Origin: Rhizodiscina lignyota | Lineage: Eukaryota | Length of the DNA stretch: 37,081 bases | Direction of reading: 5' to 3' | NCBI GenBank assembly: GCA_010015805.1 | Contig: ML978136.1 | Location: forward strand, 682,001 to 719,081 | Part shown: one piece after another, positions 1-37,081 of the stretch | How the letters are laid out: every line of letters starts with the position of its first letter | Numbering within the stretch: position 1 is the stretch's first letter | Translations under genes and position numbers: made by a program | Notes under the pieces: generated by a model | Told to the model about the DNA's origin: nothing | The model's input: the letters and a program-made list of their open reading frames with translations, nothing else | The model's database searches: none

Positions 1-42
1 TTACAATTAGTAATCCTCAGCTGCATGGATGGAGGGACATAC

Positions 43-1576
43 CAAGAACGAGCCGACGCCGTGCCCGGTTCCGTGACGATAATCCAAGCCTTCCGCCCAG
101 AGGAATTGTCGCGCGGACATGTCGAGCGCAAAGCCACTTACGCCCTTTGGCCATTTCATGAGCTCAAGCGCGATATTGCCCTTAAGTACCAGCGTGTATG
201 CCTTGATCTCCATCTCTGAGGGCTCGCCGAAATGCAATGTTCGCGTGGTGTCTGTCGTTCCATCTTGATACTGGCAACCCGAATCGCAGAGGTAGATCGC
301 CTTCGGATCAATTATGCTGCAATTGCCCTTCTCAGGCTTATAGTGGATCACAGCGGCGTTTGCTCCGGTGCTGGAGATTGTGTCGAACGAGAGACCTGCA
401 AAGTATTGGTGCTTGGAGCGGATTTGCTCTAATTTGTCGGCCGCGTCGACTTCGTCGAGAGTGGCTTTCTTGTTGATGAGTTGGTCCTCTAGCCACGCAA
501 AATACTCGATTAGAGCAGCGCCATCGCGGATGTGGCATTGACGCATGCCGTCTAGCTCGGTATCGTTCTTGACGGCCTTGGCGTCGCCCACTGGTGATCT
601 GATCTCCTCCACCTTGTCCTCTCCGCCAAGGCTTTGCGAGAGCGCCCATGACGCTCTGTTCGAGGTGAGGAACTTCTTTGGCTTTGCAGCTGGAGTAGTG
701 CCGTTGGATTCTTCTGCTACTGAGGCGGAGAAAGATTCGATTTCCTCAAAGATGGCATCGTATGGTCTAATTGCCACCGAGTCACCAAGGTGAAGCTTAA
801 CCTCCGGGCTCAGCTTCTTCTCCTCGACATAGAGAGTCGCCGTTTTTGGCGTGATCACCGCGTATGAGAAGAAGACGGGATTATAGGGAATGTCGCTGCC
901 GCGAAGGTTGAAGAGCCACGCGATCTCATCCAACATGGAGACAATGATGGCAGGGCTCTTCTTCTTGTCCAGTTCTTTCCTGAGATCCTCGATTTTGTCC
1001 TGAAATTTCTTCCCGGAAAACTCTAGTCCCAAAACCTTGACCTTCTCGTTCGGCCTCGTGGGTCTGTCGCCCCAGATCTGATCCACGAGATTCTGCCTCA
1101 CAGCCTTCAGCTCCTTGCCCCCCTTCTTCTTGATCTTATCCGCCAGTTTCCTGGCATCTGGGGCAGTTATTAGACTCGGATCGACCCCCACGACCTTGCC
1201 TCCTTCAGATTGATCTGCCGTCCATTCCTGCCATGTCGGAACATCTTGCATGCCCTGCTTCAAGAGCTCCCAATTGTCATCCAGCTGCTGTGCGGCCTGG
1301 TTGAAGTACCGTCCATCAGTCGCTAGCGATGCCTTATCGTGCGTGATGACAGCTGTGCCTGCTGAACCGGTGAAGCCGCAGATGTATTCGCGTCGAGCGT
1401 CGCATTGTGCGATATACTCGGACTGGTGGCTATCTTCGGAGGGGACAACTGAATTCTTATTAGCTCCAGAGGGCAGTTCATAGAGGGAACCGGTTATTAC
1501 TGTAGACATCGACGTTGTTCTGCCTCATCAACTGGCGCAATTGGCTCAAGCGGTCTGTGGTATTGATGGGCGCCAT
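43..1576 (-). CDS. ampp: Xaa-Pro aminopeptidase P (M24B), 3' end outside the window; exons 1576-1501 and 1448-43, next intron starts at 42; possible upstream in-frame ATG at 1708
   Basis: Motifs [72 protein letters not shown] intron 1500-1449 restores NNVDVYIVPSED; GTATGT donor after GSFL. Confidence 0.95.
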
Positions 1577-2191
1577 GTCGGCGAGAAAAGAGCTCCGAAA
1601 TGAAGCAGAGAAAGAGAAAGGGCGGTGAAATTGGAAGATTCCAGCCCCTACATGTGAGCGGCAGCTAGTAAAGCTTGAAGGCCGCACAAAAAGGAGCGAG
1701 ATGCGCATGTAATGGGACAAATGCTGCTTGGAGGGGTCGTCGTGTGATGCTGTAAGGATCAGCGGCAACAGCTGTGATGCCCAAGGCCGTGGAGCTAGGC
1801 CGCATTGGACGAAAATGCAGCTTCTACAGAGCTTCACGACATGCTTCCTCCATTGAAAGTATTATATTCATCAAATATCATACGGTTCATGCTGCTGCCT
1901 ACAGTTGGAAGATAGTTATGATGTCTTATCTTGAGCGTGTGACGGATTTGCAAGGTTCCAGCTTCATCTCCGCCGTGTGAATGTCGTCCAACACTCGAAC
2001 AACACGAAGCCCCAAAGCATAGTGCATTCCCGTGGCAACATGATCCGCTCTCTACTCTTCTACCTAACACGCACTCCTGACTCAGACGCATTTTCAACTT
2101 CTCACAACTACCCATCCGCGTTTGAAAATATTCAACACCATCTCTTCTCCCTCTCTCTACCTCACGTTACCAGTCGTGAAATTTCGTCAAG

Positions 2192-5100
2192 ATGAACGTC
2201 GACGAGGGCGGAAAACCTCCTCCGATTTACGATGGCACTCCGACGCCTAGTAACGCCGCTGCATTTGAAGAGGTACTGTTATTATTCAACACTTCTTGAA
2301 CTTGCCTAACAATCTACAGCTCGTCAAACGCCTTTACCAACCAGGAAATCCTGCCCTGCTCACAAGCATCGAGAAGCACTTGCAATGGTGGCAACGCTCA
2401 AAAGATGGGTGGCCCATGGCAAACACGATGCTCCAAACTGCGGACCCCAACGTTCGGTTCTTCGGCGCCCTCACCTATGTGGTGAAGTTGAATATGGAGG
2501 GGTGAGTGCTTCATGCTATATTTGGGACACCGAGCCCTGACGTGATGTAGGTCAAAAATCAATCATCAAGGCATGCAAACGCTATCTCAGCAGCTTGTTG
2601 CATGGGCTGCCAGATTGTGCGAAGACAAGAAAAGCATCTGTCAGAAACTGAGCACTGCGCTGGCCATATGCTACTTGCAGCCCGAAGCTTCTGCAGATGA
2701 TTGCCTGGGTATTCTGGCAACAGCTCTTCATACTGGCAAAATCGTTGATAGCCTTTCGGCAGAGGCGCTTTCTGTGGATGCGGTCCTGCCTAATCTAAAG
2801 CCGGCGCAGCTCTTGATGCTGGTGCGGTTCTGTCGAGCACTTGCCGAGGAGGGTCTTAGTCGGCTCCGGTCTGATGATAAGAAGTAAGTTCCCTATACCT
2901 TTTCAATACTATGGTGTTGACTTCTTATGAAGAGCTGCAGCTCGGTCTCAAGATCAAATGGAGTCAAATCTCCTCAGTGCAGTCCAAGTGATTGGCTTTG
3001 CAATACGATTCTCCGGCGACCATAAAGGATTGATCCAAAATCTCGCTGTTGACAGCTTTGTGGTATGTATATCGAACTCTCCTTGATGGCTTTATACTTA
3101 CAAGCATAAAGAAATGGGCACCCTTCAGTATCATGGGATCCACTCCGTTGGAGAGTTGTGACAAAGTCCGTGAACTTCTCCCATCTGTTCTGATCTGCAT
3201 ATCGGAATGGGAAGAACCCGAGATTTCCGAGGTTGGGGAGCCTCTTGATCTTATGAGCGAGCTACTTACGTCGCATCCCATTTTCTTCAGACCGGCGGAT
3301 CTTCGAGAAGTCGCTGAGCTGATCTGCAGTCCCTTTGGCCAAGCTCGTATTGCAGCTGCACATGACGAAGCAGACCGGGCTTTTATTCAGTTCCTCGTCG
3401 CGTACGGCGATGTTGAAACTGCGAAGATCGCAACGTCAGTGAACGATCCACTGGTGGAGCAGTTCCTTGAGATGATGCACAATCTACTCAGATTCGAAGG
3501 TTACGCTGCCGTTGATGATGATGTAATATTGGAAGCTCAGCAGTTCTGGGCTGGTTACATTGACTTCGTTCTTGACTCTATGGAGGATGAGAAGAGAAGA
3601 GACTGGCAAGGATGGGGCGCCTGCACAAAAGGTCACATCACACGCATGGTTGAAGAGCTCTGGGTTAAGATTCAGTATCCACCGTCGGTGGAATACGATG
3701 CCTGGAATATGGAAGAGAAGAAGAGCTTTGGACAATTCCGTGTCGACATCAGAGACATACTCCAAGCCGCATACCGCGTACTGGGTAGCGACCTTTTGCA
3801 AGCGTTTGTCAGAATCGCGCTTAGCTCTACTGCAGAGCGCAATTGGATTCAGGTCGAAGCTGCGCTCTACGGCCTCAATGCTGTGGCAGAATGCTTGAAT
3901 GAGAGGGAACTTCGCGACGATGCTATCGGTAATTTGTTCAATTCGTCGCTGTACCCTATGCTGAGCGGGGATGATCCGGTCCCATACTTCCTACGCCGCA
4001 CAGCCATGAACACGATCGGACAATACGACTCTTACTTCGAGCACCATCCGGAGAATCTGCCCGGAATCCTGAATTTCCTCTTCAAATCTCTCGAAGGCAA
4101 ATCGATCGCGGATATCGCTGCTAAGTCAATATGGTCGTTGTGCAAAGCCTGTCGAGGCTCGCTTACGCCTGAGCTCAACACCTTCTTTCAGCAGTATCAG
4201 AACTTCCTCGGTTGGGAAACAGCCAAGAACTTCACGAAAGAGAAAGTGATAGGTGCGGTGGCGGCAATCGCACAAGCTCTACCAGCAGATGCAGAGAAGA
4301 ACGGTGCTCTCAATCACTTGCTTGACTTCGTGTCAGCTGATGTGAAGACGTCGCTCGAGCAGGCAGCCGCAGGAGAAACCGATCTAGGTCACAACACTGC
4401 CATCGATGCTATGCTGTGTCTTGCTAGCATTGCAAAGTCATTCCAAGAAAGCATGGAAGTTGTGGACCTGGACGGTGATGGTGTGACGCAGAGCTACTGG
4501 GACACTGGCGCCGGCGCGGCGACCCAGCAGCATATCATCCAAATGCTCAGTACCATGATGGAGGTGTGGCCAGATTCTGGCTCTGTCCTGGAGCCCATCT
4601 GCGCGACTCTTCGAGCTGGCTACATCGAGACCAGCCCTGGTCCATTCGTCCTTCCGCCTTCAGCGACTGTCGGCCTACTTACTCGCACCAATATCACCAC
4701 GAAACTTATCGAACAAGTTCTCCATACGGAATGCGCGTTCCTTCGCGCGCACACCATGAAGACGTCAAAGTACATCGAAAAGGAGGCGGAGGCTGTGCTC
4801 AACCATGTCATAAGTATGATTCGCGACCTGGGAGAGCCTCGCAATGACCCCGAGTTGGCACAATCCCTTGTTGACGTCCTTGTACGCTACATACCGCGCT
4901 ATACGCCTGTCCTTGCGAACCTTCAGCCCCAAGAAGCACTTGAAGTGGCCTTGCAGTTCACTATCCAGTGTCTTAAGGCGCCGGAGCCACTGCCAAAGAG
5001 ATCGGCTTCTAATTTCTGGGTATGTTGTCCTTCGAATCTTTTCATGCTTAAAATTTCACTAAATGTAGAACAGAATACCTTCCTAGCACAGACGTCCCAG

Positions 5101-5514
5101 CCTCAACCCCTCCAGCAATCACTCGACATGATAGCCACGCACTTTGGCCCCCTCCTTGCCACAACTCTCACTGCTCAAGTTGGCGGAATTTGCATGCGCT
5201 CCGATGTTGAGTTCTTGGCCGAGCCCCTCAAAAAGCTGTACGGACGGCACACGCGCGCCAAAGCCTGGTTTTACGACGCGCTCATGCTGAGCAACGAAGC
5301 CGCCAACTTGAGCCAACGTGAGATCGCAGAGGCTGAGCTGGAAATGGTGGCGCGCATGCCAGTAGAGGAGAGGAAGATGTTCGTGAGAACTCTGGGCCTT
5401 ACTGTGGACTTGGGAACGGTGAGGAGGGTATGTGGAGAGTTCTGGCAGCGCGCCAGGACTGCGGCTTATCAGCCGGATATTGCGGAGCCTGATGTGCCAG
5501 TGTATTTGGACTAA
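2192..5514 (+). CDS. Importin-beta family karyopherin (importin-13/Kap122-like HEAT-repeat protein); exons approx. 2192-2272, 2320-2501, 2551-2883, 2933-3062, 3112-5019, 5074-5514
   Basis: N-terminal LVKRLYQPG...LQWWQRSKDGW...DPNVRFFGALT importin-N signature; later EAALYGL, LNFLFKSL, A(K)SIWSLC HEAT features; consecutive GT-AG introns join ORFs 2296, 2573 and 3049. Confidence 0.85.
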
Positions 5515-5785
5515 GAGGTGTATGGGAGAATTTTTCTCTCTTCTGGGATCCTTGCAAAGGTTCGCAAGGAATAGGTACCTAGATGGTCTGATGACGGATG
5601 ATGCATGGAGTCTGATGGACTCCCTTTGATACGATACACTTCGATTCTTTAAAATGATACGACTCGCTCATGAGCCAATATCCTCGTCTCGTCTTCCACT
5701 TTCGCTCATGTGTCTGTCTCTTTTCCGTCTCTTATTATCGTACAATCCCCCCCTTTCAATTGCATGCCTTTCCCCATCTCCCCTA

Positions 5786-6277
5786 TCACGCCTCGAACCT
5801 CGCGAACCCTGCCAACGCAAACGTGGCACCAAAGCTCAGCTTAAACGCCACATTATCCAGCACTGCGCCGCGCAGATCCGTCTCGTTGACATATCGCTTC
5901 AACCATCCGTACGGTATAATTCTTATCCCTCTGCTCTCGAGCGCCTGCACTCCAAACACCAACAACCCAATCACCAGTGCTAACGGCCGACTGAACAGCG
6001 ACACAGCAAGCCCGCAGCACAGTCCTGTGATGCTGCCGAGCGAGATCTGGCGGAAGGCGGCCGGGTTGACGCGCTTGGAGGATGTGAGGACAGGCGTCGA
6101 GACGTCGCGTGTGTAGGACCAATCGCTTTGGGATGGAGACGCGGAGGATATTGGGGTGGAAGAAGAGTCAGCGTGGAGTGTGTAGCGCTGGCTGCGTTGG
6201 AGGAAGAGAGGCGCGACGAGGGCGGAGGTGAGGCATAGGGTTGGCACGAGGCGTGGGTAGAGGATGCCAGATGCCAT
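5786..6277 (-). CDS. FUN14-family mitochondrial membrane protein, intronless, 163 aa
   Basis: RQISLGSITGLCCGLAVS...LVIGLLVFGVQALESRGI and NVAFKLSFGATFALAG match the FUN14 pattern; basic N-terminus resembles a mitochondrial presequence. Confidence 0.8.
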   Translation of the reverse strand: MASGILYPRLVPTLCLTSALVAPLFLQRSQRYTLHADSSSTPISSASPSQSDWSYTRDVSTPVLTSSKRVNPAAFRQISLGSITGLCCGLAVSLFSRPLALVIGLLVFGVQALESRGIRIIPYGWLKRYVNETDLRGAVLDNVAFKLSFGATFALAGFARFEA

Positions 6278-6601
6278 TGCGGAAGCTTTTGGGTGTGAGC
6301 GAAGACGTCAATTGGTTAGCAGCAAGAGCCAGTTCATCGCAGGAAGTTCATGTCAAGCTTCCACGCTGTGCAACGATCTGGAGGTACGGCATGCCGATCG
6401 ATATCGTCACTGACCCGCCAGTATGGTCGACTGCAGTGGAGTTGGTGCCACGGACAAGGATACGGAGCGGCATTGGACCAGTGCGGCTACTGGCGGGCCT
6501 GCCACTCCGATATCGATCCTCCACTTCCAGGGTCCAAATCCCGAGTGGCATAATTTTTTTGCGCTGCCGTGGAGTGAGTATAGGGCGTGGAGTGCGGCAA
6601 T

Positions 6602-6608
6602 TGACTCA
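6602..6608 (+). promoter_or_regulatory. Gcn4/CpcA (cross-pathway control) element TGACTCA upstream of PDX1
   Basis: Perfect TGACTCA about 35 bp upstream of TATATAA and about 140 bp upstream of the ATG; yeast SNZ1 is a Gcn4 target. Confidence 0.6.
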
Positions 6609-6640
6609 TCTCCTCACTTACACCTCATTCCTAATCCCCG

Positions 6641-6647
6641 TATATAA
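6641..6647 (+). promoter_or_regulatory. TATA box of PDX1
   Basis: TATATAA followed by a CT-rich tract, about 100 bp upstream of ATG 6744. Confidence 0.55.
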
Positions 6648-6743
6648 CTCTCTCTCCTTTCTCTGTATCATTACATTGCATTTTCTGGCGGCACTCTCGA
6701 CCTTTCGGCTTTGAAGAGCATTGGAGAAAGAAGAATAAGCAAA

Positions 6744-7164
6744 ATGGCATCGGAACTTCCAGTCGCAAATGGCAATGGCCACGCATCGCAGGACATGTCG
6801 CAGAACCAGCAGGCCGTGAAAGAAGGCCTGGCACGCATGCTGAAGGGTGGTGTGATCATGGACGTCGTAAATGCCGAGCAGGTGAGTCTCTCGTCTATGT
6901 TCATCTGATCCGTTCGCCTTCCGCAACGTAATTCATCAATCGCATTGGACCACAGCTAACCGACTCCACAGGCACGCATCGCCGAAGAAGCTGGCGCCTG
7001 CGCTGTCATGGCTCTCGAGCGCGTGCCCGCCGACATCCGCGCGCAAGGTGGCGTGGCACGTATGTCGGACCCGCAGATGATCCAGTCCATCATGGAGACC
7101 GTGACCATCCCCGTCATGGCGAAGGCACGCATCGGCCACTTCGTCGAGTGCCAGATCCTCGAGT

Positions 7165-7195
<31 letters not shown>

Positions 7196-7766
7196 GGTGC
7201 TGACGCCCGCCGACGAGGAGTACCACGTCGAGAAGGCCGGCTTCAAGGTGCCGTTTGTGTGCGGGTGCCGCGATCTAGGCGAGGCGCTGAGAAGGATTGC
7301 GGAAGGTGCGGCGATGATTAGGACGAAGGGCGAGGCGGGTACGGGAGATGTCGTGGAGGCGGTGAGGCATATGCGCGCTGTGACTTCGCAGATCAACAAG
7401 GCGAAGGGCATGTCCGATCCGGAGCTCCGGGCGTATGCGCGGGAGATTGGCGTGCAGTACCAGTTGCTGAAGAAGACGGCGGAGCTGGGACGCCTGCCTG
7501 TCGTCAACTTTGCGGCCGGAGGTGTGGCGACGCCCGCCGATGCAGCGCTCATGATGCAGCTGGGTTGCGATGGCGTCTTTGTGGGTAGCGGGATTTTCAA
7601 GAGCGGAGATGCGAAGAAGAGAGCGCTAGCGATTGTGCAAGCTGTCACGCACTACAAGGACCCGGACGTCTTGGTTGAAGTGAGCAAGAACCTCGGAGAG
7701 GCCATGGTCGGCATCAGCGTTGGCAAGATGGCAGAGGGTGAAAAGCTGGCAGGCAGGGGATGGTAG
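6744..7766 (+). CDS. PDX1: Pyridoxal 5'-phosphate synthase subunit; exons 6744-6881 and 6972-7766
   Basis: [78 protein letters not shown]-terminal GRGW; GTGAGT..CTAAC..CAG intron. Confidence 0.98.
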
Positions 7767-7981
7767 TGGTATCAATGGTCCTTGAACGCATTCCGGGGGC
7801 GTTACTTGGGCGTTCTTGCTGCATATCTGCTTTGTTAGATCTGCATTGCGCTGATGGAGGCTAGAGACTGTTCAGCTCATCCATTGCATTTCGTCACGAA
7901 CCTCGAGATCTTGTAACATCTCTAGCAATTATCATCTTAGGATTAATGAACTGAAAATGCCAAAGAACATCGATCAACATC

Positions 7982-10900
7982 TCAACTCACGCCCATGGCC
8001 CACCATATCGCCCCCAAACCGTAACAACAGACAAGTAAATGCCATCCCAAACTCCATGCCATGGCATACAAATACTTGGGACTGAACACCGTCCAAATAA
8101 ACAGGTGCGTCCTCAGCGCCGTGCAAGCAACCATTATCGCGAGCAGGCTTCCTGCAATGAACAGCGTCTGTAACGCCAGATATCCGAACAGTGCTCCCTC
8201 GTCGTCCTCTTCGTCCGACCCAGAAGCAGGAAACTCGACCTCTGGGAACGACAGCAAATGTGGGCTCTTCGGAGTCGCTGTCATCCGTAGCCTCTCGCGC
8301 TCCTCTTGAATCCACGCCTTTTCATGGCGCTTCTGATCCCTGATCAAAGCCTGATTGCGGCCGGAAACTTGAGACGCTAGGAGACAGATGCCGCCCCACG
8401 CCCACCATACAGGGCCAGACCAATTGCTCAGGAAGACAAGCAGACCGACGACGCCGACATCGTAACCGGCGACGCCGTTGTAAGCATTCGAGAGGTCGAT
8501 GCTCGAAATCGCGTTCGTGTTGCCCAGCGCGAAGAACGATGTATGCGCGAAAAGCAGCGTGGATATCGTGATTTGCGTTTGCGTTGACTGCAGTCCCAGT
8601 GCGTCGCGGAGACAGAGAAATTGCAGGCTGAAGAGTAAGAACAGAGGCACGTTGTGCGCACGGGTTTGCGTGATCAGGAAGATGGAGAGAATCGCATGGA
8701 GAGCGTCGAATAGTTCTACGCCACGAGGCGCATTGCGCTTGGCCGGGCTTCGACCCCATACCTCGAGACTAATGACCCAGACAGTGCCCAAGGCGCACAA
8801 TAAGAACACAGCGCGGGCTATGAGAACCAGTGATAGGCCTTCAAGTACTCGCATACCGCTCTCCCCAACGACTGGGCGCACAATTTCCGGAGCATCGCGC
8901 GCCGTGAAGCTGAGTTTGAAGATGAATGCTGGGATCGCAATACCCGCTGCCGCAATATGAGTGAGGACGTGGTAGGTCGGTGGGATGTGACGGCAAAGGT
9001 GGCTGCCCAGAGAGAGAGAAAGCATGAAATATGTGACTCCGACTAAAATCCAGACCGTGTGAGGATTTGGAAGAAGGAAGGAAGTCACAAAATCCGGTTC
9101 GCCGGAGTGCTTTTGGCCGGTCTGGTTCCAGGCTCGCACGAGTCGGTGGAACAAAAGCAGAGCAGCAGCTTTGAAGATAGTTTTAGAGATGCCTTCTCTT
9201 TTGATATACGACCCCAGCAGTGTCTGGAGGCAGAGAAGGGCAATCCAACCACAAGTCGTCCAATACCAGAAGTGGTGCTCTTCCTCGACGTAGCTGCTGG
9301 CAAACATCAGGATACCGTAGAGGACTAGCACAAGACCGAAATACAGGCTAGCGGCATTTAGACGGAAGATGATAGAGCGGGCTGATGTCGTTGTGAGAGC
9401 GACAGATAAGAAAGCCAGAGCAATGCCTGAGAGGAGGTATGCCATGTTGTAGTTACTGGCAGTGCTTGACATGATTTCTTGAGCAGATTTGCAGAACTGT
9501 GGTACGATTAACATTTCCATTCGAGGTTGTTATATTGGAGAAGAAAGTGGGAATACTCACATCGATCAGGGCAGGTAGAATAACTGGCGGAGCTGGCTCT
9601 CTACCGTCTGAGACACGAATTATATCAGTGATCCTGCGCCATTTGCATACAAGCTTCATTCCACTCGACGATGGATCGGAGCAGTCAAGTTGTGAATAAG
9701 GATGTTCGTAAGCTTCATGCGGAAATGCTGTTTTCACGAGTGTATGCATCTGCCAAACGTTGTTGAGGAGCAACAGGACATGATGCCTCTCTGGAATCAA
9801 CTGTCAGTACGGCCATGATACGTCGGAGTGAGCGATTATTACCATTCTTCCACAAGGGTAGCAGTTCCGATATGAAGACACCAAGGTTATTCAAGGATAC
9901 TGGGAGGCCGAGCAATCCTGCGATTGTTGGCACGATGTCCGATTGTTCGACTTTCGTATAGAAATCAAAATCTTGGTGCGGTTCGACCGGTGAGTCGAGC
10001 CCTGTTGAGATGGATTTGAATTTGGGCGAGATGAAGACCAGAGCGGGAGATGTCTCGCCAGGGGCTGATCCACCATGATTGCCACCATCAGTCATTCCAT
10101 GATCACCACATAGAACAAGGAGCGTGCTTTGAAGATGCGGATCATTTTCAATAGCTTCGAATATTTGCTGAACAATCCCGTCCATTTCCTGTTGCTTCGG
10201 TATCATGTTGGGGCTGCTAAGAGTTAGTTTTAACTCTGCTGAAACTGAGAGTCTGTGTACCTCAGCGGCCCAGCCTTATGTCCGATATGATCCAGTCCAA
10301 GATAATGCATTATCAAGGCATTCCAATCATTCGCACGCAGCTCATCAGGTACATGGCGTGTCACATTGTTGTCCACTTCCGTGAAATCCTACAAGATTCA
10401 TTCAGCTCTATATGCCTACATACACTCATGCAAAAGGCATCACTAACCGAGACGAAAAAGCTCGTCGTGCCATCTGCCCGATAGAACGTCTCTGGAAACA
10501 GCTTCAGCCATGTATCGTCCCCATGCATAACGAGATTTCCGCCCTTGGCCTTAATCTGTGCGAGCCAGGTATCTTGATATGCGAGGGTCGAGGTTGTATC
10601 CGACTCTGCGAAATTGAGGATCACATCGAGGAAGGATGGAATAGATCCAGTAGTGATCGCCTTTACCCGAGGCATCGTGACAGTGGGAGACGTAGCGTGA
10701 GCGGTAAAAGGCAGGGCGGCGCCATTCGCGATTAAACTGTTACCAATTAGTTTCTGAACAGCTGAAAGATATCATGGGCATACCTTTGGGTGAATTTGAA
10801 GCCTGAAGACTTTCCGAATACAAAATCGCTGGGTGGGGCGTTAGGACTTTTTTTTTAAAAGCTGTTGACAGATATCACATACCTCCTCAACGCATCCACC

Positions 10901-11082
10901 ACCATGAGGATAACCTTGTCAAATTGCGCCGGTGGCATCTCTCCACGCTCAGACACATCATGCTCGGCTAGACCAGGTAAGAATGGCTTATATGGAAAGA
11001 AGCCTGCTGCAAAGGTTAGGACGGCCGCTGGTATCAAGAGGTTCGCGATGACCAAGGTGGCCATCTTCCAGAGTGTGGTCAT
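7982..11082 (-). CDS. GPI7: GPI ethanolamine phosphate transferase 2 (Gpi7/PIG-G); exons approx. 11082-10883, 10828-10784, 10736-10448, 10388-10261, 10213-9843, 9790-9561, 9496-7982
   Basis: GFFPYKP, VVDALRSDF, PTVTMPRVKAITTGS, GDDTWLKLFP, HYLGLDHIGH, GDHGM, SSYVEEEHHFWY, AISSIDLSNAYNG, LRTHLFIWTVFSPKYLY; six canonical introns. Confidence 0.95.
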
Positions 11083-11622
11083 CTCGCAGGTCGAAGGGAA
11101 TCAAGGGCTGACGATTCCAAATGCAAATGTTGTAGATCACGAAGCTCCATAGCTTGTTAGAAACAGCTACTAATTCCCTCAGAACACATGATTGGCGGCG
11201 GTGTCGAAGTGGGCAACTTTGCTTGCTCTCCGCCAGACGCGTTCAACCTTGCAGGGACGTGTACCTGTTTGGCGCGCTAGCTGTTCTTAGCTGGTAAAAT
11301 ACAGGCGTAGGAAGGCTTTGCAGTATCTACGCAGTTAGGAAGCAAAAACATATTAAATTTGTCTGAGTGAGATGGTAATTTTATTTCGACTTCATAGAGT
11401 TCGAGTTTAATATACTTCGGATCCTCAAATGCAGACGCCTCGCTATGGTAATTTTACACTAAGTAGCAATGCAGAAATTGGTCAACGACCCAAGACTTTC
11501 GAGCCATTTACGCAACTCAATCCACAACCAGGGAGGGATACGACTTCCGAAATGACGAATTTCGAAATCCAAGAGATTACCAGCGGGGCCACATTGTTCG
11601 TCACACCTTCTCTTACGGGTCT

Positions 11623-12656
11623 TTAATCACTCAGTTCATTTGGATTTTTAGCTGGGAGTTCCTGCACCTGTTGCTGCGCGCTGTGCCGGTCCAAGAGCTC
11701 CACAGGCGGATGCCCATCCATCTCATATCGCGCTTCGTTTGAAACCTCCTGCACTCGTGTGGAAGGCGATCCATACTTGTAGTCTGCAAAATTCTCTCCC
11801 GATGTTGGCGCATGCCCATTCTCATATGCTGGCGGAGGCAGACCTGTACCTCTATTTCTCTTTCTCCACCGGAGGAAAAAGAGGAGGGATAGTACCGCAG
11901 CTATCACCGCAACTGCAACACCGATGCCGATGCCCGCTGCTGCACCAGGTGAGAGTCCCGAGCTTGGTGAGGAGTTTGAGGGGTTCGTTGGTGTTGATGA
12001 GGAAGAGGTGGATGTTGATGAGGAAGACTTAGAGGATTTCGGTGATGTGGATGATGTGGATGATGGTGGTGATGCGTTGACGCTGTTCTGACCCTGCACA
12101 GAGTTAGCATGCACGGAAATGCTGGCCAGAAATGGACACTCACTGCTCCTGCCGTGGAGTATGTCACATCGTTGATGACGCCGATTGACGAGAATTCCCA
12201 GTGCTGTGCGGGCTGGATTGGTTCCTCCACAGTCGTGCTCGACATGAACAACGGGTTTCCTCTGTGGCAATCCAAATTATACCTCGTCCCGTTCCCGATA
12301 TTCTGTAACTTCTGAAACTGGTCTGAGTCCCAATTCGAGATATCCCACTTTTGCGTTGGATCATCAGCCGTGTCGACCATGCACGGGTGCGTCTTGCTCG
12401 CATCTATCTCAGTTGGCGCGGCGCATACTCCTAGCTGTTTCCCTATTCCAGTGCGTTGGTTGCGCAGTATGGCGCTGCCGTTCTTGAGGGTAAAGATCTG
12501 CCAGTTCTGGAAGTCGGTTGGGCCCGCAGCGGCCATAACCAGTGCGGTCGTCGGATTACCATTCCCATCTTTGACGATCTGCAGCGAGGAATTGAAATCG
12601 ACGCGCGACTCTGTGATTTGGTACCACGTATTGCTGTCAAAGTTTGGTGCGGACAT
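11623..12656 (-). CDS. Single-pass membrane protein: N-terminal ricin-B/beta-trefoil-like domain, Ser/Thr/Pro stalk, TM helix, cytosolic tail; exons 12656-12144 and 12093-11623
   Basis: Three QxW motifs (FQNWQI, TQKWDI, AQHWEF); GTGAGT..CTAAC..CAG intron 12143-12094 joins ORFs 11904-12656 and 11623-12270; GLSPGAAAGIGIGVAVAVIAAVLSLLFFL followed by RWRKR. Confidence 0.75.
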
Positions 12657-14996
12657 GATCGCGGTGGAATAACCGGCCGAGTCTTACAGCGCAAAATCGA
12701 AGTAGAGCTGTAAAAGGCGCAGCCGAAACTGCTGCGACGCAAAGGAATATGCGCCAAAGCTATAGAGAACAGAGCATATTGGGCACGAAAAGAGGTTGAC
12801 GGGAAGGGGAAAGGAGGTGTTGGAGAAGAACTGAGGAATGCCCTACCATCGCGTTCGGACATGCTATTCTTCTTCTACGATTTCCTAACGAATAGCGTTG
12901 CCAAGGGCGCCTGGTCGATAATTTCCACCACAGCCCGACTCTCCAATACGTTGAGGCTCCCGGACCCCTGCAACCGTTGGAGATTCAGGGCTGGCTGCTA
13001 TTTAAAGTAGTCTCATGCGGCTTGGTTCCAATCGGCAACTTTTTGGCCCCCAACTCCGGTCAGTCACTTGGAATTCTGAACTGCAGTTCTCAATTTATTT
13101 CTCAGGCCTCTCGGACGAAAACGATCTTGAAACCGGAATGCGAGGTTGGGGTACAAGATTCGGTAGCTTTGTTGTTGGTCAGCGTTCTCGCGACAGACTC
13201 CTCTTCCAGCCCTCGACACGGCAACAACCCTCCTGAGCGATAGTTGACAACAAGGCAGCGAGCGACGTATAAGGAAGGACGCCTCTGGAATAGGCAGCAG
13301 CGAAAGATGAATAAATTCGAAATGGAAACCCCGCTGATCTTAATAGAAGAAGAATGTGTAAGGACTTAGTCGCCATCTGGGGCCATGTCGATGGCGTAGC
13401 AGTAACGTGAAAAGGACTAAGTCTTGCCACTCTGTCATCCTATCGACTCATGGGCCCTCGCAACCTCACCATGCGGACATCGCTTGTCTTTAAATCCTCT
13501 GGTCACAACTGATATGCCGGATGCATTATAGATCCGCTACTGCTATTAGTGCACCCACGCGTCCGAAGCTTCGACGGGGGCTTGCATTCTGGATGAGCCT
13601 CTTTCCTATGCACAGTCAGTGTGATTCCAGATTCTACTTGGTCGATTTCGGTTATAGAATAAGCCCATAGGCAGGCCGCAGATGCCATCTACTGCACTGG
13701 TTGCGAAGGTGTTTTGTTTTGTCACGTTTCCTGCCTTCTAAGGAAACTAGCGAATCAGTTGCGCAGACCTGTATCTCTGAGGCGCGGTTGCCATGGAGAG
13801 TTCAAGAGCAAGGGCTGAGTGCAAACTCTTTCAATTCTGGAGGATCCGAGTAATAACTGCTGCTTCTTCATATAAATCGACGAGACACGATGGTGAGCAT
13901 TTAATCGAAGCTTTTGTTGAAGCTGTTGAAGCCTTTGTCAGGCCGACGAGTTTTGCGCCAAGCTTTGGGTACCCTGGACCGCTTAAGCTACCAGTTTCCG
14001 GGTGGGGTAAGGTACCTGCGGAGCACTGCCACGTACCGAATATTTCGCACTGGCAAGTCGCTTTCTATATAACGTCAATCTTACATCGACACTCATCGTA
14101 GGCACTCAGATAACAGTGTGAAAGTCGGGCTAACCTGATATAGTATAGTACAAGCCATTCTTCCACTCACTACATAAGACAGAGCTGGGCGCAGGGTTTA
14201 ACTTTCAAGAGCTGCTACTAACCATAGATAGTATAATCGTTGAGGCTTTGGCTTATGGAGCTAGTCTGAGTTCCTGAGGTAAATCCATGCCAGTTGTTTG
14301 GTCTCAGTTGAGCGCAGACAGCTGCGCACCCACCTTGCGAGCCTTGCGAATCTTGCGAACATCGCCAAGCCCCGGTGCTTAAGGAATCCCCAGTGTCTGA
14401 GGCGGGCTTATCTGCTTGGTCACTCATTTTCGATCATGCATTTGCCAATTGGGACGTCGACGTCGCCATCAACCGTTAGGTTAGAGTCAGAAGCGCTACC
14501 GCAGAGTACAGGAAGCATGTTATAACCGGAACCGCCCCACTCCATCCGCAGTTGTCTGTCGTGTCAAAAGTGTCAAAGCATTGGGGGTTCTTTATTCTGG
14601 GGATGACGAATTTAGATCATCTTTATTGTACTTTGCTGTACTTATTATCGTGCGCCGCGTGCGACTTGTATATAGAGGCCGTCTGCATTGCGTTACCGCT
14701 AGTTGACTCTACTAGGTTCGTACATGTTTCTTATTATTCTACTTTTACTATACTAGCCTCTTGAAATCTCACCGTCAATTTCACCGCTGCAATCGTGATT
14801 TGCACGAAATAGCATCCATCGTTGTTGGAGTGCTCCAAGTTTGAGCCGCTCGAGTGGATCAGATTCACGAATACGTTTATTCAGCTCAGCCAGCCTGTCC
14901 GACCTGCTTGCCCTTAATATTATCATTTATGTCATATATTTGATTCCTTCGTCCTCCAATTGTGGTCTGCGAATCGCCCTGCGGCGTGGAACGAAG

Positions 14997-17133
14997 ATGT
15001 ACAAGTGGATAATCACCCTTCTGGCTGCTACGGCTGTCATACGACATGTCGATGCAATCAATGGCGGACATAGCGCCAAGTATCGAATGATGGCAAACGT
15101 GGGCCTAAACCCTGATGGCAGTCCAGCCGCCAAAGCAGTGAGGTCGATTGGAAGATAGGATAGCGAGGCGAGACGTCTACTTGTCCGACAGTCGTCCAAC
15201 TCAACAGAGAACATTAGGCCTGAGTTCGTCCGCATACCACTGAATCATTTTGTGAGTAATCTTTCTTACGTTTGCAATATTCCTTCGCTGGGATCACGGA
15301 ATTCACCACTGTCCGTGTTTTCAAGCTCCTCGGGAGTTTCAGCTCAGTTGCAAATGCATTTATTCCACCATTAGATCCTTATTGATGACAGCCCAAACTT
15401 AGAACTCTACTAACATTGTCAATGTGCCTCAGGCAGATGGCACAGCCAGTGGCGAGTTGTATTCCAATCGTTTTTGGGTTGCCGAGTCTGGGTACAAACC
15501 AGGAGGCCCAGTTTTTCTCTTCGATGTCGGAGAGAGCGAGGCGGCGTCAAGCGTACAATCCCAACTGCAGGACCCAACATCATTCTTCAAGCAAATTGTA
15601 GACCAATTCGGTGGCATTGGCATTGTTTGGGAGCATCGATTTTACGGCAGTTCCACCCCCTTCAACATAACCACCAGTACGCCTGCCACGCACTTCAAGT
15701 ATCTCACCATCGAGCAAGCGCTAGCAGATGTTGTATTTTTTGCATCCCAGTTTTCGCGCCCTAGCATGCCGGACGTGGACCTGACTCCTACTGGAACTCC
15801 GTGGGTCTTCCTTGGTGCCAGCTATTCCGGCACTCGTGCAGCGTTCATGCGAAACTTCTATCCAAAAACAATAACTGCATCATATGCGTCTTCCGCTCCT
15901 GTTCAAGCGTCTATCGACATGTCTTTTTACTTCGAGCCTGTATGGCAAGGTATGAACCACTACGGATTTGGCAACTGCACCAAAGATATCCAGGCCGCAA
16001 CGCAAGCAATGGACATGATCATGGAAGATTCCACCGCTGCTGCGGATCTGAAAGAGACGTTCTTTGGTCCTGAAGCACGAAATAACTCCAATGCCGGCAT
16101 GGCTGATGCGCTTGCGAGTCTCTTTCCCCAGTTTCAGAGTTTCGGGGTCGAAGGCGGTTCTGAAAGTTTACGTTCCTTTTGCGAATGGATGGAAACAGAC
16201 CCCAAGACAAACGCAACCGCTCCATCGGAGGGCTTTGCTCCGTCGAAAGGCGTGAACTATACGATCAATAGATGGTCGTCGTGGCCATTCATGGTATCAA
16301 CGGTAAACGATAACCTCGAGACTAACTGCAAAGGTAAGCCAAACTATTCGCGGCATACAATGTCCCTTACACTTGCTACCTCTTGGAAAGTTCGAGAGCG
16401 TATGAAGTCTATCGGCACTGCATTGGGAGGATGTTCACAAAGAAGTGTCGTAGTCTGCTTCACTTTGAGAGACCTCAGGTGTACTAACAAAAGTCTCCCA
16501 TTAGGCACCGACAACACTACCGCCACGAGTTGTCTGTTTGAATCCATAGCCACTGATGCTGATAGCATTGCCTGGGCATGGCAGCATTGCACACAATGGG
16601 GCTTCCTCCCGTACGCCAACCTCGGTCCACATCAGCTGATTAGCAAATATAACGACCTTCAGCATCAGCTTGATATATGCCAACGTCAATTTCCCGACGG
16701 CAAAGCCAGCGGACTCCTTCCATTGGTCCCACAAGCTGACAAAACAAATGCTTTCTTCGGCGGGTGGACGATTCGGCCGTCGAATACATTTTGGTCCGGT
16801 GGCGAGTTCGATCCATGGAGGACGCTTTCTCCGCTATCTGATGAGTGGTTCGCACCGAATGTAACCGAGGAGCAGGCCATTCCAAGCTGCGGCGCGGCGA
16901 CGTCTGAAGATAAGATCTTTAGCTACACCATGCCAGATGCTGAGCATGGTTTTGACCTTGGCCGTGGCACAACATTCCCTGCAGATGCACCCTCGCGAGA
17001 GTTTTTCACCGATGCTTTGAGTCAGTGGTTGGAGTGCTGGAAGAAGGGAGTGCAACCAGAAGATCCGGCCTCCATCTTACGCCATGGGGGGAGTGGATTT
17101 GCGCTGCAGAGAAATGTCACTGTTAGGGCTTGA
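14997..17133 (+). CDS. Secreted S28 serine peptidase (prolyl carboxypeptidase-like) with an in-frame TAG at 15156-15158; exons 14997-15251, 15433-16333, 16505-17133; possible pseudogene or recoded gene
   Basis: Signal peptide MYKWIITLLAATAV; PEFVRIPLNHF|..NRFWV..YKPGGPVFLFDVGE, WEHRFYGSS, LTIEQALAD, GASYSG (Ser), DPW (Asp), AEHGFD (His); both introns have TACTAAC branch sites. Confidence 0.88.
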
Positions 17134-17653
17134 AGATACAGAGTCAAAGTGAAGAAAGTAATAATAGAGTGTGCTATTGATCAGGAAGAATGAACAGGCG
17201 TTCCGGATGCGGTCCTTGCTAGATTTAGCTTAACTTTAACTGGCAGACACCCAGAAGAGGGATGTATGATGTGAATAGAAGCTTATGCTTACAACAGTCA
17301 ACAATAATGTCCAATTATCTGAAGAGGTTCTGATATGGTTCAAAATTACTTCTGCTAAACCTTAATCTCCATTGTCCTCAATATAATTCCCCGACTGGCC
17401 GCGCATTGATGGAACCAGCTACAATGGCATCGGCACCGTCCGGGTTCCGAGTCGGACAGCCCCGAAAACGATCGCTGAAGCTCTGTAGTGGACTATTCCG
17501 TCTCCCCGGAGAATCTCTGAAGGTATCTACGCAAGCTCCACTGCGCGACTTCTAGGTCTTGGATACCTAATGTTTAGCGCTATAAGAGCGCTGACTGCAA
17601 CCCTCTCCCGCCTCAGCTACACCATGCTCGTAATTTGGAATCAAATAAGCATC

Positions 17654-18116
17654 TCAATCGTCCCGTGATATTCCCAGCATTCCAGCAAACTCCGCCAACG
17701 CCGCCAGCAAGGTAACGGCCAACGCCGCGAACTGCCCGTCAGCAGTTAAATGTGTAAATGCACTAAGTCATCGATATATTAGACATGGCTTCAGCAAACT
17801 TGAATGTGTGACTGGGTGCCGGCTTAACTTACAGATACCACTCCTCGACACTATGATCCCGAAGAACCACCACCATCTGCCTTGCCCGTTCTGTTTCTTC
17901 TTCCTTATTCACACCGTTGCTGGAGAGTAGAAGAATCAGGCGTGAAACGCTCTTCCGAAACGACGCAAAGTGTGTGTACCAGGCACTCCTCGAATGTTGA
18001 TTCCGACTTCTAGAGTGCAGGGTGGCCAACAGTTCTTCAAGATTCCGGAGGCGTGGGATGAGCGTCGGTGCTTGTTGTTGCAAGTCGATGGCCGGGATCT
18101 GTGATGTTTGAGGCAT
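17654..18116 (-). CDS. RMP1: RNase MRP protein subunit Rmp1-like, short form of about 130 aa; exons 18116-17833 and 17762-17654
   Basis: LHSRSRNQHSRSAWYTHFASFRK and spliced WYLAFTHLTADGQFAALAVTLLAALA match the Rmp1 N-terminal pattern (HRNKNQH..WW; YxAFxxLxADxQFxxLG); GTAAGT..TAG intron. Confidence 0.75.
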
Positions 18117-20758
18117 TTTGAAGGCCTGCGCGTTGAAAGATGGGAAATTTCCGAACCTCGTGCTGGTGCTTGAGGTCTTCGCCGGGAACTCGAGTGCTGT
18201 TGCTCCACGAAGTGATAGAAGTAACGGACAGCTTTGAGGGCGAAAAGCGGGTTAGTGGGGGGTGTTGAGAACAGATTGGCGGGATACACAGATATCGCAG
18301 GGAAGCGTGTTGAGCATTGATGCCAATAGGTTGCGCTATGTGGTATTGTCCACCCCCAAGTTGAACTGTTGTTACAGAGAGCCCCTCTTTCCGGTCACAC
18401 AAACCACCCACAAACTGCCAAAAATATACCAAAATTTTGATGTTTGATCGTTGCGGCCTATTTGAGTCGATACGTCTCGATAAACTTCGTCAGCAGTTTG
18501 ATGACGAGGCTTTACTAATATCGTATGCGCTTCTGAAGAGTGCATGAGGCTCCCTGCGCTAGATGGTGACTCCAAACTCGAAAGCTACGCACGCCGGTAG
18601 GGGCACAACAACGACGATATGGTAGCGAGAATTGCTGAGGAGAGATTTGAAAGATTTAGAGAAAAGCGAGACGCGAAACCCAGGGTTGATGTGAGCACCG
18701 TCGCCACTGAGGGTAGAAACTTGGATGGAATGTCGGTCACCCTCCTTCTTGCGCACCCCGCTCTAGCGTAGATCTTAACGACGACAGCGATCCTCAGGCG
18801 ATCATCTTCCTTTGCCACGCAGATGAGTATAGTTGCTCTGGATAGAGATTGAATTGCTTAATTGCGATGTGACAGGGTGGTGGAGGTCGGCAAATCGGAC
18901 GAACTGCCGAAGGAGATCCACTTTAAATCTCGACGCGACGACGACCCCTTTCCTGCCATTATCCATCAAAGATACCACCACAATTAATGAAACGGCTCCC
19001 TGGTGCTCCTGCTGGATGTTACGTTGTTCAAGCTGCACTCTCGCTGAAGCTGTAGCGTAAAAAGAGCTTGGAATTAGAAAGCAAACGGAGTGTCTGATTC
19101 CCTCAACGACCACCGGCCGCTGGACGGAATCCGCCTGTTGTCAACTGTACGGCTCTACGAGCACCTGCTGGTGTGTGGCTTAAAGCTACACGATCTAAAG
19201 CGCGACGACTTTGAAGCGTCGATTATACTCTGAGCGGAATCTCCACGAGTCTTAGAACTTAGACATTCGAGCATTAATAGCGCAGCAGGCAGAATATCCA
19301 CATCACCGATCTGACAGGCTTGCGAGCATTCCCTATACTCTGGACGGAGTTTCAAAGGCCTTGGATGTACACCTGTTTGAGCATCAATTGCAAAGTAGAC
19401 GGAATTCAGACGACCTGGAGTTTCACGGCTTCTGAACATCGATCTAAGGCCGACCGGAATCCCCGAGGCATGAAAGATATAGGAACTATAGCCAGCACCG
19501 GACCGGATGAATCTGTATAGGCCGAACCCTGATGACGCATGAGCATCTATGCAAGGCGAAATATAATCTCCAAACCGCAATAGCATTACGACTACGGCTC
19601 TAATACGAGGCTAAATGGAACCTGCCGAAACGCAAGGCCCATGACTTCCGAGCATCAATGACAGATTGGATCAGATCTCCAGGCCATTAAGTGCACAGGA
19701 GTTGCAGCACCGATGCTACTATGAGCAGAATTCGCACAGCCACAAGATTCATGGCTTCTGAGCCCCAGCGCGAAGCCGAATGGAATCTCCAAACCTCCAA
19801 GCGTACAGGGCTTCAGGTATCGATATCAGCATCAACAGAATCCCATTTGCGCCAAGTTTAGCGGCCTCAAAGCTTCAATAGCAAGCTCGATAGGATGTAC
19901 ACACCCTGAAGCACACAGATCGTCGAGCGTCAGTGGCACCCTCAGCGGAACATCCAGCTCTCCAGATGCACAGGCAATCCAGCAACAACAGAAGAGGAAG
20001 TGGCATCCTTAATGCCTTGATTCCTATTGTTTCCTAGCATCTATTGTCTCAGGGCATGCCGTTGTACATCCGCATTTCCCATGCCGTTCGAGCATCGAGC
20101 ACAACCCTAGTCGTATCCATTCAAACCCAGTTACCCTGATATTATATCATCAAACTTACGTTGCATAGACCATCTTCGATCCCAAGTATAGCAGAAGTCC
20201 AAACAAGGGCATATTAATGCCAGCGTGCTTCAAGGACTCTGGCGACAATGTTGAAACATATATTCGCCGACGAATTCGTATCAGTAAATGAAAGAATGAC
20301 TTTGCAAATGCGGAATGAGGAACAGGTAAACGAAAGGACAGACAAAATGCTTACAAAGTTGTAGGAGAAACTGTCTCACGGCTTGAAAACGTTCATGAAG
20401 ACAAGACATACGCAAGATTGTATGGAAAACTGTCTCGCAGGCTGTCTGAATGGCCTGCGATGTGACATACATATTGCGACACACAAATTTATATGAGAAA
20501 TCATGTTGAGTCACATTTCAAAGCATTTTGTGCACGTTTTTTTTGTCATTGATTTCCTGTATTTGAGTCTATCTACGAGACTCATGTCTCGTCGTGGAAA
20601 TTCTGGTATTGTACATGCAATTGCCCACCATGGGCACATTGATTCGTGAGTCATCAGCAAAAATGTAAGACATCAGCAAAAACAGCGCAGGTTAGCTAGC
20701 CATGCAGTGCAGAAAAAGAAAGAGAAGGGGAAAAGGAAAGAAGAGAGAGCGGTGTTCG

Positions 20759-22439
20759 CTAGAAGTTGAAGCGGGCCAGCAAGCGATCCAGCAGGTCGTC
20801 GTCCATCTGGGCGCGGGCGACCAGGTCGCGCAACCTGTGCATGCGCTCGGCGCGGGTTGGGGGACGCGAGGAGCCAGCAGGGTGGCCGAGGTCGTACATG
20901 TCGTTGTGCGGGCGTGCTCCGATCGGACGGGCGCGCGGGTACAAGCCCTCGGTCTGCGCGCGCTGCATGCTGCGCTGGTGACGGGACTCGTTGTTTGGTG
21001 GCGGGAATTGGCATTCCTGGCCCGCGATCTCTGGGCCGTCCAGGTAGGTGAAGAATAGCTGTGCACTGGGATTAACTGAAGCAATAGTTCGAAAAAGATT
21101 GAATGAAGGGGAAGCTTACGTGTGGGCGATGGGCAGGGTGCTCGTCCATGATGGCACTGTTGCGGAAGTGCTCGACAAGACTCTCCTGTCCCTGGAGAGT
21201 GGCGTAGGACATCTGGAGGACCTTGTGTCCAGGGAAGCCGGGCATTGGCTGGCCCTGCCAGCCGCGCAGGAAGCTCATCATGTCTTCTGGCGAGGCGAAG
21301 TCGATGAAGGCGTAGCCGACATTGTTGCCAGTCCTGAAGTCCGTGCGGAGATAGACGAAAGAGAAGCGGCCGAAGCTGGACGTGCGCAGCAAGCCCAAAA
21401 CATGCTCAAGTGTGGCATTGTTGGGGATGTTGCGGAGCATGACCGTGGTGCGGACGTCTTGACCACTCACGATCGCCGGCAGATAGATGCTGTTGCTGGC
21501 GTTTGCAGCCCGGTTGTTTCGGCCGTAGCCACGGCTTGACTGGACGAATGAGGTGCGAGTTGGCGTGCTTGGCAACGAGCTGAAGTGTGAAGGGCGTGTT
21601 GGTGTCTGCGGGAACGAGGCGCGGGCCGGCGAGCCGGAGCCGGAGCCAGAGCCAGGGCGGACGTTGAGGGGATCGTTCATGTCCGCGATGCGGATTCCGG
21701 CGTGATTCTCATGGAAGTCCCTCCTGAGCTGAGCAATCATGGTTGGAGTTGGGATGGCGTCGTCGAGATTGGCAACGACCATGCCTGGGGGAGAAGCCCT
21801 GGAGCTTGATGCGACAGCCGCGGCAGTGGAGCTTGGTCCAGCTGCAGTGCTGGGGCGCGAATTGGCAATGTCGTCGTCCTGCTGAGCTGGGCTCGGATCG
21901 GCGACGAAGAACCAAGAAGGATCCGGGCCATGGAAGCGAGGAAGCATCACTTCCGGCTGGTCGGGAAGAAGGCAGGCCTTGTAAGAGCGCATGAAGTTGA
22001 CGGCAGCGTCCTTGTTCGGGAAGACCAGCTTGGTGACATAGATGCCATCTTTCTCGCAAAGATAGCGGTGATGGACTTCTGGATCATGGTGGTACCGCAA
22101 GATACCGTTGTCGAAGAGCGGGGTGGGCATGATGGTCTTGTTGACGTATTCGAAGACGAGAGTCTTGGACATGACATGATGGTGGTAGCGGACCTGGTCG
22201 CGCCAGTCTCCAGGCTTGCGGAGCTCCCTGGCTGCGTCGCCTTGGAGCTGAGAAGCGTAGGGAGGATGGCCGACTTTGTAGTACGCCGCGCCAAGGAACT
22301 GGTTGAATGCAAGGGGCTCGATGATCGCACCCTCTTCGTCGCCGTCAGTGAAGGTGACTGCGACGGTGAGGCATCCGGTGTCGGGAGAAGCATAGGTGGT
22401 GAACGCATCGGCGGCGTTGGGAACGAAGCGGTAAGCCAT
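20759..22439 (-). CDS. Mei2-like RNA-binding protein with C-terminal RRM3 (RRM_2 type); exons 22439-21120 and 21058-20759, about 539 aa
   Basis: DVRTTVMLRNIPN, FVYLRTDFRTGNNVGYAFIDF, SYATLQGQESLVEHFRNSAIM and spliced RPH|LFFT..AGQECQFPPPNN..RSMQRAQTEGLY are the Mei2 RRM3 plus fungal C-terminal extension; GTAAGC..CAG intron. Confidence 0.88.
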
Positions 22440-22690
22440 GTCGACAGAAGATGCTGAGGAGCAAAGTACGGTGCAAGAAGTGGATGGCGACTGCATTGTC
22501 CAAACAGACCGTCAGTAAGCAAGAACAAGAAGATGCCCAAGACTCAAGAGGTAAATGCAAGAGTGATGGAGGCAAAAGATGTTGCAGGCCAAATTGGAGT
22601 AAGTGAAATGAAGAGAGGAAGAGACGGAAGGGAGTGTGGTGGGTTGAAATAGAAAGAAGAAGAGCAAGGTTAAGTGATGTGTGAGTGGTA

Positions 22691-22964
22691 GACGACATTT
22701 AAAAGAGAAGGGACAAGTGAGGAGTGGGTCATGGATGTGGGCCATGGATGATGCAAGACATGGAATAGGGAAGGGATGAACATGGTGTGGCGAGGCAAGA
22801 TATTGAAGACGGAAGGGCCAAGTGATGGACGACATGGTGAAGGGAAGGGGCAAGTGCGGGGCGACATGGAAAGAGGAGGGGCCTACAGGGGTGTGCATGG
22901 ATGATGTTCAAGAGGGAAGGTACAAGAGGAGTGCGACGGCAATGGAAAGAGGGAAGGGACGACA
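22691..22964. repeat. Degenerate tandem array, about 7 copies of an approx. 30-bp purine-rich unit (consensus about GACGACATGGAAAGAGGGAAGGGRCAAGTG on +)
   Basis: Copies start near 22691, 22754, 22796, 22828, 22860, 22900, 22935, aligned by eye. Confidence 0.6.
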
Positions 22965-23150
22965 ATGGGAGACTGCAGCGACGAAGAAAGAAATGACGAA
23001 CCTCGATAGCAAGTTCAGGTCGTGGCTTAAAGCTGCGCAGCGAAGATGCTTGGTGGAGAAGCTGATAGTGCGTAAAAGAGCAAGGGTAAGCGATTGCTGT
23101 TTTAGGTACTGACGAAGAAGAGAAGGAACGAGGGTTCGAAAGACGAGCGA

Positions 23151-23160
23151 AATATATATA
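23151..23160 (-). promoter_or_regulatory. Candidate TATA box for the Mei2-like gene
   Basis: TATATATATT on the minus strand, followed by a long CT-rich leader running to the ATG. Confidence 0.4.
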
Positions 23161-24259
23161 CTCTTGCACCGACAGGGGTCGTCTCCGCATCGTCCAGGAT
23201 CCCGGGGCTATTCGCGACCAAAATCGTACCATATGGAACCAGCCTAGCCCAGAACGAGATGATGTGGGCCCGTTGAATATGGTATGAACTTTGTTCAGAC
23301 TTGCTTGGAGTCGCTGGAGTGGACAGCGACGGTCTGCCTCACGACTCTTCCCTCGCGGTATTCCACCACACCACGCAACAACCGCAACGTCTTTTTTTGT
23401 GTACTCGACGGGGACAGCTTTATAAAGGTCTGGGAGTTTTTCTACTATTTATTTTCTCTATACAATGGTTGTGGATGGTTATGGCAGGGTGGTGGTTTTG
23501 ACGCTGGCAGACAACTTGGAACTTCATTTGGCGTCTTCTTCAGATCGTCTTGAGAACCACGCTAGATCTGCAACGCTAATGCAAGGTACACGCCACTAGT
23601 ATACCCTGCTGGCTTTCGGTCCAATTTCCCATTCCCAGAAATTTCACGTCCTTGTGCAAATGAGCAGAATGCTGCAGAACGCATCCGATTTACCAGACGG
23701 TAGAACGTAGCTGGCCATTCCAATTGTCCTGCGCCAAAATTGGCATTGGTTAAAATGCAATTGCGTGTAAATATCAAGCCTTTCATCTCTTTTCGGCGTC
23801 GTCCTGCCATGAAATGGGATTGGAAGTGTGGTGACAGGGATTATGCAATGTGCTCTTAGCGTGCAGGCACCGTTGGCGCATGCGGTTATGCACGTCACCT
23901 GCTCGGCGAGATCCGAGCCGCCGCTTGCACCCCTGTCGGTGGAGGCTCTCGCAAACGTTATTGCAACTTCAAGATAGCAGCGACATCAAAGTTCGCATTT
24001 GACGTCCACCCTCTCAATAAAGACTCTCCCATTTGTTGGTGTCGAGCTTCTACATGCTTGTCTCATACCCACGACGTTGAGCACATCCCAATTACCCTTT
24101 TCTACATCGACCTATCGCCACTCGAACAAGAACCGCGATTTCAAAAGTAAAGTGAGCACTGCGAGCGATCCCAGAGACCCGGTCCAGAGCACCCGTCCCC
24201 TGTACGATCGCCCGGTACTGGTGTCTGTGGCGCTTTTAGCGTCCCAACAACTGGTCACG

Positions 24260-27059
24260 ATGCCTTACGCAATTGACCCGCCGGACGAACTGGCGAATGC
24301 CGTCCAGCAGGTATTGAAGGCCGTGTCGAACGGGCATTAGACAAGGTGCTGACATTTGGAACTAGATTGCCCTGACATCCTCAGATGCGGACTACATCGA
24401 TCAGCTCGTGCCCGTTTTGCGCGATGTCAGGCGTTCTGACCGCGCAAACAGGCTGGTCCAGAGCCTCGATGCCCTCGCTGCTAGACGTGAGGCAGAGATT
24501 GAGAAGATGTGCAATTCAAACCACCAAGAGTTCGTGTCCAGTGTGAATGCATTACTGAGAGTCAGGGAGGGCACGGTAGAGCTCACCTCCGATATTCTCA
24601 ACCTGAACCAAAGTATCCAGGCCAGTACGGAGAAGCTCGCTGAGCAGAAGAAGGCCCTCGTAGAGTCGCGCGGTGTGAGACAGAATATCGATGAGGCCAA
24701 TCGTGCGCTGGAGTCCTGCCTTGAGGTGCTGAGACTCGCCAATCAAGTTCATGACCTGCTGGCCAAGAAGAAGCACTACGCAGCTCTGCGAGCGCTGGAC
24801 GAATTGCAAAATGTCCATTTGAGGGAGGTAGCACGCTACAAGATTGCTGATATTATTGAAAAGTCCGTCCCTGCTACTCAGAAAATGATTGGCGATGCTG
24901 TCATGGCGGACCTCAATACCTGGTTGTACCGCATTCGTGAAGCGTCACAGTACTTGGGAGAAGTGGCTTTCTATCACACGGATATGCGCCGCACGCGTCT
25001 CAAAGAGCGAATGGACAAAGACTCCAATATGACAAAATTCAGGCTCAATTCTGCCATTGACCTTGTTGCCGACGAGGCCGACGAGTTCGACATCCTCAAC
25101 AACGAAGAGACGGAAACACAGGTCGATTTCTCGCCCCTCTTTGAATGCATCCACATTCACGAGACGCTTGGCCAGATCGATAGGTTTCGCCACGAGTACG
25201 CCGCCACGCGCAAGTCGCAGAAGGACCTCGTTATCCCTGACTCCGTGAGATTACTGGATGAAGACGAAGCCGACCTGAGCAGCTTGCTTGAGAGTATTGC
25301 GGGTTTCGCGATTGTGGAGAAAGCAACGATGAGGAAGATGCATAACTTCCGTGCGCCTGCAGATGTATGTTGCACCATACTCTCACCCATCCGAACACTA
25401 TTTAGATTCCCCTTCAGCAATTAACTTGAGTGACTCGGACAGGTCGACGAGTTGTGGCAATCCATGTGCCAGAGGACAATCACACTTATAACCAAAGCTT
25501 TACCGGCAGTCAATGATGACGAGAAGTTACTCAAGATCAAGAGCCGTATCGCCTTGTTCATTCAAACGATGGACGTAAGTTGCGCTCTTTCCCACTCTCT
25601 TTATCTCGGGCACTAATAGAGCGATTCAGAGTTGGGGATACAATGTCGCGTCTCTCAACGCCCTTTTGCTTAAGATATTCGACAAGTATGCTCAATTGCT
25701 CAAACAACGGTTCAGCGAGGACTTTCAAGAGGTAAGGCATATGCATGATGCCTATAATATGACTCGGCTGATCCGTACCAGATTGTCTCAACCGACGATT
25801 ACATGCCCATGCCGATCAACTCTATCGATGAGTACGACAAGGTGGTCAATGTGTCGTGGTACACGCCGGAAAAGTCGCGTGAGGAATTAGAGTGCGTTCG
25901 AAGCTTTCCCCTTATGGCTCTCCCCCCTTTCACTCCTCTGATTCCTAGCTCTCGAATTACTCTATTTTCTTCACTTCTAGGAATATTTTTAAAGCATACA
26001 ACCAACAAAAACCATCACCATACAGATTCCCCTGCGTCCTCCCTTTCAGCCAGATGTATCCGCTTTGCTGTATCGACATCCGGAACTTCCTCAACCAGAT
26101 CTACCTCTTCTCCGATGAGCACTTCCAGCGCTCTGCCATCATTGACGACACCCTGCGCGACTCGCTCGACGAACTCTTGTCCGAGAAAGTATGCCAGTCT
26201 CTGGTCGATCGCCTCTCGAGTCAGTACCCCGGCCAAATCGTGCAGATTCTCACAAACTTGGGCCACTTCGAGATTGCGTGCTCGGAGCTGCAGAGCTTGC
26301 TGTACGAAGCAAGGAGCAATAAGAGTGGAGGTAGTGCCGAAATTGAGTTGCATGCAACGGAGAAGTTTAAGGAGGGGAAGAAGATGGCTGAGAAACGTAT
26401 CTTCGAATTGGTTAACAGCAAGATTGACGATTTGATTGAGATTGCGGAATACGACTGGTATGTACTAGTCTTTTCATTATTGTGGCGCTTGTTTGAAGCG
26501 CATTTCGGATGCCATGAAGATGGTGGAGAGCATAGTGCTGACGAGAGACGACAGGACCGCGTCAACGCCTCTCACTGTCCCATCGAATTACATACAAGAG
26601 CTGACACAATACCTGTCCGTCAATATGGACTCTGTCCTCCTCGGTCTGCCCACCGAGATTAAAGAACTGGTCTACTTTGACGCCCTCTCTCATGCCGCTA
26701 CTATGATCCTTGCCCTGCCTCTCGACCTTAACGTCAAGTCAATCTCCGCCGCCGCAGTCAAGACCCTCTCCAACGACGTTCAGCATCTTAGTCAATTTGT
26801 CGAAAGTCTGGGTAATCCGATCCTCGACGAGAATCTCGACGAATTGAGACAGACAGTCATGCTGATGGGCAGCGAGAATGCGGAGGAGGAGTTCTTCGAT
26901 GTCGCACAGAGGAACAGGAAGTTTGGCAAGGTGGATAATATGAATGGTGCAGTGCTCTTGGAAAAGGTTCAGCAGGGCGCAGCGGTTCCGGTCCAGAGCC
27001 CGACGCGCACGGCGGATAGGTTCGCGAATATCGGCTCAAGATTTGGTCTAAACCGGTAG
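24260..27059 (+). CDS. SEC15: Exocyst complex component Sec15; exons approx. 24260-24310, 24366-25364, 25443-25574, 25630-25731, 25782-25891, 26026-26457, 26555-27059
   Basis: EIEKMCNSNHQEFVSSV, LNTWLYRIRE, VDFSPLFECIHIH, IAGFAIVE, DDYMPMPI, FPCVLPFSQMYPLCCIDIRNF, QIVQILTNLGHFE, FELVNSKIDDL; six canonical introns. Confidence 0.96.
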
Positions 27060-27518
27060 ACGCTACTCAATCCTTGTTCATAGAATTGGAGCACTGGAGG
27101 CACCTTGGCTTTTGTGTTCAATTGGACAGCGAATTTTTTATATATTAAAGGTAAAGGTGCCTAATAGCACACTTCTCCGCATTGGTCGTTTTAATGGGAT
27201 AGAATATTGAGTCATTTCTTGAAAGGAATTAGAGCTGTTTTACACAAAGCACTTGCGCTTTGCACCGCTTCTGGTCCACGTTGCCACTGGATTCCGCTTC
27301 TCTTCGACTTCCGCAACATGCATTCACCCGCCTCGCCCCAGTATCGCAGCGAGACTGAGAGATATGGCAGTGAAAGAGCAATATGGACGAGTGCGCAGAA
27401 ACCACTGCATACTCAATTTGTGAGTCTGTCACGACATGTTCAAGCAAACAGCGTATTCTCGGCTCTCACTTCTCAAAAGAAATGATCTAGCCATTTCCCC
27501 TTGTCATCACTATCGAAT

Positions 27519-29050
27519 CTACAGGTTGCTCTGCGGCCGCATGCTCTCGCGCTCGTTCATTGTAGCATCAAGTTTCTTCAACAGCTGACTCTGGAACCCC
27601 TCTTTATCCTTCATAGTCAAGTTCGCCCTCGACTCTGTTGACTCGAACATAGACTCGTCGAATACCAAAACCTCCTTATAGTCTTCCATCCTGCTAATAT
27701 TACCGCCGCGAAGAAGCTGGTCGACGAATGTTCGAAACGCGATATTCCTGCTCCGAAGCTCGACCATTAAGTTCTGCATCATCGGAAGGAGGTCGAATAC
27801 GAGCGAAGCATACGCCCACGGTTCGGATACGTCGAGCAGCCAATTGCTGGGAACAAAGTCGAAATTGCGCAGGGAGTCTGGCTTCGGCAGCTGAGATATC
27901 TCTCTGAACTCGTCTTCTGCGGCGTCTCGAGCTTGGTCACGGCCCTTGATCGTCAAAGTGGACGCTACTCGCAAGGTCTCCAAATTCGGCGGTGCAAGCC
28001 CTTCTCGAATGCAGTTGCACAATGCAGACTGTGGGGAGATTTGGAGGCAAGATAGAGCCTCAAATTCCAACAGTGCTCCGTGCCACTGTGTTGTGTTTTG
28101 GAGAGTATATATGTCCCCGAAGGAAGCATGGTGCTTGAGATATTGAAGTGACTGTGCTTGCTGTCGGAGTGCTGCGAAAAACTCTATGGGTGTCTGGCCA
28201 GCCATTTCGACGCCCCAAGCCATAGATTCTTGCAAGGTGAAGTTTGTGAGTGCCTTGGGGAGCGACAAAATAGGGAAGAGAGCTGCAGCAATTATCTTGC
28301 AATCCTCGAGTACTAGATTCTTCAATGGCGTGCTCTTTGGAAAGTTACTTGCAATAGTGAGGCGCTTGGTGTCTTTTTCGGTCCCACTCACTCTGGAGAG
28401 ATGGATATACTCCAGGGTTTGATGAAAGAAAATCGCTGCCATGTCTCTTATATTCCAATGTTTCTCCCGTAGTCCATGAGAGTGGAGAGTGACTGGAGGA
28501 CAGATGAGTTTTTCAATCTTCGAACGGTTCATATTGACTCACAAGACCGTAAGGCAGGCAGTGCTTCCGGATTTCTTTGAGGATTAGATATGGCAGCTTC
28601 TTGGAACGCTTTCTCGAAATTCGTAATGTCCTCTTGCCACTTATCGCTCTCCTCCTCGACCCAGTGCGGTGTCGTGTGCCACGATGACTGGACATCAGGT
28701 GTCTCACCGCACCACGGAGATTCGATCGACCAACTTCGCAGATTGGGTATTTGCTTAACCCAGGTGGTTATCGCTGATGTGCTTCTGTACTCATGATGCC
28801 GTATCTTAAGGCGTAGAGAATCGACGGCATCGGCTCTTGCTGGTCGCGAGGTAAAGGCGTGGACGACTTGCTCAAGCCTTGTACCACTTTGGATATAAAT
28901 CTGGTTGTAGATAAGCGGTTCCGCTATCTTCTGCATACGAGAGCAGCTTTGTGCAAGTGACAGGAGAGCATGGGTGTCGTCTCTGAGAGATTCGACGATA
29001 TCGAGCAGGAGTTCATTGGAAAGATCAAGGAGACTGCGAGAGTTGGACAT
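27519..29050 (-). CDS. F-box domain protein with degenerate LRR-like C-terminus; exons 29050-28543 and 28492-27519
   Basis: LLDLSNELLLDIVESL..LLSLAQSCSRMQKIAEPLIY F-box; GTGAGT..CAG intron gives LRSFTLHSHG; LKNLVL, LTNFTL, LETLRV repeats. Confidence 0.8.
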
Positions 29051-29661
29051 CCTGCTCAAGGATCGAAGGAGAGATGAACTTCTGAGTTACAACGTCCTTT
29101 GGACTTGAAAAGATTGAGTCTGGAAACTAGGCACACGATATACTCCTACCAATTTCCAAGAACACCAAGAAGGGCTGAGTTCAGCCGCAAACTATCGGCC
29201 CCGTATCCAGCCACATCTTCCCTTGGCGGTGAGCACTGCAAGATGAATCAGGCACTAGGCATGAATAGAGAAAATATGGCCAGAGCAGAAAATCGTAAGT
29301 TTTGAACTCTCCTCACGTTTGAGTCTCGCAGACATCGATGTCGATACGACAGCATGAGACAATGTCAAGACCACAGGCCAGAAGCGGCGGTGGAGACAAT
29401 ATCTAAATGAAGAAAGCCATCTGCACGTAGACGACCCTGCATAAATATTTCGTAATGCCACTCAATTGAGAAATATCAAATCGCCAGACGAGAACATTGA
29501 ATCTCTCCTCTTGTATCGCGTGAGGTGGCGCCCACTTCGTGCGGGACCGAGCAGTGGAAAAAAAAAGTGGGCTTCCAATTCGCGACACAACAGTACTCTC
29601 ATTAGCAACTTCGTTCGTTTGCAATTTACGACGATGCGACAATAACATTTAACTATCAAAG

Positions 29662-31772
29662 ATGCATTCGCGCATCTTCCCTAATACTTTTGTGGTCCTC
29701 CACTTTGCCTCTGGCCACCAGCGTCTCGTCGAAATAGTCCCCAACTCGTAAGTCCGTTTGTGCGCGTCATTCCCCAAAGTAAAAAGCACGTTGCTGAGTT
29801 CTAGAGCAGGACGATATACGTAGGTAAATTTGGATCCTTTCCAGCGAATCTCCTGCTCTACCGTCCATACTACCTCACCTTCGAGCTCCTCGACAAGTCC
29901 GACGGGCAATCGCAACTGCGTCTTCGCATCGTCCCACCACATGAGATCCATACGGACGCGCTGAGCAATAACCAACTCAACCCCGCCGAGTCTCGCGACG
30001 ATACCGATACAAATACACCGAGAGCAGGGAAGGAAGATGATACGGGCGGTGTCGAGTACGACATTGTTGGTGAAGACGGCACTCTTCTCATCCGGAGCAA
30101 TCGCCTTACCGTCGATGATCCATCACGGCAGAAGCTGAGCCATGATGAGATTGAGGCGCTGAAGAAGGCTGAGAAGTCGGGCGGGAAGGAGATCATTGCA
30201 AAAATCTTGGAGAATCATAGCGCATTGGGCGAGAAGACGAGTTTCAGTCTGCAGAAATACACAGTTCGGAAGGCGAAGAAGTACTTGCGCCGATTCACTG
30301 TGCTGCCTGCTGATGTGGAAACTGTGCTCAATGTGCAGTCGGAGGGCAATGCGCACAAGCACTTGGAGTTAAGAGAGGAGTCGTTGGGGCTCCTCATGAG
30401 TTGGGCAAATGTGAGAGCGAGTGGTGGGAGATGGCTGGTCGTGGATGATACTGGTGGCGTCGTGGTGGCCGCATTGGCAGAGAGGATGGGCATACTGCAT
30501 CCTCCAGAGCCAGAAGATGATAGTCCAGATGGGCAAGAGGAGGACGAGGACATGACAGACGCTCCTGCACACGACCAAGAGCAAGCCGAAGAGAACACTC
30601 ATTCGGCGAATTCGGCTACAACTGTAGGGAAACCTCCAGATACCACATACAGTGAAGCCCCGTCTACAACTGTAGATATGACCGCTTCAACTACCCCCTC
30701 GGAAAATAAGAAACCTCAGCCTAAAGACGCGACATATATGTCCGCAAACTCCAACGCCATCACCGTACTCCATCCAGGCGCGCAACCGAACACGTCATTC
30801 CTGAAATACTTCTCCTTCCCTTCAGAAGACCCACAGCCCTTCCATCCTCTTTACGCGCATCTCAAAAGCCTCAGTTGGCTCGCATTTCTCGATCCCGCTA
30901 CCGATCCCGCCCTCCAAGAACCGCAAGAAGTCTTGCAGAGCGATTTGTTGCAATGGAAGGGCAACAAGAAGAGCGCTTATTGGCGGAAACGACGTCGCTG
31001 GGAGCGGATGAAAAAGGTGGTTGAAGAGACGAGAGAGGGTGGCTTTGATGGGCTTGTTGTAGCGTCTGGCGGGATGGACGTGGGTGGCATATTGAGACGC
31101 CTTGTTCCGTTAGTGAAAGGTGGCGGGCAGGTTGTCGCGTATAGTCCGACGGTTGAACCGTTGGCAGAAGTTATGGATTTGTATTCGAGGGAGAGAAGGG
31201 CGGCGTTTACGCAGAAGATGAATGAGCAGATGGCCAATGAGGTCACTGCAGGATCTAAGGATGGCCAAGAAAATGAGATGAACGACGCAGAGACCCCGTC
31301 GAAGGAAACGAACGAAGCCGAAGAGGCAACGGATGCTTCGCTGAATACCAAGTTGCCACGACCATACCCGGTCGGCGAGGATGGTTCGCCTGATCTCGAG
31401 GATTTCCCAGTGAATCCGTCACTATTACTTGCGCCAAACCTCCAGACCGTAAGAGCCCGACAGTGGCAAGTCCTACCGGGCCGGACACACCCTGTCATGA
31501 TGGGTAGAGGAGGAGCAGAAGGGTACATTTTCACGGCTACGAGGGTCATTCCCGCGCAAGGCAAAGTGGAAGCCCGTGGGAAGTTTGGAAAGGCAGCCAA
31601 GAGGCGCAAGATGGAGGCCAATGCAGAAGCAGCTGCGGGAGCCGTCGCAGAGAGCGAAGTGAAGACCATGGAGAATGGCGTGGAGGATCAAGCGATTGTC
31701 GATGCTGAGACTGGGGGACTCGGAACGAATGGGAAAGGAGCAAAGAGGAAAGCAGTGGAGGAGAGCGGCTAA
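29662..31772 (+). CDS. TRM6: tRNA (adenine58-N1)-methyltransferase non-catalytic subunit; exons 29662-29747 and 29810-31772
   Basis: Spliced IVPNS|TIYVGKFGSFPANLLLYRPYYLTFE, RQKLSHDEIEALKK, KTSFSLQKYTVRKAKKY, ANVRASGGRWLVVDDTGG, RQWQVLPGRTHPVMMGRGGAEGY. Confidence 0.94.
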
Positions 31773-31972
31773 GGAGGGTAAACCGTCGGTGCAAAGGGAA
31801 CGGAAGACTTGATACCCATTTGAATACAGCCTCTGGCCAAGTATATGCCTCGAAGATTTGCAGTCCGACTCGAACCCTGCTCTCTGAAGACGGAGAGTCT
31901 CTTACGCCGTGTCGCGTGATCTTTCGCTCTGGTGGTATCATTCCATCATGTGCTTCATTGCTAGGCATTCAT

Positions 31973-32703
31973 CTATAATGCCTTTCCCATGAATTTCCGC
32001 TTCGTAAAACTCAGCCACCACTAGCAATGCCAGTTAGTAATGGTCAAAAATTGACAACCTTCTCCGTGCTTGAACGTACCTTACTAGGCGCATTGCTCCC
32101 ATCTGCATACACCCTATTGAGCAACCTCTGCGCTAGTTCCTGCCTCATCTGACCAACATATTGCCTCAGCACCTCCGCCTCATTGCGGTCTTTCGGTGGC
32201 TCGAATGCCTGGTTCAACGGGAAGCCCGCATCGCCCGGAATCGCAAAGTTCGTGTCCAGCGCGCTGTTCATGACCGCCTTTTCCGCGTCACGCCGACCCA
32301 TATTGGGCTTGATCTTGGTAATCAACTCTGATACATAGAGAATGCCATAGATCAGCACGCGGTCGGCGGGGCCCTTGATCTCGAAATTGCGGAAGAAGGT
32401 ATTCGCGCGGAAGAGCTGGAGGACTTCGTCTAGAGGGTCGTACGATTCGGAGGATGCGTCGATTGTGAGCTCTGTTACACCTGCGGGAAGGGGTGGGAGT
32501 TGGAGCGCCGGTCCTCTTGTGCGCGTCCGGAGGGGTAAGAGCGCAAAGTTGCCTGGTTGAAAGATTAACGAACGTTATAAGGCGGAGGAGCGAATCAAGG
32601 TACCAATGAGGTGTTGGTTCGGCTCGTCTAGGAAGACGGAGTGATAGGCCTGCCTACAATTAGCTTCAGAAGGGTTTAAAGGCTCCAAATGACATACCGG
32701 CAT
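31973..32703 (-). CDS. ARC18: Arp2/3 complex 21 kDa subunit (ARPC3); exons 32703-32698, 32649-32604, 32552-32080, 32020-31973
   Basis: MP|AYHSVFL..IG|NFALLPLRTRTRGPA, FRANTFFRNFEIKGPADR, FAIPGDAGFPLN, PSK|WWLSFTKRKFMGKAL. Confidence 0.97.
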
Positions 32704-35385
32704 GGTGAAACGCGAAAATCTGCCTTCCTCGTGCTCATTTGAAGCTCGAGGTGGGATGTCGTCGTAGGCGCTCGTAGGGCTGAAGTTGCGATCAAAAAAC
32801 ATTTTTCCGCTCCGATGCTTTGGAATCGCCCCAGCCTCCAGCCTCTCATGTATGCCAGGCTTCATATCATCTCATCTCCTCCTTGCGATTTTCAATTTGT
32901 GGCTAGGAAATCGTGTGGTCCGAATGAAGATGACGAAATGATTAATTAGGCTTTAAGATGAACGGCACTGAGCCTGCGTCTTTACCAGAGAAGATAATCG
33001 AGATGACTCCAATCCCAAGCCATGATGACGGATTGCATGAACTCGAGTATATCGATATATTCTGGCTAGGGTGGGGTTGAGCAGCGCCTGCTCACTATAC
33101 TTTCACCCTCGAAATGCTAATGGCACAGTTTAATACGGCACTTTCGAGCGTACATGGACATTACTTCATTAATCGTTACGGATGACCACTATGTACGTTG
33201 AGTGTCCGTTACTCCATCCGCGCCGGGTACAGGCCTTTAGCACAACCGACCTGGTTACCGACTGAAACACTGTCAAACAGGAAGCCGTGGTAGGCATTGG
33301 TGAGCAAAGTCATGAGACAAGAGCATGGATCCTGGAGAGTTTCCGAGAGTCGTGTTGCTATTAACGAGGTTTGGTTCTCTTGAGCATTGGATCTATGAAG
33401 AACTATTCACGGTATACCTCCTGAATCTAGGACGAAAGTTAAGAGCTTTGCACTCAGGATCATAATCCCTCATTCGGGGCTCCGAGACGTTATCACGAGA
33501 TGTAAGCTTGGAGTTCCGAACTTTGATCTGGTGCTTCCGTGAGAGAATGTCAAGTGGTCGACGAGATTGGCTCGTTAGCTAAGTTAGCTTCGTAGAAACG
33601 CTGGGGAATCCGCAAAGTTTTCACTCGTTGCGGCGATGACTCGAGAATAGGAAACTGTCAGAGCTTGCTCATTCGGCTATGCCTAGGTGGCGTGCTGATC
33701 AACAAGCCTTATCCGTTGCCTTGTTGTCCATTACGGAAAATATTGGAATTCAACAGTGGCATGGATTGCTATATCTTTGTTGCTTTCGGTCAAATTCCCG
33801 AATCCAGTCTTTATCCGTCTGGACCCAGGAGATGATAACACGTCCCTGCTTCAGCCGCGCCGAATGTATTATATCTACTGTAATGGCAGTCTTACAGCAG
33901 CCCGACGCAGACCGCGGCTTCTCACTGAGCTTACCCGCTTTTTACTCCTAATGAGACGCTCTGGGTATGTCTACATAGTGGTGCTCTATCGAAATTCAAT
34001 AGGAAAGAGCATGTTGATCAATATATTCAGCTATCGACAGCGATCCGATGCTGGCGTTTATCGGAAATCTTCTGTAATTGATTATCGAATTGCTGAGAAA
34101 TGTAAAACCCATTTCTTCCAGCTCTAGAAAGTGTTGCCGTGCCTTTCAGCCTCCCAGCGCGCTGAGCAGCCTGCCTCCGCCCTATCGAATCAGATGGCTG
34201 GAGCATGAATGCAGCATTGCCAAGCTCCTCGACCTCCAGCCATACAGGAGTTGAATCGTGGAATACAGGCTTCAGAAACTGAAATATCAGAATACAATAG
34301 AAATTTTTTTCTTCGCCATTAAAGATCGGAATTTAAGGGCAATTCCGCTATGGAAGCGTCTCTATATGGATAAATTCCATGAAGCGACAACCATGTCCCC
34401 TCCCAACTAACTAGTGACTACTTTGGATGGCACTTTATCCCGCATTCACTAACTTCCAGTTTTTCCATACCACCAAGGTCGTCCGCTCCGCCTGTGCCAA
34501 GCAAGTCGGGAACGGCCAATGGATTGAGCATCTGTGACTATCTCCTCGAATCGAGCCCTCTTCCCCCAGACTTTCTCCATCCACCCCCGCCGTGTGCTTA
34601 CGGCTGATAAGCAAATGAACGCTCCGCCAAGAGCACTTCACGCAGAGAATACGAAGTATGTATCCATCGGTGCATGCCAAGTTTCCACTAACAAGGCCAG
34701 AAGGTACTGATGTCGCCTAGGGTGCATTCTTCTCTGATGTACCCAGCGTGACTTTGCACGAGGCACTATGTACCACATAGCGTGAACAGGTCTCCTCCGC
34801 ATTCCTCCCCGTCACCACAGGTCCGCCAGCCTGGGCACAACGCCGCTTTGCTCGGGACACCTGTAAGAGCCTGGACTTGGATAACTTTCTACCAATTACT
34901 GGCTAGAAATGACCTCCATACTCACCAGACCCGCGGCGACGCTCAGTAAAGCTGGCCATTCTCGTCTCGGTTTACGCAATGCTCGGTCCATCGTTTGGCT
35001 CTCAAAGCATCGTTATGGAATGGAACTTGTAGATCGAGACTAATTACCGTTAATTATCAGATTCGAGATGAGGTATCTTGCATATGCGCCCTCCTTACCT
35101 GCGCCTGCAACTTACTGTGTCCATTGAGAGCACATTCGCACAGTCTTTGACCAAGACAGCTCGGGCCTAGCCACGATGGCCTCGCAATGGCCGCGTCACC
35201 TTCTAGAGTTTCAAGATTCCAAAGAGACGGGATAGAAGATCTTCAGAGGAATCATAAATATGGGACGTTATTCGAGCAAATACAAGTTTGAAGACATCCA
35301 CAGCAGATCACAAACTTCCAATCGTTCAACTCTAGCACGAACAGAAGTCAACAAGACTTTACGCTCGCTCTTCCTCATTATCAAA

Positions 35386-35894
35386 ATGAAGACCTTCACG
35401 TTCATCGCCAGTGTCGTGGCTCTCACGTGCGTGGAATACTCTGTATATTAGCGGCAGCCTTTACATACTAATACGAAGTGTAGGTCTGTCGCCAGCGCTG
35501 CCCCCAAGCATGGCTCGGATGACAAGTCAGTCACCACTTCGTTCAGCACAAAATCGCACCACTCCAAGCACCATGATGACATCACAATCACCTGCACTAC
35601 CACCACTTCTTTCACCACTACTCTCAGCACCTTCACAACGTTCCCAGCGTCAAATTCGACATCTCTGTTCCCGACTGAAACTCTGATCACCGGCACAGGA
35701 CCAAGACCTCCACTGTCTACATAACTATCACGGCTCATTGCCCATCAACATCCAAGTCGGCTAACCAAACCGTGACGGCCTCGACTACCTCCTGCGAGGA
35801 CAACGGGACTGACGTTTGCGTTACGAGCGTGACGTCTTCTGCTCCTCCCACAACGACGACATGCGAGGATAATGACACAGACATCTGCGTATAG
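35386..35894 (+). CDS. Small secreted Thr/Ser-rich protein; exon 1 35386-35426, exon 2 from 35484; direct frame stops at 35724 (93 aa), a Cys-motif tail continues in another frame to 35894
   Basis: Signal peptide MKTFTFIASVVALT|SVASAAP; GTGCGT..CTAAT..TAG intron; Thr-rich body; duplicated CEDNxTDxCV tail. Confidence 0.7.
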
Positions 35895-36986
35895 ACATGA
35901 GCCTTACGAATGAAAAGACTTAGACGCTCCTTTTGGGTTCCCTTTCTGCTCGCGTTTCCTTCGCTTCGAATTATGTTGGCAACGCCGAAACTCTGTATAT
36001 GGGAGAAAGTTGCATTCATGCAACATGTAATGGAGGAAGTCTTCTTCACAATATCAATGGACAGTCAAGTCCGATTCACGGTACTGGGTGACTCATGACC
36101 TCGCCTCTTGTGATTGCTGAAGCCTTGATTGGCCCTGGTGCACCAACTTTGCATGTAGCTGCATTGGAGTACCTCTCGACGGACTGAACAAAGTGGCGGA
36201 AACGTTGCAGCAGTGTATCAACTAGCAGGCTGACGTATGATGGCTCGTATGACCATTAGAACGGGAGAACGACACAGATGATCGCCGAACTGCAGCGGAT
36301 AGGTACATAAGCCTCTGTTTGTTACATATGTTCCCGCAGTGCATCTTGGTTGGTAGAACAAATGCGTGTATTCAAGCTACCGTGAGTCAGGACTTGGTCA
36401 CTCTCGAAACTTTTCCTCTGAAACTTTTATAAATGACGCATGTGATGAAGTAGCGACCCACAAATCGATTAGCACTTGAGTCGAGCGAAACGTGGGAATT
36501 CAGAGAGATGGAGATTTTGCCATAGTATTTCCTCCGTTAGCTACAGCTAGATATTAAAACCCATCGCTCCAGGCCCAGGCCAAGACATTTTGGCGACATT
36601 GTGGGTATACTAAGTTGGTTGCGCGGGTAAGGCAGGCTAGATTTGGTTGGTGCGGATCGGGACCTGGAATTAACTAGAGGAAGGACCCGCCGTACGTAGG
36701 TAGGCATTTTAGAGATAATTACCTATCGTGGAGGAATTAGTGTCAGATTCTTGGCAGACATGGACAAGAGTACATACCTAAGGTTGCTCTTCGCTGACCC
36801 TCATTCTGGCATTGTTAGCGTCGTTCCGATTGCCCGTGGTGAGCACTGAACATGCTCTTTGGCATATCATCTGATGATTTCATAATTTTCACAGGATTGT
36901 GGCTGCTACATGCTTGCTCCGTCGCTGGCTGGATGGAAGGCAGTGACCTCACTTTATGAGAGTAACTAATTTGAGGGATGCGATGC

Positions 36987-37006
36987 GAGAGAGAGAGAGA
37001 GAGAGA
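36987..37006. repeat. (GA)10 microsatellite
   Basis: Ten perfect GA units. Confidence 0.9.
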
Positions 37007-37081
37007 TTTTCATTCGCCCTTTTAGGCCATTTCTGGCCCACGTGGGGGTTCCTGCCTGACTAATCATACAATATGCCTTAT

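Follow-up and report, generated by a model that had tools for sequence, protein, structure and literature searches.

In Aspergillus, gene-proximal plus-strand polypyrimidine tracts (PPPTs) are described upstream of regulatory genes with large upstream regions, those for RNA-binding proteins included (Noble and Andrianopoulos 2013, PMC3730340). The parts of that work drawn on here name replication slippage as a likely source of PPPTs and define the best cases by positional conservation across orthologs. In the xylP promoter, a TATA box is followed by a pyrimidine-rich block and then by the start site (PMC9703631). On the side of translation, S. pombe mei2 is among the regulators whose long 5' UTRs are loaded with scanning subunits (PMC9825154), and in yeast 64 LUTIs out of 74 have between 4 and 17 ATGs upstream (PMC8153250). 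The third RRM of S. pombe Mei2 binds UUC(U), with R631, F644, N680, I681 and K690 as RNA-contact residues (PMC9486875).

Here we analyze a 37,081-nt stretch of Rhizodiscina lignyota DNA, hereafter the window (assembly GCA_010015805.1, contig ML978136.1, forward-strand positions 682,001-719,081); all positions are window coordinates. The gene, the tract and the array described below all lie on the minus strand, which is the mRNA strand. The stretch upstream of the Mei2-like gene is a coding-strand polypyrimidine tract of a type already known before fungal regulatory genes, and within it we find a decayed repeat array that supplies an excess of ATGs. An earlier, sequence-only reading had proposed that this stretch is a uORF-laden, possibly spliced and autoregulated leader. 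Every sequence feature it named was found in its place. As for its interpretation, the Mei2-type RRM, a plausible distal start and the uORF map held up; but the splice donors that it named lack the +5 G, UUC(U) is not in excess, the protein has one RRM and not three, and a canonical G4 motif is absent.

The Mei2-like gene and its polypyrimidine tract

The gene and the sequences that flank it comprise the following features.

20759-22439, minus strand: coding region of the Mei2-like gene (single RRM_2), with exon 1 at 22439-21120, exon 2 at 21058-20762 and the stop codon at 20761-20759
21119-21059, minus strand: annotated coding-region intron, GTAAGC...ACAG
20711-20749, minus strand: pure pyrimidine run of 39 nt, 10 nt past the stop codon and thus presumably in the 3' UTR
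22470-23094, minus strand: longest coding-strand polypyrimidine tract of the window, with 73% C+T

In the public gene model (NA57DRAFT_61227) the protein starts at ATG 22439, which gives no information on the UTR. It carries a C-terminal Mei2-type RRM, recognized by Pfam as RRM_2 (PF04059; E 3.1e-21, 75.8 bits against a cut-off of 25) and matched over residues 315-482 by the structure of S. pombe Mei2 RRM3 (6yyl, E 1.8e-37). S. pombe Mei2 has three RRMs in all. The call of a Mei2-like RNA-binding gene is thus borne out by the C-terminal domain, but with one RRM, not three: Pfam finds no further N-terminal RRM in the R. lignyota protein or in 5 fungal relatives, and an atlas search with residues 1-200 gave only weak RRM-like leads (score 0.82), at chance level. 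Of 8000 candidates scored, 70 homologs were examined, and the one close match among them is the product of the gene itself (99% identity); the others align in the RRM region, covering no more than 53% of the query at 30-51% identity. Likewise, 26 metagenome loci, from contigs of 1.0-1.7 kb, align with no part of the query but residues 286-434, and the relatives P0016 and P0007 align with the protein in the RRM region only. No relatives of the N-terminal 300 residues were detected among the homologs and metagenome loci compared. Because the protein has one RRM and an N-terminal part without relatives, its role as a 'meiotic switch' is an assumption.

Upstream, the intergenic region extends over 1.8 kb, from the Mei2-like ATG at 22439 to the ATG of a divergently oriented Sec15 gene at 24261. 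Taken as the stretch in which 150-nt windows stay at or above 70% pyrimidine, the tract runs for ~600 nt and is the longest and most strand-biased of the 37-kb window. The minus strand of 22440-23160 holds 267 C, 251 T, 115 A and 88 G, and the tract reaches skew maxima of 0.72 (GC) and 0.50 (AT). Pure pyrimidine runs inside it do not exceed 16 nt; the longest pure purine or pyrimidine run of the window is the 39-nt run at 20711-20749. Under the published PPPT criterion (30-bp windows at a step of 15, CT above 0.75 on the coding strand, at most 2 kb upstream of the ATG; PMC3730340), 20 of the 47 windows of 22440-23160 pass on the minus strand and none on the plus strand, and the next densest 700-nt bin has 6 passing windows. 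These values bear out the extreme strand asymmetry that had been claimed for the stretch.

A decayed repeat array and its upstream ATGs

Inside the tract lie a repeat array, the ATGs it carries and the open reading frames that they begin.

22681-22972, minus strand: degenerate head-to-tail array of 7 units (U1-U7) plus a partial unit; consensus CCCTTCCCTTTTCCATGTCGTCCATCACT
22959-22972, minus strand: partial unit at the 5' edge of the array
22598-22634, minus strand: an eighth, weak copy that lacks an ATG, recognized in alignment by resemblance only
22724-22750, minus strand: 13-nt tandem duplication inside U6 (TRF: period 13, 2.1 copies, 92% matches)
22898, 22867, 22835, 22783, 22761, 22745, 22732 and 22698, minus strand: eight upstream ATGs, seven of them in CCATG
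22512-22898, minus strand: uORF of 128 codons, in which the ATGs at 22835 and 22745 are also in frame
22670-22867, minus strand: uORF of 65 codons, in which the ATGs at 22783 and 22732 are also in frame
22345-22698, minus strand: uORF of 117 codons, overlapping the main ATG out of frame
22835-22891, plus strand: G-runs on the template strand, with a G4Hunter maximum of 1.76, the highest positive value in the window

Units U1-U7 begin at 22958, 22920, 22881, 22850, 22817, 22775 and 22712 on the minus strand, are 31-63 nt long and all have the same orientation; only two of the successive spacings equal 32 nt. A repeat search returned families of 4-5 copies, spaced by 63, 42, 32, 32 and 72 nt and 64-84% identical to their reference copies. 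Self-similar windows (at least 15 of 20 matches) number 95 in 22660-22990, against 3.3 +/- 3.9 (maximum 26) in dinucleotide-preserving shuffles (n = 300), and 103 in 22440-23160, against 7.4; none of the 300 shuffles reached the observed count in either case, and the commonest self-match lag is 32. The 19-nt core of the unit, with up to 3 mismatches, has 5 matches in the 37-kb window, all of them within the array (0 of 100 shuffles). TRF at a minimum score of 30 reports no period near 30 for the array; within the tract it reports only the 13-nt duplication in U6 and an 8-nt duplication at 22610-22634. The array is therefore decayed and irregular, not a regular tandem repeat or minisatellite, yet the repeat is significant against shuffled sequence. 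The sequence-only reading had described about seven degenerate tandem copies of ~30 bp and had proposed a comparison with shuffles. That comparison came out in favor of the repeat, with seven clear copies and one weak, but the tandem description has to be loosened to accommodate the irregular unit lengths and the lack of a TRF call.

The best explanation of the array is that the tract was lengthened by repeated slippage, or duplication by unequal exchange, of a ~32-nt unit (CCCTTCCCT..CCATGTCGTC..CACTTG), the copies of which later diverged. The nested 13-nt duplication, which yields the two ATGs at 22745 and 22732, is a sign of recent slippage.

The ATGs follow from the repeat. The claim of at least 8 minus-strand ATGs in 22690-22900 is met by exactly 8, and one further ATG lies at 22496; among the eight, only those at 22835 and 22783 have A at -3. 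Shuffled sequence contains 3.42 ATGs on average (1 of 1000 shuffles reaches 8), so that the array is 2.3 times enriched over its composition, and CCATG occurs 7 times against 1.16 expected (0 of 1000). The excess arises because the repeated unit carries CCATG, which accounts for seven of the eight. Counted over 700 nt, the 9 ATGs upstream of the gene are not above the numbers for 8 other genes compared (4-17). In the 250 nt adjoining the main ATG there is 1 ATG against 1.88 expected, a shortage that is not significant.

All three uORFs that had been listed (22898-22512, 22867-22670 and 22698-22345) were confirmed. The 128-codon frame is also the frame of the main ORF, from which a single TGA (22512-22514) separates it. 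Its length is unexceptional: the longest uORF averages 111 codons in shuffles, 347 of 1000 of which reach 128, and the long uORFs are thus explained by base composition, which gives such lengths by chance. If the array is transcribed, its 8 ATGs open uORFs in three frames, one of them across the main start. That the packing of ATGs is a by-product of the repeat, and the length of the uORFs an effect of composition, cautions against over-reading similar tracts.

Structural searches of the same stretch gave little. The G-runs at 22842-22891, suggested as a possible G4 or triplex, are present on the plus strand, but a canonical G4 motif (four runs of at least G3, with loops of 1-7 or 1-12 nt) is absent, as a match needs a 16-nt loop. 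As regards a triplex, the longest pure pyrimidine run that the tract offers is the one of 16 nt. G4Hunter reaches an absolute value of at least 1.5 at 11 stretches among those listed for the window (a few of them overlapping), so that the region of the 1.76 peak is not unique. Rfam has no match in the tract and one sub-threshold match in the window (23982-24006; E = 1, with 14.4 bits where the gathering score is 221), and a tRNA scan found no tRNA gene. The putative leader folds no better than shuffled sequence (z = +1.02; equaled or surpassed by 17 of 20 shuffles), and we found no RNA structure in it beyond that of the 20 shuffles.

Where transcription may start

Four further features bear on the start and the processing of the transcript.

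23151-23160, minus strand: TATA box TATATATATT, 712-721 nt upstream of the annotated ATG
23105-23150, minus strand: pyrimidine-rich block adjoining the TATA box on its 3' side, with a 15-nt pure run at 23128-23114
22491-22515, minus strand: TACTGAC (22515-22509), similar to a branch site, 19 nt upstream of an acceptor CAG (22493-22491)
22881-22886, minus strand: best candidate donor, GTAGGC, with the +5 G present, fitting the Fusarium consensus except at +6

The TATA-like element that had been noted at 23151-23160 does read TATATATATT on the minus strand. Its core, TATATATA (23153-23160), occurs nowhere else on either strand of the 37,081 bases (mean of 0.11 in 100 shuffles) and lies at the 5' edge of the pyrimidine tract, 250 nt upstream of the first array ATG. 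A unique TATA box with an adjoining pyrimidine block makes a distal start near 23100, about the 3' end of that block, plausible, with the array inside the transcript. We infer, tentatively and with a little less than even confidence, that a leader of ~670 nt with upstream AUGs, transcribed from a TATA-driven start, is the best reading of the locus. The TATA box would drive initiation ~30-60 nt downstream, and the array would then sit in an unstructured, CU-rich leader. Two of the upstream AUGs, those with A at -3, would direct ribosomes to uORFs 107 and 37 codons long, and the 117-codon uORF would carry others across the main AUG out of frame. We propose that, because of these AUGs and uORFs, few ribosomes on the long transcript reach the Mei2-like start. 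With such a uORF-throttled, LUTI-like leader, the long isoform would yield little protein, which would have to come from a shorter isoform that starts proximally, or through leaky scanning and reinitiation.

Several observations count against such a leader. In a rival reading, transcription starts downstream of the array, at ~22660-22550 in the proximal CT block, which would leave the array untranscribed and its ATGs irrelevant, and the tract may keep the promoter open, offer repeated sites for some factor, or both. We give this a probability only slightly below that of the long leader. A leader of 670 nt is long for a fungus, and true leaders are usually purged of ATGs. Here the ATGs are unpurged in the array and scarce in the proximal 250 nt, where the only one is in frame with the main ORF; and although the array is enriched in ATGs, the overall density equals that of generic upstream DNA of the window, as an untranscribed promoter would show. 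Moreover, the one-mismatch TATA-like sequence TTTAAATG (22703-22696), followed by 15- and 14-nt pure pyrimidine runs in the CT block, could be a core promoter giving a leader of ~200 nt, and TATATATA, being its own reverse complement, could serve a transcript in the opposite direction. Aspergillus start sites have pyrimidine enrichment directly upstream (PMC9703631), and repeated upstream DNA can be functional, as is the duplicated 91-bp element of xylP (PMC9703631). On the other side, a proximal start would leave the sole canonical TATA box in 37 kb without a role, 450-600 nt upstream, and the proximal scarcity of ATGs is within chance, as given above. By-eye comparison of the unit with a set of fungal factor motifs (STRE, CreA, BrlA, AbaA/TEC1, Ste12 PRE, HMG/TR-box and MSE) gave no convincing repeated match. 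The start from the distal TATA box remains our preferred reading, and three further proposals deserve to be weighed beside it.

A TATA-driven transcript might also contain an intron ending at CAG 22491, so that splicing would leave a short mature leader with hardly any ATGs and retention would produce the uORF-laden form; we consider this unlikely. TACTGAC is a near-consensus branch and shows, with the CAG, the pattern of CTRAY 10-30 nt upstream of YAG. ATG 22496 falls within the acceptor (...ATGCAG), which, if there is an intron, would explain why the annotated start is the second in-frame ATG; candidate first exons upstream of 22923 have no ATG, and the donor GTAGGC at 22886, with its +5 G, is similar to GTAAGC, the one annotated for the gene. 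The pattern ACTRAC-N8-30-YAG occurs, however, 12 times in the window on both strands, and is weak on its own, and a full loose intron pattern occurs 90 times. Of the sequence-only proposal, the branch, the acceptor and GTACCT at 23109 and 22923 are present, but GTACCT lacks the +5 G. GTTCGT at 23001 lacks the +3 purine; the Fusarium 5' splice site, from 2022 introns, reads G100 T99 A74 A42 G93 T66 (PMC5677156). We scored donors by these published Fusarium frequencies, not by R. lignyota's own; a species-specific model built from the window was dropped, as its 668 candidates in 97 groups gave donor hexamers without a consensus. Fusarium introns have a median of 57 nt, the first being the longest at up to 529 nt (PMC5677156). 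If spliced to 22491, the GTACCT donors imply introns of 433-619 nt, at the far end of the fungal range, and GTAGGC a hypothetical intron of 396 nt that would remove seven of the eight array ATGs and ATG 22496. The intron at 22886-22491 would leave ATG 22898 in frame with the main ORF and make it the start codon, a use not found in the public gene model; and by arithmetic from composition, ~0.65 matches to GT[AG]NG[TC] are expected in the tract by chance. The in-phase frame also raises the idea that the array encodes an N-terminal extension of the main protein, or a separate small protein, which we judge extremely improbable. The frame from ATG 22898 is interrupted by the one TGA alone, but such phasing has a one-in-three chance, frames so long are usual at this composition, the units, at 31, 32, 33 and 38 nt, do not keep to multiples of three, neither long frame has a Pfam family, and the public gene model does not contain the array frame. 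Autoregulation, in which the protein's own RRM would bind the CU-rich array, and perhaps the 39-nt run of the 3' UTR, and control its own translation or splicing, appears very unlikely. The UUC(U) binding of S. pombe RRM3 (PMC9486875), the clear homology of the RRM with it, and the position of the most pyrimidine-rich stretches of the window at both ends of the presumed mRNA speak for it. But the counts in the leader are just what composition predicts (35 UUC against 35.5 expected, reached by 304 of 500 shuffles; 13 UUCU against 12.4, reached by 238 of 500), and only two of the five contact residues are identical, with R631 and F644 kept and N680 changed to T, I681 to L and K690 to H (numbered by counting along the aligned 6yyl chain). 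UUC is, besides, too short to single out one RNA, and binding presupposes that the array is transcribed. The earlier suggestion that the protein regulates itself through its own pyrimidine array thus gained no specific support.

Significance and comparison with known systems

It is tempting to speculate, as an idea that is quite unlikely as a whole, that the array is an evolvable translational rheostat. Each added 32-nt unit would bring an upstream AUG, and length would set the degree of undecodability; a proximal start, or splicing to 22491, would switch the protein on in development, and a UUC-binding RRM might read the array and the 39-nt run as feedback. If the array is transcribed, the locus would be a clear natural case of repeat expansion creating a multi-uORF leader, in a developmental-type RNA-binding gene of a filamentous fungus. 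It would also join the polypyrimidine tracts of fungal regulators, which are unexplained, with translational control of the uORF or LUTI type, two subjects that are usually treated separately. If the array is untranscribed, it is one more polypyrimidine promoter tract.

Should the distal start be used, the locus would resemble the LUTIs of budding yeast in its 5'-extended leader and its 8 upstream ATGs (PMC8153250). A LUTI is, however, defined by two promoters, toggling between them and poor translation (PMC8153250). With S. pombe Mei2 it shares a homologous C-terminal RRM and a regulator-type gene with a possibly long leader (PMC9825154); it differs in its single RRM and in an N-terminal region of 300 residues without a detectable relative, and the portions of the two S. 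pombe papers drawn on here do not mention a repeat array in the mei2 leader (PMC9825154, PMC9486875).

As in the xylP core promoter, the TATA box directly precedes a pyrimidine-rich block; the xylP block, however, measures 19 nt, whereas the bias in R. lignyota runs for ~600 nt (PMC9703631). Like the Aspergillus PPPTs, the tract is CT-rich on the coding strand, gene-proximal and within 2 kb of the ATG, and it precedes a gene for an RNA-binding protein of the RRM_2 type (PMC3730340). The upstream region of 1.8 kb also fits the description of PPPT genes, 'large' being judged here without the numeric cut-off of that paper (PMC3730340). The host is a dothideomycete rather than an Aspergillus, and in place of the plain low complexity of the Aspergillus PPPTs, the R. 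lignyota tract shows a ~32-nt unit with an internal CCATG.

A pyrimidine-rich tract with an irregular repeat

Upstream of the Mei2-like gene, C+T makes up 72% of the mRNA strand across 721 nt (23160-22440) and GC skew reaches 0.72, so that the strand asymmetry described in the sequence-only reading is clearly present, and the coordinates given in that reading were all correct. The longest pyrimidine-biased stretch in the window is 22470-23094. On the coding strand 20 of 47 30-bp windows pass the published criterion, against none on the other strand and six in the next densest 700-nt bin. At eight other genes in the window, whose start codons are approximate, each set at the earliest in-frame ATG of its ORF, the pyrimidine fraction is at most 0.66 and the bias is confined to the first 150-300 nt. 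A pure pyrimidine run of 39 nt (20711-20749, minus), 10 nt past the Mei2-like stop codon in the presumed 3' UTR, is longer than any other run of pure purine or pure pyrimidine in the 37-kb window; with the upstream tract, it makes the coding region CU-rich on both flanks of the mRNA strand.

The repeat inside the tract (22681-22972, minus) is real, though it is not a tidy tandem array. Its self-similarity is 95 versus 3.3 +/- 3.9 in dinucleotide shuffles, none of 300 reaching 95, and the commonest lag is 32. A 19-nt core occurs five times in 37 kb, every time in the array (0 of 100 shuffles), and all copies share one orientation. The degenerate array of roughly 30-bp units proposed earlier therefore beats shuffled sequence but is not regular: it comprises seven units of 31-63 nt, one partial unit and a weak eighth, the repeat search recovered four to five copies at spacings of 63, 42, 32, 32 and 72 nt, and TRF reported no period near 30. 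Two of the array ATGs were created by a tandem duplication of 13 nt within unit 6, a sign that slippage is still active.

Eight minus-strand ATGs fall in 22690-22900, as had been claimed, versus 3.4 expected (1 of 1000 shuffles reaches eight). Seven of them stand in a CCATG context, versus 1.16 expected and 0 of 1000 shuffles, so the excess is a property of the repeated unit; CCATTG replaces CCATG in the two most 5' units. Overall density, at nine ATGs in 700 nt, is no different from ordinary DNA or from the other upstream regions of the window (4-17). The packing is a by-product of the repeated unit.

Upstream ORFs (uORFs) opened by the array ATGs
22898-22512, minus, uORF 1: 128 codons; in-frame ATGs at 22835 and 22745
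22867-22670, minus, uORF 2: 65 codons; in-frame ATGs at 22783 and 22732
22761-22729, minus, uORF 3: 10 codons
22698-22345, minus, uORF 4: 117 codons; crosses the main ATG out of frame

Just two of the array ATGs, 22835 and 22783, are preceded by an A at -3. The long uORFs are uninformative, since CT-rich sequence is poor in stop codons and an ORF of at least 128 codons arises in 347 of 1000 shuffles. The 128-codon uORF shares the reading frame of the main ORF, from which a single TGA (22512-22514) separates it; this match is probably a one-in-three coincidence. Readthrough of that TGA, or a small intron, would give the Mei2-like protein an N-terminal extension.

The Mei2-like gene and its neighbour

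The window is of fungal origin. The minus-strand ORF downstream of the array has 99% identity to NA57DRAFT_61227 (Rhizodiscina lignyota, 539 residues), whose start codon is the ATG at 22439.

Coding exons of the Mei2-like gene
22439-21120 and 21058-20762, minus, separated by a 61-nt intron (GTAAGC...ACAG)

The single Pfam domain of the protein is a Mei2-type RRM_2 (E 3.1e-21), a region matched by the solved structure of S. pombe Mei2 RRM3 (6yyl, E 1.8e-37). Neither this protein nor any of five fungal relatives showed a further RRM, and no relatives of the protein's N-terminal 300 residues were detectable; the label 'Mei2-like' therefore applies to the RNA-binding domain only, and the proposed gene identity stands at that level and not beyond it. 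Residues 1-200 of the product, P0001 (21840-22439, minus), match no Pfam family or sequence relative, and an atlas search returned RRM-like clusters only as chance-level leads (0.82). This portion could represent a degenerate RRM or a lineage-specific domain.

The neighbouring gene on the upstream side, in divergent orientation, is Sec15, its ATG placed at 24261, 1.8 kb from the Mei2-like ATG. Within 24261-24365 (+ strand) this ATG appears to open a short first exon, followed by a putative intron with donor GTATTG (no +5 G), branch GCTGAC and acceptor TAG, a structure drawn from sequence signals together with an ORF, Pfam-positive and beginning at 24366. A second TATA-like element, TTTATAAAGG (23415-23425, + strand), lies in the middle of the divergent intergenic region, and neither a Pfam-matching ORF nor an Rfam or tRNA hit was found in 23200-23980. 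At the window's right end, 36987-37006 is a (GA)10 microsatellite.

Possible transcription and functions of the tract

The octamer TATATATA at 23153-23160 is the only one in the window (shuffle mean 0.11), and a pyrimidine-rich block lies directly 3' of it, making the proposed distal start plausible. If this TATA box serves the Mei2-like gene, transcription would start near 23100 and include the array. On these sequence features we lean slightly towards distal transcription of the array, spliced or unspliced. Three points count against it: the array has not been purged of ATGs; TTTAAATG (22703-22696), TATA-like with one mismatch and followed by a further CT block, may be the core promoter in use; and TATATATA is palindromic, being its own reverse complement. 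A start downstream of the array, leaving the repeat as promoter-only DNA, seems rather less probable.

The sequence-only reading had proposed a leader intron, spliced out or retained, with its donor near 23109 or 22923. The branch-like TACTGAC, which contains the TGA ending the 128-codon uORF, makes a good 3' splice signal with the CAG at 22491, but this pattern is found 12 times in the window, and the GTACCT donors originally named lack the +5 G present in 93% of 2022 Fusarium introns (PMC5677156). A better candidate donor, GTAGGC at 22886, predicts a 396-nt intron that would take out ATG 22496 and all but one of the eight array ATGs, the remaining one, ATG 22898, being in the reading frame of the main ORF. 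However, about 0.65 GTAGGC-type matches are expected by chance, the public gene model does not start at 22898, and the candidate introns span 396-619 nt where those of the Fusarium set have a median length of 57 nt and reach at most 529 nt. A splice model built from the window itself was discarded as too noisy. The proposed splice switch has no specific support.

Nor is there specific support for autoregulation by the Mei2-like RRM binding its own leader. Mei2 RRM3 binds UUC(U) (PMC9486875); UUC and UUCU in the leader are not enriched, their counts being exactly as composition predicts, and three of five RNA-contact residues differ from Mei2 RRM3. The 39-nt run in the presumed 3' UTR is a small point in its favour. 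Leader RNA structure does not exceed shuffles (z = +1.02). The + strand G-runs of the array give the highest positive G4Hunter value in the window (1.76), where 11 listed stretches, a few overlapping, reach |1.5| or more; the suggested G4 has no specific support: these runs contain no canonical motif and fit one only with a 16-nt loop.

Comparison with known systems

The sequence observation that began this analysis is confirmed and its interpretation partly supported: the uORF map and the domain-level gene identity hold, and a distal start is plausible. The tract resembles the plus-strand polypyrimidine tracts of Aspergilli, which Noble and Andrianopoulos (PMC3730340) found ahead of regulatory genes whose upstream regions are large, RNA-binding proteins among them, and ascribed partly to replication slippage. 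To those tracts the Mei2-like locus adds a repeat unit that can be resolved and in which an ATG happens to occur. If transcribed, the array would resemble the uORF-laden long leaders of regulators, among which S. pombe mei2 is listed (PMC9825154), and the long undecoded transcript isoforms (LUTIs) of yeast meiosis, 64 of 74 of which carry 4-17 upstream ATGs (PMC8153250).
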